DNA of 43,430 nucleotides from a virus: the IMG/VR virus record IMGVR_UViG_3300003775_000002. One strand, given 5' to 3'. This document shows positions 1 through 43,430 of the stretch, in pieces. How positions within the stretch are numbered: the first letter of the stretch is position 1; each line of letters starts with the position of its first letter. The notes beneath the pieces were generated by a model. The model did no database searches. It was not told the origin of the DNA and saw only the letters and a program-made list of their open reading frames with translations. The translations under genes and the position numbers were made by a program.

Positions 1-101
1 GCCTGCGTCTTTCGACACAAGCCGTTGATTCCATTACCTTTTACCACTGCAAATACTGGTCGGAGCGATAGGATTCGAACCTACGACCCTCTGATCCCAA
101 A
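1..101. repeat. attL copy of the 101-bp att duplication
   Basis: Positions 1..101 are identical base for base to 43330..43430. The window starts and ends exactly on the repeat. Confidence 0.9.
57..101 (-). pseudogene. Orphan 3' fragment of tRNA-Pro(UGG), anticodon loop to CCA
   Basis: The reverse complement reads TTTGGGA TCAGA GGGTC GTAGG TTCGAAT CCTAT CGCTCCG A CCA. These are the anticodon loop with UGG and G37, the 3' anticodon stem, a 5-nt variable loop, the T arm, the acceptor 3' strand with G72, discriminator A73 and CCA. Sequence past 101 cannot form the 5' anticodon stem, D arm or a CGGAGCG acceptor strand. Confidence 0.8.
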
Positions 102-156
102 GCAAACTCGAAATCACCCGCTGGGGACCGTGGTTCAGCCAAAAACGGTCTGCTCG

Positions 157-170
157 TTTCCAATATTTCC
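157..170. promoter_or_regulatory. Candidate integrase arm-type site, inverted copy of ATATTGGAA
   Basis: TTTCCAATATTTCC contains the reverse complement of the ATATTGGAA core found at 219..231 and 43293..43305. Confidence 0.3.
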
Positions 171-218
171 GCACTCTCCAGCCCACGACAGCATGCGGCT
201 TTCCGGGTAGCGTCGAGC

Positions 219-231
219 AGGATATTGGAAG
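219..231. promoter_or_regulatory. Candidate integrase arm-type site AGGATATTGGAAG, attL-side arm
   Basis: This 13-mer is identical to 43293..43305. It lies between the att core and the int stop codon. Confidence 0.35.
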
Positions 232-235
232 GATT

Positions 236-1357
236 TCACCCCGCCTTCGGCACCTTCAGACGCACCTCGCTGACCGGCACCGCACGCGACTTCACATAGA
301 TCTCGGTCGTCTTCGAGTCAGCGTGTGCGGCAGCGACCTGCAGCTGGGCAAGCGTATAGCCGGCACGCTCGGCGTCGGTCAGCGCCTTGGCCCGGATGTC
401 CTTCACCGTGTACCCTGCATCTTCCAGCTTGGCTCGGCGCGCGGCCCGCTTCCATGCGGTCAGCACAGCGTTGGCCTCGTACGGCTGACCCTCGATCGAG
501 TGGATGACGAACTGGCTGCTCTTCACCTTGCCGAGTGCCTGGGCTCGCTTCAGAACCGCCTTGATCTCCGGGGTGATCGGCCAATCGACTGCCTCTGCCG
601 TGCTGTCCTCTGTCTTCGTGGGCACGAAATGGATGACCTTGGCATCCCAGTCCACCCACGACGATCCGCCAGCGGCCCCCGGGTCAGCCTTCCAGCGCAG
701 CAGCCGGATTTCGGTGGAGCGCTGGGCGGTCAGGTAGCACAGGTCGACGAAGCACTGCATCATCTCGCCGGCCGGAACCTTGCTGACGATCTCCTGGCCG
801 GCCTTCGTGGTGCGCACGTAGCTGGCCAGCTTTGCCCGGATGGCGCGGAAGTGAGCGTCCGTAATGTAGACGTCCCGGGCCTTGGGCTTCTTCAGTTTGA
901 CTTCGCGGCACGGGTTGGCGGCGATCAGCCGCTTGCCGATGCAGTAGTCGAAAAAGCCGGACATGAACGAGCGCATCACGCGCTGCATGTGCAGCTTGCC
1001 CGTCCAGTTTTGCCGCAGGAAATCGACGACGTCGGCAGGCGCCACGCTGGCCAGGCGGAAGTCCTTGAACGCCTCGCCGGCATACTTCCCGTACGCGGGC
1101 CAGGCCTTCTCTTTGTGAGCGTCCTTGTGCAGCCGGACGTATTCGGCAATCAGCGGGCTCATGTCGCCGGTGCCCGCATTGGATTCGAAGTCCCCAATCT
1201 CGGCCTCGAGGCGCTTCAGCATCGTGCGCTGCCCTTCATCCACGCGACACAGCCGAATCCATTTCTGGTCGCTCGGCCGCACCCAGTAGAAGCTGGCGCC
1301 GCGTTGGTACACGCGGCTCGGCATGCCCAGGTTCGTCTGCCGTCGGCGTGCGTTCAT
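236..1357 (-). CDS. int: Tyrosine recombinase / phage integrase
   Basis: ORF 236..1603 is trimmed to the ATG at 1357 (MNARRRQTNLGMPSRVY). It has an Arg box (AQRSTEIRLLRW), KDIRAKALTD, and a C-terminal AAHADSKTTEIYVKS with the catalytic Tyr. It is adjacent to the att site. Its ATG overlaps the upstream stop as ATGA. Confidence 0.9.
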   Translation of the reverse strand: MNARRRQTNLGMPSRVYQRGASFYWVRPSDQKWIRLCRVDEGQRTMLKRLEAEIGDFESNAGTGDMSPLIAEYVRLHKDAHKEKAWPAYGKYAGEAFKDFRLASVAPADVVDFLRQNWTGKLHMQRVMRSFMSGFFDYCIGKRLIAANPCREVKLKKPKARDVYITDAHFRAIRAKLASYVRTTKAGQEIVSKVPAGEMMQCFVDLCYLTAQRSTEIRLLRWKADPGAAGGSSWVDWDAKVIHFVPTKTEDSTAEAVDWPITPEIKAVLKRAQALGKVKSSQFVIHSIEGQPYEANAVLTAWKRAARRAKLEDAGYTVKDIRAKALTDAERAGYTLAQLQVAAAHADSKTTEIYVKSRAVPVSEVRLKVPKAG

Positions 1358-1614
1358 GCTGCGCGTCCTTGGAACGTGACCTTGCGGAGCGCCGGCCGCG
1401 CGGTGGGCGTGAGCGGCACCACTTCGGCATTGCCCACGCCGGCCTTCTTGGCCTCCAGCGCGCGATAGGTTTCCCAGGTCATCATGACCCGGCCGTCGCC
1501 GCGGCGCAGCGTCTCGATCCGGAACGCGGCTTCCAGCCAGCGCGCCTGTGCGGACCAGCGCTTCTTGCCGGTCAGCTCCTGCAGGTCTCCTTCGGTCATC
1601 CATCCGGTCTTCAT
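1354..1614 (-). CDS. Excisionase-like DUF4224-type small DNA-binding protein
   Basis: MKTGWMTEGDLQELTGKKRWSAQARWLEAAFRIETLRRGDGRVMMTWETY matches the DUF4224 pattern found upstream of phage integrases. A GGGGGA Shine-Dalgarno lies 7 nt before the ATG at 1614. The gene is translationally coupled to int. Confidence 0.65.
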   Translation of the reverse strand: MKTGWMTEGDLQELTGKKRWSAQARWLEAAFRIETLRRGDGRVMMTWETYRALEAKKAGVGNAEVVPLTPTARPALRKVTFQGRAA

Positions 1615-1691
1615 TTGTCGATCCCCCAAAGGCTGCGGGTCATTTCGATGATGCGTACTACTGCGTCGATCATTGGTCGATCTATGGTGAA

Positions 1692-2126
1692 TTATTGGTT
1701 TTGAATAATTTGGGATAAAACGTCGGCCGGTACGTCGAAGAAGCCAAGCCGGCCGGCCAGCGGCGTGAAGGGCAGGGGCTGGGCGTTCCGCAAGGCGAAA
1801 CCTTGGCAGTCGGGCATGTGCCAGAACGACGTCCGGCGTTCTGGCGGTACGCAGCCGATCACCTCGGCCACGCCGACGATGCCGCCGCGCTGCAGATCCT
1901 CAAACCGAGGGAAGCGGGCACGAATGCCGGCGCGCTCCAATGACTGCCGCGCCACGCTGTACTCCGCCTTGGTCATGCCCTTGGCCGCGTGGATCAGCAG
2001 AGGCCCGCGGAATCGCGTGGCCCACGACCGGTTCTCGATGTCCTTGTGGCCGTTGACGATCAGCCAGGCCCAGGGCTGGCGGATGGACAGGGCTTTGGTG
2101 GGAAGGGGGCGGGTCAGGGTCTTCAT
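1692..2126 (-). CDS. ASCH-domain protein
   Basis: This is the C-terminal 144 aa of ORF 1692..2816, starting MKTLTRPLPTKALSIRQPWAWLIVNGHKDIENRSW. That is a typical ASCH N-terminal beta-barrel signature. The upstream part of the long ORF is Arg/Ala-rich junk. Confidence 0.7.
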   Translation of the reverse strand: MKTLTRPLPTKALSIRQPWAWLIVNGHKDIENRSWATRFRGPLLIHAAKGMTKAEYSVARQSLERAGIRARFPRFEDLQRGGIVGVAEVIGCVPPERRTSFWHMPDCQGFALRNAQPLPFTPLAGRLGFFDVPADVLSQIIQNQ

Positions 2127-2142
2127 GCGAACAGGTCTCCAA

Positions 2143-2412
2143 TCAAAACTCGAAGCTATCCTGCGTCGGGGCGCCGATGCGCTTGAAAAGCGCCTGGTGC
2201 TCGGGGCAGTAGTGGACGTCGTGGCCGGCCTCGTGCGCATGCATGCTGCACAGGTGCCGGTCGCAGGTTTTGCCGGGCGCGACAGGGTAGTCGCACTGGA
2301 ACGCGCTCGGCATGCGGCAACTGTCTGCCGTGCAACGAGGGGCAGCGCTGCGCTTGCGCGAGCAGATGAAGCCGCGCAGGCCGTCGGGTGTTTGGAATGG
2401 GGTGCAGGGCAT
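2143..2412 (-). CDS. Cys/His-rich small protein, probably zinc-binding
   Basis: MPCTPFQTPDGLRGFICSRKRSAAPRCTADSCRMPSAFQCDY...CDRHLCSMHAHEAGHDVHYCPEH. A GAGG Shine-Dalgarno lies 7 nt before the ATG at 2412. Confidence 0.6.
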   Translation of the reverse strand: MPCTPFQTPDGLRGFICSRKRSAAPRCTADSCRMPSAFQCDYPVAPGKTCDRHLCSMHAHEAGHDVHYCPEHQALFKRIGAPTQDSFEF

Positions 2413-2456
2413 GAGCAAACCTCAAGGTTTCCGTCCTGACTGCCGATACGGCAGAC

Positions 2457-2714
2457 ATGGATATGCGCAAAGAACTGATTGAGATCCTCGGCCCTGATGC
2501 CGGCCCCGAGACCGCCGATAAGGTCATGGCTCTGACCTTGGATCTGCGGGCGAAGATGGATGCCATTAACGTCATACGGAAGGCCACCGGCCAAATCTCC
2601 ATCCAAGAGGAGATCGATCGGGACATGGAAGATCTTCGGCAGATGGTGGCCGAGGGCATCCTGCCGCCCGAGGAAATTGAGGGGCTGTTCGACGACGATG
2701 GCAAGCTGCTCTAG
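2457..2714 (+). CDS. Highly acidic 85-aa helical protein, hypothetical
   Basis: The plus-strand frame has strongly G/C-biased third positions and balanced composition (21 D/E against 10 K/R). The overlapping minus ORF 2156..2704 is Arg/Ser junk. The gene converges on the methyltransferase stop codon 12 bp away. Confidence 0.65.
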   Translation: MDMRKELIEILGPDAGPETADKVMALTLDLRAKMDAINVIRKATGQISIQEEIDRDMEDLRQMVAEGILPPEEIEGLFDDDGKLL

Positions 2715-2725
2715 TCGCGTCTGAA

Positions 2726-3790
2726 TCACGGCGCGACCTCCAACACAAAGCCCGGCTGGCGCGTCCGCTCTGCCTGCAGCGCGATATATTCGGGATTCAA
2801 CTCGGCGCCGAGCCACCGGCGGCCGAGCCGCTGCGCGACACTAGCTACCGTGCCCGAGCCCATGAACGGGTCGAAGACGATGTCGCCGGGCCGGCTGCCC
2901 GCCAACACGCAGGGTTCGACCAGCGCTTCCGGGAAGGTGGCGAAGTGCGCGCCGTCGAACGATTGTGTCGGGATGCTCCAGACGCTGCGACGGTTGCGCG
3001 TGTCGACCAGCCCGTTCACCGAGCCCGAGAACGACACGTTCTGTTTCACGCGCGGCTTGGCCGCCTTGTCATAGCCGCGGCCAAAGCCCACGCCGGTGCC
3101 GGTATATCGGCCCGTCAGCTCGCGGTGGCCACCCGGCGCCGTGTCCCATCCGCTGGGCATGGCCTTCGGGTTGACGCCAGATCCCCGCGCGTGCGCCGTG
3201 CCGCTGACCGGCTCCTGCATGGCGTCGAAGTCGTAGAAGTACTTCTCGCTCTTGGTCAGCAGGAACAGGTACTCGTGCGCTTTGGTGCAGCGGTCGCGCA
3301 CACTCTCTGGCATCGGGTTGGGCTTGTGCCAAATGATGTCCTGACGGAGCCACCAGCCGGCGTCCTGCAACGCAAACGCAAGGCGCCACGGCTGGCCCAC
3401 TAGGTCTTTCGGCTTCAGCCCTTCGACGCGCACGTCGCTGCGCGGGATCGACGTATCGTCGCGTCGACGGCTGGCCGTCATGGCTCGCGCCTTAGTTGAG
3501 GCCGGCGACGGCCCCCATGCCGCGCCGCGCGTGCCGGCGTAGCTGTCGCCCATGTTCAGCCACAGCGTTCCGTCGTCGGCGAGCAACTGCCGACAAAGAT
3601 CGAAGACGTCAACCATCCCGGCTATGAACTCCGGCAGCGTGGCCTCGAGGCCCAGTTGTCCATCGACGCCATAGTCGCGCAGACCCCAGTAGGGCGGGCT
3701 GGTGACGATGCATTGCACGCGCACGTCATCGGCGATCAGCGATCGCATGACCTCGCGGCAGTCGCCCTGGTAGCAGTGGTCGGTCAGCAT
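2726..3790 (-). CDS. DNA methyltransferase, amino-methyltransferase type (N4-C or N6-A), SPPY motif
   Basis: ORF trimmed to the ATG at 3790 (MLTDHCYQGDCREVM). It has the catalytic motif IVTSPPYW and a C-terminal AdoMet motif VFDPFMGSGTV (beta-class order). A GGAGG Shine-Dalgarno lies upstream. No cognate endonuclease is visible. Confidence 0.85.
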   Translation of the reverse strand: MLTDHCYQGDCREVMRSLIADDVRVQCIVTSPPYWGLRDYGVDGQLGLEATLPEFIAGMVDVFDLCRQLLADDGTLWLNMGDSYAGTRGAAWGPSPASTKARAMTASRRRDDTSIPRSDVRVEGLKPKDLVGQPWRLAFALQDAGWWLRQDIIWHKPNPMPESVRDRCTKAHEYLFLLTKSEKYFYDFDAMQEPVSGTAHARGSGVNPKAMPSGWDTAPGGHRELTGRYTGTGVGFGRGYDKAAKPRVKQNVSFSGSVNGLVDTRNRRSVWSIPTQSFDGAHFATFPEALVEPCVLAGSRPGDIVFDPFMGSGTVASVAQRLGRRWLGAELNPEYIALQAERTRQPGFVLEVAP

Positions 3791-3825
3791 GCTAGGATGC
3801 CTCCATCCAAAAGAAGGAGACTTCC

Positions 3826-4050
3826 ATGACCAGGGAGCCGTTTGTGCTGAAAGGCGAACACGTTTCCGTAGCCCTTTACATCGTGGATGCACCGGAAGGC
3901 CGCTTCGCATGGGAAATTGTCGTGACCGAGGACGGGGGTGACGAGATGATCGACAGGAAAATTGTCGGCTCCCTGAGCTACTCGACGCTGCAGGAAGCGG
4001 ACAAGGCCGGCAAGGAAATGCAGGCAAAGGTTGCAAAGGGCGCGGCGTAA
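3826..4050 (+). CDS. Hypothetical 74-aa protein
   Basis: A strong AAGGAGA Shine-Dalgarno lies 6 nt before the ATG. The sequence is plausible for a globular protein (FAWEIVVTEDGGDEMIDRKIVGSLSYSTLQEADKAGKEM) and faintly resembles YegP/DUF1508. Its stop is 2 bp from the stop of the convergent C5 methyltransferase. Confidence 0.7.
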   Translation: MTREPFVLKGEHVSVALYIVDAPEGRFAWEIVVTEDGGDEMIDRKIVGSLSYSTLQEADKAGKEMQAKVAKGAA

Positions 4051-4052
4051 CA

Positions 4053-4967
4053 TCACGCTGCCTCCCGAATTGCCGTGATCACGTCGCGCGCCACAGGCGG
4101 GCACACGGCGTTGCCCAGCAGATGCACGGCAGTGCGGTGCTGCTGTGGCAGTCGATAGTCAGCAGGGAAGCCCATGGCGGCGCGGCACTCGTCTGCGCGC
4201 AGCATACGCATGCGGTCGCCGTCGACGATTCCCCAGCGATCGCGCGTGGTAATGGTGCCCAGCGGTCGAGTCAGCGACCGGCCGCCTAGCTCATTTCCGT
4301 AGTAGGCGGTCAGGAACCGATCACCGTGCGCGCGGCGGCCATTCGCGATGCGGCTGAGCGTGGCAGCGGCCCGGCCCGGCTTCTCGATCGCTGACCAGTT
4401 GCCCGCAGCGAAGTCGATGATATCGGCGGCCGGCACATGTTGGCGCTGGGGCAGCTGCAGCATGAGCGGCCGTTCGCTGCGGCTCAGGACCAGGTACAGG
4501 CGCTCACGGTGCTGCGGCACTCCGTGATCTGCCGCATCGATGATGTGCGGCGCGACCTGATACCCCAGCGCCTGCAGCGCGAGGCGCCACGCGGGGTACA
4601 ACTTCCATTGGACGAACTCTGGCACGTTCTCGACGACACCGAACGACGGGCGGTGGTACTCGAGCGCGGACACGACAGCCCACGCTGTCGAGCGGCTGGC
4701 GTCGTGCTGCGGGTTGTTGGCGGACTTGCCGCGGGCCTTGCTGTGGCCTTGGCAGCAGGGCGACGCGAGCAGGATGTCGTGCGCCGGCACCTGTTCCCAG
4801 TTCGCCTGGTGCAGGTCTTGGCAGACGTGCTCCGTACCCGGGTGATTTGCCGCGTGCGTCTCCACGGCCACGGGCCAGTGGTTGCCTGCCCAGACCACCT
4901 GCACGCCGGCCATCTGCGCTCCCGTGGAAAAGCCGCCGGCGCCTGCGAAGAGGTCGATCGCCTTCAT
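4053..4967 (-). CDS. DNA (cytosine-5)-methyltransferase
   Basis: Motif I DLFAGAGGFS, motif IV SPCCQGHS (catalytic Cys) and motif VI VVENVPEF are present, with GNAVCPPV near the C terminus. Confidence 0.9.
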   Translation of the reverse strand: MKAIDLFAGAGGFSTGAQMAGVQVVWAGNHWPVAVETHAANHPGTEHVCQDLHQANWEQVPAHDILLASPCCQGHSKARGKSANNPQHDASRSTAWAVVSALEYHRPSFGVVENVPEFVQWKLYPAWRLALQALGYQVAPHIIDAADHGVPQHRERLYLVLSRSERPLMLQLPQRQHVPAADIIDFAAGNWSAIEKPGRAAATLSRIANGRRAHGDRFLTAYYGNELGGRSLTRPLGTITTRDRWGIVDGDRMRMLRADECRAAMGFPADYRLPQQHRTAVHLLGNAVCPPVARDVITAIREAA

Positions 4968-4998
4968 GCTAGGATGCCTCGCAAAAATGGGGGATTGA

Positions 4999-5664
4999 AT
5001 GGACGAGATCAGATACCGATACTTCGTGACGATCCTGTGCGCGTGCGGGTGCGTGGCACTGGCAGGTTGGGCGCTCTACCTGTGGCAGCCCAGCGGCAGC
5101 GAGGAAGTCGCATCGTGGATTCAGGCAGTCGGCTCTATCGCCGCTATCGGGATCGCCGTCTATGCCGCAAGAATCCAAACTTCCTCGGCACAACGGCAGG
5201 CAAATCTGGCGCTGTTGCAGGCCCACGAAGGTAAATTGCGATCGCTCATCGCAATCATGTTTCCCGCCTACGAGTTGTTCCACGAGGCGCATGCCCATGT
5301 AAAGAGCGTGCGCTCGTGTGAGGCATTCAGGCAAACCTTCGAGGTGTATCGATTTCAGGAACTGGACGAGCTTCTGAGTGCAGTTCCGATTCACGAGCTC
5401 GGCTCCTTTAAATCTGCGAGAGCGATCCTCAACGTCCGACGAGCCATCCGAAGAATTCAGTCGTGCATTGCTGTACGTGAGTATCTTGTGCCAGGAATGG
5501 CGGAAAGCGAGGAGTACTTCAAGCTCGTCGGAGAATCCGAGGTATGCATGACCATCGTCGGCGCGGCCTATGATCTCCACAATGATGCTGTAAGAGAGGC
5601 CGAGAAGACTCGTCTGAACTACTTTTTCAGAGTGACCGAGGAAAGCCCGGCTAGCGAAGGCTGA
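4999..5664 (+). CDS. Membrane protein with two N-terminal TM helices and a helical soluble domain; candidate exclusion/abortive-infection gene
   Basis: A GGGGGA Shine-Dalgarno lies 5 nt before the ATG. TM segments are FVTILCACGCVALAGWALYLW and WIQAVGSIAAIGIAVYAA. The 3' two thirds look lower in GC than the neighbours by eye. The gene lies opposite to the early-left operon. The antisense 421-aa ORF is junk. Confidence 0.7.
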   Translation: MDEIRYRYFVTILCACGCVALAGWALYLWQPSGSEEVASWIQAVGSIAAIGIAVYAARIQTSSAQRQANLALLQAHEGKLRSLIAIMFPAYELFHEAHAHVKSVRSCEAFRQTFEVYRFQELDELLSAVPIHELGSFKSARAILNVRRAIRRIQSCIAVREYLVPGMAESEEYFKLVGESEVCMTIVGAAYDLHNDAVREAEKTRLNYFFRVTEESPASEG

Positions 5665-5675
5665 GTTGCTCGCGA

Positions 5676-6434
5676 TCACAGCGTATCCCCCTGCTCGAGC
5701 GCGCCGAGCTCGCCGTGCGCCGGGCAGGGGGCGGACTTTCGGCCCCCCTTGTTGATCTCTGCGTCGATGGCGTTTGTGAAATGCTCGGCCACTGATCCTT
5801 TCATGAGGTCGATCGCGGCACCGAGCACCGGGCTGACATAGAAAACCTGGTATCCGTGCCCGTCGTATCGCGCGCCAATGAATCGCACAGCTGATCTCCA
5901 GCGCGTAGCGTCGTGTGCCATTCGCTGCAGTTGCTCCAGCAGCGTGACGCTGCCGCCGTCGGGCGGGTCCATGTAGTAGGTGCCTGGCAGCAGAGCCACC
6001 AATTGATCGTCCGTCACCGCCTGCGCAGCGGGTGCTGGGGCTGCACACGTGGGGCAATCCTTCACGCATTGAATCGGGCCGTTGCTGAATTCGACGCCAC
6101 CACAGCCGGTGATCTCGCCATCGGCCACCACGCGCGAACCAGCGCAAGTCCCGCAAGTCGTGGCAGGGGCGGGGTTGCAGTTCGGGCAACGCGTGTCCTC
6201 GGCAACGTAGCCGGTTTCTTCGCACACAAGGCACGGCTCACCCGAAGCGCTAGCGAGCGCGCGAATCTCTTCGGCCAGCTCGGTCAGCGTCGTGTAGTGA
6301 TCCATCTTCTCCTGACGGTCAAAGCAAAGGGTACCGGCGACGCCGTAGCCAAATTCATTGGCGAACTCGTCGGCCTTTCCTGCGACAAAATCTGCGGCTT
6401 CTCTCAGCCCGGCTTGTCGTGCGTTGTCGGTCAT
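5676..6434 (-). CDS. Hypothetical protein with a central CxxC-rich zinc-finger-like segment
   Basis: CLVCEETG, CPNC, CGTCAGS and CPTC clusters are present. The frame has good coding character. An ATGA overlap couples it to the upstream gene. Confidence 0.75.
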   Translation of the reverse strand: MTDNARQAGLREAADFVAGKADEFANEFGYGVAGTLCFDRQEKMDHYTTLTELAEEIRALASASGEPCLVCEETGYVAEDTRCPNCNPAPATTCGTCAGSRVVADGEITGCGGVEFSNGPIQCVKDCPTCAAPAPAAQAVTDDQLVALLPGTYYMDPPDGGSVTLLEQLQRMAHDATRWRSAVRFIGARYDGHGYQVFYVSPVLGAAIDLMKGSVAEHFTNAIDAEINKGGRKSAPCPAHGELGALEQGDTL

Positions 6435-6835
6435 GCTGCCTCCTCAAACAGTTCGTCTTCTGCGACTTCCATGCGATGCACCACGCTCGGCAACGTGCAA
6501 CTGGTGGGCATCTCGATTCCCCAGATTCCCAGTAGCGCATCGAAGCTGATGTGCTTCGGTGCCAGCGTCCCAGAGGTGGTCCCGTTGTTGCCGACGCGCT
6601 TCTCTTTGCTCAGCGCGATCAGGCCGTCTCGGTCGACCACTCTGTAGTAGATCCGGTTCTTTCCAGGCTCGTCGGGAGCCGGTCGACTTGCTAAGTACTT
6701 CCGCAATTCGCGCAGTGCGCTATTGGCGCTCGCAGGAACGCACCCGATCTCTTTGGCCAGGAGAGCGCCGCATACCTCGTCGTTCGCGAGCAGCGCATCG
6801 ATGACCAACTTTTTTAGATTCAAGAAGCGGCTCAT
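6431..6835 (-). CDS. Hypothetical protein, possible winged-helix DNA-binding
   Basis: MSRFLNLKKLVIDALLANDEVCGALLAKEIGCVPASANSALRELRKYL resembles a wHTH N-terminal domain. Confidence 0.7.
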   Translation of the reverse strand: MSRFLNLKKLVIDALLANDEVCGALLAKEIGCVPASANSALRELRKYLASRPAPDEPGKNRIYYRVVDRDGLIALSKEKRVGNNGTTSGTLAPKHISFDALLGIWGIEMPTSCTLPSVVHRMEVAEDELFEEAA

Positions 6836-7011
6836 GCCATCCTCCGTTGCATCTTGATCGAGTTGTTACGCAGCATCGCGTTGTTCATCTCAGCGATCTG
6901 GTGGCGCAGGCTCCGGATCTCTTCGGCGGCATCCTTGCGCAGCTGCCGCGCTTCGGAGCTTTCGCAGTATTCGTTGGCTGACTCCAGCCGTTCGACGATA
7001 TCGGTGCTCAT
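6832..7011 (-). CDS. Hypothetical 59-aa coiled-coil protein, below the ORF-track length cutoff
   Basis: My translation is MSTDIVERLESANEYCESSEARQLRKDAAEEIRSLRHQIAEMNNAMLRNNSIKMQRRMA. It fills the gap exactly, with ATGA-type overlaps at both ends. Confidence 0.6.
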   Translation of the reverse strand: MSTDIVERLESANEYCESSEARQLRKDAAEEIRSLRHQIAEMNNAMLRNNSIKMQRRMA

Positions 7012-7193
7012 GATGCGAAGTGCTTGCTGTGGAGCTGGTCGAGCTTGTCGACCTGGTTGCCGGTGAGCTTGGTGACTTCGCCGGCGTGCATGCGGGTGGC
7101 GACGGAACGCACGAACTGCTGTTCCCAGTCGTTGAGGTCGTCGGTGTCCAACAGACCTTCCAGCCGCTTGATCATCGTGGTGGTGCTGACCAT
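7008..7193 (-). CDS. Hypothetical 61-aa protein
   Basis: ORF 7008..7325 is trimmed to the ATG at 7193 (MVSTTTMIKRLEGLLDTDDLNDWEQQF). A GGGAGGG Shine-Dalgarno lies upstream. The start follows the stop of the upstream gene. Confidence 0.65.
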   Translation of the reverse strand: MVSTTTMIKRLEGLLDTDDLNDWEQQFVRSVATRMHAGEVTKLTGNQVDKLDQLHSKHFAS

Positions 7194-7194
7194 T

Positions 7195-7605
7195 TCACAC
7201 CCTCCCGTGCTCGTAGTCGAAGCCCTCGATGCGCATATCCGGGGCCATGCCTTCATGAAATAGGCTAGTAGCAAGATCGGCCACGTTGACGTGCTGCGAC
7301 CAGCCTTGGGCGCGTAGCGCTTCAATGCGCTTCTTTGCGATTTCCTCAGCGCGGTTGTAGGTCATGTCAACCCACAGGCGTTGACCGAAATTCGGCGCGT
7401 GCCGTGGGGCGTAGACATCCGCGTTGAATGCGACGTGATGCATGCCCATGCCATCACCACAGCTGGGGCACGGCGCTGTAAATGGAGTTACGCCGTCTCG
7501 GCTGTTCCAGATCACCTCATGATGGCCGCAGTCGCAGGCGTAGTGCATCAAGCAGAAGGCCTCGACATGACGATGACCGAGAGGCGTAAGGCGTTGGTTT
7601 GACAT
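7195..7605 (-). CDS. Hypothetical Cys/His-rich protein
   Basis: HYACDCGHHEVIWNSRDGVTPFTAPCPSCG is a putative zinc ribbon. The frame has good coding character. Confidence 0.7.
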   Translation of the reverse strand: MSNQRLTPLGHRHVEAFCLMHYACDCGHHEVIWNSRDGVTPFTAPCPSCGDGMGMHHVAFNADVYAPRHAPNFGQRLWVDMTYNRAEEIAKKRIEALRAQGWSQHVNVADLATSLFHEGMAPDMRIEGFDYEHGRV

Positions 7606-7759
7606 GGCAGGTATCGGTGTTGGGGTGGGGTACTCGCTCTGTGCTGCCCACTTCTCGGGGCTTCGGTCCGTCTGGACTGATTGTCAGCAGCACCGGAACT
7701 TCACTGTGGCTTGCGCCTGCCCATTGCCTTGCGGCTTCCGCGCTTTCCCCCGTTGATAC

Positions 7760-8305
7760 TCAGGCCTCGGCCGCTTGAGGTTGCGGCTTCGGGTCTTCGC
7801 CAAACAGCTCGCCGGCAGTCTTCGGCGGCGGGGCCTTCAGCGTGATCATGATTTCCTGCTGGATGCGGTGGCTGAGGATGCCGCTGTCGTGCTCGTTCGG
7901 ATGGGCAATTACGCGGAACTTGAACAGCACCGAGCCGCCTTCTTGCGGCTCGACGCGTACGTCGGTCACCGTGCAATCGTCCAGTTCGATGTTGCTGTCA
8001 CCACCGAGGCCGTAGTCCACCACCAGCGTGTAGCCCTTGCCTTCCCAGCCCCACGCGAAAGGCGACATCTTCTGGAAGCGGCGCGCGGTCAGCGCAGTAC
8101 GATCGGGATTGACGAGGTCGGCCTGGTCTTCGGCCGCCTTGTACAGCGCCTCGCGCAGACCCGGCTGCAGCATGTCCAGGGCGGCGGCATTCATGCCCGC
8201 CTCGATCGTCAGGTCGGCGGCCGGCTTGCGTTGCTTGCCGTGCTTTTCCGAGCGCGGGTTGTAGTTGGCGAGCTTGACGGGCTGCGCGATGAGAATTTCG
8301 AACAT
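7760..8305 (-). CDS. Hypothetical early protein
   Basis: ORF 7760..8497 is trimmed to the ATG at 8305 (MFEILIAQPVKLANYNPRSEKHGKQ). The N-terminal extension is Ser/Thr/Pro junk. Confidence 0.7.
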   Translation of the reverse strand: MFEILIAQPVKLANYNPRSEKHGKQRKPAADLTIEAGMNAAALDMLQPGLREALYKAAEDQADLVNPDRTALTARRFQKMSPFAWGWEGKGYTLVVDYGLGGDSNIELDDCTVTDVRVEPQEGGSVLFKFRVIAHPNEHDSGILSHRIQQEIMITLKAPPPKTAGELFGEDPKPQPQAAEA

Positions 8306-8342
8306 GGTCGATGGCTCCGGTGGTGGCGGGTTGGTGCGTCGC

Positions 8343-8960
8343 TCAGGCGGCAGCTGCCTGGTGGTTGAGGATGCCGAAGTAGACGGCTTTGCACGCAGCC
8401 ATATCCACCGAAGCGTTGTGAGCGCCTTCAAGCTTCTGGCCAGTGAAGAACTCGTATGCCTCGCCCAGGTTGGGCGACTTGGCGTGATTGCGACCAACGG
8501 CCCGCATCTTTTCCGTGGGCGGCAAGTTCAGGATCGCGGTGCTGTTGGACTGGGTGCAGAAGGCCGCGCCGTTCTTCCAGTTCTCGTGCGTCGCGGAGTC
8601 GTGGTCGAGTTGCCGAAACAGTTCGATTCGGATCATCCGAGCGTCGAAGGACTCGTTGTGGGCGATGCGAACCTCCGCCCGCGCCCACATGTGCATGAAC
8701 GAGCCGAGGACACGAGACACCGGCTGGCCAAATTGCTGAGCCATCTCGTTCGTGATTCCCGTCAGGGCTTCCAACTCCGCCGGGATCTCCCAGCCTTCCG
8801 GCTTGACCAGCAAGTCCATGAAGGCGAGCACGCGGCCAGTGTCGGCATCGAACAGCTCTGCAGCCAGCTGCGTGATGTGCGGCTGGCCGGGATGATCCGA
8901 CGGCTTGTTCCAGAGGGGCAGGCCGTTGGTTTCGGTGTCATAGATCAGGATGGGTTTCAT
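8343..8960 (-). CDS. DnaQ-like 3'-5' exonuclease (DEDDh)
   Basis: Exo I YDTETNG, Exo II AHNESFD and Exo III HNASVDMAAC are present. Confidence 0.85.
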   Translation of the reverse strand: MKPILIYDTETNGLPLWNKPSDHPGQPHITQLAAELFDADTGRVLAFMDLLVKPEGWEIPAELEALTGITNEMAQQFGQPVSRVLGSFMHMWARAEVRIAHNESFDARMIRIELFRQLDHDSATHENWKNGAAFCTQSNSTAILNLPPTEKMRAVGRNHAKSPNLGEAYEFFTGQKLEGAHNASVDMAACKAVYFGILNHQAAAA

Positions 8961-9030
8961 CGTCTCTCCGATGTGTGGAATAAAAAGGGGCCGGCCCCTT
9001 CGCCGTAGAACCAGCCCAACAGGGGTAGGG

Positions 9031-9978
9031 TCAGCCTTGATCCAGCGCCGCGCGGCGGTCGTGGTAGGCGTCGGTCAGTTCTGCGCGAAATTCCTCGGGC
9101 ACCTCGCGGATCTCGTCAGCCAGCAGATCGAGCGTGTCGGCGTCAGTGCACCGGCCAATGCGATCCTTGAACCCGCTCACATCGAACGTGGACTGCGGGT
9201 CGGCTTGGACCGTGGCGGGCCCGCGAATCTCACCGGTATCCATGTCGGTAACCGTGACGAAGTCGCCGTCGATCACAGCGTGCTGGCCTTGGTCCACAGC
9301 CGTGCTCAGCGCGATGGCGTTCGACAGTTCGATCGACTTGGGCATGTACTTCAGAACCTGCAGCAGCGGGATCTTTCGGGCATACATCTCCGGGTCGCGG
9401 AAGCTGTAATGTTTGCCGCCCACCTTGTTGTATTTGTCGCGGTGCTTCCAGACCTTCTTGATGGTCCAGACCTCGATCACCGGCAACTGGGAGCCATTCA
9501 CTCGGCCGACAGCGTAGACATGAGTCAGCTTGTCCGGATCGTTCTCTTCGCCGGGACGATGCTTGATGAAAGGCGAATCGCCTAGTGCATAGTCGAACTC
9601 GTCGCCCTGAAAGACGGCGCCGGTCCAAACGGTGGCACGGCCGCTGCGCGACACCAGATCGACCAGCCCCTTCCAGCCGGGCACGAAGGTGCACGTCTTT
9701 CCGTAGGGCACCAGGAAGCCCTGGCCATCCACGCCGGGCTCGAGACCGAGTGTCGAGGCGGTCATGATGCTGCCGGCGATCGATTTCGGATCGCATTCCT
9801 GCAGCTTTGGCGTGGTGCTGAACGCCGTTACGGCCAGGCGAGCCATGCGGTCTGCCGACAGGTGCTTCGGCAGCGCGAGAGACATCTGCGGCTTGAGCTT
9901 GTCGAGGAAGTTGCTGAACGTGGCAACAGGGTTTTCCTTCTTGCCTGTAGCAGCTTGTCGGAGTGCGTTGGTGCTCAT
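9031..9978 (-). CDS. recT: RecT-family single-strand annealing protein
   Basis: ORF trimmed to the ATG at 9978 (MSTNALRQAATGKKENPVATFSNFLDKLKPQMSLALPKHL...). It has a typical RecT N terminus and core (GLEPG...GFLVPYG). It pairs with the exonuclease gene immediately upstream. Confidence 0.85.
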   Translation of the reverse strand: MSTNALRQAATGKKENPVATFSNFLDKLKPQMSLALPKHLSADRMARLAVTAFSTTPKLQECDPKSIAGSIMTASTLGLEPGVDGQGFLVPYGKTCTFVPGWKGLVDLVSRSGRATVWTGAVFQGDEFDYALGDSPFIKHRPGEENDPDKLTHVYAVGRVNGSQLPVIEVWTIKKVWKHRDKYNKVGGKHYSFRDPEMYARKIPLLQVLKYMPKSIELSNAIALSTAVDQGQHAVIDGDFVTVTDMDTGEIRGPATVQADPQSTFDVSGFKDRIGRCTDADTLDLLADEIREVPEEFRAELTDAYHDRRAALDQG

Positions 9979-9980
9979 GG

Positions 9981-10964
9981 TTATTGGACCTTTTTCAGAC
10001 GGAGAACTCGGATTTCCTTGACTCGCTTGAACCGGGCGTACATCTCCGGCTCTTGCTCTTTCATGTCCTTCTGCGCCAGGCTCGTGTGGTCCTGGTTCTT
10101 CCACGAGGCAATCTCGTGGCCACCGACCGTAAGAAAGGCATGCGGGCGCATGAAGTCGGTGATCTGGAACTGCAGGGCTTCTTCCTGTTCTTCCAGAGAC
10201 TTCAGCTTCGATTTGACGTCGGCCAAGCGATACACGGCATCTCGCACCTCAGTGGTTGCTTCGATGCTGGCGCCGTTGGCCTTCTTGTAGATTTCCTTGC
10301 AGTCGTCGAAGTCGATCGGATCGGGCTCGACGCCGGCCAGCACGCATTCGGTCCAGAACTGGTGCACGCGATTGCGGATGCCGTCGATGGTTTCCTGATC
10401 GCGCTCTACCCAGTAGATCAGCAGGTCATCCATGCCGATCAGCGAAGCGCAGATGCACAGCTGCCGGCCCGTGATGCCCAAGCCGAACATGAACTGTGCG
10501 GCGTACTCGATGGGGACCTGGTCGCTGCCCTCGTCCCCCCATTTCTTCGCCGCAAAGGGATGGACCGTCTTACAGTCTCCGTTGATGTGCTCGCCGTCGA
10601 GCCAGCGCACTTGGCCGTCGATCTCAACTTCACCCGTCACGCGCAACTCGAAGTCGATTTCGCAGCCCATGAAGGCATGCTCAGGATCGACGTAGCGTTC
10701 ATTGCGCGCCAGCAGTTCAACCTGCAGCCCTTCGGCTTGCAGGCGGTCCAGCAGCATGTCGACAACGACAGGCTCCAGGCGATGGCCGCGGTCAAAGCGC
10801 TTCTGCTGTTCGGGAGTGGGCACTTCCTTGGGCTTGCGGTGTGTCTTCTCTTCCCACAGTTCATACGGCGACTTCCATGGGCTAACGCCCAGGACGGCTG
10901 CGATGTCCGAACCGCCGATGAATTTCGAGCGGTCAGCTTCGACGGTAGCGAGTGGTGCATTCAT
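9981..10964 (-). CDS. YqaJ / lambda-Exo-like recombination exonuclease
   Basis: FIGGSDIAAVLGVSPWKSPYELWEEKT is the YqaJ signature. PD-(D/E)xK-type residues follow downstream. Confidence 0.85.
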   Translation of the reverse strand: MNAPLATVEADRSKFIGGSDIAAVLGVSPWKSPYELWEEKTHRKPKEVPTPEQQKRFDRGHRLEPVVVDMLLDRLQAEGLQVELLARNERYVDPEHAFMGCEIDFELRVTGEVEIDGQVRWLDGEHINGDCKTVHPFAAKKWGDEGSDQVPIEYAAQFMFGLGITGRQLCICASLIGMDDLLIYWVERDQETIDGIRNRVHQFWTECVLAGVEPDPIDFDDCKEIYKKANGASIEATTEVRDAVYRLADVKSKLKSLEEQEEALQFQITDFMRPHAFLTVGGHEIASWKNQDHTSLAQKDMKEQEPEMYARFKRVKEIRVLRLKKVQ

Positions 10965-11095
10965 TGCGTAACTCCAATCAGAGGTGCGTCCACCCAGCCG
11001 GCGAGGCCCATGGCGAACAGGATGAAAAGGGTGATCAGTGCCTCGGCCAGACGCGGGTTTTCGTCCAGCCAGAGTTCGAAGGATTCGCGGTCCAT
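10961..11095 (-). CDS. Small membrane protein (44 aa)
   Basis: MDRESFELWLDENPRLAEALITLFILFAMGLAGWVDAPLIGVTQ. An ATGA overlap links it to the exonuclease start. Confidence 0.5.
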   Translation of the reverse strand: MDRESFELWLDENPRLAEALITLFILFAMGLAGWVDAPLIGVTQ

Positions 11096-11096
11096 G

Positions 11097-11228
11097 TCAG
11101 GCTCCAAGAATCTCGAGCAGGTTTGCGATGCTGAACACGGCAATGACCGCGAAAGTGGCGAACTTCAGCCGGCGGTTCCATTTCGCCTGCATGGCGGCGC
11201 GGATGATGGGGTCATCAAGATCGATCAC
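11097..11228 (-). CDS. Small membrane protein (43 aa, GTG start), not in the ORF track
   Basis: My translation is VIDLDDPIIRAAMQAKWNRRLKFATFAVIAVFSIANLLEILGA. A GTGA overlap links it to the upstream stop. Its own stop is 2 nt before the next ATG. Confidence 0.4.
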   Translation of the reverse strand: MIDLDDPIIRAAMQAKWNRRLKFATFAVIAVFSIANLLEILGA

Positions 11229-11413
11229 GATTGCGCTCCGATCAGGTATCGGCCGATCGGCTTGCGCACGATGGCGGTGATCTCAGGCACAACGCCGATC
11301 GCATCGAAGATGCAGTCGATCGCCTGCTCTTGTGCATCCTCGCGGCCAGCGGCGACGACGTTCACCGTCGAGCCGTTGCTGAAATGCACGTCGTATTCGC
11401 GGGCGTCAGTCAC
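11225..11413 (-). CDS. Hypothetical 62-aa protein
   Basis: MTDAREYDVHFSNGSTVNVVAAGREDAQEQAIDCIFDAIGVVPEITAIV. It overlaps its upstream neighbour by 4 nt. Confidence 0.65.
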   Translation of the reverse strand: MTDAREYDVHFSNGSTVNVVAAGREDAQEQAIDCIFDAIGVVPEITAIVRKPIGRYLIGAQS

Positions 11414-11751
11414 AGCACACCTCCATTGCGCGGCAGCAGGTGATTCGGAGTGCGGGCTACGCGTGCGCGGAACTCGGCTTCGCAGCGCTCCACTGCCTCA
11501 GCCATCTCTCGATCGGTCTCGGTAACCAGGTGCGCGACGTCGGACAGGTATTGCTGGAACACCTGACGGCCCAGCGAGGCCAGCGCCGCGTCATCCAGCT
11601 TGTTGCGCAGCACGAAGTCAGCCACGGCGCTCAGATACGGGCCGGCCTCGATGTCGTTGTCGTTCGCGAAGTTCAGGCCGTCCTTCGACACGACCATCGC
11701 GATCAGGCGCTCGGCGCCCGTAAAGTTCTGTGGGGATTTGGTGGCAGGCAT
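11410..11751 (-). CDS. Hypothetical protein, first gene of the leftward early operon
   Basis: Good coding character. A GGAG Shine-Dalgarno is present. It lies directly downstream of the predicted PL. Confidence 0.75.
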   Translation of the reverse strand: MPATKSPQNFTGAERLIAMVVSKDGLNFANDNDIEAGPYLSAVADFVLRNKLDDAALASLGRQVFQQYLSDVAHLVTETDREMAEAVERCEAEFRARVARTPNHLLPRNGGVL

Positions 11752-11783
11752 CGCTGGCTCCGGTGTGTTGCGTTGCTGGAGCC

Positions 11784-11825
11784 ATTAAACACCGCGTTTA
11801 TAGCGATGTCAAACAAAATGTTTAA
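11784..11825 (-). promoter_or_regulatory. Predicted PL promoter with two 17-bp operators (OL)
   Basis: On the minus strand, TTGACA (11812..11807) is followed by a 17-nt spacer and TTTAAT (11789..11784). The operators are TTAAACAccgCGTTTAT (11785..11801) and TCAAACAaaaTGTTTAA (11809..11825), with centres 24 bp apart. The architecture matches 13250..13291. Confidence 0.7.
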
Positions 11826-11833
11826 TGCGCGGA

Positions 11834-11860
11834 CGAAAGAAAGCCCGCGCGCGGCGGGCT
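11834..11860 (-). terminator. Rho-independent terminator ending the repressor operon
   Basis: AGCCCGC/GCGGGCT stem (11842..11848 and 11854..11860). On the minus strand it is followed by TTTCTTTC. It lies 25 bp downstream of the stop at 11885. Confidence 0.6.
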
Positions 11861-11884
11861 GAGTTGTTTTCGGAGGCTGGTCCG

Positions 11885-12163
11885 TTACTTGATCGCGATC
11901 CAGAAGAGCAGGGCGACTATGGCGTATAGGGCATATTTGATTTCACGGAGCAACGACGTGGTACCGACCCTTAGCCCGGCGTCTATCTCGAGCAGTGTTT
12001 GCTTGACCTCAACAAGCGTCTCATCCATCCGATCCGTATTGAGCTGGAGATCCTTACCTTGTTGCTCGATCCGCTGAACGCTGTCTAGCAAGTCCGGTTT
12101 GAAATTCAGCTCGTCCCGTAGGTGTGACCCGATCTCGAAATCATCGTCCAGTGCATCGCTCAT
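11885..12163 (-). CDS. Tail-anchored coiled-coil membrane protein (92 aa) downstream of the repressor; candidate superinfection-exclusion gene
   Basis: ORF trimmed to the ATG at 12163 (MSDALDDDFEIGSHLRDELNFKPDLL...). It has a C-terminal TM helix, YALYAIVALLFWIAIK. An AGAGGG Shine-Dalgarno is present. It looks lower in GC than the flanks by eye. It occupies the lambda rex-like position. Confidence 0.7.
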   Translation of the reverse strand: MSDALDDDFEIGSHLRDELNFKPDLLDSVQRIEQQGKDLQLNTDRMDETLVEVKQTLLEIDAGLRVGTTSLLREIKYALYAIVALLFWIAIK

Positions 12164-12222
12164 TGCTGTAGCCCTCTTGTCCGCAGAAGAATTCGTCCGA
12201 TGTGCGCGTAATCCATCGCCCA

Positions 12223-13215
12223 TTACAGCCTGTTCTTGATCTTGCGGGCGGGCACCGGGTGGGCGATGTAGTACATCCAGGTGATGGCTTCCGGATCGAA
12301 GGTGAAAACCTCCTGGTCGTTGTAGCTGCCGAGCCTGATGCCCTGGCGGCGCGACAGCAGGCGCTTGATCATCGTTTCGCCAGTGTTCAGCCGCACGAGC
12401 ACGTCGTCTTCGAGCTCCGGCTCGGTGCCCGGCTCGACCAAGGCAAACTCGCCCGGGTTGTAGCGGGGGATCATGGACAGGCCCACGACTGGTGTCAGGA
12501 AGGCCTGCGGATCGGCGCTGGCCACTTCTGCAAACTGCTGAGTTGCTCCCACCGGATAGTCTCCATCGGTCCATATCCGGTCAGGCAGGCCGCCTTGCGC
12601 GCGGCCCACAACCGGAATGGCCCGGTACTTCGCTGTATTCGCCTGATAGGTAAGGGGCGTCGGCTCTGCCGGCTCGTCGTCCGCCTTCTTCTTCGGCCTG
12701 GCGCTCTTGGCGGGCAGCGGCTTTGGCCGGGGATCGTCGAACACGGCAGCACGCGGAGCGCCCTTACCCATGACCAGCCAGACGGCGTTGTAGCCGAATG
12801 CCTCCTGAATGCCCACCGCCTGGTCGAGCCTGATCGTCTTGACCTCGCCTGACGCCCATTGCTCCAGCGTCTCTAGCGAAACGCCGGCGGCCTTGGCCAG
12901 AGCATACGGCTTGATATCGGCGTCGGCCAGGAGTGTCTTCATCCGTTCGCTCAGCCCATTGTCCACGTCGGTCGCCGGCTCCAGGCTGGCGTCATACGCC
13001 ATTGAACCCTTGCCCGTCTGCAGCCAAGTGGCGCTGCAGCCGATCAGCTTCTGGGCTTCGATCATTCCCGGCCGCGACATGCCGCGGCGCTCCCAGTTGT
13101 TGATCGTTTGCTGGGATTGGTTGAGGGCCTTCGCTATGTCGGTAGGCGTGGGCTGCTCTTGGAGCCCTCTCAGGGTGCGTACTGCCTCGTAGAGGCGAAC
13201 CATCGTTGCGTGCAT
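12223..13215 (-). CDS. CI-like prophage repressor with two tandem XRE-type HTH domains and a C-terminal S24 (LexA-like) autopeptidase domain
   Basis: HTH 1 is PTDIAKALNQSQQTINNWERRG. HTH 2 is PYALAKAAGVSLETLEQWASGE. The S24 domain has the Ser motif VVGLSMIP and the Lys motif ETMIKRL. The start is uncertain: the ORF is open to 13299 (AGGTGG Shine-Dalgarno), but 13216..13299 holds the OR operators. ATG 13215 or 13203 is therefore preferred. Confidence 0.85.
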   Translation of the reverse strand: MHATMVRLYEAVRTLRGLQEQPTPTDIAKALNQSQQTINNWERRGMSRPGMIEAQKLIGCSATWLQTGKGSMAYDASLEPATDVDNGLSERMKTLLADADIKPYALAKAAGVSLETLEQWASGEVKTIRLDQAVGIQEAFGYNAVWLVMGKGAPRAAVFDDPRPKPLPAKSARPKKKADDEPAEPTPLTYQANTAKYRAIPVVGRAQGGLPDRIWTDGDYPVGATQQFAEVASADPQAFLTPVVGLSMIPRYNPGEFALVEPGTEPELEDDVLVRLNTGETMIKRLLSRRQGIRLGSYNDQEVFTFDPEAITWMYYIAHPVPARKIKNRL

Positions 13216-13249
13216 GCGCGGGATGCTCTCACAGGTAAACGGATCGTTG

Positions 13250-13291
13250 ATAAACAGCGCGTTTGCCTTTTCCTTAAACATGGTGTTTAAT
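13250..13291 (+). promoter_or_regulatory. Predicted PR promoter with two 17-bp operators (OR)
   Basis: TTGCCT (13263..13268) is followed by a 17-nt spacer and TTTAAT (13286..13291). The operators are ATAAACAgcgCGTTTGC (13250..13266) and the perfect palindrome TTAAACAtggTGTTTAA (13274..13290), with centres 24 bp apart. Confidence 0.65.
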
Positions 13292-13322
13292 CTCGTCATG
13301 GACCACCTACCGAGAGCCCGAG

Positions 13323-13520
13323 ATGGACGATCGCGAACTCATTGAGCGCCATGGCGGCTCGGCCGAATTGGCTCGAAAGCTGCACATGACCAAGCCGGGC
13401 AGCACCCAACGCGTCAACAACTGGAAGACGCGGGGTATCCCGCCGGCCGTCAAGCTGGAACGCCAGGACCTGTTTTCCGCAGAAGCCGTCGCGAAGCTCC
13501 CGTTACCGGTGGCCGCCTGA
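13323..13520 (+). CDS. Cro-like / YdaS-type HTH regulator
   Basis: GGSAELARKLHMTKPGSTQRVNNWKTRGIPP. It is divergent from the repressor and is the first gene after the predicted PR. Confidence 0.7.
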   Translation: MDDRELIERHGGSAELARKLHMTKPGSTQRVNNWKTRGIPPAVKLERQDLFSAEAVAKLPLPVAA

Positions 13521-13613
13521 CAACAACTCCAGCGTACGCACCGGGTCACCGAACCGCACTGAGCGGGGAGGAAGCAGGAATGTGCGGCGCTGGGCAACAG
13601 TGAGTGATCTCAA

Positions 13614-13901
13614 ATGACACCCATGAAAGCGGCCGGTATGTCGCATGCCTTGCGGCTTGCGCTGACGGGCGAGCGCAAGAAAGAGCTCATGGAGCTGATG
13701 GGCTGGGAGACGGGCGACGTGTCCCGAGTCCTGGGCAATGGCCAGGGCATCCCGATGGACAAGCTAGAGAAGCTGGTGGACTTCATCGGCTACGTGCACG
13801 TCTCGAAGACATACCTGAACGCGATCAGCACCCTGTGCCAGGTTGGCGCATCGTGCCACTGCGCGCGCGAAGGCTTTGGCGAATGCGGCGTTGCCCGCTG
13901 A
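13614..13901 (+). CDS. CII-like regulatory protein (tentative)
   Basis: Its position after cro and an HTH-like KELMELMGWETGDVSRVLGNGQGIPMDKLEKLVDFIGY echo the layout of lambda CII. The start is uncertain. Confidence 0.45.
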   Translation: MTPMKAAGMSHALRLALTGERKKELMELMGWETGDVSRVLGNGQGIPMDKLEKLVDFIGYVHVSKTYLNAISTLCQVGASCHCAREGFGECGVAR

Positions 13902-13912
13902 AGTGAGGTGTC

Positions 13913-14971
13913 ATGGGTGACCTGCCCGAACCGCTGACGCCGGCCGACTGCGATCTGCGCGAGTACCCATTCATGCCGCTCGAAGTGAAGCGGCTGCTGA
14001 CGTCCGAGACATGGATTCTCGGGACGGGGGACGAACGCGCGGCTGCTATTGCACTGTGGCTGGAGAGTTGGCACCAGATCCCGGCCGCGAGCCTGCCGGA
14101 TAACGACCGCATGCTGGCGCACCTTTCCCAGTGCAAGAACTGGAAGAAGGTGAAGCCCCACGCGCTGCGCGGATGGGTGAAGTGCGGGGACGGTCGGATC
14201 TATCACGCCACCGTTGCCGAGAAGGCCCTGGAAGGCTGGATTGGCAAGCTCCTGAGCAGCCTGGCCGGTGCCGCCGGTAACGCCAAGCGCTGGGGTATCG
14301 AAGTCGATACGGAGGCCGTGAAGGCCCAGATCATCGATGCCGTGAGGCGTCTTCAGGCGATCGCCCCCCAATCCGAAATCCTGCGCAAGACACAGGTTAG
14401 GAACGTCGTATCGGGATCGCACCGCGATTCGCCCCCCGATGGAAAAGCTATCGCCCCCCGATCTAAAGATCCATCGCCCCCCGATTCGGGGTGCGATCGC
14501 AATAGAGAAGGAGAGGGAGATAGAGAAGGAGAAGTAAAACCAAAGCAGCAGCATAACCACGGTGGTCAGTCGCGCGCTGCTGAGGACGAGATCGAACGCC
14601 ATGTGCAGGTCTCGGTGCTTCTCCGGTCCCTCGGTGTCTCCCCCATGACCGGCGCCCATCCGATGGCGATGACCTTCGCCAACACCGGCGCCACCGACGA
14701 GCAGCTGCGTGCCGCCGTCGACATCGCCAGGGTCCGCAAGCCGGCGCCCGAGCCGATCAGCCCGAACTACCTGCAGCCCATCCTTGCCGAGGTGCTGAAC
14801 CCGCCAGAGATGCGGCCGAAGAAGCGCGACGCATGGTGGCTGACGAACGAATCCATGTCGGCGAAGGCCCGTGAACTGGGCATCTCCGACGCACGCCCCG
14901 GTGAGCAGCCGAACGAGTTCAAGGGCCGCATCCAGCAGGCCATCGAAGCCCAAGGGAGGGTAGCCGCATGA
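13913..14971 (+). CDS. Replication initiator-like protein with N-terminal DUF1376 (YdaU) domain
   Basis: LREYPFMPLEVKRLLTSETWILGTGDERAAAIALWLESWHQIPAASLPDNDRMLA fits DUF1376. A GAGG Shine-Dalgarno is present. A low-complexity central linker is encoded by the iteron DNA. Confidence 0.75.
   Translation: MGDLPEPLTPADCDLREYPFMPLEVKRLLTSETWILGTGDERAAAIALWLESWHQIPAASLPDNDRMLAHLSQCKNWKKVKPHALRGWVKCGDGRIYHATVAEKALEGWIGKLLSSLAGAAGNAKRWGIEVDTEAVKAQIIDAVRRLQAIAPQSEILRKTQVRNVVSGSHRDSPPDGKAIAPRSKDPSPPDSGCDRNREGEGDREGEVKPKQQHNHGGQSRAAEDEIERHVQVSVLLRSLGVSPMTGAHPMAMTFANTGATDEQLRAAVDIARVRKPAPEPISPNYLQPILAEVLNPPEMRPKKRDAWWLTNESMSAKARELGISDARPGEQPNEFKGRIQQAIEAQGRVAA
14429..14485. repeat. Three direct iterons TCGCCCCCCGAT; candidate phage origin
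   Basis: Copies lie at 14429..14440, 14451..14462 and 14474..14485, spaced 22 and 23 bp. GATCGC elements flank them at 14415..14420 and 14495..14500. They sit inside the initiator-like gene, as in lambda O/ori. Confidence 0.6.
14502..14532. repeat. Purine-strand direct repeat ATAGAGAAGGAGA x2 next to the iterons
   Basis: Copies lie at 14502..14514 and 14520..14532. The tract is almost pure A/G on the plus strand. Confidence 0.55.
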
Positions 14972-15141
14972 CCGGATCTGACCTCATTCGCCAGAAGGCC
15001 AACGAGTTGGCGGACATGGCCAAGGATTTTCCTGACCGTCGTACCAAGGCCGATCTGCTGCACTGCGCCGCGTTGCTGTTCCGGGTGGTGACGGAAGCGA
15101 TCGACGACGAAGTCACCGACCTTGTGGAGCCGAAGGCATGA
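14968..15141 (+). CDS. Hypothetical 57-aa protein, not in the ORF track
   Basis: My translation is MTGSDLIRQKANELADMAKDFPDRRTKADLLHCAALLFRVVTEAIDDEVTDLVEPKA. A GGGAGGG Shine-Dalgarno is present. ATGA overlaps occur at both ends. Confidence 0.6.
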   Translation: MTGSDLIRQKANELADMAKDFPDRRTKADLLHCAALLFRVVTEAIDDEVTDLVEPKA

Positions 15142-15653
15142 CGCTCGATCGCACACCGCAGAACGCTCCCGAGGCGAAGAAGCCCGGCCAATGCACCGCA
15201 TGGGGCTGCCCGATGTGGGCCGGTATCCGGCTCGGCAACGACTGGGTGTGCGATTGCCACGCCTTCGCCGACGTCACCGACTGGCAGCAGGTCACCACCC
15301 GCATCAACCTGCGGCTGCAGCTCGTCAAGACCGCGCATCGGGCGATGAACACCGATCCGTTCAAGGGCTGGGCCCACGCAGCTGCGGTGTACATGCCCAA
15401 GATCGGCCGGCCCGACCTCGTGCCCATTCGCGTGAAGCTCGCCCATCCCTACCGCGACCGACACACTGGCGAGCAGATCGACCGCATCGTCGAGGCGGAT
15501 GAGTCCGAACACCTTCCCCTGTGGGCAACGCGCCTGCGCTCCGCGATCTTCCGCGAATGCGTGAACGGCATTCCACAGGCTCAACAACCCGCGACGCAGG
15601 CTGAGGCCACAGGCCCGCAGACCGCCGCATCGCTGCTTCCGGAGTTCGCATGA
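15138..15653 (+). CDS. Hypothetical protein with N-terminal Cys cluster
   Basis: GQCTAWGCPMWAGIRLGNDWVCDCHAF. Good coding character and translationally coupled. Confidence 0.75.
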   Translation: MTLDRTPQNAPEAKKPGQCTAWGCPMWAGIRLGNDWVCDCHAFADVTDWQQVTTRINLRLQLVKTAHRAMNTDPFKGWAHAAAVYMPKIGRPDLVPIRVKLAHPYRDRHTGEQIDRIVEADESEHLPLWATRLRSAIFRECVNGIPQAQQPATQAEATGPQTAASLLPEFA

Positions 15654-16396
15654 GCACGCCCGTCACCGTCAAAGCCCAGGCAGCCTGGCCATTCCCCAGC
15701 CCGCGCAAGCGCGCCGAGATGGCGCAACTCGAAGCGGAGTTGAACAGCAGGCTCGCGCCCATCACCAAGGGCGCCATCGATGCTGAGATCGCCGCCACTT
15801 CCGATTCTTCCCCCTCGAATGAGGCGGGGAAAACGGACAACCGCGCCTGCAAGAGCGTCCAGAAGCGGCTGGCGGTTCAGCGTGCAGAGCCTGAGCCGCA
15901 CACATCACGCGCGCGCGTGCCTGCGACGGCCTGCAACGTGAACATCCTCGCGCTCGACCTGGGCACGAAATGCGGCTGGGCGTACTCCAAACGCGACGGG
16001 AAGGTGCGCAGTGGGACCGAGAACTTCTCGGCCGGCAAGAACCCGCATCCGGGCTATCGCTGGCTGCTGATGCGCACGTGGTTGGGCGACGTGTCGCGCG
16101 AGATGGGCGAAGTCCATGTCGTGTACTACGAGGAGGTGAAGCGCCATGTGTCGAACCTGTCGGCTCGCGCGTACTGCGGCTTCCTGGCGATCCTCGAAGT
16201 CTGGTGCGCGACCAACAACGTGCGGCTGGTTGGCGTGGGCGTAGGCACGATCAAGAAGCACGCCACCGGCAACGGCCGGGCCAGCAAGGAAGACATGATC
16301 GACGACGCCAAGCGCCGCGGTGTGTCAGTGGTCGACGACAACGAAGGCGACGCGATCGGCATCCTCGGATATGCGGTGAAGCAGGAGGCAGCGTGA
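15650..16396 (+). CDS. RuvC-like Holliday junction resolvase with an N-terminal extension of about 95 aa
   Basis: ILALDLGTKCGWAY (first catalytic Asp), VVYYEEV (Glu) and VVDDNEGDAIGIL (C-terminal acidic pair) are present. Confidence 0.75.
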   Translation: MSTPVTVKAQAAWPFPSPRKRAEMAQLEAELNSRLAPITKGAIDAEIAATSDSSPSNEAGKTDNRACKSVQKRLAVQRAEPEPHTSRARVPATACNVNILALDLGTKCGWAYSKRDGKVRSGTENFSAGKNPHPGYRWLLMRTWLGDVSREMGEVHVVYYEEVKRHVSNLSARAYCGFLAILEVWCATNNVRLVGVGVGTIKKHATGNGRASKEDMIDDAKRRGVSVVDDNEGDAIGILGYAVKQEAA

Positions 16397-16818
16397 CCCC
16401 GGCCGATCAGGAATTCACCCACGATCCCGAGAACGGTCAGCACGGTGACTGCCAGCGAGCTGTGCTCGCGTCGTTGCTCGACCTTCCTCTGCAGTCAGTG
16501 CCGCATTTCCTGCGCGATGAAAAGGAAGGCGGCGTTGAGTTCTGGCAAGGCATTGCAGATTTCTGCTGGTCACATGGCTACGTGTTCATGATCACGCCGG
16601 CTGGCTCGACCATTAAGTGGGCGTCGAATGTCGTCTACCACGCGATATCAGGCCCGTCACCGCGTGGCAATGGCGTCTATCACACGGTCATTGGCCGTAA
16701 CGGAAAGATCGTGTTCGACCCGCATCCTTCGCGCGCCGGGTTGGCTGGTGACCACGACGAATGGACCTACGAATTCCTCGTTCGGCTGGGAAACCAGCCA
16801 CCTTCTGACCTCGACTAA
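16393..16818 (+). CDS. Hypothetical protein, possible papain-like (C39-like) cysteine peptidase fold
   Basis: A GTG start at 16393 follows AGGAGG and forms a GTGA overlap. GDCQRAVLASLLDLP (candidate Cys) and GVYHTVIGRNGKIVFDPHP (candidate His/Asp) are present. Confidence 0.6.
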   Translation: MTPADQEFTHDPENGQHGDCQRAVLASLLDLPLQSVPHFLRDEKEGGVEFWQGIADFCWSHGYVFMITPAGSTIKWASNVVYHAISGPSPRGNGVYHTVIGRNGKIVFDPHPSRAGLAGDHDEWTYEFLVRLGNQPPSDLD

Positions 16819-16829
16819 GGGAGCACAGC

Positions 16830-17180
16830 ATGACCCGCGAATACATCGGAACCAAACAAATCACCGCGTGGCCGCAGGAGAAGGACGGCAAGCCTGGCTA
16901 TGCCGTGAAATACGCCGACGGCTACACCAGCTGGAGCCCGAAGGACGTGTTCGAAGCCGCGTACATCGACATCGGCCACGTGTCGCAATTGCCGCCGCAC
17001 CAGCAGCGCGTGATCGGCGAGAAGGCGGTGAACGATGACAAGGTGCAGAAGCTGAGCGCGTTCCTCGCTGGCAGCATCTTCGAAGGCTTGGACGAGCACG
17101 AGCGCAATCGCTTGACGCACCAGCTCCAGGTCATGGTCCTGTACTCGGACATTCTGGCCGAGCGCATCGCAGCGTTCTGA
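16830..17180 (+). CDS. Hypothetical phage protein
   Basis: A GGGAG Shine-Dalgarno is present. The sequence starts MTREYIGTKQITAWPQEKDGKPGYAVKYADGYTSWSPKDVFEAAY. Good coding character. Confidence 0.75.
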   Translation: MTREYIGTKQITAWPQEKDGKPGYAVKYADGYTSWSPKDVFEAAYIDIGHVSQLPPHQQRVIGEKAVNDDKVQKLSAFLAGSIFEGLDEHERNRLTHQLQVMVLYSDILAERIAAF

Positions 17181-17225
17181 CCACTGAGCCGGGCCAGTCC
17201 CGGCCATCGCCATCTGGAGCACGCA

Positions 17226-17477
17226 ATGCTGACCTTCACCATCTTCCAGGCCGTGCTGATCGCGATGGCCCTGATCATCGCCGGCGCTATCCTCGGCGCG
17301 TTGTTGCTGTCCGAGTTCATCAAGATGGGCGAACTCGGCTGCGACGATCCGTCCGAGGAACACCACTGCTGGCACTGCGGTCACCCGGCGCACCACGGCA
17401 GCTGCGTGAACGTGCATCCGGACGTCGAGCGCTCGGCGTGGCGCAACGCCAGCGTCAAGACTCACCACGCAGACTGA
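17226..17477 (+). CDS. Small membrane protein with a Cys/His-rich tail
   Basis: N-terminal TM helix FTIFQAVLIAMALIIAGAILGALLL, then CWHCGHPAHHGSC. Confidence 0.65.
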   Translation: MLTFTIFQAVLIAMALIIAGAILGALLLSEFIKMGELGCDDPSEEHHCWHCGHPAHHGSCVNVHPDVERSAWRNASVKTHHAD

Positions 17478-17480
17478 ACC

Positions 17481-17732
17481 ATGCCAGACGACATCCAAAA
17501 CGACGGCGGCCCGGCCTTCCCGAACTCCATCCGGCCGGGGCTGGGCGGCTCTGCCGGCATCTCGACGCGTGACTACTTCGCGGCCAAGGCAGACGTCAGC
17601 ATCTACGCACCCGCCGAGACGTTCGAAGCCAAGAACGGACGCAAGCCCACCATCGGAGAATTGGCCGAGTACATCGCCTCGATCCGCTATGTCGAAGCCG
17701 ACGCCATGCTGGCCGAGCGGAGCCGGGAATGA
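17481..17732 (+). CDS. Hypothetical phage protein (GGPAFP motif)
   Basis: MPDDIQNDGGPAFPNS... Good coding character. Confidence 0.7.
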   Translation: MPDDIQNDGGPAFPNSIRPGLGGSAGISTRDYFAAKADVSIYAPAETFEAKNGRKPTIGELAEYIASIRYVEADAMLAERSRE

Positions 17733-17821
17733 ACCCGGTCTTCTGGCCGATGCTGGCCTGGTACATGTTCGCAGCCATCCTGACGGGGCGTGGCCGGGAG
17801 CCAAAACGGGAAAGGGGTTAG
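17729..17821 (+). CDS. Possible 30-aa membrane peptide
   Basis: My translation is MNPVFWPMLAWYMFAAILTGRGREPKRERG. An ATGA overlap links it to the upstream stop. It fills the gap before 17824. Confidence 0.3.
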   Translation: MNPVFWPMLAWYMFAAILTGRGREPKRERG

Positions 17822-17823
17822 CT

Positions 17824-18078
17824 ATGCAGTACCGCGACTTCGACTGGTCCGAGATCGTGTTCGACCTGAAACGGCTGGGCATGGATCACGTCCAGATCGT
17901 GGGCGCCTTGAACGGGTGCGTCACAGAGCGCGCCTTGCGCAAATACATGGCCGGCAGCCAGCCGAGCCACTGGCGGGGCGAAATGCTGCTCACGCTGTGG
18001 TCCACGCGCACCGGCAAGACACGGGAGCAAGCGCCAGTACGGGCCGCTCCCGTTCGCATTCAGGCGGGTAGCCATTGA
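17824..18078 (+). CDS. Hypothetical 84-aa protein upstream of the terminase genes
   Basis: ORF 17569..18078 is trimmed to the ATG at 17824 (MQYRDFDWSEIVFDLKRLGMDHVQIVGAL). A GGAAAGGGG Shine-Dalgarno is present. Confidence 0.65.
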   Translation: MQYRDFDWSEIVFDLKRLGMDHVQIVGALNGCVTERALRKYMAGSQPSHWRGEMLLTLWSTRTGKTREQAPVRAAPVRIQAGSH

Positions 18079-18533
18079 CGGGGAATGAAGTGGAACAGGG
18101 CAACAGCACCTTCACGTGGGAAATTGCGGACATCATCTGCGCGCGCATGTGCGAAGGTGAAACGCTCAGCGAGATCTGTCGGGACGAGGATATGCCAGGA
18201 CGGCGGACTGTCTACGACTGGTTGCGGCAGAACGTCGAATTCGCCAAAGCGATGGATATCGCACGGGACATCGGTGCGGACGCCATCGCTGACAAGTCCA
18301 AGGGCATCATGGACGAAAGGCCCGAGTACATCGACACGGAACATGGCAAGAAGGTGGACCCAGGATTCGTATCTTGGCAGGCGAAGCGGTCTGAGCACTA
18401 CCTGAAACTGCTGGCGAAATGGCACCCAGGCAGGTACGGCCCAAGGCTGGATCTGAACCACGGTGGCCAGTCGGGCAACCCGCTGGTGGTCATCCGTGAC
18501 CTGACCGGCCGCAAGGACGAGGAAAAACAGTGA
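18075..18533 (+). CDS. terS: Terminase small subunit (HTH type)
   Basis: ICARMCEGETLSEICRDEDMPGRRTVYDWLRQNVEFAKAMDIAR is the common small-terminase N-terminal HTH pattern. It lies directly upstream of terL. The start is TTG 18075, or GTG 18090 which has a GGGGA Shine-Dalgarno. Confidence 0.6.
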   Translation: MTGNEVEQGNSTFTWEIADIICARMCEGETLSEICRDEDMPGRRTVYDWLRQNVEFAKAMDIARDIGADAIADKSKGIMDERPEYIDTEHGKKVDPGFVSWQAKRSEHYLKLLAKWHPGRYGPRLDLNHGGQSGNPLVVIRDLTGRKDEEKQ

Positions 18534-19951
18534 GCCAGCACGTCGAGTTCGTCTACAAGCCACAGGGCGAGACGCTGGAGCGGTACATCCTCAGCGAGTC
18601 GGCGCGGACGTTCATCATGGGGCCGCTCGGCTCCGGCAAGACGAACGCCAGTTGCTGGAAGGTCTTCCGCAACATGTGCAGCCAGGAGCCGGACGCCCAG
18701 GGCATTCGCCGCTCGCGCTGGGCCGGCGTGCGGAACACATACCCGGACCTGACGTCGACCACGATCAAGGACTGGTTGGACATGTTCCGCGATCTGGGGC
18801 GCTATGTCGGTGGCGGCCTGGAGCCGCCCACGCATTACCTGCGGTTCGATCTCGGCGACGGCACCACGGTCGAGGCCGAAATGGTGTTCATCGCGCTGGA
18901 CCGCCCCGAGCACGAGCGCAAGCTGCGCGGCCTGCAGCTCACCGGCGCGTGGCTGAACGAGGTCAAGGAACTGTCGTTCGCCATCATCTCGATGCTCGAT
19001 CTGCGGGTCGGCCGCTATCCCAAGGACGTGCGACCGACCTGGTACGGCATCTTCGGTGACACCAACGCGCCGGACACCGACCACTGGTATTACAAGCTCG
19101 CCGAGGAAGACAAGCCGGACGGATGGCAGTTTCTGCGCCAGCCCGGCGGCGTGGTCAAGGATGGGGCAGGGTGGAAGCCCAACCCTGACGCGGAGAACGT
19201 GCACAATCTGCCCGGCGGCTATTACGAGCGCGGCATGCAGGGCAAGAAGTACGATTGGATCAAGGTCAACCTGGCCAACGAGTACGGCTTTGTCATGGAT
19301 GGCAGGCCGGTCTACAACGGCTATTCGGACATCCTGCACTGCCGGGCATTCGAGCTGAACCCGCGCATGCCTCTGCTCGTCGGCATGGACTTCGGGCTTA
19401 CCCCGGCGGCCACGTTCGGGCAGCGCACCCTCATGGGTGCCTGGCGCATACGTTCCGAACTGGTGGCCACCAGCATGGGCGCCAAGGCATTCGCCCGCGA
19501 GATCAAGAACCACGTTGCGCACCAGTACCCAGGCTTCGAGATCGGCTCGCTGACCGGGGACCCAGCGGGCGACACGCGCGCCCAGACCGATGAGATCACC
19601 CCCTTCCAGATCCTACGAGCGGCCGACATCGTGGCCAAGCCTGCGCCGACGAACGATTTCCTGATCCGGGTGGAGGCGGTGGACAGCGCGCTTGGTCGAC
19701 TCATCGATGGCGAGCCCGGCATCCTGGTGCATTCGGATTGCCGCGTGCTGCGCAAGGCAATGGCGGGCGGCTACTGCTACCGCCGGCTGCAGGTATCTGG
19801 CGAGCGCTTCGCCGACGCGCCGGACAAGAACGCGTACTCGCACGTGGCTGAAGCCCTGCAGTACCTGCTGCTGGGCGGCGGTGAGCACCGGGAGGTGCTG
19901 GGCCGCAAGAAGCCGACCGGCAAGCGACCAACCCGCGCCACCACGGATTGA
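18530..19951 (+). CDS. terL: Terminase large subunit
   Basis: Walker A IMGPLGSGKTNAS is present. Size and position match. GTG start with a GAGGAAAAA Shine-Dalgarno. Confidence 0.85.
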   Translation: MSQHVEFVYKPQGETLERYILSESARTFIMGPLGSGKTNASCWKVFRNMCSQEPDAQGIRRSRWAGVRNTYPDLTSTTIKDWLDMFRDLGRYVGGGLEPPTHYLRFDLGDGTTVEAEMVFIALDRPEHERKLRGLQLTGAWLNEVKELSFAIISMLDLRVGRYPKDVRPTWYGIFGDTNAPDTDHWYYKLAEEDKPDGWQFLRQPGGVVKDGAGWKPNPDAENVHNLPGGYYERGMQGKKYDWIKVNLANEYGFVMDGRPVYNGYSDILHCRAFELNPRMPLLVGMDFGLTPAATFGQRTLMGAWRIRSELVATSMGAKAFAREIKNHVAHQYPGFEIGSLTGDPAGDTRAQTDEITPFQILRAADIVAKPAPTNDFLIRVEAVDSALGRLIDGEPGILVHSDCRVLRKAMAGGYCYRRLQVSGERFADAPDKNAYSHVAEALQYLLLGGGEHREVLGRKKPTGKRPTRATTD

Positions 19952-19952
19952 A

Positions 19953-19969
19953 ACGGACAACAGTCCGAT
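19953..19969 (+). repeat. 17-nt hairpin motif ACGGACAACAGTCCGAT, copy 1
   Basis: Identical to 36839..36855. It has a CGGAC/GTCCG stem with an AACA loop. It starts 2 nt after the terL stop. Confidence 0.6.
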
Positions 19970-20017
19970 CCGCCACTCATATCGTCCGCCGGGTAATCAA
20001 TCCTTGCGAGACAAACC

Positions 20018-20221
20018 ATGTTTGGTGGTGGCGGCGGTGCAAAACTCCCAGATCCCCCGGCGCCGACCGCGCCGCCGGCGACAACCGATTCCCAGACGGC
20101 AGTCAACCAGGAGGCAGAGCGCCTGCGCCGCCGTCGTGGCACGGCCGCCACCGAGCTGGCCGGTGATACCGCCACGGTAGGCGCGCAGTCCGTCGCGACC
20201 AAGACTCTGCTGGGGACCTGA
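20018..20221 (+). CDS. Small Gly/Pro/Ala-rich virion-module protein (67 aa)
   Basis: MFGGGGGAKLPDPPAPTAPP...EAERLRRRRGTA. An ATGA overlap links it to the portal start. Confidence 0.6.
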   Translation: MFGGGGGAKLPDPPAPTAPPATTDSQTAVNQEAERLRRRRGTAATELAGDTATVGAQSVATKTLLGT

Positions 20222-21861
20222 TGAACAACGATGACATCAGCGCCATCAACACAGCGCTCACCCAGCTCGAGTTCCTGAAGACCCAGCGGTCTGCATTCGA
20301 GCAGCAGTGGAACGAGGTGGTCGATCGCGTGCTGCCGCGTCATCCGGGCTTCAATCGCGGCAAGGGCCAGCCAGGCACAGTACGCGCCCAGCGCATCTAC
20401 GACGCCACGGCTCAGCTTGGCCTGCGCCACTTCGCCGCTGCTACCGACTCCATGATCACGCCTCGTACGCAGGTGTGGCACCGCCTGATCAGCGAGAACG
20501 ACGCGCTTGAGGACAATCAGAACGTCAAGCGGTATTTGGACGACGTGACGAAGGCGCTCTTCACCATGCGCTATCGCTGGAAGGCAGGTTTCACCCAGGC
20601 TTTCGGCGGCACCTACACGTCCATCGGTGCGTTCGGCGCTGGTGGCGTAATGATCGAAGACGCGGTGCGTCGTCGTGGCGCGCGCTACCGCTTCTGCCCG
20701 CTGCAGCGCCTGTGGTACGCGGAGGGTGAGGACGGCATCGACAAGGCATTCATGATGTGGCCGATGACCGTGCGCCAGGCGGTGCAGAAGTTCGGCAAGT
20801 CGAGTCTGCCGCAGAGCCTGCAGAACCTGCTGGAGCGCGAGCCCGAGAAGGTCACCGACTTCCTGCACGTGGTGCAGCCGCGCCAGGACCGTGACGTCAG
20901 CAAACTCGACAGCCTGAACATGCGTTTCGAGTCGCTGTGGGTCTCGATGCAAGGAAAAAAGATCGTCGAGCGCAGCGGCTTTCGTACGTTCCCGGTCGCC
21001 ATCGGTCGGTTCTACGTCGACGACGACAGCGACTATGGCGCAGGGCCAGCAGGCGACGTGCTGCCCGATATCGCGATGGTCAACGAAATGGAGCGCACGA
21101 ACATCAAGGGCGCGCAGAAGGCGGTCGATCCGCCTCTGCTGCTGCCGGAGGATGGCGCGCTCGAAGGCTTCGACCTGCGTTCCGGCTCCCTGAACTACGG
21201 AGGTTTGAACGACCGCGGCGAGCAGCTGGTGAAGGTGCTGGAGAGCGGTCAGCGCGTGGATCTCGGGATCGAGTACACGAACCAGAAGCGCGAGGTGATC
21301 AACCTTGGCTTCTACGTGACGCTGTTCCAGATCCTTGTCGACAACCCGCAGATGACTGCCACCGAGGTTCTGCAGCGCGCGCAGGAGAAGGGTGTGCTGC
21401 TGGCCCCGACGATGGGCCGCGTGCAGTCCGAGCTGCTGGGTCCGACCATCGAGCGCGAACTAGACATCGCCTTCCAGGCAGGACTGCTGCCGCAGATGCC
21501 CGACGAACTGATCGAGGCCGGCGGTTCCGTGACGATCGAATACGACAGCCCGCTGAACCGTGCCATGCGCGCGGAAGAGGGCACTGCCGTTCTGCGCTGG
21601 GCCGAGGCTTCCGCTCCGTTCATTCAGGCTGATCCACGCGCGGCCGCCGTTCCCAAGGCCGAGGCTATCGTGCGCGGCCTGGCCGACGTATTCAGCGTGC
21701 CGGCCAAGTACGTCAACAGCGAAGACGACGTGCAGAAGGCAGCCGAGCAACAGCAGCAGCAACAGCAGGCAGCGGCGCTGCTGGAGGCCGCCCCCGTTGC
21801 TGCCGGTGCCGCCAAGGATCTCGCTGACGCCAGCGCCACTGTGCAAAACGCACGCATCTGA
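20221..21861 (+). CDS. Portal (podovirus head-to-tail connector type)
   Basis: 546 aa, immediately after the terminase genes. Its N terminus LEFLKTQRSAFEQQWNEVVDRVLP is typical of T7-type connectors. It has a C-terminal poly-Q tract. Confidence 0.8.
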   Translation: MNNDDISAINTALTQLEFLKTQRSAFEQQWNEVVDRVLPRHPGFNRGKGQPGTVRAQRIYDATAQLGLRHFAAATDSMITPRTQVWHRLISENDALEDNQNVKRYLDDVTKALFTMRYRWKAGFTQAFGGTYTSIGAFGAGGVMIEDAVRRRGARYRFCPLQRLWYAEGEDGIDKAFMMWPMTVRQAVQKFGKSSLPQSLQNLLEREPEKVTDFLHVVQPRQDRDVSKLDSLNMRFESLWVSMQGKKIVERSGFRTFPVAIGRFYVDDDSDYGAGPAGDVLPDIAMVNEMERTNIKGAQKAVDPPLLLPEDGALEGFDLRSGSLNYGGLNDRGEQLVKVLESGQRVDLGIEYTNQKREVINLGFYVTLFQILVDNPQMTATEVLQRAQEKGVLLAPTMGRVQSELLGPTIERELDIAFQAGLLPQMPDELIEAGGSVTIEYDSPLNRAMRAEEGTAVLRWAEASAPFIQADPRAAAVPKAEAIVRGLADVFSVPAKYVNSEDDVQKAAEQQQQQQQAAALLEAAPVAAGAAKDLADASATVQNARI

Positions 21862-21863
21862 CC

Positions 21864-22163
21864 ATGACCAACAAATTCACCGATCTGTTCTATCGCATGA
21901 CTGGCCGGCGGAATGCATACAGCTCGTGCTTCCGCGACCGCGACGGCAACCTGACGACGGCCGGCCGCCAGGTCCTCCAAGACCTACGGCGCTTCTGCCG
22001 CGTGGACCAGAGCACGGTCGTCGTCTCCCCCGTTTCTCGCGTGATCGATACCCACGCAACCATGGTGGCCGAAGGCCGCCGCGAGGTCTTCAACCGCCTC
22101 CAGTACTACCTCAATCTCACCGACGAGCAACTTCTCCAAATCAAGGACCGCAGCGATGAATAA
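21864..22163 (+). CDS. Hypothetical head-module protein
   Basis: Good coding character. It lies between the portal and scaffold genes. Confidence 0.65.
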   Translation: MTNKFTDLFYRMTGRRNAYSSCFRDRDGNLTTAGRQVLQDLRRFCRVDQSTVVVSPVSRVIDTHATMVAEGRREVFNRLQYYLNLTDEQLLQIKDRSDE

Positions 22164-22938
22164 GCGAAAACTCCTGGCCTTCTTCCTCATGAACCAAGAT
22201 CCGGCCGCAGCTGGTGGCGGTGGTGGTGCAGGCACTCCTGCAGCAGCACCTGCCCCCGCAGCTGCATCGCCGGCTCCTGCGCCAGCACCCGCTGCCGCTA
22301 CACCTGCCCCGGCTCCCGCGCCTGCTGCGGCACAAACGGACCCCAGTCCCACTGACTGGTTGCAATCTCTGCCCGACGCCGAAGCCAAGGACTACGCGAC
22401 GAAGAAAGGTTGGAAGGACCCAGCCGAGGCAGTCAAGGCGATCCGGGAAATGGAAGGTCGTTTCGCAGTGCCGGAAAACGCTGACGGTTATCAGCTTCCG
22501 GTACCGCAGGGCCAAGATCCAGCCTTCTCTAAGCAGGTGTCGGCGTGGTTCCTGGAAGCAGGTGTTCCGACTGCAGCGGCAAAGGTTGTGGCCGAGCGTT
22601 GGAACACCGCGATGCAGGCGGCGGAGACGCAGCGCGTGCAGAAGGTCGAACAGGAAATGGGAGCCCTGAAGTCGGAATGGGGCAACGAGTACGACGCGAA
22701 TGTCGAACTCGGCCGGCGAGTGATGCGCAACTTCGGCATCACCGCAGAGCAGATCGACAAGATTTCCGGCCCGATGGGCGACGTCACGACGTTGCGCGTC
22801 TTCCAGCGGATCGGTAAGGGCTTGAGTGAGGGAACGCTCGGGCCGGGTGGTGGTAGCGGTAGCGGCAACGCTGATCCGGTGGACCCGGATAAGGCGCGCG
22901 CTGCCCGGATGTTCCCGAGCATGCAGCCTAAGAGCTAA
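22156..22938 (+). CDS. Scaffolding protein
   Basis: It lies directly before the capsid gene. It has an Ala/Pro low-complexity N-terminal region followed by a helical acidic/basic region. Confidence 0.65.
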   Translation: MNKRKLLAFFLMNQDPAAAGGGGGAGTPAAAPAPAAASPAPAPAPAAATPAPAPAPAAAQTDPSPTDWLQSLPDAEAKDYATKKGWKDPAEAVKAIREMEGRFAVPENADGYQLPVPQGQDPAFSKQVSAWFLEAGVPTAAAKVVAERWNTAMQAAETQRVQKVEQEMGALKSEWGNEYDANVELGRRVMRNFGITAEQIDKISGPMGDVTTLRVFQRIGKGLSEGTLGPGGGSGSGNADPVDPDKARAARMFPSMQPKS

Positions 22939-22949
22939 AGGAGAAAACG

Positions 22950-23945
22950 ATGGCAACCACTGGCGCCAACAACCTTGGCATCATCGATGTCGCCAAGCGT
23001 CTCGACCCGAATGGCGACACCGCCGACGTGGCCGAGATGCTGGCGCAGACCAACGAGATCGTGCAAGACGTTCCGTGGGTCGAAGGTAACCTGCCCACCG
23101 GGCAGCAATCCACCATCCGTACCGGCCTGCCCAGCACCATCTGGCGCAAGCTGTACCAAGGTGTTCCGCCCTCGAAGAGCACGACCGCGCAAGTAACCGA
23201 CACGTGCGGCATGCTCAATGCTCGTAGCGAGCCGGACATCAAGGTGGTGAACCTGGCCAATGATCCGGCCGCGTTCCGCCTGGATGAGTCGGCCGCTTTC
23301 ATCGAGAAGATGGGCCAGGACTACTGCACGGCGCTGCTCTATGGCGATACTTCCATCAACCCGGAACAGTTCTACGGCTTCACGCCGCGGTACTCGTCTA
23401 CCGCCGGTGGCTCGGGTCAGAACGTGGTCCTCGGCGGCGGCTCCGGCGCTGACAATACCTCGATCTGGCTGGTGGGCTGGGGCAAGCGCACGGTCTTCGG
23501 CATCTACCCGAAGAACTCGAAAGCTGGTCTGTCGCACCAAGACCTTGGTGAGATCGATGCCTTCGACGGCAACCAGAACCGCTACCGTGCATTCGGCGAT
23601 CTGTACGAGTGGAACTGCGGCTTGGTGGTCAAGGATTGGCGCTATGTGGTGCGCATCGCGAACATCGACGTCTCTGACGCTATGGCCGGTACCGGCACGA
23701 TGGCAAACCAGAAGCTGATCGAACTGCTGATCGACGCGAAGAATCGCTTCCCGACGCTCAACGGCGTGCAGCCACGGATCTACGCGAACCGCACGATCCA
23801 GTCGGCGCTGGAGAAGATGGCGCTGAACAAGTCGAATGCTGCGCTGTCGATCCGGGAGGCTGCCGAGCAGTTCCAGACGGCGTTCCTCGGCATTCCAATC
23901 CGCCAGGTCGACCAGATCCTGACGACCGAGGCGCTGGTCTCGTAA
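22950..23945 (+). CDS. Major capsid protein (HK97 fold type)
   Basis: A GGAGA Shine-Dalgarno is present. 331 aa with typical position and composition. The 501-aa antisense ORF is junk. Confidence 0.8.
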   Translation: MATTGANNLGIIDVAKRLDPNGDTADVAEMLAQTNEIVQDVPWVEGNLPTGQQSTIRTGLPSTIWRKLYQGVPPSKSTTAQVTDTCGMLNARSEPDIKVVNLANDPAAFRLDESAAFIEKMGQDYCTALLYGDTSINPEQFYGFTPRYSSTAGGSGQNVVLGGGSGADNTSIWLVGWGKRTVFGIYPKNSKAGLSHQDLGEIDAFDGNQNRYRAFGDLYEWNCGLVVKDWRYVVRIANIDVSDAMAGTGTMANQKLIELLIDAKNRFPTLNGVQPRIYANRTIQSALEKMALNKSNAALSIREAAEQFQTAFLGIPIRQVDQILTTEALVS

Positions 23946-24026
23946 GACGCCGATCCGGCGAAGTAGCAGATGCAAGGGCCGGCGGCGCGATAGAAGCGCC
24001 CCGGCTGAACCACTCAGGAGAGCAAC

Positions 24027-24479
24027 ATGATTCTCGACAAGAGCGAAGAGTTCTCGGATTCGCAGGCGGTCACCGCCACCGCGATCTCGACGAACGTGAT
24101 CGACACCAACCCGTCGGGCAAGAACGCACTGGTAGACCTGGGCGACGGCGAGCCGGACGTGTGGTGGGTCGTGCAGTGCGACACTGCAGCGACCGCTGCC
24201 GGCGCTGCTACCGTCGCGTTCTCGCTGGAATCCGATAGTGTGGTTGGCTTGGGCTCGGCGCCCCTCGTCCACTATACGACCCCGGCGCTGGCTATCGCAG
24301 GCCTGACCGCCGGCAAGGAAGTGGTTCGCGTGAAGCTGCCCGCCGGCGACTACAAGCGGTACCTCGGCACGCGCTACACGGTAGCAACTGGCCCGCTGAC
24401 CGGCGGTACGTTCTCGGCCTTCATCGTGAAGGATGCCCAAGGTCGGAAGCAGTACAAGTCCGGCTTCACCTACGGCTGA
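24027..24479 (+). CDS. Capsid decoration/cement protein (Bbp16-like, tentative)
   Basis: An AGGAGA Shine-Dalgarno is present. It is 150 aa, lies directly after the capsid gene, and is beta-rich. Confidence 0.5.
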   Translation: MILDKSEEFSDSQAVTATAISTNVIDTNPSGKNALVDLGDGEPDVWWVVQCDTAATAAGAATVAFSLESDSVVGLGSAPLVHYTTPALAIAGLTAGKEVVRVKLPAGDYKRYLGTRYTVATGPLTGGTFSAFIVKDAQGRKQYKSGFTYG

Positions 24480-24484
24480 TCACC

Positions 24485-24787
24485 ATGGCTCTCTATCGCG
24501 CACTACGCCGCGGCCAGATCCACCTGGATGCCACCCCTGCCAAGCGCGGGGATGACGTCCTCGGAGAGCGCCGCGTGGTCAAGATCGTCGAGCCCGGCGA
24601 GATCTTCGAATTTCATGGCAAGAAGCCTGGAACGTGGATGGTTCCGGTGGATGTCCAAGAAGACGATGACGAGCCGGCCGGCGACGACAAGCCGGGCACC
24701 CCCCAGGGGGAGTCCGGTGGGCGCCACGGGACGAGGTCGACATCGAGAGGCTCACCCAAAGAGCCGGCCGGCGACGACAAGCCATAA
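24485..24787 (+). CDS. Hypothetical protein with duplicated EPAGDDKP tail
   Basis: The frame has G/C-biased third positions. It contains a 23-bp direct repeat (24671..24693 and 24761..24783). Confidence 0.6.
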   Translation: MALYRALRRGQIHLDATPAKRGDDVLGERRVVKIVEPGEIFEFHGKKPGTWMVPVDVQEDDDEPAGDDKPGTPQGESGGRHGTRSTSRGSPKEPAGDDKP

Positions 24788-24799
24788 CCGACTGATCCC

Positions 24800-25426
24800 G
24801 TGACGTCCAACGTCTACATCGCCAACCGCGCCATCACCAAGCTGGGTGAGGCGCGGATCATCTCTCTCACGGACTCGACCAAGGCCGCGACCGACATCGC
24901 TTCCATGTTCGATGCCGTGAGAGACGATGAGCTGCGTGCGCACCGCTGGAACTTCGCCAAGGCGCGCGCGACGCTGCCAGCACTGGCAGAAAAGCCAGCT
25001 TTCGGCTTCGCCAACGCTTTCCAACTCCCCGCAGACTTCCTGTCACTGATCCAGGTGGGCGACTTTCTTGTCTACCCACGGATGGACACCCGGGGCCTCT
25101 TCAGCATCGAAGGGCGCCAGCTTTTGACGAATCTCGGCCCCTCACTGCCCGTTCGCTACACGAAGCGGGTGGAAGACCCGAATCTGTTCGATGCGAGCTT
25201 CATTGAGGTATTTGCTTGCCGCCTAGCAGTTGAGGCGTGTGAATCGCTTACCCAGAGCGAGACGAAATACAACCGCGTGGCCGGCATGTATGAGTTCGCC
25301 ATGCGCCGAGCTGTGCGTGCCAACGCGATCGAGCGTCCGTCCCAAGTTATCGGCGACGACACCTGGCTGGAGTCTCGTGGCGCTGGTTCCAACTATCCCC
25401 GGCAGTTCCCCCCGTACCAAACCTGA
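24800..25426 (+). CDS. Tail tubular protein A / adaptor (T7 gp11-like)
   Basis: ANRAITKLGEARIISLTDSTKAATDIASMFDAVRDDELRAHRWNFA parallels the T7 gp11 N terminus (NDILASIGEPPVSTL...QSRGWTFN). Size is 208 aa. GTG start. Confidence 0.65.
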   Translation: MTSNVYIANRAITKLGEARIISLTDSTKAATDIASMFDAVRDDELRAHRWNFAKARATLPALAEKPAFGFANAFQLPADFLSLIQVGDFLVYPRMDTRGLFSIEGRQLLTNLGPSLPVRYTKRVEDPNLFDASFIEVFACRLAVEACESLTQSETKYNRVAGMYEFAMRRAVRANAIERPSQVIGDDTWLESRGAGSNYPRQFPPYQT

Positions 25427-25439
25427 GTAGGAGCGCGAC

Positions 25440-27698
25440 GTGGCAAAAGCGGCGCCGATCATCACCAGTTTCGACGCCGGCGAGTTGTCGCCGCTCATGG
25501 AAGGTCGCGTCGACCTCGCGAAGTTTCCCAACGGCTGCTTCAAGCTGGAGAACTACCTGCCGCTGGTGCAGGGACCGGCAGTGCGTCGGGGCGGCACGCG
25601 CTTCGTGAACCCGGTCAAGAGCGCGAGTGGGAAATCCTGGCTCTTGCGCTTTCAGGTCTCCGAGAACATCAGCTACATGCTCGAGTTCGGAAACCAGTCG
25701 ATCCGCTTCTATGCAAACCGTGGGCTGCTGATCTCTGGCGGTGTGCCGGTGGAGGTGGGCACGCCGTACTCGTTCGCTGACCTGACCGCTGCAGATGGGA
25801 CGTGCAACCTGCACGCGGTGCAGTCGGCCGACACGATGTACCTGTTCCACCGCTCCTTCAAGACGCTCAAGCTCGTACGCACGTCTGCCACCGCATTCTC
25901 GATCTCGGTCGTTACGTTCACCGAAGGGCCGTTCAAGAAGAGCAACATCACGAAGACGTCGGTCGTGCATGCCAGCGCTGTCACGGGCAATATCACGCTG
26001 ACCGCCTCTGCAAGCGTATTCCAGGCCGGTCACGTTGGGTCGCTGTTCTACCTTGAGTCAGCAGACCATTCGGCGGTTCGCCCGTGGGCCGTGTATCAAG
26101 AAGTCGCTGTAGGCGATAAGCGCCGGGTAGAAGCCCGGGTCTATGAGTGCACGGCGGTGGGCAGCGGTGCTGGGCCCGTGACCGGCACGTTGACGCCAGT
26201 GCATACCGAAGGCGCAGCCTGGGACGGTGACGGCGTGGACATCGCGAACGATCAGCGCGGCCCGATCGGCGTCGAATGGACATACCTGCATGCGGGTTAC
26301 GGCATCGTGCAGATCACCGCGGTTCCAACCTTGGACACGGCGCTGGGCACGGTGGTCAGCCGCCTGCCTGATGACATCGTTCTCGGCTCGACATGGAAGT
26401 GGGCGCATTCCCTGTTTTCCGATGTGGAGGGGTGGCCCGAGCACGGTGCCTTCTGGCTGGAGCGGCTGGTGCTGGCGCGCGATCGCACCCTGGCAGGATC
26501 GGTGACTGGCGACTTTGAGAACTTTGCAGCCAAGGACGCGGGGGAAGTGCTGGCCGACTCGTCGTTCGTGATCACGCTGAATGCGCGGCAGATCAACCGC
26601 ATTGTGTGGTTGGTCGAGTCCGAGCAGTTGGTGCTGGGCACGAACGGCGACGAATGGGTTGTCGGCGCAATTCAGACCAACGAGGCGGTGGGCCCCGGCA
26701 ACATTCAGGCGCGTCGGCGTACCTCGTATGGCTCGCGTGCTGTCCAGCCGGTGGAGGCAGCCGGCAAGACGCAGTTCGTACAGAAGAGCGGCAGGAAGCT
26801 GCGCGACTACTCGTATGACTACGGCTCCGACAACTACATTTCCAGCGACACGACGAAGCTCGCGAGCCACATCTCGAGGACTGGCATCGTCGACATGACG
26901 TATCAGCAGGAGCCGAATTCCATCATCTGGTGCGCGCTGGCCAGTGGTCGTCTGGTTGGGCTGACCTACGATCAGGAACTGGGCCGCAGCGATGTCTATG
27001 GCTGGCATCCACACCCGATGGTCAATGGCGTGGTCGAGGCAGTCGAATCCATGCCGGCGCCAGACGGCGCGAGCGACGACCTATGGATGATCGTGCGGCG
27101 GGTCATCAACGGGCAGACGGTGCGCTACGTCGAATGGCTCGAGCCGCCGCTGTCAGACGAGCAGGAACAGACCGAGGCGTTCTATGTGGATGCTGGCCTT
27201 ACGTACTCCGGCGCGCCGGCGACAACGATCAGCGGTCTGGATCACCTCGAAGCTCAGACCGTGGATATTCTTGCCGACGGCTCCACGCACCCGCAGCGCG
27301 TCGTGACAGACGGAAAGGTCACGCTTCAGCGCGCCGGTTCGATGGTACACATCGGCATTCCTGCACCTGCCAAGCTGGCCACCATGCGGCTGAATGCCGG
27401 CGCAGCGGATGGCACTGCACAGGGCAAGACGCAGCGTGTGACCAACGTGGTGGCGCGAGTGCATCGGACGCTCGGTGGCAAGCTTGGGCCCGACGAGAGC
27501 AACCTGGACGAGCTGCAGTTTCGTCGGCCCTCGGACGCCATGGACAAGCCGATCCCGCTTTTCACCGGCGACCTGCCGCCGATCCCGTGGAAGGGTGGCT
27601 ACTCGACAACGTCGCGCATCTGGTACGTCAACGACCAACCGCTGCCGTCGACAATCGTTGCGCTAATGCCAATCGTGGTCACAAATGACGACCGGTGA
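25440..27698 (+). CDS. Tail tubular protein B / nozzle (T7 gp12-like)
   Basis: 752 aa, directly after the gp11-like gene. N terminus SFDAGELSPLMEGRVDLAKFPNGCFKLENY. GTG start after GGAG. Confidence 0.6.
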   Translation: MAKAAPIITSFDAGELSPLMEGRVDLAKFPNGCFKLENYLPLVQGPAVRRGGTRFVNPVKSASGKSWLLRFQVSENISYMLEFGNQSIRFYANRGLLISGGVPVEVGTPYSFADLTAADGTCNLHAVQSADTMYLFHRSFKTLKLVRTSATAFSISVVTFTEGPFKKSNITKTSVVHASAVTGNITLTASASVFQAGHVGSLFYLESADHSAVRPWAVYQEVAVGDKRRVEARVYECTAVGSGAGPVTGTLTPVHTEGAAWDGDGVDIANDQRGPIGVEWTYLHAGYGIVQITAVPTLDTALGTVVSRLPDDIVLGSTWKWAHSLFSDVEGWPEHGAFWLERLVLARDRTLAGSVTGDFENFAAKDAGEVLADSSFVITLNARQINRIVWLVESEQLVLGTNGDEWVVGAIQTNEAVGPGNIQARRRTSYGSRAVQPVEAAGKTQFVQKSGRKLRDYSYDYGSDNYISSDTTKLASHISRTGIVDMTYQQEPNSIIWCALASGRLVGLTYDQELGRSDVYGWHPHPMVNGVVEAVESMPAPDGASDDLWMIVRRVINGQTVRYVEWLEPPLSDEQEQTEAFYVDAGLTYSGAPATTISGLDHLEAQTVDILADGSTHPQRVVTDGKVTLQRAGSMVHIGIPAPAKLATMRLNAGAADGTAQGKTQRVTNVVARVHRTLGGKLGPDESNLDELQFRRPSDAMDKPIPLFTGDLPPIPWKGGYSTTSRIWYVNDQPLPSTIVALMPIVVTNDDR

Positions 27699-27701
27699 CG
27701 C

Positions 27702-28130
27702 ATGCTCGAACTCGTAAAGCTCCAGCCGGAGCACCTATTTCAGTTCACTCCACAGGCCGCGCAGTCAGCCATCCTGAACGTGCTGTCAGCCGACTATGCA
27801 CAGTCGCTCGTCGATCAGTGCCCAGTAGGCTGGACTGGCCTGGTCGACGGTCGCGTGGTGGGCTGCGCCGGAATCGCTGAGTGCTGGCCGGGCCGCGCCG
27901 AAGCGTGGACGCTGCTCGCTCCGGACGCCCTGACGGTCTTCCGCCAGATCCACCGCACTGTCCGCCGAGTGCTTGCAGATGGCCCGTGGCACCGCGTCGA
28001 AATGAAAGTCGATGCAGACCATACGGAGGCCATGCGTTGGGCCGAACACCTCGGCTTCGAGCGCGAAGGTCTCATGCGCAAATACACCGCTGATCAGCGG
28101 GACGTCTACCTATACGCGAGAGTGAAATGA
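27702..28130 (+). CDS. GNAT-family acetyltransferase-like protein
   Basis: VVGCAGIAECWPGRAEAW...HRVEMKVDADHTEAMRWAEHLGFEREGLMRKY is the GNAT C-terminal signature. Confidence 0.65.
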   Translation: MLELVKLQPEHLFQFTPQAAQSAILNVLSADYAQSLVDQCPVGWTGLVDGRVVGCAGIAECWPGRAEAWTLLAPDALTVFRQIHRTVRRVLADGPWHRVEMKVDADHTEAMRWAEHLGFEREGLMRKYTADQRDVYLYARVK

Positions 28131-28585
28131 CCGAACTGACCATTGCCTCGGCCACGTTGGCCGAGATCGAGGCGGAGCCTGGGCTGGATGCGCTGCTGGC
28201 CGAGTATGCGGCCGAGTCTGCCAACGACGAGATCGGGCCGGCTTGTCCGCAGATCGACACCTATCGGGCAATGGAGGCGGCCGGGCTTTTCCGAGCGTTC
28301 GTCGCCAGGGTGGATGGGCGCCTGGTTGGCTTCATGTTCCTGCTGCTGCCCGTGCTCCCACATTTTGGCCGGAAGGTTGGCGTCAGCGAATCCTATTTTG
28401 TGGCCGCCGAGTACCGCAAGACAGGCGCCGGCCTGCGGCTGCTGCACGCGGCCGAAGCGGTAGCCCGCGAGGCCGGGGCGGTTGGCGTTCTGGTAAGTGC
28501 GCCGACAGGCGGCATCCTGGAGCGTGTGCTACCCGGCATTGGGTACCGCGAGACGAGCCGCGTGTTCTTCCGGGGCCTGCAATGA
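28127..28585 (+). CDS. GNAT-family acetyltransferase-like protein (second copy, divergent sequence)
   Basis: LVGFMFLL...SYFVAAEYRKTGAGLRLLHAAEAVAREAGAVGVLVSAP has the R/Q-x-x-G-x-G/A-like CoA loop RKTGAG. Confidence 0.65.
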   Translation: MTELTIASATLAEIEAEPGLDALLAEYAAESANDEIGPACPQIDTYRAMEAAGLFRAFVARVDGRLVGFMFLLLPVLPHFGRKVGVSESYFVAAEYRKTGAGLRLLHAAEAVAREAGAVGVLVSAPTGGILERVLPGIGYRETSRVFFRGLQ

Positions 28586-29046
28586 CGAACCTGACACGCC
28601 AGAGTCTGGACATCAAGTCCATGACGCCCGAGGCCATAGGCCGGATCGCCGCGCTCGAGCAGGATCTGCTGAAGCTGCCGCAGGTCGAGGTCCACACGCA
28701 CCACGTGCTGCACGCCGGCATGTATTCGCGCACGATCACTATCCCGGCCGGCGTCGTGCTCACTGGCGCGCTGGTGAAGCGACCTACGCTGCTGATGGTG
28801 TACGGCGACGTGCTCGTGTCGCGGGGGGAGGATACCGGCGTTCGGATCAATGGCACCGCAGTGCTGGCTGCCAGCGCCGGACGGAAGCAGGTTTTCATCA
28901 CCCACGCCCAGACCACTGTGACGATGGTGTTCCCCACGCAGGCCACCACGATCGAACAGGCCGAAGCGGAGTTCACAGACGACACCGAAATGCTCCTGTC
29001 GCGACGCGACCCAGAGCACAACACCATCATCATCACGGGAGAGTGA
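28582..29046 (+). CDS. Hypothetical beta-rich (cupin-like?) protein
   Basis: ORF 28243..29046 is trimmed to the ATG at 28582 (MTNLTRQSLDIKSMTPEAIG). ATGA overlap. Confidence 0.65.
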   Translation: MTNLTRQSLDIKSMTPEAIGRIAALEQDLLKLPQVEVHTHHVLHAGMYSRTITIPAGVVLTGALVKRPTLLMVYGDVLVSRGEDTGVRINGTAVLAASAGRKQVFITHAQTTVTMVFPTQATTIEQAEAEFTDDTEMLLSRRDPEHNTIIITGE

Positions 29047-29047
29047 C

Positions 29048-29617
29048 ATGTCCGGAGGCATTTCAGCTACCACCATCGCCGCCGTCGCAGCGGGTGCGGC
29101 AGCGGCAGCCAGCGCGGCAAGCGCCATCTCCGCAGGTCAGCAACAAAGGCGACAGGCAAATCAACAGGCAGACGCGGCCGAGTACAACGCCGCGCTGAGC
29201 AAGAACCAGGCGACGGCGGCCTATGCGGCTGGCGTCGAACGCGAGTCGGCGCAAAGGCGACAGGCCCAACAGCAGCTGAGCCAGCAGCGTGCCGCCTTCG
29301 CGTCGTCTGGCCTCGATCCGAACAGCGGATCTGCACTGGACGTGCAGTTACAGAGCACCCGCAACGCCGAGCTTGATGCGCTGCAGACCCGGTATGAGGG
29401 CGTGCTGACAGGCCAGAACTACGAACAGAACGCTTCCATGGGTCAGTACCAGGCAGAAACCTTGCGGGATTCCGGCAGCGCGGCTGCGAAGAACTCGTAC
29501 TTGTCGGCGTCTGCATCCTTGCTGGGCGGCCTCAGCAGCGCGTACAGCATTGGACGGTCGCCGAGCAACCCGGCTCCTGTGGTCGAACGCAGCACCTACA
29601 TTGGAAGGCTCGGCTGA
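29048..29617 (+). CDS. Internal virion protein (small, Ala/Gln-rich)
   Basis: It has an N-terminal hydrophobic Ala-rich segment and a Q-rich helical region. This is typical of podovirus core proteins in this position. Confidence 0.6.
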   Translation: MSGGISATTIAAVAAGAAAAASAASAISAGQQQRRQANQQADAAEYNAALSKNQATAAYAAGVERESAQRRQAQQQLSQQRAAFASSGLDPNSGSALDVQLQSTRNAELDALQTRYEGVLTGQNYEQNASMGQYQAETLRDSGSAAAKNSYLSASASLLGGLSSAYSIGRSPSNPAPVVERSTYIGRLG

Positions 29618-29618
29618 T

Positions 29619-31694
29619 ATGGCAACCCGCATCCCAATTCCCCAATACCAACAGCAGAAGGCGCCGGCGCTTGAACAGCCCGGCGTTCGCGCTACTGCGG
29701 TTGTGACTGATACCGGCAGTGCACAGGCGCTGGGTCAGGTGGCAAACGCCTTCCAGCGTGTCGGCAACGTTGTCGAGCAGCAGAGTGCAGAGACCGCGCG
29801 TGCGTGGGTGTCGCAGGCCAGCAGCACCGATTACGTCAAATGGCAGGACCGCATGACGCAGTTGCAGGAAGCAGCTCAGCCTGGCGCCCCAGACTTCACG
29901 CCCAACCTTCTGAACGAGTTTGACGAGTACAGCAAGACGGCGCTGGCCAACGCGCCGGACGAGACGTCGAAGCGCTTCTACAGCATGCAACTGAATCAGC
30001 TGCGCCAGACGCTGGGCGGCCAGTCGGTCCGATGGGAGGCTGGGCAGCGGGAGTCGCATCGTGTGAGCCAATACGGCGCAGCGGCCGATGCTGACGCCGT
30101 GGCCATTGCGCGAGATCCGGCTCTGTACGGCGAGCGCCGAGCCGCCACCATGGCCGTGTTGAATACGTCGACCATGGACCCAGCGAAGAAGGAAGCGCTT
30201 CAGCAGTCGACGGAGACAAAGCTTGCCTACGCGGCGGGCTCGCGGATGGTGCTGGACAACCCGGCGCAGGCGTTGGCAGTGCTCAGCCGCAAGCCGGATG
30301 AGCCGATCCCCGAGGGCTATGAATGGGTGCCGCGGCTCGATGCCAATCAGGTCGTGCCGCTGATCACCAAGGCGCAAGGCTACGTCAACTCCCAAGCCGC
30401 AGCTGCCGAGCGTGCACGGGAGAAGGCCGAGCGCGAGCAGGAGCGGCGCGACAAGGTTGGTCGGGAAGCCTACGCCAGCATGTCGGAGTTGCTGGCCGAC
30501 GGGAAGATTCCGTCTCCCGAGTTCATCAGCGAGGTGGCCGACAAGACGACCGGTACCGTGGCGGCCGTGCCGTTCATGGCGCTGGTCAAGGAACAGGGCA
30601 ACGATGCGCGCTTCGCCACCTTGCCGCTCTCACAGCAGCAGGCGCGGCTGGAACAGATGCGTGCCCGCGCGGCAACGCCTGGCATCGGCACGGACCCGGC
30701 CGAGCACAAGGAATACGAGCGCCGGCTGCGCATGAACGCAGCCATTCAGCGCGATGCTGACCAGAATGCCTGGCAGGCGGCACAGGAACGCGGCGTGATT
30801 GTGCGTGCCCCCGAGGTGCCCCTGAACAGCGTGGGCGACGCCCAGAACCTGATCAACCAGCGCATGCGCAACATCGCCGACGTGGAGGATTGGGTCGGCA
30901 AGCCGGTCAGCCCGATGCAGCCGGACGAGGCTGGCCAGATCGGCAAGATCATTCGGAGCCTGCCGCCAGACCAGCAGTCCACGGCGCTGGCCGGATTCGG
31001 CGCGTCGATCGGCAACGCCGACCGCATCTCTGCCTTCGCGAAGCAGATGTCGGAGAAGGACAAGACGCTGGGCATGGCCATGACCTACGCCAACTCGAAT
31101 ACCTCACAGGGCCGGCTGACGTCCGAGCTGATCCTGCGCGGCGACCGCGCGCTGAAGGACGGCACGGCCAAGGTCGATCAGGCCAAGGAAACCGGCTGGC
31201 GCGCGGAGATCGCCAAGGAAATCGGCGATGCCACCTACAACCAGGACGTGCGCCAGTCTTGGATCGAATCGGCCTTCTACATCCAGGCGGCTATCGCGTC
31301 CGACGGCGGCGGCACCGACATCAAGCGTGCCGTGAACTTGGCCACCGGCGGCTTGCGGCAGCAGCGCGATGGCAGCAAGATCCCGCGCCCGTACGGCATG
31401 TCGGACGACACATTCACCCAGCGCATTGCCGCGATCAAGCCGACTGACATCGCGGTGCAGGCGCCGGACGGCCAGGTCTTCAGCGGCGCCACAGCGATGC
31501 CACTCGAACGATTCCTCCAGCAGCTGCCGCAGTCGTCGCTCGTGCACGCGGGGCAGGGCAAGTACGCCATCCGCGCCGGCCAGGGCTTCGTCACCAACAG
31601 CGCTGGTCAGCGCATCACGCTTGACCTGAACCCGCAGCGGCCGAACGCAACGCCGCCGAACGGCGCGCAAGGCCAACCCGCACGGAGCCGCTGA
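29619..31694 (+). CDS. Internal virion / ejection protein
   Basis: ORF trimmed to the ATG at 29619 (MATRIPIPQYQQQKAP). 691 aa, in the position of a podovirus core protein. Confidence 0.6.
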   Translation: MATRIPIPQYQQQKAPALEQPGVRATAVVTDTGSAQALGQVANAFQRVGNVVEQQSAETARAWVSQASSTDYVKWQDRMTQLQEAAQPGAPDFTPNLLNEFDEYSKTALANAPDETSKRFYSMQLNQLRQTLGGQSVRWEAGQRESHRVSQYGAAADADAVAIARDPALYGERRAATMAVLNTSTMDPAKKEALQQSTETKLAYAAGSRMVLDNPAQALAVLSRKPDEPIPEGYEWVPRLDANQVVPLITKAQGYVNSQAAAAERAREKAEREQERRDKVGREAYASMSELLADGKIPSPEFISEVADKTTGTVAAVPFMALVKEQGNDARFATLPLSQQQARLEQMRARAATPGIGTDPAEHKEYERRLRMNAAIQRDADQNAWQAAQERGVIVRAPEVPLNSVGDAQNLINQRMRNIADVEDWVGKPVSPMQPDEAGQIGKIIRSLPPDQQSTALAGFGASIGNADRISAFAKQMSEKDKTLGMAMTYANSNTSQGRLTSELILRGDRALKDGTAKVDQAKETGWRAEIAKEIGDATYNQDVRQSWIESAFYIQAAIASDGGGTDIKRAVNLATGGLRQQRDGSKIPRPYGMSDDTFTQRIAAIKPTDIAVQAPDGQVFSGATAMPLERFLQQLPQSSLVHAGQGKYAIRAGQGFVTNSAGQRITLDLNPQRPNATPPNGAQGQPARSR

Positions 31695-34027
31695 TGATCG
31701 ACGGATTGCTGCAGGACCAGATCGACACCACGCTGGATGACCGTCAGAAGCGCCCGGTTGCGGCGCCACGCCCGCAGTCTGGGTTCTCGGCCTGGAACAC
31801 GATCAAGGCGCCTGTCGTTGGTGCGGCTGCCGGCGGGGTGGAGGCGGGTGGCTTCGGTGCAGATGTGCTGAGCGCGTTCGGCCAGGTGCAGGCCGGATAC
31901 GGCGCCCAGGCTGATCCGTCGCTTCTGCTGTCTCCGGAAGAGATGGAAAAGCGCCGGGATGAAGGCGACGCGGCTCGCGCGCAGGTTGCTAGCGGCGAAG
32001 CCTTCAGTAGCACGGTGGGCACTGGCCTGCGCGCAAGCGCGCGCGATCTGATGCCCGATCCGGTGACGTCCAACGTGGTCGAGCAGACGCTGTTTCAACT
32101 CGGCCGGTTCGGTGGCAAGGCGGTGGGCTACTCGCTGGCGGCCGGGCCCGCCGTGGGCGCTGCGCTGGTGGCCGGCGACGAGGGGATGACCGAGGCCGAC
32201 AGGCTGAAGGCGGAAGGCGTCGACATCGAAACGCGCACCAAGGTCGGTATCGTGGCCGGCGCGGCGGCAGGCGCTGGTGTGGCATTGCCTGTGGCCGGAC
32301 GGTCGATCGCGCAAACCGCCGCGCTGGTCGTGGCTGGCGGGCCAGGCGCGTACATCGCCCAGCAGGCTGCGTCGCGCTCCATCCTAAAGAACGCCGACTA
32401 CAGCAAGATCGCCGACCAGTACGACCCTTTCGACCCCGTCGGCCTGGCCGTATCGACGCTGGTGCCCGCTGGCTTTGGAGCCTGGGCGACCCGTGGCGCG
32501 GCCCGCGCTGGTGCCAGGCCGGCGGCGGACTTCGATCCTGCGGCAGCCCGCCAACTGGTCGACATGGGAATGCGCGAGCGGCAGGGCCTGCCGTACAACG
32601 ACGCCCGGCTGGACGCCTACGCCGTGACGGCTGCCCAACGCGCTGGCGTGCCGCCCGAGATTATCTTGGCGGTCAAGAATGCCGGCGAAAAATCGGGTAG
32701 CAGCGCAGCAACTTCGCCGGTGGGCGCGAAGGGCATCATGCAGTTCATGGATGCCACGTGGGGCCAGTACGGGAAGGGCCGAGACGTACGTGATCCGGTG
32801 GCCAACATCGACGCTGCGGCCGACTTCCTGGCCGACCTCGGGAAGCAGTACGACGGAAACTGGCGCGCGGCGCTGGCCCACTACAACGGCGGCGTGAAGA
32901 ATGCCGAAGCCGTGGTCAGGACCGGCCGCCCGATCTACAGCGAGACCATCAAGTATCTGGATCGCACCGACCGGTTTCTGGCCGAACATTCTGGCGAAGC
33001 CGCCGGACGCGCTGCCGCTGCGGATCCGGACGCCGTGGCCGCCGCCCGCCTTCAACAGGTCCGTGACACCGTCGATTCCTGGAACCTGAAAGACCCGACC
33101 GACATTGCGGCCGCGCAGGATCACCTGGCCGCCATCGTGCGTGCCTCTGACCAGTTGGGCGGCGGCGCGCGGGTGGACGTCAGCGACGTGGTGCAGTGGG
33201 ACACCCTGCAGAACGCCCGGATGCTGGACGACATGGTCGGCCGCCTCGAGGCCGCGCGCGCTGACTTGCTGCCCGAGGCTGGGCAGGTTGCCGAGCCTGG
33301 CGCTATCCGGTCGCTGCGCGGGGAACTGGACCAGCTGCGCAGCACCTTGCCGGACACCAGCGACGATGCGATCAAGGCGAGGGCCAAGGAAATCCAGACG
33401 GCGGACAGCGGACGGACGAGCTATAAGCAGGCCCAGGCCGCAGCACGCAAGGAACTGACAGCGGCACTGGATGAGCACCAAGGCCGGATGGCGGCGCTGG
33501 AGCGTCAGATCGAGACGAACCGCGGCGCCGAGCAAGCGCGTCAAGCCGTGCAGGCGCTGGACGAGCAGCTAGGCGGCGTGCGTTCGGCCCGTGCTGGGTT
33601 GGATGCACCACCGAGCGCGCCGCGCCAGACCGCGCTGGCCGCCGGAGAACTGGCTCGCACTGGCAAGCCGGCCGGTACACCAGCCGCCGACGCTGAACCA
33701 GCCGCCCAGAAAGCCGGGAAGGAAGCCGCTTCGAACGGTACGGAACCAGCAAAAAGCGGGACAGAACCCGCATCCAATGCAACGGAAGCGCCGGTTTATG
33801 CAACAACAGCGCCGAATAATGCAGCCGATGCTGCTATGGCATCGATCGACGCCCAGGCGGCACAGATCGCCCGCCTGTCACCGGACATGATGGTGCAGCT
33901 CGAAGGGATGGATGCGCCGGTGCGATTGGCCGATGCGCTCGAAGCGGTCCGCCGTGAAGCCGAGGCAGATGCCGCTGACGCGCCGCTGATACAGGCAGCA
34001 GCAGAGTGCTTCCTGCGCAGCGCCTAG
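31694..34027 (+). CDS. Internal virion protein with lytic transglycosylase (SLT) domain
   Basis: AGEKSGSSAATSPVGAKGIMQFMDATWGQYG...ALAHYNGG is the SLT E-S / GxMQ / YN motif set. It has Gly/Ala-rich hydrophobic N-terminal segments. Confidence 0.8.
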   Translation: MIDGLLQDQIDTTLDDRQKRPVAAPRPQSGFSAWNTIKAPVVGAAAGGVEAGGFGADVLSAFGQVQAGYGAQADPSLLLSPEEMEKRRDEGDAARAQVASGEAFSSTVGTGLRASARDLMPDPVTSNVVEQTLFQLGRFGGKAVGYSLAAGPAVGAALVAGDEGMTEADRLKAEGVDIETRTKVGIVAGAAAGAGVALPVAGRSIAQTAALVVAGGPGAYIAQQAASRSILKNADYSKIADQYDPFDPVGLAVSTLVPAGFGAWATRGAARAGARPAADFDPAAARQLVDMGMRERQGLPYNDARLDAYAVTAAQRAGVPPEIILAVKNAGEKSGSSAATSPVGAKGIMQFMDATWGQYGKGRDVRDPVANIDAAADFLADLGKQYDGNWRAALAHYNGGVKNAEAVVRTGRPIYSETIKYLDRTDRFLAEHSGEAAGRAAAADPDAVAAARLQQVRDTVDSWNLKDPTDIAAAQDHLAAIVRASDQLGGGARVDVSDVVQWDTLQNARMLDDMVGRLEAARADLLPEAGQVAEPGAIRSLRGELDQLRSTLPDTSDDAIKARAKEIQTADSGRTSYKQAQAAARKELTAALDEHQGRMAALERQIETNRGAEQARQAVQALDEQLGGVRSARAGLDAPPSAPRQTALAAGELARTGKPAGTPAADAEPAAQKAGKEAASNGTEPAKSGTEPASNATEAPVYATTAPNNAADAAMASIDAQAAQIARLSPDMMVQLEGMDAPVRLADALEAVRREAEADAADAPLIQAAAECFLRSA

Positions 34028-34311
34028 TGGATGACCAAGGACAGGATGATGCCGGCGAGCGCGATGGTGCCGACGATGGTGAACCAGGTGCGGAAGGCGC
34101 GCCAGGCCGCGCGGAAGCCCGCTGGCAGGTTCTTGCTGCTGGTTCCTGATAGCACGCACGCCGGCACGACGCCGCACACCCAGACGAACGCCGCCACGTA
34201 CGCAGCCGGGTGCTGCGGCGGCAGGGCGCTGGCCATCCACCCGAGCGCCGGGACGCCGAGCAAGATCCACCAGACGCCGGCGGTGTGGGTGAGGAATCGA
34301 ATCAGAACCAT
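34024..34311 (-). CDS. Small polytopic membrane protein (95 aa) encoded antisense within the virion operon
   Basis: It exactly fills a 296-bp gap with no plus-strand gene. The minus frame has very G/C-biased third positions. TM segments are GVWWILLGVPALGWMASAL, AAYVAAFVWVCGVVPACVL and WFTIVGTIALAGIILSLVI. Its stop overlaps the neighbouring stop on a CTAG. Confidence 0.7.
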   Translation of the reverse strand: MVLIRFLTHTAGVWWILLGVPALGWMASALPPQHPAAYVAAFVWVCGVVPACVLSGTSSKNLPAGFRAAWRAFRTWFTIVGTIALAGIILSLVIH

Positions 34312-34323
34312 GGGAGCGAGTAT

Positions 34324-36837
34324 ATGACACCGCAATGCCGCACTGCCGTCAGTGCCGCCGCTGGCCGGCCGCTGACGGACGCCGAGGTCAAGAAGATCGA
34401 TGATCGGCTATCAGCCACCATGCGCCAGATGGCGCGCCGTGACCCGGCCGCGTGGCAGGCCATGCCCCTGTCGCAGCGTGTGCTGGACGCCTCCCGCGAG
34501 GCGATGGCCCAGATCCAGCAAGAGGCCGCGCTGAAGGTCACGCGCGCCAGCCTGCAAGTGATCAAGACGGCGGCCATGGATACCCGCGTCACTGACCTGA
34601 TGACGCAGTTTTCCGAAGGCCGTAGCAAGGCTCTGGTCCGGGAAATGGACCTGACGTCGGCCTACGCCGAGGGCGTCAAGCGCGAGAACATGTCTCAGTT
34701 GATGGATCTGCTCGATGCTGCCGACAGCCGGCAGGGCGCGGGGGCGATCCGGCGTGGTCTGATGTTCCTGTTTGACGCCGAAAACCCTGGCATGACCCGT
34801 GATCTGGCCGTCGAAATAATTGCCAACGCCAATGGCGCCACGGGAAACACGCTCGCACAGAAGGGTGCCAAGGCGTGGCTGGACACCATCGAGCGAATGC
34901 GCCAACGCTTCAACACCTCAGGCGGAGATGTCGGCCAGCTCGACTATGGCTACCTGCCGCAGCCGCACGACAACGTGCGCGTGCGCGGTGATGGCTCCAA
35001 CGCGGCGCGCGCCGCATGGGCGAACAACACCCTGCCGCTGCTCGATCGCAGCCAGTACGTGCGCGAAGATGGCGCCCGCATGAACGATGCCGAAGTTCTG
35101 GACTTCCTGCGCGAGGCCTGGACGACCATTGCCACGGATGGCCTTAACAAGACGACACCGGGTAGCCGGCCAGCACCGGGCAGCGCCGCGCGCGCGAATG
35201 CCGGCAGCGCGACACGCCAGATCCACTACCGCGACGGGAATGCCTATCTGGAATACATGGGGCAGTACGGCGCGGGCAGCATGTACGACGCCATGCTAGG
35301 GCACGTCGGCAGGTTGGCGCGCGACATCGCGCTGGTCGAGCGATACGGCCCCAACCCGAATCAGCAGATGCGTCTGCAGTTTGACTTGGCTGCTCGGGCC
35401 GACAACGGGCTGAAGCGCTCGTTCGGGATGCTGCCGCAGTCGTATTGGGACGTCCTGAACGGCACCAGCAGCGCGCCAGTCAGCGGCCGCATTGCAGAGA
35501 TCGGCACGCATGCCCGGAACATCCAGACCTTCGGCAAGCTGCAGGGTGCCATCCTGTCCAGCGTGACCGACGTCGGCACGTATTTCGTGACCACCGGATT
35601 CAACAATCTCAGCTACTGGGACGCGCTGCGCAACATCCCCCGCCAGATGAGCGGCGATACCCGCGACTTTCTGTCCATGCACGGCATCATCGCCGAGTCG
35701 ATGATCTCAGACCTGAACCGTTGGAGCGGGGACAACATTCGGCAGACCTGGTCGGGCAGGCTGGCCAACAGCACGATGAAGCTGTCGTTCATGAACGTCT
35801 GGACCGACACGCTGCGCCGTGCCTACAGCATGACCATGATGAACGGCATGGCCAAGCTGGCGAAAACGGACTGGAAGGGCCTGACCGAATACGACCGCTG
35901 GCGCATGACAAGCAAGGGCCTGACCGAATCGGATTGGGATGTCATCCGCCAGGCCCAGTTGACTGCCTACAACGGCCAGGATTTTCTGACGCCAGAGTCT
36001 ATCCGCGCCGGCGGCGACCCGCGCGCCAACGAGGTGGTGGCCAAGGTGCTGGGGCTGATCACCGACGAGTCGGAATATGCAGTGCTGAACCCGGACCTGT
36101 CTACCAAGGCATTGCAGTCGTGGGGCGGCACGCAGCGCGGCACGCCGCTGGGCGAGCTGGCGCGCTCAGTGATGCAGTTCAAGTCGTTCCCGATCGCTAT
36201 GATCTCGCGGCACTGGGGAAGGTTCACCGATGCTCCCGGTGGCATCCCTGGCGCGCCTACGTTTCTCGGCAACCGTGGCTTCTACGGCGCGGCGATGATG
36301 GTGTCGCTTACCGCGCTGGGTGCGATCGCCTTCCAGAACAAGCAACTGGTGCAAGGCAAAGACGCGATCGACATGGACCCGTTCGAAAACCCGAAATTCT
36401 GGCTGCGTGCGTTGGCGCAAGGCGGCGGCCTCGGTATCGTGGGCGACTTCCTGTTGACCGACCCTACCGAGAACCCGGGTGACTCCACGGCCAACGCTAT
36501 CAAGAACGTTGCCGGGCCCAGCATCGGCAGCGCGTTCGACCTGGTGGGCAAGCTGGGCATCGAGAACGTCTATCAGGCGGCGCACGGCAAGGACACGCAT
36601 GTGGGCGCCGAGACGCTGCGTTTCGCGCGTAACCACCTGCCGTATGTGAATCTCTGGTACGGCAAGGCCGCACTGGACGCAGCGGGTCTGGCCGCGTTGC
36701 AGGAGAACCTGTCGCCTGGATACCACTCGAAAATGCGCCAGCGCGCGCAGCGCGATTGGAACCAGGATTACTGGTGGCGGCCGGGCGAGCCAACGCCTGA
36801 AAGGGCGCCGGATATCGGTGCGGCATTCGGCAGGTAA
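34324..36837 (+). CDS. Large internal virion / ejection protein
   Basis: ORF trimmed to the ATG at 34324 (MTPQCRTAVSAAAGRPLTDAEVKKIDDRL). A GGGAG Shine-Dalgarno is present. 837 aa. Confidence 0.6.
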   Translation: MTPQCRTAVSAAAGRPLTDAEVKKIDDRLSATMRQMARRDPAAWQAMPLSQRVLDASREAMAQIQQEAALKVTRASLQVIKTAAMDTRVTDLMTQFSEGRSKALVREMDLTSAYAEGVKRENMSQLMDLLDAADSRQGAGAIRRGLMFLFDAENPGMTRDLAVEIIANANGATGNTLAQKGAKAWLDTIERMRQRFNTSGGDVGQLDYGYLPQPHDNVRVRGDGSNAARAAWANNTLPLLDRSQYVREDGARMNDAEVLDFLREAWTTIATDGLNKTTPGSRPAPGSAARANAGSATRQIHYRDGNAYLEYMGQYGAGSMYDAMLGHVGRLARDIALVERYGPNPNQQMRLQFDLAARADNGLKRSFGMLPQSYWDVLNGTSSAPVSGRIAEIGTHARNIQTFGKLQGAILSSVTDVGTYFVTTGFNNLSYWDALRNIPRQMSGDTRDFLSMHGIIAESMISDLNRWSGDNIRQTWSGRLANSTMKLSFMNVWTDTLRRAYSMTMMNGMAKLAKTDWKGLTEYDRWRMTSKGLTESDWDVIRQAQLTAYNGQDFLTPESIRAGGDPRANEVVAKVLGLITDESEYAVLNPDLSTKALQSWGGTQRGTPLGELARSVMQFKSFPIAMISRHWGRFTDAPGGIPGAPTFLGNRGFYGAAMMVSLTALGAIAFQNKQLVQGKDAIDMDPFENPKFWLRALAQGGGLGIVGDFLLTDPTENPGDSTANAIKNVAGPSIGSAFDLVGKLGIENVYQAAHGKDTHVGAETLRFARNHLPYVNLWYGKAALDAAGLAALQENLSPGYHSKMRQRAQRDWNQDYWWRPGEPTPERAPDIGAAFGR

Positions 36838-36838
36838 T

Positions 36839-36855
36839 ACGGACAACAGTCCGAT
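36839..36855 (+). repeat. 17-nt hairpin motif ACGGACAACAGTCCGAT, copy 2
   Basis: Identical to 19953..19969. It starts 2 nt after the stop at 36837 and lies upstream of the tailspike gene. Confidence 0.6.
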
Positions 36856-36898
36856 TCGTCACGCAGACCATGTGCGCAGTCCATGAAAGGCTGCCCAC

Positions 36899-39232
36899 AT
36901 GACCGTTTCGAGCGAACAATCCGACGTCACCTATGACGGCGACGGCGTAACCCTTACCTTCCCGGTGCCGTTCTATTTCCTGCAGGACACCGATCTGGTG
37001 TTGACTGTGGTGGATCAGGACGGCACCGCCGAATCATTGGTCTACGGCACCGATTACAGCGTGGCCGGCGCTGGGAACCAGTTCGGCGGGAGCGTGACTC
37101 TCTCCGCTGTGGTGGCCGAGACGAAGACGCTTCTCATCGAGCGCGATCCGCCGGCTACGCAGGAAACCGCGTATCAGGCGAACGACCCATTTCCAGCCAA
37201 GGAACACGAGAAGGCGCTCGACAAGTTGACCATGCTGCTGCAGCGTGGCAATCGCACCTACTCCCGGTCACTGCACTATCCGATCACCGAGAACGCCGAC
37301 GGCACGCTGCCGCGCAAGTCGGAGCGGCTTGGCATGCTGCTCGGTTTCGATCCCATCACCGGCCTGGCAAAGATGATGCCCCGGCCCGCGTCGGTGGGTG
37401 CGGGCGACTTGCGCGTGGACACATTCATTTCCAGCGCGCTGCCGAATCCCGATGGGCTGCCCACCTTTGCGCCCAACGTCTCCACGCAGCTCACGCTATC
37501 GCGCGATCCTGGCACGACGGCCAATGTCGCGATCTACTTCGATACCGGATTCCAGGGCCCTGACACCTTTGGCCTGAACGGTCCGGTGGTGACGTTCAAT
37601 GCTCCGATCCCGGATGTGCAGCGCGTCTATGCGCGCACCGGTACCACGCTGTCGACCATCATCCCGCCTGATTCGTCGGTGGGGGACAAGCAACTGCAAT
37701 GGTCCGACAAGCTCTCCCGCGAGTGCGCTTCCGTGGCCGAGCTGCGCACGCTGTCGACTGGACGGTATCGTGTCGCGCATACCCTCAGCTACTACGGGGA
37801 TGGCAAGGGCGGTGCGGGAAAATATCGCATTGATGAGCTGGACACTACTACGCCGGACAATGGCGGCACGGTGATCGTCGGGAATGACGGCGGCCGCTGG
37901 AAGTTGATCTATGACGGCTCTGTCAACTTCCTGCAGTTCGGCTGCCGCACAGAAGGCGTCGAGACTGGTGCGCGTCTCCAGGCCGCGCTTAGTTCAGGCG
38001 TCAAGTCGTTGGTCGCTACGGCCATGCACGACACAGCAACGCCGCTGATTCCGCCGACCTCGTACCTGGACATCATCACGCAAAAGGGTGGCGGATTCCG
38101 TCCAGCTGCGGACAACGTCACCATCTTCAAGAGCACGGTATCGGCGTATTACGTGCGCTTTATCGGTCCTGTCTTCGAAGGCAACGATAAGACTGGCTGC
38201 GCGTGCATGGACATGAAGAACATGCGCTTGTTCAGCGGCTTGTTGTATCCGACCTTCCGCAATATCGACACGGGCTTCATCGGGCGCGACGGCTGCTTCG
38301 GTCTGCACATTGTGAACCCGACGGCCGAAGCAGTCCCATTCCCGATCATTTTCATCGCGAACAATTCCTCCACCGTGGTCGAGTGCCCGAACTTCGACAA
38401 CGGCGCTGGCGTTGGCGGAACCGGCCTCGGTACTGGCATCACGGTGCAGGCTACTGGAAGCAACCTCGGTGTTGTTGTTAATGGTGGCTACATCCAGGGT
38501 TATGACCACGCGGTGTTCGATAACGGTATCGGCACTACGGTCCGCGACATGTACATCGAGAACTGCGGCGTGGCGGATGTCAAGAGTACGTCAGGCCGCA
38601 GCTGCCGCTACGAGAACCTGAACCACTGGGGCAACGTCGGGCCGCTCGCATACCAGCTTGATGGCACGGACGGATGCGTGGTGTGGAACCCAACAATGGG
38701 CAGCGGTGCACGTACGACAGGCCTGTTTGACGTGGACACGTCCAACACCAACTTTAGCTACTTCCTGGCCACTGCCACTGCGGGACTAAATCAACCACTT
38801 GGTACCGTAGTGGGGGCCAAATTTGGCCCACGTTCCAGCTTTGCTATGAACCCTGTGCCATTTGTGGCAGGGGGAACGTCAGCCGGCGCCGGCGTCTACA
38901 CACGCCAAGAAGGGCGAGTGTCCATCCAGGCAGGACAAGTTGATCTCGAGCTGGAGATCGGGTGCACGTCGCATACCGGTACCGGCGCGTTTGTGATCAA
39001 AGGATTGTCCGCTGGACTCGCACCTGTCAGCTACGTTCCGACCCGAATTGGGCAGGTCGTGGTGATCAGCGCGGCATACGCGGGAAAACAGCTCTACGCG
39101 AAGCTGAATGGCGCCGGCACCGATATCAGCGTCATTCAGGTAGATCCAGCCACCGGTATCGAAACACCGTTCCCCGTCCCTGCTGGCGGATTCACCGTCA
39201 TCCTCAGGATGAGCTGGAACACCAACGCCTAA
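36899..39232 (+). CDS. Tailspike / tail fibre with T7 gp17-like N-terminal adaptor and probable beta-helix body
   Basis: The N terminus SDVTYDGDGVTLTFPVPFYFLQDTDLVLTVVD...GTDYSV is the common podovirus fibre anchor. The central region has repetitive G/N/V-rich beta-helix-like segments. Confidence 0.75.
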   Translation: MTVSSEQSDVTYDGDGVTLTFPVPFYFLQDTDLVLTVVDQDGTAESLVYGTDYSVAGAGNQFGGSVTLSAVVAETKTLLIERDPPATQETAYQANDPFPAKEHEKALDKLTMLLQRGNRTYSRSLHYPITENADGTLPRKSERLGMLLGFDPITGLAKMMPRPASVGAGDLRVDTFISSALPNPDGLPTFAPNVSTQLTLSRDPGTTANVAIYFDTGFQGPDTFGLNGPVVTFNAPIPDVQRVYARTGTTLSTIIPPDSSVGDKQLQWSDKLSRECASVAELRTLSTGRYRVAHTLSYYGDGKGGAGKYRIDELDTTTPDNGGTVIVGNDGGRWKLIYDGSVNFLQFGCRTEGVETGARLQAALSSGVKSLVATAMHDTATPLIPPTSYLDIITQKGGGFRPAADNVTIFKSTVSAYYVRFIGPVFEGNDKTGCACMDMKNMRLFSGLLYPTFRNIDTGFIGRDGCFGLHIVNPTAEAVPFPIIFIANNSSTVVECPNFDNGAGVGGTGLGTGITVQATGSNLGVVVNGGYIQGYDHAVFDNGIGTTVRDMYIENCGVADVKSTSGRSCRYENLNHWGNVGPLAYQLDGTDGCVVWNPTMGSGARTTGLFDVDTSNTNFSYFLATATAGLNQPLGTVVGAKFGPRSSFAMNPVPFVAGGTSAGAGVYTRQEGRVSIQAGQVDLELEIGCTSHTGTGAFVIKGLSAGLAPVSYVPTRIGQVVVISAAYAGKQLYAKLNGAGTDISVIQVDPATGIETPFPVPAGGFTVILRMSWNTNA

Positions 39233-39242
39233 AGGAACCAAG

Positions 39243-40205
39243 ATGCGCAAATTACTCACGGGCCTGCTGGCCATTACCATCTCGGCGCTGGCTATCGGCG
39301 CCACCACCACGCCGCCGTCACTGCTGAATCCATCCGGCTCGACGGCGGGCCAGGCCATCGTGTCCACCGGCCCGAGCACTGCTCCAGCGTGGGGGAACGT
39401 CACTGCCACGGCGCTCGGCCCAGTCGCCGCGAATACCGCCATCGCCAACGTGACCGGTTCCAGCGCCGCGCCGACTGCGGCAGCATTGCCAAGCTGCAGC
39501 ACCGGCAACAGCGCGCTGAAGTACACCAGCGGCACCGGCTTCTCCTGCGGCACGACGTTCGCGCTGACGAGCGGCAACCTGTCGCAGTTCGCGGCGACCA
39601 CCTCGGCGCAACTGCTCGGCGTCATGTCGGATGAGACTGGGCTTGGCGCGCTGGTATTCAACACTTCGCCGACGCTCACCACTCCGACGATCGCGGGTGC
39701 CGCCCTGTCCGGCACGTTCAGCGGGACGCCGACATACAGCGGCAACGCCACGTTCACCAGCACGATCACACCATCGACAACAAACGGTCTGGTCGGTACG
39801 AAGACCAATGACAACGCAATCGCAGGTAGCTGGGGGGAGTATCAGGAGGCTACTCCTGCCGCAGTCAGCCTGACCACGAACGTCACGGCGAACATCGCAT
39901 CCCTCAGCCTCGGTGCAGGGGATTGGGAAGTCTACTGCAACGTCTTTTTTCTGACCGGTTCAGGGGATACCTTGACTGCCGCAGCTACCGGTCTGAACAC
40001 TGTAAGTGCCACTTTTCCGGCGATTCCTCTTTACTCCACGGCGGGAGTCATCAGCATTCCGTCTGGCATTGGTATTACCCGGGACTCTACGCTGCGCCGC
40101 TTCTCGCTGTCTGGCACGACGACAGTGTATTGCGTGTCTCAGGCCACGCATTCTGGTGGTACGGCCACGGGGCAGGGGGTCATCCGAGCACGTCGGGCGC
40201 GCTGA
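39243..40205 (+). CDS. Second tail-fibre-like protein with a signal-peptide-like N terminus
   Basis: MRKLLTGLLAITISALAIGA is followed by fibre-type motifs (GSTAGQAIVSTGPSTAPAWG, ANTAIANVTGSSAAPTA) and a distinct C-terminal domain. Confidence 0.65.
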   Translation: MRKLLTGLLAITISALAIGATTTPPSLLNPSGSTAGQAIVSTGPSTAPAWGNVTATALGPVAANTAIANVTGSSAAPTAAALPSCSTGNSALKYTSGTGFSCGTTFALTSGNLSQFAATTSAQLLGVMSDETGLGALVFNTSPTLTTPTIAGAALSGTFSGTPTYSGNATFTSTITPSTTNGLVGTKTNDNAIAGSWGEYQEATPAAVSLTTNVTANIASLSLGAGDWEVYCNVFFLTGSGDTLTAAATGLNTVSATFPAIPLYSTAGVISIPSGIGITRDSTLRRFSLSGTTTVYCVSQATHSGGTATGQGVIRARRAR

Positions 40206-40230
40206 CTGTTTTCCACACTGGGGATCATGC

Positions 40231-40548
40231 ATGGAAACGAAAGAGAGCGGTCGGCGCAGGTGGATCGACACCACGATCAACCTGCAGAACCTTTTTAGCG
40301 CGCTGATCGGGGCGGCCGTGGTGGTGGTAATTGCCTGGTTCGCGCTGGTCGGCCGGGTGCAGGCGTTGGAAGCGAAGGACGTCGAGCACGATGCGCGGTT
40401 CAACCGCGTGGATTCGACAATTGCCCAGCAGCGCCAAGAAGTGAAAGACCAGCTCAACGCCATTGGCTCGAACGTGGAGAAGATCCGCGACTACCTACTG
40501 GACAACGCAGCGGGCCAGCGACCTGACATTCGGAAGTGGGCAAAATGA
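40231..40548 (+). CDS. Type II membrane-anchored coiled-coil protein at the head of the lysis cassette
   Basis: ORF trimmed to the ATG at 40231 (METKESGRRRWIDTTINLQNLFSALIGAAVVVVIAWFALVG...). Confidence 0.6.
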   Translation: METKESGRRRWIDTTINLQNLFSALIGAAVVVVIAWFALVGRVQALEAKDVEHDARFNRVDSTIAQQRQEVKDQLNAIGSNVEKIRDYLLDNAAGQRPDIRKWAK

Positions 40549-40805
40549 AACTTACACTCGCAGACAACTGGCGGCAGCTGCACCGGAAAGGTACGGTGAT
40601 CGCGGGCACGCTGTTCACGATGGTCATGGGCACGGGGCCGCTGCTGGTTCAGGCTTGGGGCGCTATGCCGCCGGAATTGAAAGCCGTGATCCCGCAGAAC
40701 ATCCAGCAATGGATCGCCTATACGATGTTCGGGCTGACGTTTCTGGCGCTGCGCTACACGACGATCCGGAAGAAGGACAAGGGAGACGGCGATGCTGGCG
40801 CGTGA
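40545..40805 (+). CDS. Holin (two TM helices)
   Basis: MKLTLADNWRQLHRKGTVIAGTLFTMVMGTGPLL...IQQWIAYTMFGLTFLALRYTTIRKKDK. It lies directly before the endolysin. An alternative GTG start is at 40536. Confidence 0.6.
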   Translation: MKLTLADNWRQLHRKGTVIAGTLFTMVMGTGPLLVQAWGAMPPELKAVIPQNIQQWIAYTMFGLTFLALRYTTIRKKDKGDGDAGA

Positions 40806-41286
40806 GTTCATCAAAGACGCCATCGTGCCGGCGCTGGCTATCCTGCCGCCAGCCATGGACACGCCCCAAGCTCGGCTGATGATCCTGGCCATCTGCCTGC
40901 AGGAATCCGGGCTGATCCATCGCCGGCAACTCGGCAACGGGCCTGCCCGGGGCTATCCCCAGTTCGAGCTGGGCACGCGGCAATCGCGCGGCGGGGTCTG
41001 GGGCGTCTACTTGCACGACTCGTCCCGGTTCTGGTTGGATCGGTTGTGCGCCTCGCGCGGCGTGCAGTTCCTGCCAGAAGCGATCTGGCGGCAGATGGAG
41101 AAAGATGACGTGCTGGCGGCCGGCGTCGCCCGGCTGCTGCTCTTCACCGATCCGAGGCGGCTTCCGGCCATGGACGATCCGGACGGCGCGTGGGGGCTGT
41201 ACCTGCGCACGTGGCGCCCCGGCAAGCCACGGCCTGCGGAATGGCCCGGCAACCATACGCTGGCCAGGCTGGAGGTCATCAAATGA
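40792..41286 (+). CDS. Endolysin, lytic transglycosylase-like
   Basis: LMILAICLQESGLIHRRQ is an SLT-type catalytic Glu-Ser context. It lies between the holin and the spanins. Confidence 0.7.
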   Translation: MLAREFIKDAIVPALAILPPAMDTPQARLMILAICLQESGLIHRRQLGNGPARGYPQFELGTRQSRGGVWGVYLHDSSRFWLDRLCASRGVQFLPEAIWRQMEKDDVLAAGVARLLLFTDPRRLPAMDDPDGAWGLYLRTWRPGKPRPAEWPGNHTLARLEVIK

Positions 41287-41582
41287 TCGCCGCACTCCTA
41301 TCCGACCTCTGGCCGATCCTTGCCGGGGGCGTCGTCGCGATCGTGGCGCTGCTCACTGGATGGGCGCGGCACAAGCAGGCCCAGACCACAGAGGCGCAGG
41401 CGCGGCAGAAGGAAGCCGAGACCGACAAGAGGGTTGCCCAGGCGCAGGCCATCGAGGCCAAGGCCAACGAGGACGCCGCGCGCGCTGGCGCCGACAACGC
41501 AAAGGTGAGACGAGATGAGGATTCTGCTGCTGCTGGCGAGCCTGACGCTAACCGCATGTTGCACGACGAATGGGGAAAGTAA
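41283..41582 (+). CDS. Rz: i-spanin (Rz-like)
   Basis: ORF trimmed to the ATG at 41283. It has an N-terminal TM helix, LWPILAGGVVAIVALLTGW, followed by a charged coiled coil. Confidence 0.7.
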   Translation: MIAALLSDLWPILAGGVVAIVALLTGWARHKQAQTTEAQARQKEAETDKRVAQAQAIEAKANEDAARAGADNAKVRRDEDSAAAGEPDANRMLHDEWGK

Positions 41583-41757
41583 GGCGCCCGAGCCGCAGAT
41601 CGTGGTGAAGACCCGCACCGTAGACACGGCATGCGACTGGACGAGACCCATCTACGTGGAAGAGGCCGACGTCCTGACGGATTCGACTGCCCAGGCTATC
41701 CTCGCGCACAACCGCGCCGGAGCCAAGCTTTGCGGCTGGAAGCCGAAACGCAAGTAA
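41515..41757 (+). CDS. Rz1: o-spanin lipoprotein (Rz1-like), overlapping the end of Rz
   Basis: The signal and lipobox are MRILLLLASLTLTAC. It starts inside the Rz 3' end in another frame. An AGGTGAGA Shine-Dalgarno is present. Confidence 0.7.
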   Translation: MRILLLLASLTLTACCTTNGESKAPEPQIVVKTRTVDTACDWTRPIYVEEADVLTDSTAQAILAHNRAGAKLCGWKPKRK

Positions 41758-41758
41758 G

Positions 41759-42889
41759 CTACTCGGCCCGCATTTGCATCGGCACCGTTTCGGGTGCCAT
41801 CACCTCGCGTTTCGGCCGGAACAACTTGGCCAGGGCCGTTCCCCATGCTGCTGTCGGGTCCTCAATATACCGCTTCCAGAAATGGGCGACGATCAACCCG
41901 GCGGCGGTCAGCACCAGCATCCGGCCCCATTCGCCGGCAATGCCGATGGGGTGGGGGAAGTACTTGATGGCCACGCGCTCGAGCGTCCAATGGGTCAGGT
42001 ACAGGGCGAAGGATATGTCCCCCAGCCACACGGCAAAACGTGGAATCCTCAGCTGACCATGGTGCTCTGCGAACAGGGCGCCGACCAGCAATACAGTCGT
42101 CGGCAGCGCGGCCGATAGCAGCGACATCTTCAAGTCAGTGGTGACGTAGGACAGGCCTAGGAAGAATGCGCCGACGCCCATCAGCCCGAACGAGAAGCCA
42201 ATAGACACCCGGTCACGATACTTCGCATAGATCCACGCGCAGCCAACTCCCGCCAGAAATTCGAGCATCAGCGGGTTCGTCGCGAGCCGGGCATACAGGT
42301 TGTTGAACGGGATGACGCTGTTGTGCGGGTTGATCGACGGCGCAAGGCCATAGGCCATCGGCGCCACCAGCACCAAGCCGGCCAGCGCGATCGACACCGC
42401 TGCCAGAGCGAAGCGGCCAAACACCAAGCAAGCGCAGAAGATGGCATAGAACGCCATCTCATAGTTCAGCGTCCAACCCACCTCATTGAGCATCTCCGAG
42501 TAGTAGGGCGCAGGCAGGTTGCCCAGTGGGTAGAACGCCAGCATCTTCAGCAGGTCGTCATTCGTGGCGCCACGGCCAAGGATATAGGCGATCACCGCCA
42601 TGCTGGCCCAGAACGCAGGAGCCACGCGGAACGCGCGCTTGATGCCGAACTCTAGTGGGGATACCGGGCCGTTACTTCGCGAGAGCACGCCCACCCAGGC
42701 AAGAATGAAGCCGCTGATCACGAAGAAGATATCGACGCCGAGAAAGCCCTTCATCACCACATTCCATACAGACTCGTCCACTGCCTGGACGCCCGTCGGG
42801 AACTGGAATCGCATATGGAAGATGAAAACCGACATTGCCGCGAACCCGCGCAGCGCTTGGACGGAATCAAGCTTTTGGTTGTACGACAT
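41759..42889 (-). CDS. Acyltransferase family 3 membrane protein (O-antigen/exopolysaccharide acetylase-like), lysogenic conversion candidate
   Basis: KLDSVQALRGFAAMSVFIFH is the family signature. The protein is polytopic and hydrophobic throughout. It is on the opposite strand at the prophage end, with an AT-rich upstream region. Confidence 0.85.
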   Translation of the reverse strand: MSYNQKLDSVQALRGFAAMSVFIFHMRFQFPTGVQAVDESVWNVVMKGFLGVDIFFVISGFILAWVGVLSRSNGPVSPLEFGIKRAFRVAPAFWASMAVIAYILGRGATNDDLLKMLAFYPLGNLPAPYYSEMLNEVGWTLNYEMAFYAIFCACLVFGRFALAAVSIALAGLVLVAPMAYGLAPSINPHNSVIPFNNLYARLATNPLMLEFLAGVGCAWIYAKYRDRVSIGFSFGLMGVGAFFLGLSYVTTDLKMSLLSAALPTTVLLVGALFAEHHGQLRIPRFAVWLGDISFALYLTHWTLERVAIKYFPHPIGIAGEWGRMLVLTAAGLIVAHFWKRYIEDPTAAWGTALAKLFRPKREVMAPETVPMQMRAE

Positions 42890-43012
42890 ATTTTTGTCAG
42901 TTTTGTATCTTGTCTCGCGCGGCAGTGTACTAAAACTGAAACAAACAAAGGCGCCTTACCATTCGCTTTCGTATCCTCCTGCAGTTGGGGTAGCGTTGAA
43001 ATTGGCTCGATG

Positions 43013-43032
43013 CACTGTTCGGATATACAGTG
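43013..43032. promoter_or_regulatory. LexA (SOS) box-like palindrome CACTGTtcggatatACAGTG
   Basis: It matches CTGT-N8-ACAG exactly (43015..43030) with 6-bp perfect arms. It lies 6 nt upstream of the ATG at 43039. Confidence 0.55.
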
Positions 43033-43038
43033 CCGACC

Positions 43039-43242
43039 ATGTCCACTGGATTCCAACCGCCCGCGCCGCCACTACCGTCCTATGTCGTCTGGGACCGGTA
43101 TGCCTGCCGCACGTGCTCTCGGTTGGTGGTCAGTGTGCCCTACGAGTACCCCCACCCGAGAATGCATCTGAGGTGCAGGATTGGGCGCGATTGCCCGGTG
43201 GTCGTTTGCAGGGAATGGGAGAGGGAGAGCGGGGTGGACTGA
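43039..43242 (+). CDS. Small Cys-rich protein (67 aa), possibly a zinc ribbon, possibly SOS-controlled
   Basis: MSTGFQPPAPPLPSYVVWDRYACRTCSRLVV...LRCRIGRDCPVVVC. Third positions are moderately G/C-biased. It is bracketed by the LexA-like box and a hairpin plus T-run. No Shine-Dalgarno is visible. Confidence 0.4.
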   Translation: MSTGFQPPAPPLPSYVVWDRYACRTCSRLVVSVPYEYPHPRMHLRCRIGRDCPVVVCREWERESGVD

Positions 43243-43248
43243 TTATCC

Positions 43249-43277
43249 ATACAGTGCTGTACAGGACACTGTATTTT
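43249..43277 (+). terminator. Rho-independent terminator-like hairpin
   Basis: ATACAGTG (43249..43256) pairs with CACTGTAT (43267..43274) across a 10-nt loop and is followed by a T run. It lies 7 nt after the stop at 43242. Confidence 0.5.
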
Positions 43278-43292
43278 GGAAATAGAGTTGGG

Positions 43293-43305
43293 AGGATATT
43301 GGAAG
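43293..43305. promoter_or_regulatory. Candidate integrase arm-type site AGGATATTGGAAG, attR-side arm
   Basis: Identical to 219..231. It lies 25 bp from the att core. Confidence 0.35.
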
Positions 43306-43321
43306 CCGGCGAGCGACCAAG

Positions 43322-43355
43322 AAAAAACGGCCTGCGTCTTTCGACACAAGCCGTT
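43322..43355 (-). terminator. Rho-independent terminator of the tRNA-Pro gene
   Basis: The minus strand reads AACGGCTTGTGTC GAAA GACGCAGGCCGTT TTTT. This is a 13-bp stem including two G-U pairs, a GAAA loop and a six-T run whose first two T pair in the stem. It lies about 30 nt downstream of the tRNA CCA end. Confidence 0.75.
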
Positions 43356-43430
43356 GATTCCATTACCTTTTACCACTGCAAATACTGGTCGGAGCGATAG
43401 GATTCGAACCTACGACCCTCTGATCCCAAA
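43330..43430. repeat. attR copy of the 101-bp att duplication
   Basis: Identical to 1..101. Confidence 0.9.
43386..43430 (-). tRNA. tRNA-Pro(UGG), 3' 45 nt only; the gene continues beyond the window edge
   Basis: It has the same 45 nt as 57..101 (anticodon loop UUUGGGA, T arm, acceptor with G72/A73, CCA). The 5' half would lie to the right of 43430 and cannot be seen. Confidence 0.7.

Follow-up and report, generated by a model that had tools for sequence, protein, structure and literature searches.

A putative promoter and translation-start junction shared by antisense accessory genes in a prophage early operon

Positions 2413-5664 of IMG/VR record IMGVR_UViG_3300003775_000002 (43,430 nt analysed as a whole, hereafter the window) carry genes set backwards into an early operon, with a short sequence repeated at two of their junctions. 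The region appears to belong to a complete prophage, as the end of its minus-strand early operon that lies nearest the integrase. Three plus-strand ORFs at 2457-2714 (85 aa), 3826-4050 (74 aa) and 4999-5664 (221 aa) are interleaved with minus-strand genes at 2143-2412, 2726-3790, 4053-4967 and 5676-6434. The start codons of the divergent pairs lie 44, 35 and 31 nt apart, and the convergent pairs are separated tail to tail by 11, 2 and 11 nt, an arrangement that the initial annotation had described in the same way. As it had also stated, 2413-5664 holds no terminator-like site, so antisense read-through from the plus-strand genes into the convergent methyltransferases would be possible. A two-hexamer promoter scan over 1600-7000 found nothing. 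The plus-strand genes have coding-like GC by codon position, with GC3 below that of the methyltransferase genes beside them and of the ASCH, Cys-rich and integrase genes. At the left edge, the Cys-rich 89-aa early gene (2143..2412, minus strand), divergent partner of the 85-aa gene, matches phrog_13747, a family of unknown function (2.7e-7); it is missing from the related loci L026-L028, where an ASCH-like gene takes its place. At the right edge, the ORF of a 252-aa early gene of unknown function (5676..6434, minus strand) is convergent with the 221-aa gene, and its product has no above-threshold family match in Pfam, PHROG or PADLOC.

The operon carries two unrelated DNA methyltransferases, and a comparison of the two enzymes showed no similarity. 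The N6/N4 (SPPY-type) enzyme (2726..3790, minus strand) matches PF01555 (5.5e-51), phrog_67 (4e-71) and PADLOC MTase_II (3.5e-106), and the C5 cytosine enzyme (4053..4967, minus strand) matches PF00145 (6.4e-45) and phrog_116 (1.8e-81), which bears out the identities first assigned to them. Neither has a restriction partner nearby: among nine flanking proteins we found no restriction enzyme, in line with the annotation, and no other defence match. Both are standard PF01555 and PF00145 members, like phiE125 gp56 and the Acica C5 methylase, whose genes show ~70% nucleotide identity to the window methyltransferase genes and also have no restriction partner. Unlike in the window, the phiE125 and Acica genes lie in uninterrupted same-strand operons; relatives of the N6/N4 enzyme in phiE125 and other phages likewise belong to same-strand operons and have no divergent gene beside them.

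The window contains exactly two copies of the 16-mer CATGCTAGGATGCCTC, both perfect plus-strand matches, one at the N6/N4 methyltransferase start (copy 1, 3788..3803) and one at the C5 methyltransferase start (copy 2, 4965..4980). The initial annotation had recognized this identity, with coordinates one base too low. Each copy includes a CAT that is the methyltransferase ATG seen from the opposite strand, and each is followed, as had been noted, by CAAAA, a Shine-Dalgarno and the plus-strand ATG. A repeated exact 16-mer appeared in 61% of Markov-simulated windows, so the 16-nt identity alone is not significant; we judge the block to be real because both copies are in register with start codons and the same architecture is found in many other genomes. 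Read on the minus strand, copy 1 gives the N6/N4 methyltransferase its translation start (GAGG, then a 9-nt spacer, then ATG). Its plus-strand TGCTAGGAT, at 3790-3798, is a putative extended -10 promoter of the 74-aa gene. Copy 2, with TGCTAGGAT at 4967-4975, would combine a candidate promoter of the 221-aa gene with the Shine-Dalgarno and ATG of the C5 methyltransferase.

A genome scan returned 49 loci; 38 come from Burkholderiales genomes (Paraburkholderia, Cupriavidus, Pandoraea and related genera) that have the core CATGCTAGGAT, which is also present in many viral contigs. Almost always, the core has a minus-strand start codon on one side and an antisense accessory gene on the other. The 38 Burkholderiales loci hold 54 core copies, 50 of which have a downstream ORF with a Shine-Dalgarno, at a median distance of 25 nt from hexamer to start codon. 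Wherever a locus has at least two copies, they share a single orientation (13/13). The minus-strand partners number more than 25 and are mutually unrelated, and no conserved -35 element was found among the motif copies. When we searched with the 14-mer TGCTAGGATTCCTC, which did not demand CA in front, 36 distinct high-GC viral matches were obtained; 30 were directly preceded by CA, and nearly all of these continued into a purine-rich Shine-Dalgarno-like stretch and a start codon. Low-GC matches of the same 14-mer served as an internal control: CA preceded 0/34, and the layout was absent. A promoter alone fails to explain the CA (part of the minus-strand start codon) retained in these unbiased matches.

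It could be argued that the block mainly serves minus-strand early genes as a conserved region for translation initiation (Shine-Dalgarno, fixed spacer, ATG), to which a phage or host factor or an RNA might bind and so co-regulate them, as in the proposal made for the Cluster K start-associated sequences. The CA before TGCTAGGAT in 30/36 high-GC matches, the CCT (AGG on the minus strand) that follows the core in ~63/70 instances and the identical 16-nt start regions of both window methyltransferases would all fit such a role. However, we consider it unlikely, given that the motif outlives the translation start: TGCTAGGAT is retained without an overlapping minus-strand start codon in phi1026b, L004, L239 and L187, and the motif persists in L036 despite a lost Shine-Dalgarno and in L026, L028, L120, L125 and L140, where no more than a 5' remnant of the minus-strand gene adjoins it. 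Orthologous minus-strand genes that have no divergent neighbour, moreover, have no motif. This is the case for the L013 C5 orthologue (81% identical; neither block nor divergent gene), Acica, phiE125 and most methyltransferase relatives.

The pattern of substitutions also argues against translation initiation as the main role. In a motif-blind, gene-anchored sample comprising the upstream regions of 72 phrog_33632-like genes, 27 contained the motif or a variant. The 24 substitutions fell at -13 (8), -10 (13), -15 (2) and -9 (1), and none at G-14, T-12, A-11, A-8 or T-7, which points to the extended -10 promoter pattern TGnTAnnAT; the promoter positions are spared, whereas the start codon and Shine-Dalgarno are not. 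In seven variants, the distance from hexamer to ATG is exactly 6 nt, the geometry of a leaderless transcript. Against the promoter reading, TAGGAT matches TATAAT at only 4/6 positions, and the conserved G at -9 is atypical for sigma-70 promoters.

Where homology begins and ends suggests to which gene the block belongs. The homology shared by the window, L004 and L031 begins exactly at CATGCTAGGAT and stops at the stop codon; the block travels with the 74-aa gene, and the upstream partner differs in all three. These alignments, and the more than 25 unrelated minus-strand partners, indicate that the block is part of the plus-strand cassette and a functional element tied to its gene. The five bases past the core track the minus-strand partner (GCCTC in 5/5 MLT-HCYQGDC methyltransferases), yet the 74-aa cassette is found with either GCCTC or TCCTT after the core, which suggests crossovers inside the block. 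Because homology between loci breaks at the block, and homology to both neighbours runs into it, we infer that it marks a swap point for cassettes between phages, with recombination at a joint of 11-16 nt. Such exchange would have left the two identical copies that flank the 74-aa gene and C5 methyltransferase segment.

The two window copies hold an imperfect dyad, GCAT-G-CTAG-G-ATGC, with CTAG at its centre, and the near-palindrome GCATGCTAGGATGC could in principle be an operator or methylation-sensitive switch, bound by a regulator or by the methyltransferases themselves and coupling expression of methyltransferase and antisense gene. Some methyltransferases regulate themselves at their own promoters, and methyltransferase genes adjoin both copies here. 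Nevertheless, such a switch seems quite improbable. Most copies read ...GGATTCCT, leaving the right dyad arm unconserved, and most adjoin genes other than methyltransferases (ASCH-like, DUF5131-like, PAPS-reductase-like and others). No further copy was found in the window, the CI/Cro region included.

The 74-aa gene (3826..4050, plus strand), an antisense accessory gene, has orthologues at 86%, 76% and 42% identity in early operons of other prophages, and a dN/dS of 0.12. Its product, predicted to form four beta strands and a C-terminal helix (AlphaFold pLDDT 70.5), weakly matches a PUR repeat (E 0.18) and uncharacterised small phage proteins (best TM 0.80, E 1.6e-3). The 221-aa protein (gene 4999..5664, plus strand), with two N-terminal transmembrane helices, is by its alignments a divergent member of the phi1026b gp50/phrog_33632 family: its N-terminus matches phrog_33632 (4.6e-5), and BLASTP aligns it with gp50 (42% over 59 aa, E 1e-7); it also aligns with an L032 protein (25% over 138 aa, E 2e-5). 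No close homologue was found in a set of 5.8 billion proteins. The gene has a GC of 0.56 and a GC3 of 0.65, against a GC3 of 0.83-0.85 in the methyltransferase genes on either side and in the ASCH, Cys-rich and integrase genes. Its relatives are preceded by the motif or a variant in L032, L124, L140, L154, L157 and phi1026b. Like the 221-aa protein, gp50 has an N-terminal two-helix membrane region and an A-W-V-Q-A-x-G-S-I-A motif, and its gene is antisense within a minus-strand operon with TGCTAGGAT in front. However, only ~60 N-terminal residues align, the C-terminal domain is unrelated, and the phi1026b motif, unlike the window copies, does not overlap a minus-strand start codon. In the phi1026b lysogen, phi1026bp51 (gp50) reached 26,846 RPKM in RNA-seq of unstated strandedness, whereas bp49, bp50 and bp52-58 all had <10 reads (PMC2920897 Table 3). 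By analogy with this published homologue, expression of the accessory genes probably continues while the prophage is repressed.

The 85-aa gene (2457..2714, plus strand), also an antisense accessory gene, has a junction of another type. In its divergent intergenic region (2413..2456), the block is absent and a different motif is present, made up of the conserved boxes CCTCAAGGTT (2420-2429) and CTGCCGATACG (2440-2450), the second of which ends exactly 6 nt before the ATG, with no Shine-Dalgarno. Both boxes and the N6 spacing are conserved in L026, L027 and L028 despite a different minus-strand partner. The gene has three homologues (71-73% identity) in the same interleaved position, and third codon positions take most substitutions. 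With a dN/dS of 0.07-0.21 in the 85-aa family and within that range in the 74-aa family, and a gp50 relative in the 221-aa protein, the plus-strand frames are conserved as coding, as their first description as genes implied.

The initial annotation had gone further and proposed that a cassette of methyltransferase and small gene was duplicated, and that the arrangement could be a regulatory or defence/anti-defence module. In full, this model has the small proteins, among them an acidic DNA mimic, act together with the methyltransferases, which antisense transcription would control. The interleaved genes without terminators fit this idea, as do the acidity of the 85-aa protein (21 D/E against 10 K/R, as first counted) and the frequent position of its family adjoining the 3' end of this same N6/N4 methyltransferase (window, L027, and L028, where a remnant of the enzyme gene is left). 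Comparative data have, however, already largely refuted it, and we regard it as very improbable. The methyltransferases are mutually unrelated, as are the two small genes, and identity is limited to the block. In L013, a different gene fills the slot between the methyltransferases; the 74-aa family occurs without methyltransferases, next to DUF5131-like, ASCH-like and RdgC neighbours, and the 85-aa family does so in L026. There is no PADLOC defence match. Ocr, ArdA and Arn are, like the 85-aa protein, small, acidic and helical, but its AlphaFold model, a helical hairpin (pLDDT 81), has no fold match to these solved mimics and no Foldseek match of any kind below E = 2, and its sequence matches no family in Pfam, PHROG or PADLOC. 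Acidity is common in small phage proteins.

Taken as a whole, antisense accessory genes with a shared promoter/translation-start junction are in our estimate the best explanation, with a probability of roughly 0.65. The block most likely both drives transcription of the backwards-inserted accessory genes and supplies their neighbour with its ribosome-binding site and start codon. Three independent accessory genes, or morons, would have been inserted antisense, precisely at junctions of operon genes, and the 74-aa and 221-aa genes would share one short junction module, whose core is found across Burkholderiales prophages. As a plus-strand sequence, TGcTAGGAT would be an extended -10 promoter that lacks a -35 element, with transcription starting ~7 nt downstream in an A-rich patch and giving a ~20-nt leader with a Shine-Dalgarno. 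On the minus strand, the same bases, as read directly, supply the early gene with a Shine-Dalgarno (GAGG or AGGA), a 9-nt spacer and an ATG. Such a junction for antisense morons would be lineage-wide and previously undescribed.

Morons, accessory genes inserted between phage genes, were reportedly defined by Hendrix and colleagues. Like them, the window genes sit at exact joints between genes that adjoin one another in relatives, depart in base composition from their surroundings, and occupy slots whose content changes from phage to phage; in the lysogen, the phi1026b homologue is expressed independently of the genes around it. Unlike known morons, the three window genes all run antisense to the operon and lack a terminator, the putative promoter overlaps the neighbour's start codon and Shine-Dalgarno, and this one sequence is common to dozens of unrelated morons in several genera. 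Morons have been described in Burkholderia prophages by Ronning et al. 2010 (PMC2920897), who do not report a promoter sequence common to unrelated ones. The block also resembles the PeSL mobile regulatory cassettes of T4-type phages (Arbiol et al. 2010, PMC2839356; Comeau et al. 2014, PMC4122927) in being a short repeated promoter-containing motif that flanks variable, mostly orphan genes, with all copies in one direction and related phages diverging at the motif, which implies recombination between copies. PeSLs, however, have full sigma-70 -35/-10 boxes and a stem-loop terminator, occur in lytic phages and share the strand of the genes around them (PMC2839356, PMC4122927). The block has a putative extended -10 element only, with no stem-loop, in temperate phages, where it overlaps a divergent start codon; recombination is here read from sequence. 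The start-associated sequences (SAS) of Cluster K mycobacteriophages (Pope et al. 2011, PMC3203893) are likewise a lineage-specific motif of ~13 bp with a Shine-Dalgarno core, almost absent from other genomes and fixed in position and in one orientation by the start codons of many unrelated non-structural genes. SAS lie 3-7 bp upstream of the gene they serve, with no promoter role proposed (PMC3203893), whereas the block overlaps the start codon, always accompanies an antisense gene, and varies as a promoter does.

Three plus-strand ORFs, at 2457-2714, 3826-4050 and 4999-5664 and encoding proteins of 85, 74 and 221 aa, are interleaved in the window with minus-strand genes at 2143-2412, 2726-3790, 4053-4967 and 5676-6434. 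Divergent start codons lie 44, 35 and 31 nt apart and the tail-to-tail gaps measure 11, 2 and 11 nt, which exactly reproduces the ORF coordinates and spacing of the initial annotation. By Pfam, the gene at 2726-3790 encodes an N6/N4 methyltransferase (PF01555, 5.5e-51) and that at 4053-4967 a C5 methyltransferase (PF00145, 6.4e-45). The 16-mer CATGCTAGGATGCCTC occurs twice in the window, once at the start of each methyltransferase gene. This identical block had been placed one base too far left; its copies lie at 3788-3803 and 4965-4980, and the CAT within each is the complement of the methyltransferase start codon. Allowing up to 2 mismatches, we found no additional copy in the window, and one-mismatch 9-mers occur there at the chance rate. 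Significance from 16-mer identity alone was ruled out, with repeated 16-mers appearing in 61% of simulated windows; we regard the block as meaningful because it is in register with two start codons and recurs elsewhere.

The island lies within the minus-strand early operon adjacent to the integrase gene at the left end of the window, with RecT and YqaJ genes and a CI-like repressor to its right. The window ends (1-101 and 43330-43430) carry the same 101 nt as an exact direct repeat, which includes a sequence resembling a tRNA 3' end (GGATTCGAACCTACGACC), and since these repeats are presumably attL and attR, we take the window to be one complete prophage. ARAGORN found no intact tRNA gene in the window, the att repeat containing a tRNA 3' fragment only. 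Likeness to cultured phages is confined to the terminase and portal regions, where Burkholderia podophages show 73-77% nucleotide identity. The phage has a second extremely compact divergent junction, formed by the CI-like repressor (S24 peptidase; 12223-13299, minus strand) and a small Cro-like gene (13323-13520, plus strand) whose starts are 23 nt apart; the block is absent from this intergenic region. Further exact direct repeats of 16-23 nt occur in the structural region: a 23-mer pair 90 nt apart (24671-24693 and 24761-24783), and pairs at 19953-19969 and 36839-36855 and at 35875-35890 and 35914-35929.

The block is one instance of a lineage-wide junction motif for antisense accessory genes that is previously undescribed. 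An early scan of viral sequences found the motif in several high-GC contigs, with an identical layout every time. The 14-mer TGCTAGGATTCCTC has 36 distinct matches in high-GC viral contigs; CA precedes 30 of them, and nearly all of these 30 continue into a purine-rich, Shine-Dalgarno-like stretch and then a start codon. Low-GC contigs gave 34 matches, none preceded by CA and none with the block layout, and we treated these as chance because the architecture is absent. When 185,579 species genomes were scanned for block copies with a Shine-Dalgarno sequence and ATG after them, 49 loci emerged, 38 of them in Burkholderiales: 19 in Paraburkholderia, 8 in Cupriavidus, 6 in Pandoraea and 1 each in Burkholderia, Caballeronia, Trinickia, Herbaspirillum and Noviherbaspirillum. 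These 38 loci hold 54 copies of the block, which are co-oriented in 13/13 loci with at least two copies. A minus-strand ORF of at least 60 aa starts at the CAT in 38/54 copies, the remainder mostly adjoining a 5' remnant of such a gene, and 50/54 copies are followed by a plus-strand ORF with a Shine-Dalgarno sequence, at a median hexamer-to-start-codon distance of 25 nt. The minus-strand partners include ASCH-like, DUF5131-like, DUF1643-like, Dam-like, PAPS-reductase-like and methyltransferase genes. The plus-strand genes encode highly diverse small proteins or membrane proteins like gp50 of phage phi1026b; ten other block-driven small proteins that we sampled gave only DUF1488 and weak DUF6566 matches. 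A BLASTN query of an ASCH-like gene start plus block against cultured phages matched in its coding part and not in the block, and a literature search for the motif strings returned only unrelated primers.

Remnants of minus-strand genes kept beside the block were seen in five of the related loci (L028 983-1040, L026 2512-2555, L120, L125 and L140). They consist of methyltransferase or ASCH-like starts of about 10-75 codons with the rest of the gene deleted, and a stretch of 30-50 bp on the upstream side of the block would seem to need preserving. At another locus, L023, an ASCH-like gene (14723-14956) opens with three in-frame tandem copies of a 30-nt unit, giving MKERP(ILFSGAMVRA)x3; this triplicated 5' end adjoins the block-carrying region.

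The consensus reads CATGCTAGGAT(T/G)CCTC, with an A-rich patch at +17 to +20 and a Shine-Dalgarno sequence near +26 to +31. On the plus strand, TG-C-TAGGAT has the form of an extended -10 element, and the A-rich patch falls where transcription would be predicted to begin. A generic two-hexamer scan of the window region found no promoter, because that scan requires a -35 hexamer; no conserved -35 is present in 70 aligned motif instances. For a motif-independent test, we gathered loci by gp50-like protein similarity and then inspected their upstream regions. Among 72 distinct regions, 27 carry TGCTAGGAT or a variant in the same place. The 24 substitutions in those 27 fall at -13 (8), -10 (13), -15 (2) and -9 (1), with zero of 24 at G-14, T-12, A-11, A-8 and T-7, giving the consensus TGnTAnnAT. 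Such a pattern would be expected of an extended -10 promoter, not of a translation start or a palindromic operator. The motif is also kept without an overlapping minus-strand start codon, in phi1026b, L004, L239 and L187.

On the minus strand, the same bases provide the early gene with GAGG or AGGA, a 9-nt spacer and ATG. These start signals, together with the CA in 30/36 unbiased matches, suggest that the motif is probably under dual constraint. Seven variants upstream of gp50-like genes (L270, L275, L281, L291, L299, L303 and L332; motif forms include TGCTAAGAT, TGATAAGAT, TGCTACAAT, TGTTATGAT and TGGTAGGAT) have exactly 6 nt between hexamer and ATG. With this spacing, the A of the ATG falls where transcription is expected to begin, the arrangement of leaderless mRNAs; leaderless messages would be implied, with divergent start codons only about 15 nt apart.

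Expression in lysogens, with silent neighbours, has been published for the phi1026b homologue only. In phi1026b, gp50 (phi1026bp51) is a plus-strand gene amid a minus-strand operon, with TGCTAGGAT located 27 nt ahead of its probable ATG. In the lysogen Bp DD503, RNA-seq gave 26,846 RPKM for phi1026bp51 and fewer than 10 reads for bp49, bp50 and bp52-58 (PMC2920897, Table 3); the paper is silent on the strand-specificity of these data. The annotated gp50 start is a GTG that overlaps TGCTAGGAT (L161 3914-3952; NC_005284 37901-37939), and an in-frame ATG preceded by GGGGA lies 36 nt downstream. Judging from this context, the downstream ATG is the more plausible start. The motif also corrects likely mis-annotations, such as this start codon set inside it.

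The 221-aa protein of the window combines two membrane helices with a variable cytoplasmic domain. Its N-terminal two-helix region matches phrog_33632 (4.6e-5, residues 12-62 only) and phi1026b gp50 (42% over 59 aa, E 1e-7, N-terminus only), and it also matches a 211-aa protein of L032 (E 2e-5). The C-terminal domain does not align to the gp50 family, and we found no close homologue among 5.8 billion proteins. For a lysogeny-expressed prophage gene, superinfection exclusion or abortive infection would be a reasonable guess at its role.

The shared block had been taken to point to duplication of a cassette made of a methyltransferase and a small gene. The two methyltransferases have no mutual similarity, and therefore no such duplication took place. 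The 74-aa gene and block stand beside three different upstream partners, namely the N6/N4 methyltransferase in the window, a plus-strand small gene in L004 and a DUF5131-like gene in L031, and nucleotide homology among these three begins exactly at CATGCTAGGAT and stops at the stop codon. The same N6/N4 methyltransferase is followed after the block by different genes in L013, L023 and L032, and between the two methyltransferases L013 carries another gene than the window does. The L013 C5 methyltransferase, 81% identical to that of the window, has neither block nor divergent gene, and operons containing methyltransferase relatives are uninterrupted in Acica, phiE125 and most viral contigs. The pentamer following the core tracks the minus-strand partner, reading GCCTC in 5/5 N6/N4 methyltransferases of the window type, and the 74-aa cassette is found with GCCTC and with TCCTT. 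Because homology starts at the core and the post-core bases track the partner, we regard the block as an overlap zone joining modules; on these comparisons it belongs to the plus-strand cassette. Breaks in homology fall at the block, and the window segment 3804-4964 is bounded by two direct copies.

The initial annotation had made its reading depend on the plus-strand frames being conserved as coding sequence, and they are. Three homologues of the 85-aa protein, at 71-73% identity, give dN/dS of 0.07-0.21; a 74-aa orthologue at 86% identity gives 0.12, with 23/36 differences at third codon positions. Known relatives of both genes are likewise on the plus strand, wedged amid minus-strand prophage early genes. 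GC3 exceeds GC2 in the plus-strand genes of the window, as coding sequence predicts. Their GC is 0.56-0.58 and GC3 0.65-0.74, compared to 0.64-0.68 and 0.83-0.85 in both methyltransferase genes and the ASCH, Cys-rich and integrase genes, and this lower GC3 is a sign of foreign origin; on the right of the island, the 252-aa and 134-aa genes have GC3 of 0.72. The antisense genes are inserted between neighbours that adjoin in related phages: in L013, the next operon gene directly follows the C5 methyltransferase, and the methyltransferases of phiE125 and Acica are contiguous with neighbouring genes. Apart from absent terminators and antisense orientation, the antisense genes would fit the definition of morons.

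Two absences noted in the initial annotation held up. A scan of 2413-5664 found no terminator-like site, and there is no stem-loop or T-run beside either block copy. No restriction endonuclease was matched among the nine proteins of 1692-6835 in Pfam, PHROGs or PADLOC, and the island neighbours include no defence-system component. A C protein of the restriction-modification type finds no counterpart in the small genes either: no HTH family was matched, and the models are strands plus a helix for the 74-aa protein and a helical hairpin for the 85-aa protein.

HMM and structure comparisons had been proposed for these two proteins. Pfam, PHROG and PADLOC returned nothing useful for either, and tblastn against 50,697 cultured-phage records gave zero matches. 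The 85-aa protein had been likened to DNA-mimic anti-restriction proteins. Its acidity stands (21 D/E against 10 K/R in 85 residues, a strong net negative charge shared with Ocr and ArdA), but it has no sequence or fold similarity to them: there is no Pfam or PHROG match, and the model, an acidic helical hairpin (pLDDT 81), finds no DNA mimic in the PDB by Foldseek (best match E = 2.1). The idea thus has no support beyond charge. An 82-aa protein of L032 that resembles the 85-aa protein by eye was dropped as a relative, as BLASTP did not support it. The junction of the 85-aa family (window 2413-2456, L026, L027 and L028) differs from the block. It consists of conserved boxes, CCTCAAGGTT, 10 nt, CTGCCGATACG, exactly 6 nt and ATG, with no Shine-Dalgarno sequence. 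This arrangement could act as another kind of promoter or operator, or as a leaderless start; the window copy of the second box lies inside a perfect hairpin or palindrome, CTGCCGATACGGCAG (2440-2454).

The 74-aa family is tiny. A word-indexed search of 5.8 billion proteins found two clusters, and in an exhaustive search of 1.84 billion representatives only P0008 and P0011 proved to be real relatives; matches to giant proteins reflect a strand-turn motif in PKD-domain repeats and were rejected as homologues. The 74-aa model, of moderate confidence (pLDDT 70.5), consists of four antiparallel strands plus a helix at the C-terminus, a beta-beta-beta-beta-alpha topology that fits a PUR-repeat or Whirly-like nucleic-acid-binding fold. 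Among solved structures the best match is a weak one, to the PUR repeat of Borrelia Pur-alpha (E 0.18, TM about 0.5), and the best viral structure matches are uncharacterised small phage proteins (TM 0.80, E 1.6e-3). Nucleic-acid binding is a weak lead only, suggested by the model. A beta-rich region followed by a C-terminal helix is a pattern common to many block-driven small proteins. In L004, a 68-aa plus-strand gene (6215-6421) upstream of the 74-aa orthologue (6469-6693) has a similar pattern (GGGWKWEITQ vs GRFAWEIVV) and may be its tandem paralogue. The convergent partner there (6696-6815) is the C-terminus of another, 596-aa type of C5 methyltransferase (cf. L032 22-1812). The 74-aa gene abuts a C5 methyltransferase 3' end in 2/4 distinct contexts, with enzymes that are not the same; this adjacency could be coincidence or a weak functional link.

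In all likelihood the block is an extended -10 promoter that overlaps the translation start of a divergent gene, and it is also a modular exchange point. It is tempting to speculate further that CATGCTAGGAT and its flanks (~35-40 bp) form a dedicated bidirectional socket of Burkholderiales temperate phages with three jobs, a tentative reading that we hold at a probability of roughly 0.3 with antisense silencing of the methyltransferases included. The socket would supply a lysogeny-active, -35-independent promoter for the antisense accessory gene, re-establish translation initiation for the early gene that the insertion displaces, and act as a recombination joint, perhaps for phage RecT-type recombinases, by which any cassette could enter any early-gene junction. 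Terminator-free antisense transcripts would also silence the early methyltransferase genes in the lysogen up to the point of induction.

Little is understood so far of how morons get into phage genomes, or of how their expression spares the operons that they interrupt. In prophages of Paraburkholderia, Cupriavidus, Pandoraea and Burkholderia, a single short and easily recognised motif marks out dozens of antisense accessory genes that are unrelated to one another. These genera include pathogens and plant symbionts, and the motif gives a simple sequence handle on their lysogeny-expressed accessory genes as well as a testable model for how a promoter can overlap the translation start of a divergent gene.

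Morons and insertion hot spots are known from Burkholderia prophages, and a shared motif was not reported there (PMC2920897). Morons are expected to carry their own terminator, whereas the antisense genes of the window have none. The start-associated sequences of Cluster K mycobacteriophages resemble the block in its translation-start aspect (PMC3203893). The closest mechanistic analogue is the PeSL of T4-type phages, in which repeated promoter motifs surround orphan genes and allow shuffling (PMC2839356). PeSLs are full promoters with stem-loops on the same strand as their neighbours, while the block has no stem-loop and precedes antisense genes. Like them, the block is a repeated promoter-like motif flanking variable genes, with 54 copies in 38 genomes, and it offers a tractable system, comparable to that of the PeSLs, in which to study how cassettes are exchanged at very short joints.

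Follow-up and report, generated by a model that had tools for sequence, protein, structure and literature searches.

The virion operon of an integrated temperate prophage holds one sizeable gap, and that gap is filled by a gene that runs the opposite way. Reading-frame conservation among relatives makes it almost certain that positions 34311..34024 (minus strand) of the window, by which we mean the whole analysed stretch of 43,430 nucleotides (IMG/VR record IMGVR_UViG_3300003775_000002), are a genuine membrane-protein gene on the strand opposite the virion (late) operon. The gene belongs to an unnamed family of two- or three-helix proteins of 54–98 amino acids, encoded antisense and exactly at this junction. 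Its function may be the exclusion of rival phage DNA at entry, a tentative assignment made by analogy with characterized systems. The relevant features of the window are as follows.

29048..29617, plus strand: T7 gp14-like gene, 189 aa, with which the ejection-protein block begins (the gene as called in the source matches Pfam PF24072 T7_gp14; coordinates converted from locus L018).
31694..34027, plus strand: SLT-domain ejection-type virion gene, 777 aa, the convergent upstream neighbour (Pfam SLT; phrog_342).
33756..33771, minus strand: weak terminator-like hairpin followed by a T-run, ~250 nt 3' of the minus-strand stop and probably not functional.
34024..34311, minus strand: antisense membrane-protein coding sequence, 95 aa, with its ATG at 34311..34309 and a TAG stop that is the reverse complement of 34024..34026.
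34024..34027, both strands: CTAG, the 4-nt overlap of the convergent stop codons of the membrane-protein and SLT genes, the TAG of the plus-strand gene being 34025..34027.
34031..34327, plus strand: shadow ORF, 98 aa, judged not to be a gene, with third codon positions common to the antisense gene.
34312..34323: 12-nt spacer separating the divergent start codons, which holds the Shine-Dalgarno sequence GGGAG (34312..34316, plus strand) of the 837-aa gene.
34319..34324, minus strand: -10-like hexamer TATACT, 7 nt before the minus-strand ATG.
34324..36837, plus strand: virion structural gene, 837 aa, the divergent downstream neighbour (phrog_684; ATG at 34324).
41759..42889, minus strand: Acyl_transf_3 gene for an O-antigen-type acyltransferase at the prophage end, on the same strand as the membrane-protein gene.

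The geometry given in a preliminary description of this DNA proved exact in the sequence: the minus-strand ORF at 34311..34024 fills the space between the SLT gene and the 837-aa gene, both convergent stops use the CTAG, the minus-strand ATG lies 12 nt from the divergent ATG, and TATACT lies at 34324..34319. The gap is also, as described, the virion operon's only sizeable one, since elsewhere the gene calls supplied with the source are contiguous; that annotation had already called the antisense ORF as a gene. The reported strong G/C bias at third positions corresponds to G+C fractions of 0.59/0.55/0.92 by codon position. Two points needed revision. The plus-strand shadow ORF had been overlooked, and the picture of a one-off insertion gave way to that of a lineage feature, with the gene kept in most relatives.

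The neighbours are virion-internal genes of ejection type, at least one of them for a DNA-ejection protein, as the preliminary description proposed: SLT/phrog_342 upstream and a gp17 homologue downstream. The upstream block comprises the T7_gp14-like gene, a 691-aa gene and the gene for the 777-aa SLT-domain protein, which matches Pfam SLT (1.8e-17) and phrog_342 (‘internal virion protein with endolysin domain’) and corresponds to BcepC6B gp16 and KL4 gp51. The 837-aa protein is a homologue of BcepC6B gp17 and epsilon15 gp17 and matches phrog_684 over its full length (4.6e-209), which supports ATG 34324 as its start; homologues occur in 127 phage records (tblastn), including the ‘putative internal virion protein’ of Pelagibacter phages. 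The window carries an integrase and a CI/S24-type repressor, and a host GGDEF gene lies beyond the prophage end. Since the element is an integrated temperate prophage, expression of the antisense gene in the lysogen is plausible.

Because the genome is rich in G+C (63%) and long antisense ORFs occur everywhere in the window, ORF length and GC3 alone are not evidence for the minus-strand gene, and the coding frame was judged from substitutions instead. Homologues of the minus-strand protein form 21 clusters at 60–100% identity, with lengths of 94–98 aa and 25 invariant residues. Across 14 close loci, with the neighbouring virion gene as a control, mean pairwise differences at minus-frame codon positions 1/2/3 were 0.22/0.17/0.34, and the control gene showed the same substitution behaviour as the minus frame. 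Amino-acid identity was 73% in the minus frame versus 66% in the plus frame, mean BLOSUM62 at substituted positions was +0.17 versus -0.62, indicating radical substitutions in the plus frame, and dN/dS was 0.35 versus 0.53, with 0.16 for the control. That the minus frame is open by chance in a G+C-rich genome, with the plus-strand ORF 34031..34327 as the real gene, is therefore extremely unlikely, even though the latter is open, has a GC3 of 0.90, starts 3 nt past the upstream stop, ends in an operon-like ATGA overlap with the next gene and is called by some gene callers in 4 relatives; at locus L003, the sole locus where both calls were seen, it is called alongside the antisense gene. In a simulation, 33% of synonymous recodings of the membrane protein leave the plus frame open, the ATGA end follows from the conserved Met-Thr with which the next gene starts, and the product resembles low-complexity antisense translation. 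The plus-strand ORF has an internal stop in one locus (L009), lacks its start ATG in another (L011), and shrinks to a sense ORF of ≤33 aa in several relatives, mostly of lower G+C, where the antisense frame alone is intact. The substitution pattern, these interruptions and the recoding simulation led to its rejection as a gene; by these comparisons the minus frame is the selected frame and the plus-strand ORF its compositional shadow.

The product is predicted to be a small inner-membrane protein consisting almost entirely of three transmembrane helices. The three helices of the preliminary description recur as three hydrophobic segments in the sequence and as AlphaFold2 helices at residues 2–29, 35–56 and 62–94 (mean pLDDT 80), leaving 1–3 residues beyond the last helix. 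By the positive-inside rule, the N terminus (invariant R5) would face the cytoplasm, as would the conserved amphipathic loop FRAAWRAFRTW (K60, R67, R71, R74), and the periplasm-exposed part would amount to only ~6–8 residues; with so little periplasmic exposure, any interaction would take place within the membrane or at its cytoplasmic face. Neither the three-helix nor the two-helix form had a significant match in Pfam, PHROG, PADLOC or NCBIfam, and the best hit of a Foldseek search against a viral structure library had an E-value of only 1.5, so that these searches gave no homology to a known exclusion or defence family. Assignment as a holin was rejected, there being no holin-family match, no charged C-terminal tail and a position outside the lysis cassette and antisense to the late genes; the lysis genes lie ~6 kb downstream on the other strand. 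Small two-helix proteins also follow the gp17 homologue in epsilon15 and phiV10; the one compared, epsilon15 gp18, showed no homology to the antisense family (hhalign probability 0.3%).

The antisense gene is a regular feature of this junction. With the 837-aa protein as query, 80 viral contigs were recovered, of which 78 could be evaluated; 66 of these (~85%) have a family member at this exact junction and nowhere else, and they span 56–93% identity of the neighbouring protein. The other 12 have no antisense gene and their flanking virion genes are close (gap ≤53 bp). A gap kept without an open antisense frame, an outcome specified in advance by the preliminary description, was not found, as relatives with the gap keep the frame. 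Loci recovered through the membrane protein itself agree, with the gene between the SLT gene and an 833–841-aa gene in 14/14, and distant members (~35–45% identity) occupy the same position. An hhalign comparison identifies the two-helix and three-helix forms as homologues (probability 92%, E 6.6e-7), and within the two-helix set the protein is kept down to ~23% identity. At no locus with an inspected neighbourhood did a family member stand alone in a chromosome or belong to another phage module. Source organisms are named for a few members, all of them Burkholderiales (Cupriavidus, Massilia, Roseateles), and relatives are found in Cupriavidus chromosomes, with L003 and L004 carried by C. campinensis and C. 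oxalaticus strains. A tblastn search of 50,697 phage records with the 95-aa protein, a distant 98-aa member and a two-helix member gave no match, and the gene is absent from all ten cultured relatives inspected (BcepC6B, KL4, vB_E332, MPK9, YeP5, RpY1, Tr60_Ab31, epsilon15, phiV10 and 66FD), where the flanking genes abut. A literature search returned no paper describing an antisense membrane-protein gene at this junction. The pattern of presence and absence looks like that of an ancestral gene with losses, not of sporadic gain.

The gene is also tightly nested between its neighbours. The convergent stop is at the homologous position in 14/14 close loci (TAG in 11, TAA in 3), with a 4-nt overlap in the gene calls of 12, and nearly all wider relatives have convergent 3' overlaps of 4–32 nt, so that the antisense gene runs at its 3' end into the stop or final codons of the transglycosylase gene. 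At the other end, among 56 distinct loci, 18 have a start-to-start spacer of 0 nt and 50 one of ≤12 nt, overlaps included, and the Shine-Dalgarno sequence of the downstream virion gene falls inside codons 2–5 of the antisense gene (the window's own GGGAG lies in the spacer, 34312..34316). Base composition does not set the locus apart: G+C is 68% in the gap and 64–68% in the two flanking genes, with a GC3 of 0.92 for the antisense gene versus 0.76–0.82 in its neighbours. Taken together, position, nesting and composition mark it, as far as comparative evidence goes, as a long-resident, tightly nested lineage gene rather than a recent moron.

Recognizable expression signals are scarce, and there is no intergenic room for signals of the gene's own. 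A sigma-70 scan detected no promoter on the minus strand, and the 12-nt spacer contains no Shine-Dalgarno sequence for the minus-strand gene. The suggestion that TATACT is a promoter element did not hold up well: the hexamer has no -35, is confined to the close clade and overlaps the neighbour's start codon and Shine-Dalgarno spacer. TATACT or TACAAT does occur at the same distance in 14/14 close loci, and TANNNT lies 5–10 nt upstream in 13/59 wider relatives against 0.4 expected at other offsets, a count confounded by the same start codon and spacer. If functional, TATACT would give a leaderless or nearly leaderless mRNA. TTGACG/TTGTCG-like hexamers of relatives were considered as -35 elements and rejected, lying only 14 nt from the -10-like element and being the reverse complement of the neighbour's Arg-Gln codons. 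Nor is there a drop in synonymous variation over the neighbouring gene's first 30 codons, the stretch that a promoter or leader would need to occupy. The hairpin at 33771..33756 has a 5-bp stem, is of a kind found at 2 sites versus 0.8 expected, and is not conserved in 13 close relatives.

The best explanation for this gene, although we would give it somewhat less than even odds, is a prophage-expressed inner-membrane protein that blocks genome entry in the manner of P22 SieA or HK97 gp15. In the lysogen the late operon would be silent and the antisense gene could be transcribed at a low level, with the mRNA of the close clade leaderless or nearly so and beginning just past the TATACT/TACAAT element. 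The protein would insert into the inner membrane and there disturb the membrane insertion or assembly of the DNA-delivery conduit that superinfecting phages of the same type build from their ejection proteins; a rival phage would adsorb but its DNA would stay out. Upon induction, strong convergent late transcription would shut the antisense gene off. The ~85% presence and non-deviant composition, however, suggest something more like a lineage core gene than a typical exclusion moron, and a role in the phage's own cycle could explain such core-gene behaviour equally well. A more specific and rather improbable version would make the gene a co-inherited cognate immunity partner that recognizes the conduit proteins of its flanking genes in the membrane. 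The overlap would then be a built-in switch, whereby the lysogen makes the protein, its leader RNA masks the 837-aa start region and late transcription after induction silences the gene, and the whole would be a fixed, lineage-wide lock-and-key cassette rather than a movable moron.

A less likely alternative is a protein that serves the lytic cycle of the phage itself and would be produced early, or ahead of late transcription, and not in the lysogen. It might alter the inner membrane against secondary infection (as T4 Imm does), spare progeny from ejecting into debris, time lysis or help to handle membrane-active ejection proteins. The single position in 66/78 relatives across the whole identity range of the neighbour, the neighbour-like base composition and the extremely tight nesting, with regulatory sequence common to the neighbour, are properties of a core gene rather than of a swappable accessory, and two helices in ~60–75 aa or three in ~95 aa resemble holin classes II and I. 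Yet the 12 evaluable relatives without the gene imply that it is dispensable for virion function, and the same genes abut in the cultured relatives checked. The features that excluded a holin (no charged tail, no family match, distance from the lysis cassette) weigh against this reading as well, and a gene required during late transcription would be awkwardly placed if it lay antisense within the late operon. We consider unlikely, too, a prophage-expressed membrane protein with a benefit other than DNA exclusion, either through lysogenic conversion (envelope physiology, stress tolerance) or as a type I toxin-like or prophage-stabilizing peptide that could be checked by overlapping late-strand RNA. 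The protein is small and almost wholly membrane-embedded with minimal periplasmic exposure, its gene sits in a prophage, and convergent and divergent transcript overlap would provide built-in antisense control; many moron products, moreover, have functions unrelated to phages (PMC3594210). Against this, every inspected neighbourhood places the family at this one junction of this phage type, and such a strict link to one virion-gene pair is hard to reconcile with a general host-physiology factor. Type I toxins, for their part, are usually shorter than 60 aa and have one helix.

The geometry also invites a reading in which the antisense RNA is the key product and regulates the virion operon, for instance by suppressing leaky synthesis of the 837-aa protein in the lysogen or by adjusting how much of the upstream virion proteins is made relative to the downstream ones. 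With start codons 0–12 nt apart, any 5' leader on the minus-strand transcript would necessarily be complementary to the region where translation of the 837-aa gene begins, and at the 3' end there is overlap with the SLT gene. Such a role is very unlikely to be the principal one, in view of purifying selection at the protein level, conserved helices and 25 invariant residues; a purely RNA-based function would not keep a two- or three-helix protein to ~23% identity and across both forms, and no conserved RNA element is seen as reduced synonymous variation.

Should genome-entry exclusion be the correct reading, the family would form a new and fairly widespread group of DNA-entry blockers among prophages of Burkholderiales (Cupriavidus, Massilia, Roseateles), its genes physically linked to those for the ejection proteins, the likely target. 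The pairing would offer a natural system in which to ask how a nearly fully membrane-embedded mini-protein stops the trans-envelope conduit of a podophage, and how exclusion specificity and ejection proteins co-evolve. Were it simply another small prophage membrane protein, the finding would be routine. For annotation, the gene has no family name, and some gene callers overlook it or place it on the wrong strand. What looks like a ‘gap’ in a late operon can conceal a conserved antisense gene, the first codons of which also serve as the ribosome-binding site of its neighbour.

Among characterized systems, P22 SieA is a prophage-encoded inner-membrane protein of a temperate podophage that blocks DNA injection by relatives, and its genetic target is gp16 and gp20, ejection proteins that build the trans-envelope conduit (PMC10883804). 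The product described here is likewise a predicted multi-pass inner-membrane protein of a temperate podophage, and its gene lies directly between ejection-type genes; scans against family libraries, the level at which the comparison was made, revealed no sequence similarity. SieA is also the larger protein, and its gene maps to the immI/mnt region rather than the virion operon. HK97 gp15, a small protein of the inner membrane, is produced by the prophage from a gene within the tail operon and stops genome entry without blocking receptors; this gene, the first ‘moron’, carries a promoter and a terminator of its own, deviates in G+C content and has bacterial (YebO) homologues (PMC3594210). It, too, adjoins a gene whose product forms the DNA channel, and gp15 acts on the tape-measure channel. 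In contrast, the present gene is antisense to its operon, has no recognizable signals of its own and a neighbour-like composition, and its family has no homologues outside the phage junction in the neighbourhoods inspected and occurs in ~85% of relatives. Judged by the features of morons in the sense of Juhala and Hendrix (summarized in PMC3594210), absence at the same junction in relatives is observed here (BcepC6B, KL4 and vB_E332; 12/78 contigs) but deviant base composition is not. The likeness to class I and II holins extends to size and helix number only, given the missing charged C-terminal tail, the position away from the lysis cassette and the orientation antisense to late genes. T4 Imm, an inner-membrane protein of 83 aa with two predicted helices, prevents DNA transfer across the membrane, but its phage is virulent and produces it early in the lytic infection. 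The two-helix family members are comparable to it in size and architecture, although a Pfam scan of the window protein gave no family and the genomic setting differs. Conversion genes of the lambda bor or O-antigen acyltransferase type are expressed in the lysogen and, like the gene described here, oppose late transcription, and the window has such a gene in its Acyl_transf_3 gene; genes of these types, however, occupy the ends of the late region, where there is intergenic room for their own signals, whereas the present gene is nested within the operon and overlaps its neighbours at its ends.

The virion operon is contiguous end to end in the source's gene calls except at one gap, which holds a minus-strand open reading frame (ORF) for a 95-aa membrane protein. 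The ORF, the CTAG shared by two stop codons, the 12-nt spacer in the window between the divergent start codons of this gene and the 837-aa virion protein gene, and the position of a TATACT hexamer, all reported in the preliminary description, proved exact when the sequence was re-checked:

34311..34024, minus strand: membrane-protein ORF, 95 codons by sequence inspection (ATG 34311..34309, stop 34026..34024)
34024..34027: CTAG containing the minus-strand stop and the TAG of the plus-strand gene at 31694..34027
34324, plus strand: ATG of the 837-aa gene, with GGGAG ahead of it at 34312..34316
34324..34319, minus strand: TATACT, 7 nt before the minus-strand ATG

The reported third-position G/C bias and three hydrophobic stretches were likewise seen (GC of 0.59, 0.55 and 0.92 at codon positions 1, 2 and 3). 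No Shine-Dalgarno sequence was found for the antisense gene in the window or in the start regions of relatives.

Overlooked in that description was a rival plus-strand ORF whose third codon positions coincide with those of the minus-strand ORF:

34031..34327, plus strand: open frame of 98 aa, GC3 0.90, exactly filling the gap

Its junctions are operon-like: it begins 3 nt past the upstream stop, and its end overlaps the start of the next gene at an ATGA. Because the genome has 63% G+C, ORF length and GC3 are no proof of coding, and relatives were therefore compared. A protein search with the 95-aa product returned 21 clusters at 60-100% identity, all of 94-98 aa and with 25 invariant residues; the plus-strand product was called by gene callers in only four relatives (P0022-P0025). 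Substitutions were then compared between frames.

Frame comparison over 14 loci, with the neighbouring virion gene as control
Mean pairwise difference at codon positions 1/2/3: minus frame 0.22/0.17/0.34; control 0.14/0.08/0.39
Amino-acid identity: minus frame 73%; plus frame 66%; control 84%
Mean BLOSUM62 at substituted positions: minus frame +0.17; plus frame -0.62; control +0.56
dN/dS: minus frame 0.35; plus frame 0.53; control 0.16

The control gene has the same sense/antisense asymmetry against its own antisense frame. The plus frame carries a stop in locus L009 and lacks its ATG in L011, and no sense ORF in the gap exceeds 33 aa in a number of relatives, most of them of lower G+C. When the 95-aa protein was synonymously recoded in simulation with the codon usage of this phage, the plus frame stayed fully open in 33% of runs. 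The substitution pattern, the interruptions in L009 and L011 and the recoding simulation rule out the plus-strand ORF as a real gene; these sequence comparisons identify it as a compositional shadow and the minus-strand ORF as the gene, and the alternative is essentially excluded. The shadow ORF is a likely source of mis-annotation.

All loci found through the 95-aa protein, which include the chromosomes of Cupriavidus campinensis and C. oxalaticus and one 98-aa member at only about 35-40% identity, carry the antisense gene between the transglycosylase (SLT) gene and a gene for an 833-841-aa protein. The two Cupriavidus loci are L003, on contig JASBSC010000071.1 of C. campinensis GCA_030149145.1, and L004, from C. 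oxalaticus JPY540. A second sample comprised 80 viral contigs fetched through the 837-aa protein (56-93% identity). Most have a gap of 130-300 bp at the same junction, and most such gaps contain an antisense ORF of ~60-80 aa, whose product has two hydrophobic helices and carries the motif IPLxVWAGSGSWRxxxxAxxxY; in a profile comparison this two-helix family matches the 95-aa family across helices 2-3 of the latter (hhalign probability 92%, E 6.6e-7). With both profiles, a family member was detected in 66 of the 80 contigs, or 66/78 evaluable, two being too short upstream to judge. Every member was antisense and sat at this junction, with none elsewhere in the loci. The gene is absent from 12 contigs and from all ten cultured relatives inspected (BcepC6B, KL4, vB_E332, MPK9, YeP5, RpY1, Tr60_Ab31, epsilon15, phiV10 and 66FD), in which the two virion genes abut, and tblastn of family members against 50,697 phage records gave no match. 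Judged from these loci, the antisense gene is a conserved feature of a lineage.

Nesting with the flanking genes is tight among 56 distinct complete members. The divergent start codons stand back to back (0 nt) in 18/56 and overlap in 6/56, the spacer is 12 nt or less in 50/56 (overlaps counted), and a 3' convergent overlap of 4-32 nt is found in nearly all. At spacer 0, codons 2-5 (K/Q/R-S-F) of the antisense gene contain the virion gene's Shine-Dalgarno sequence (GAAGGA, AAAGGA or AGGAG); examples, 24 nt upstream of the start of the 837-aa homologue, include L042, L047, L050, L070, L071 and others. The same DNA in these back-to-back loci is thus a ribosome-binding site on one strand and coding sequence on the other, and the embedded site is the probable reason why the antisense protein has a conserved M-(K/Q/R)-S-F start.

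No expression signal could be established for the gene. In 14/14 close loci TATACT or, at the same position, TACAAT stands 7 nt from the ATG, a placement that would fit a leaderless mRNA. The hexamer overlaps the start codon of the neighbouring gene and an A/T-rich spacer; 13/59 wider-family loci have a TANNNT hexamer 5-10 nt upstream, compared with an average of 0.4 loci for other offsets. The preliminary description was right about where TATACT lies. As a promoter the site is weak: it has no -35, and a sigma-70 scan of the minus strand near the gene returned no match. Over its first 30 codons the 837-aa gene shows no drop in synonymous variation. Downstream of the membrane-protein gene there is a single terminator-like hairpin, at 33771..33756, and relatives do not conserve it. 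Between 33700 and 33800 the window encodes the C-terminal part of the SLT protein, with a short repeated Ala/Thr/Glu/Pro-rich segment (NGTEPAKSGTEPASN), and the hairpin sits on the antisense strand of this repeat.

AlphaFold2 with the family alignment predicts helices at residues 2-29, 35-56 and 62-94 (mean pLDDT 80). Invariant and near-invariant residues are concentrated in helix 2 and the loop after it (GVVPACVLS...FRAAWRAFRTW). By the positive-inside rule, R5 and the K/R-rich loop would be cytoplasmic, and periplasmic exposure would be limited to the short PPQHP loop and the final residues. Database members, from Cupriavidus, Massilia and Roseateles, are all labelled 'hypothetical protein'.

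The window is an integrated temperate prophage, with the following features outside the junction:

236..1603, minus strand: integrase
2726..4036 and 4053..4967, minus strand: two adjacent DNA methyltransferases (N6/N4 type and C5-cytosine type)
12223..13299, minus strand: CI-type repressor with S24 peptidase domain
29048..29617: T7_gp14-like protein, first of the virion-internal block
41759..42889, minus strand: Acyl_transf_3 gene, O-antigen acetylase-type, at the prophage right end and followed by a host GGDEF gene

The methyltransferase genes adjoin the integrase in the leftward early operon, and the pair may have an anti-restriction function. The Acyl_transf_3 gene is a classical lysogenic-conversion or receptor-modification gene and probably provides at least one further exclusion layer in the same prophage. 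The virion-internal block runs T7_gp14-like, 691-aa, 777-aa SLT, antisense gene and 837-aa protein. Of the two neighbours that had been called ejection-protein genes, the upstream one reasonably bears the label, its 777-aa product matching Pfam SLT and phrog_342 ('internal virion protein with endolysin domain'); for the downstream one the label is plausible, the 837-aa protein matching phrog_684 over its full length and being homologous to gp17 of BcepC6B and epsilon15 and to 'putative internal virion proteins' of Pelagibacter phages. In locus L013 (3285-6272, minus strand) the SLT protein has 995 aa, against about 760-777 aa elsewhere, with the antisense gene the same; the region upstream of the common stop is therefore variable in length.

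Other small genes lie directly downstream of the gp17 homologue in cultured relatives:

L103:5045-5455, minus strand: antisense gene, Pseudomonas phage MPK9
L104:5028-5375, minus strand: antisense gene, Yersinia phage YeP5
L102:5586-5864, minus strand: antisense gene, Burkholderia phage vB_E332
L101:5754-5948, plus strand: epsilon15 gp18, small two-helix membrane protein, then a terminator
L100:5485-5625, plus strand: phiV10 p21, small two-helix membrane protein, then a terminator

MPK9, YeP5 and vB_E332 lack the membrane-protein gene, and their downstream antisense gene is a different one. A lipoprotein-type signal (LGGC) is present in the MPK9 product; those of YeP5 and vB_E332 share a C-terminal GGCxxYIxxLNxY, which MPK9 matches more loosely. 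These three antisense genes beside the same virion gene may represent a second family, of envelope or exclusion type. Epsilon15 gp18 and phiV10 p21 show that small membrane-protein genes recur around the gp17-type virion gene; for gp18, the one of the two compared, homology to the membrane-protein family was undetectable.

The comparisons establish that the minus-strand ORF is a genuine gene under selection, encoding a small multi-pass membrane protein. It runs antisense to the virion operon of a temperate prophage and is tied to the junction of two virion-internal protein genes. The gene would be expressed while the late operon is silent; its product would insert in the inner membrane and, by interfering with the ejection-protein conduit of incoming phages of the same type, stop them from delivering their genomes. 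We favour this prophage-expressed blocker tentatively, at somewhat below an even chance. Two precedents support it, one being HK97 gp15, a small inner-membrane protein whose gene lies inside the tail operon and is expressed from the prophage, and whose block of genome entry depends on the tail of the incoming phage (PMC3594210). A role in the phage's own cycle would account for the strong positional conservation and native composition almost as well as exclusion would, and we consider such a role unlikely; another lysogen-benefit or toxin-like role seems similarly improbable. A purely RNA-level role is unlikely because selection on the minus frame acts at the protein level.

Searches of Pfam, PHROGs, PADLOC and NCBIfam assigned the 95-aa protein to no family, and these and Foldseek against viral structures (best E = 1.5, none below) gave no homology to known exclusion families. 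Like a moron, the gene varies in presence and absence at the same junction; its base composition is not deviant (68% G+C against 64-68% for the two flanking genes), and it looks like an old resident lost in some branches rather than a freshly acquired moron. Of the promoter and terminator that a moron would bring along, the locus shows the -10-like hexamer and the non-conserved hairpin described above. The gene and its conservation are solid and give experiments a clean way into exclusion at the ejection step. Its product belongs to a family, as yet without a name, of small inner-membrane proteins from prophages. It is closest in proposed action to SieA, HK97 gp15 and T4 Imm, and it is unusual in that its gene, conserved and overlapping its neighbours, lies antisense within the ejection-gene block.

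Follow-up and report, generated by a model that had tools for sequence, protein, structure and literature searches.

LexA-gated phage genes are the means by which some prophages sense DNA damage, and the antirepressors Tum, AntC and those of the Gifsy phages have changed how prophage induction and cross-talk are viewed. Other small phage regulators, such as Ogr/Delta of P2 and Com of Mu, are four-cysteine zinc ribbons, and lambda cI transcribed from PRM is an example of a leaderless phage gene. In modules of the Tum, AntC and Gifsy type, a LexA box controls a small gene that lies outside the immunity region, and Fels-1, which has a cleavable CI-type repressor, yet carries an antirepressor acting on other prophages (PMC3121763). 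The LexA motif CTGT-N8-ACAG extends to most β-Proteobacteria, the Burkholderiaceae included (PMC3323433).

The locus described here lies near one end of the window, that is, the whole 43,430-nt stretch of viral DNA that was analyzed. It resembles 186 Tum, N15 AntC and Gifsy GfoA/GfhA in that a small gene appears to have its own promoter under a host LexA box, in an insulated unit far from cI/cro, with SOS acting via LexA and not, or not only, via repressor self-cleavage (PMC3121763). Unlike in these systems, phages with near-identical repressors can do without the small gene, it has homologues on conjugative plasmids, the repressor of the window is of the S24 type with its Ser/Lys dyad, and the small protein shows no similarity to its counterparts. 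A further difference from Tum lies in a predicted −10 hexamer inside the operator and a seemingly leaderless mRNA; to our knowledge, this combination has not been described for Tum.

On re-reading of the sequence, all elements listed in the initial annotation were found, namely the palindrome, the 67-aa frame with its ATG at 43039, and the T run with the inverted repeat before it. The small-gene unit sits between an acyltransferase gene and the att repeat. The features referred to below are the following:

1354..1629, minus strand: DUF4224 Xis-like ORF, directly upstream of int
12223..13520: repressor and Cro-like genes, outside the small-gene unit (43013..43242)
41759..42889, minus strand: acyltransferase gene (Pfam Acyl_transf_3; O-acyltransferase)
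43002..43007, plus strand: −35-like hexamer TTGGCT, followed after 18 nt by the −10-like TACAGT; putative promoter element
43013..43032, no strand assigned: LexA (SOS) box CACTGT-tcggatat-ACAGTG, putative operator of the small gene and sole CTGT-N8-ACAG in the window
43026..43031, plus strand: −10-like hexamer TACAGT, in the right half of the box; putative promoter element
43039..43242, plus strand: gene for a 67-aa four-cysteine putative zinc-ribbon protein (67 aa plus TGA), identified by homologues, dN/dS and GC3
43239..43254, no strand assigned: degenerate second LexA-like box CTGA-ttatccat-ACAG (CTGAttatccatACAG), overlapping the TGA stop codon
43249..43278, plus strand: inverted repeat ATACAGTG-N10-CACTGTAT followed by TTTT, belonging to the conserved attP arm and possibly acting as a weak intrinsic terminator
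43293..43305, plus strand: candidate arm-type integrase site AGGATATTGGAAG, with a second copy across the att core, at 219..231
43330..43430, minus strand: attR copy of a 101-bp att repeat, comprising the tRNA-Pro 3' part with a portion of the tRNA terminator

The probable LexA box and predicted promoter of the small gene

The two halves of the box, CACTGT (43013-43018) and ACAGTG (43027-43032), are separated by the spacer tcggatat, and CACTGTTCGGATATACAGTG is a perfect core match to the CTGT-N8-ACAG operator motif that occurs nowhere else in the window. Taken by itself, this match is not significant, as 0.47 occurrences are expected in 43.4 kb and 41% of shuffled windows contain at least one. 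Its significance derives from conservation, since the box recurs in every homologous locus, equally far from the start codon: it is found 7-14 nt before the start in about 20 distinct loci, encoding members with as little as 35% protein identity, and it is perfect in all of them save three plasmid-type loci with CCAG instead. When the upstream DNA of the homologous loci is compared, information content is high only inside the 20-bp box and approximately zero just outside. Moreover, in four loci (L003; L004, from Cupriavidus sp. 2SB; L012; L023) the host lexA gene is itself preceded by CTGT-N8-ACAG boxes in tandem. The original reading of the palindrome as a LexA box is supported by this recurrence of one motif before the orthologues and before host lexA. 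On these comparative grounds, there is good support for the palindrome as the LexA operator of the small ORF, and expression of the gene is very probably LexA-gated.

It had also been proposed that the box might serve the divergent acyltransferase gene. This possibility was rejected because the box stays 7-14 nt from the start of the ORF also in loci with another gene upstream or with a co-directional one. The motif is that of the E. coli and β-proteobacterial LexA regulons, in which the operator likewise overlaps the RNA polymerase site (PMC3323433). Unlike chromosomal SOS-regulon genes, the small gene resides on mobile elements and not in a core regulon, and its protein family is not among the described SOS genes, as judged by the lack of a matching NCBIfam or Pfam model.

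As the −10-like hexamer lies within the box, bound LexA would occlude it. TACAGT is present in 14 of 17 loci, and in 12 of the 17 its last T and the A of the start codon are 7-8 nt apart. A TTGnnn sequence is found at 17-18 nt spacing in about 10 of 17 homologous loci, the −35 element being weak or absent in several, and a generic sigma-70 promoter scan called nothing in the small-gene region. A Shine-Dalgarno sequence was sought before the start codon in 17 loci and found in none; in the window, the ATG lies six nt past the end of the palindrome. With so short a distance (7-8 nt) from the end of TACAGT to the A of the ATG, the small-gene mRNA is likely to be leaderless or near-leaderless, in agreement with the initial annotation, which had described a nearly leaderless mRNA without Shine-Dalgarno; both that absence and the spacing of the box from the start prove to be conserved. 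In five loci the box-to-ATG distance amounts to 9-14 nt, so the mRNAs of those members would not be strictly leaderless, and a leaderless mRNA is a poor fit to the plasmid subgroup, whose box has CCAG and whose start codon is GTG. Gene callers report an ORF of only 56 aa in P0005, P0006, P0012 and P0014, truncated calls of the kind expected for a leaderless gene; given that it has no ribosome-binding site, the small gene is frequently mis-called or unannotated. Like the PRM transcript of lambda cI, the small-gene mRNA would have the A of its AUG as first nucleotide and no Shine-Dalgarno sequence. Unlike that of lambda cI, the predicted small-gene promoter sits in a host LexA operator and not in phage operators.

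The small protein and its homologues

The dN/dS ratio of the small ORF is 0.12 relative to its closest relative (L001) and 0.12-0.36 in most pairs that include the window (range 0.07-0.62), the median over 79 pairs being 0.25; variation is greatest at third codon positions, and GC3 is 0.77. A non-coding ORF is ruled out by dN/dS and GC3. The frame had been annotated as a genuine gene, and this is confirmed by its retention in about 20 loci under purifying selection, with conserved cysteines and terminal motifs. The comparison thus demonstrates, at the level of sequence, that the gene is real and that box, spacing and lack of a Shine-Dalgarno sequence are conserved.

In the window, the frame contains C23xxC26 and C46x5C52x4C57, so that the CxxC and CxxxxxC(x4)C patterns initially noted are both present, but only C23, C26, C46 and C57 are invariant or nearly so across the family, C52 being variable. 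The family spacing is C-x2-C-x19-C-x10-14-C, with neither a second CxxC nor a Cx4C knuckle. Both ends of the protein are conserved, with MSTGFQPP..P.P.Y in a proline-rich N-terminus and RE.GVD in an acidic C-terminus.

Searches of Pfam, PHROGs, NCBIfam and PADLOC with the window protein and 16-23 family members gave isolated chance-level matches only, as did Pfam zinc-finger models at E values up to 5, which matched single members in isolation. A profile search against PDB sequences returned nothing below E 0.07. AlphaFold2 models built from 16 and 23 sequences reached pLDDT values of 53 and 60 and show, at this low confidence, strands 29-32 and 43-46 as a β-hairpin; Foldseek comparison of the models with PDB and BFVD yielded no match at E 0.001 or better, nor any with E below 1. 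Because structure prediction is of low confidence, the assignment of a zinc-ribbon fold rests on the cysteine pattern. By this pattern, the protein most likely binds one zinc via C23, C26, C46 and C57. It resembles P2 Ogr/Delta and Mu Com in its size range (60-70 aa), in combining a CxxC knuckle with a further pair of cysteines and in being phage-encoded, and differs from them in lacking a second knuckle and a Pfam zinc-finger match and in its proline-rich N-terminus and acidic C-terminus. By these searches, the small protein is an undescribed family of phages and plasmids in Burkholderia-like bacteria.

The approximately 20 distinct homologous loci belong to phages, to one 106-kb Cupriavidus phage-plasmid, in which the gene is next to trfA, and to pMOL30-type Cupriavidus plasmids, where it is part of the backbone of this conjugative plasmid family. 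In pattern-based scans of the IMG/VR collection, the gene was found on five contigs and in only 3 of 20 loci whose endolysin is related; the second subfamily, used for a further scan, gave no match. Likewise, tblastn and blastn against 50,697 phage records revealed no homologue of the small ORF, the tRNA-Pro att core alone being matched, and no close relative of the early region of the window. In most phage loci the gene is immediately beside attP or int, though integrases and tRNA targets differ. Its neighbours vary from locus to locus, MBOAT/AlgX genes filling the adjacent slot in L012. An Rfam search over 42700..43430 matched the partial tRNA and nothing else.

Competing explanations for the box and the protein

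Downstream of the small gene, the arms of the inverted repeat (ATACAGTG, 43249-43256; CACTGTAT, 43267-43274) are followed by TTTT. The hairpin has 8 pairs, of which 3 are G-C, a 10-nt loop and four T (dG −12.8 kcal/mol, z −1.9 by RNA folding). The inverted repeat and T run on which a terminator had been proposed are thus present, but the structure is marginal as a terminator and was not called by a terminator scan. Nor can it be assigned to a self-contained module together with the gene, as had been suggested, since the same attP-arm element is conserved in L084, a relative without the small ORF. The hairpin arms correspond to LexA-box half-sites, and all three ATACAGTG octamers of the window fall within 43025..43274. 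The degenerate second box is absent from the other ORF-bearing loci. At the homologous position, L084 has a perfect box, CTGTGCATCCATACAG, about 45 nt from a minus-strand lipoprotein/SGNH-type gene and in the same tRNA-Pro attP arm. Further outward, two exact copies of AGGATATTGGAAG flank the att repeat, where 0.28 matches would be expected at up to 2 mismatches, and the site is conserved as GATATTGGAAG in L084. The att repeat at 43330..43430 is identical to 1..101; it carries the 3' part of tRNA-Pro at 43389..43430 on the minus strand, and the terminator scan places a hairpin at 43355..43326 on the same strand.

The conservation of a perfect box and the same inverted repeat in the tRNA-Pro attP arm of ORF-less L084, homologous to the second box and hairpin of the window, raises the question whether the palindromes belong to the attP arm and serve as sites for integrase, Xis or IHF, or for LexA acting on recombination or on neighbouring minus-strand genes, the SOS-box match beside the ORF being secondary. 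Such an explanation can cover the second box and the hairpin only. The first box follows the ORF, at 7-14 nt from its start, to unrelated att sites, to the phage-plasmid and to conjugative plasmids; for this box the explanation is already contradicted by the comparative data, and overall we regard it as very improbable. The position of the gene beside attP or int in most phage loci, despite differing integrases and tRNA targets, could also point to an SOS-switched recombination directionality factor (excisionase). This idea is hardly credible and was rejected: Xis candidates are present elsewhere, both in the window, where the DUF4224 Xis-like ORF already precedes int, and in L029, which has a lambda-type Exc (PF07825) by int in addition to the small gene. 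Moreover, plasmid and phage-plasmid members are located away from any integrase, and family searches detected no HTH or winged-helix signature. The slot near att is also one in which conversion and defence genes gather; an O-acyltransferase gene adjoins in the window and MBOAT/AlgX genes in L012. A small gene that occurs there, sporadically and on several kinds of mobile element, might encode an SOS-induced toxin, a growth or division inhibitor, or a defence or exclusion factor, comparable to Kil, DicB or SulA-type proteins and of benefit to the element during or after DNA damage. This is improbable, given that PADLOC gave no match, that the sequence has no transmembrane segment or obvious toxin motif, and that no antitoxin partner conserved among the varying neighbours adjoins it.

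The initial annotation had drawn a comparison with Tum, in which case the protein, freed by LexA cleavage, would inactivate the repressor of its own or of a co-resident prophage as a second or cross-acting SOS input, in the manner of 186 Tum, N15 AntC or Gifsy GfoA-GfhA. The architecture of a LexA box and a small gene outside the immunity region is the same, and Fels-1 provides a precedent for a cleavable repressor alongside an antirepressor aimed at other prophages (PMC3121763). The phage-plasmid member, in addition, lies near an HTH-only regulator of 177 aa without S24 domain, and S24 peptidase or LexA-like product names are lacking in the tables covering about 92 of its 106 kb. In the window, the repressor has the S24 domain that had been reported (Peptidase_S24), with the Ser/Lys dyad kept in GLSM and IKRL, whereas the antirepressor class expects a cognate repressor without self-cleavage domain; its Gly-Gly aligned to the Ala-Gly cleavage site of LexA means that self-cleavage is not assured. 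The gene does not co-distribute with the immunity module, being carried, in the pattern-based scans that identified five carriers, by only one of eight IMG/VR contigs with repressors 78-91% identical to that of the window. The phage of L010/L044 shares the repressor type of the window and the other carriers have unrelated repressors; that the terminal motifs of the protein are invariant despite these differing immunity types argues for a conserved target. Homologues occur in the pMOL30-type conjugative plasmid backbone, and neither family nor structure searches revealed sequence or fold similarity to known antirepressor families. A Tum-like antirepressor is therefore unlikely. The unit as an SOS input separate from the S24 repressor is supported, and the other option offered at the outset, a different SOS-induced function, fits the data better than a Tum-type antirepressor.

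A proposed SOS-gated accessory unit and its possible target

The best explanation as a whole, to which we assign a probability of roughly 0.6, is that a Burkholderia prophage carries, where its late region meets attP, an accessory gene ('moron') that forms an autonomous transcription unit gated by SOS. We infer that, in a lysogen, host LexA binds the 20-bp box at 43013..43032. With the box holding the TACAGT −10 of a weak sigma-70 promoter, LexA would silence the small gene independently of the phage repressor. Upon DNA damage, RecA would become active, LexA would cleave itself and the promoter would be freed. RNA polymerase would then start at, or 1-2 nt from, the A of the ATG at 43039, and the resulting leaderless mRNA, devoid of a Shine-Dalgarno sequence, would be translated directly. 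The predicted product is a 67-residue, 7.6-kDa protein with, most likely, one zinc and with invariant motifs at both ends, which may act as a small protein-binding effector freed early in the SOS response.

That the unit encodes an accessory effector with a conserved target is put forward tentatively, at somewhat short of even odds. We infer that this target has probably been conserved from one host or mobile element to another; it could be a component of host SOS, replication or division, or S24-type repressors as a fold. It is less likely to be peculiar to the repressor of this phage. In a more speculative extension, doubtful in its full form, the family would represent a new class of SOS-released zinc-ribbon effectors common to phages, phage-plasmids and conjugative plasmids of the Burkholderiales. 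These would act on a conserved RecA*/LexA/S24 component, for example as an adaptor promoting or blocking S24/LexA self-cleavage, or on another core host machine, and the cassette would have moved between elements through recombination at LexA boxes, a route hinted at by the perfect box that ORF-less L084 has at the insertion point.

Only a modest gain would result if the protein proved to be just another antirepressor or a dispensable moron. The family is cleanly delimited, conserved and previously undescribed, and its control region is unusually compact, the operator holding the −10 hexamer and the transcript apparently starting at the ATG. It is carried by Burkholderia and Cupriavidus phages and plasmids, and among these bacteria are pathogens as well as model strains of metal resistance such as CH34/pMOL30. 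The small protein is thus a candidate new SOS effector in these bacteria, and its gene may provide a natural example of leaderless, operator-embedded promoters.

The small gene in its prophage

The unit adjoining attR lies within a prophage delimited by 101-bp direct repeats (1..101 identical to 43330..43430), which comprise the 3′ part of tRNA-Pro (minus strand) and half its terminator. Burkholderia phages phiE125 and phi1026b share the att core, annotated there as attP. The features considered here are:

236..1357 or 1603, minus strand: integrase, at the left end of the window
12223..13299, minus strand: repressor ORF with two HTH regions and a Peptidase_S24 domain
41515..41757: Rz1-like spanin
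41759..42889, minus strand: O-acetyltransferase gene (Acyl_transf_3), flanking the small-ORF unit
43013..43032: palindrome CACTGT-N8-ACAGTG (box 1)
43039..43242, plus strand: small ORF, 67-codon frame with ATG at 43039
43239..43254: degenerate, one-mismatch LexA-like box CTGAttatccatACAG (box 2), formed by the stop codon and the left hairpin arm
43249..43274: inverted repeat ATACAGTG/CACTGTAT, followed by TTTT

The palindrome, ATG, frame and inverted repeat with TTTT are all present where the initial annotation had placed them. Since int occupies the left end, the unit belongs to phage DNA, across attP from it. The longest integrase ORF has a 5′ extension that overlaps a DUF4224 (Xis-like) ORF (1354..1629, minus strand), and the integrase probably starts near 1357 rather than 1603. 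Between the longest repressor ORF and the divergent Cro-like gene (13323..13520) there are just 23 bp, and the repressor is therefore likely to start at a more internal codon. Immediately upstream of the acyltransferase start codon stands an imperfect 14-nt inverted repeat, TTTTTGTCAGTTTT/AAAACTGAAACAAA (42891..42945), perhaps a regulatory or terminator-like element between the two divergent units.

Judged by its sequence, the small ORF is a real gene. Relatives of its product were found in a collection of 5.8 billion proteins and as 11 representative clusters in a library of 1.84 billion, indicating a real but rare family. About 20 distinct homologous loci were obtained from genomes, viral contigs, metagenomes and plasmids; none of the 50,697 isolated-phage records searched encodes a homologue. 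At the codon level, dN/dS is 0.12 between the window ORF and its closest relative (85% identity), with a family median of 0.25 (79 unsaturated pairs), and third codon positions hold most of the variation. GC3 is 0.77, comparable to the other genes of this phage.

Invariant or nearly so in the family are C23, C26, C46, C57, P13, Y15, E36, P38, R62, E63 and G65, framed by an N-terminal motif MSTGFQPP..P.P.Y and by RE.GVD at the extreme C-terminus; C52, previously counted among the patterned cysteines, is not conserved. The resulting spacing, C-x2-C-x19-C-x10-14-C, suggests one zinc site. AlphaFold2 predicts a β-hairpin (29-32/43-46) with low confidence (pLDDT 53 and 60). No match was found for the protein in Pfam, PHROGs, NCBIfam, PADLOC or PDB sequences, nor for the predicted structure in PDB and BFVD using Foldseek.

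A probable LexA operator and a putative, nearly leaderless start

The core CTGT-N8-ACAG occurs once in the window against 0.47 expected, which alone is not significant. At all homologous loci, however, including family members down to 35-45% identity, it ends 7-14 nt before the start codon, save at three plasmid-type loci that have CTGT-N8-CCAG instead. In an alignment of the loci anchored on the box, high information content is confined to its 20 bp and the upstream sequence is noise, apart from TTG, which about 10 of 17 loci have at the −35 position. The palindrome had also been considered a possible regulator of the divergent acyltransferase. This is contradicted by the fact that the box accompanies the ORF whatever lies upstream, be it a co-directional gene (locus L001), DUF2188 (L003), MBOAT (L012) or a ligase (L013, L029), which rules out box 1 as operator of the acyltransferase. 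Comparison across loci marks the palindrome as an operator that goes with the small gene, almost certainly one for LexA. Four loci include the host lexA gene, preceded by a tandem pair of CTGT-N8-ACAG boxes, indicating that hosts of these elements, as read from these related loci (among them Cupriavidus sp. 2SB), use the motif. The motif has been extended to most β-Proteobacteria and applied to Burkholderiaceae (PMC3323433).

It is striking that host lexA with its tandem SOS boxes recurs 1-5 kb from the small-gene prophage end in four independent loci, probably reflecting the position of the attB site. The stretches concerned are:

L003, 5990..6710
L004, 7494..8210
L012, 7001..7720
L023, 10280..10994

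As had been noted for the window, no Shine-Dalgarno sequence precedes the small ORF, and this holds at all 17 loci of the promoter comparison. TACAGT lies inside the right half of the box in 14 of them. In 12 of the 17 the distance from its last T to the A of the start codon is 7-8 nt, which is how far a −10 element is expected to stand from the transcription start. Together with TTGGCT (43002..43007) 18 nt upstream, TACAGT would form a weak σ70 promoter with its −10 embedded in the operator. The transcript would begin at or beside the AUG, in line with the nearly leaderless mRNA proposed earlier; this picture of regulation is drawn from sequence and from comparison between loci. We use TACAGT in place of the TATACA of the initial annotation, which yields the same conclusion. 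Strict leaderlessness is not universal, as five loci have a box-to-ATG gap of 9-14 nt. Automatic gene calls for several homologues (P0005, P0006, P0012 and P0014) start at an internal Met12, giving 56-aa products, a systematic annotation error in which the true start was presumably passed over for want of a ribosome-binding site; the pMOL30 gene table consulted has no feature at the homologue's site. Both are typical for a gene of this kind.

The downstream hairpin and the attP arm

The hairpin and T run read earlier as the terminator of the module do exist, but their assignment to the module does not hold. The fold (−12.8 kcal/mol, z −1.9) is followed by four U only, it was not called by a terminator scan, and it is shared with a related phage lacking the ORF. 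The latter, L084 (IMG/VR contig IMGVR_UViG_2654587508_000003), encodes a 74%-identical endolysin and has the same tRNA-Pro att arm. Aligning its positions 6907..6960 with window 43239..43305 places a perfect box, TCCTGTGCATCCATACAGTA, exactly at the position of box 2, followed by the same inverted repeat, TATTTTGGAAA and the repeat GATATTGGAAG. Box 2 and the hairpin consequently belong to the attP arm, and the ORF cassette looks either to have entered at a LexA box already resident there or to have been lost from it. A minus-strand lipoprotein/SGNH-like gene begins about 45 nt left of the L084 box, which possibly controls that gene, is a scar of ORF loss, or plays a role at attP.

All three ATACAGTG octamers of the window cluster in the 250 bp that surround the small gene (43025..43274), whereas 0.42 are expected in the whole window and none of 100 shuffles reached three; the hairpin stem is thus built of LexA half-sites, tail-to-tail. 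The hairpin may nevertheless end the window's ORF transcript, which would otherwise continue antisense into tRNA-Pro. An exact 13-mer, AGGATATTGGAAG, flanks the att core on either side (219..231 and 43293..43305), with a looser copy at 158..172 (minus strand), and L084 keeps it in the form GATATTGGAAG; these copies are candidate arm-type integrase sites.

Distribution and possible function

In phage loci the small gene comes after the lysis cassette, and after conversion genes where these exist, adjoining attP or int; integrases and tRNA targets vary. It adjoins trfA on a 106-kb phage-plasmid of Cupriavidus metallidurans ZM16 (L036, NZ_CP090528.1), which carries tail, capsid and terminase genes besides TrfA and ParA; at L036 36414..36433, a 1.2-kb region with no annotated gene holds another very strong LexA box, TACTGTATGGATATACAGTA, the second of this element. 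On conjugative plasmids of the pMOL30 family (Cupriavidus), it is found in the backbone near par genes, with a CTGT-N8-CCAG box and a GTG start:

L033, 6976..7213: pMOL30 homologue (NC_007971.2, 226178..226387)
L034, 7977..8213: second plasmid homologue

Another perfect box is found at L033 3133..3148, near a gene for an SOS-response-associated peptidase.

Sporadic distribution, combined with terminal motifs that are invariant across immunity types and plasmids, is consistent with an accessory gene that has a conserved rather than an element-specific target. The reading we favour, with a probability of about 0.45, is a small effector that binds protein, is timed by SOS and has a conserved target, either in the host or of the S24 type. 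The invariance of the motifs argues against a dedicated antirepressor of the Tum type, one of the readings offered initially. So does the window repressor, which combines its HTH domains with a Peptidase_S24 Ser/Lys dyad (although it aligns Gly-Gly at the Ala-Gly cleavage site of LexA). Furthermore, eight IMG/VR contigs encode repressors 78-91% identical to it, and only one of them is among the five IMG/VR carriers of the small gene; this is an indirect assessment, made over flanks of up to 10 kb and with pattern-based collection scans that may miss divergent members. Among 20 loci with a related endolysin, 3 carry the gene. An antirepressor, dedicated or cross-acting, still ranks second, as a rather doubtful candidate with real precedents in 186, N15 and Gifsy. 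Fels-1 pairs a cleavable repressor with an antirepressor active on other prophages (PMC3121763), and the phage-plasmid has an HTH-only regulator near the small gene. A toxin, division inhibitor or defence factor appears improbable. Excisionase identity is very unlikely, given the DUF4224 Xis-like ORF upstream of int in the window and the λ-type Exc that L029 encodes besides the small gene.

Placing a phage accessory gene under a host LexA box is regulatory logic known already. New are the protein family, its spread over phages, a phage-plasmid and conjugative plasmids of Burkholderiales, and the apparently family-wide compact arrangement of operator, putative −10 and leaderless start. The small gene will be no surprise to specialists; it constitutes a solid, directly testable lead.
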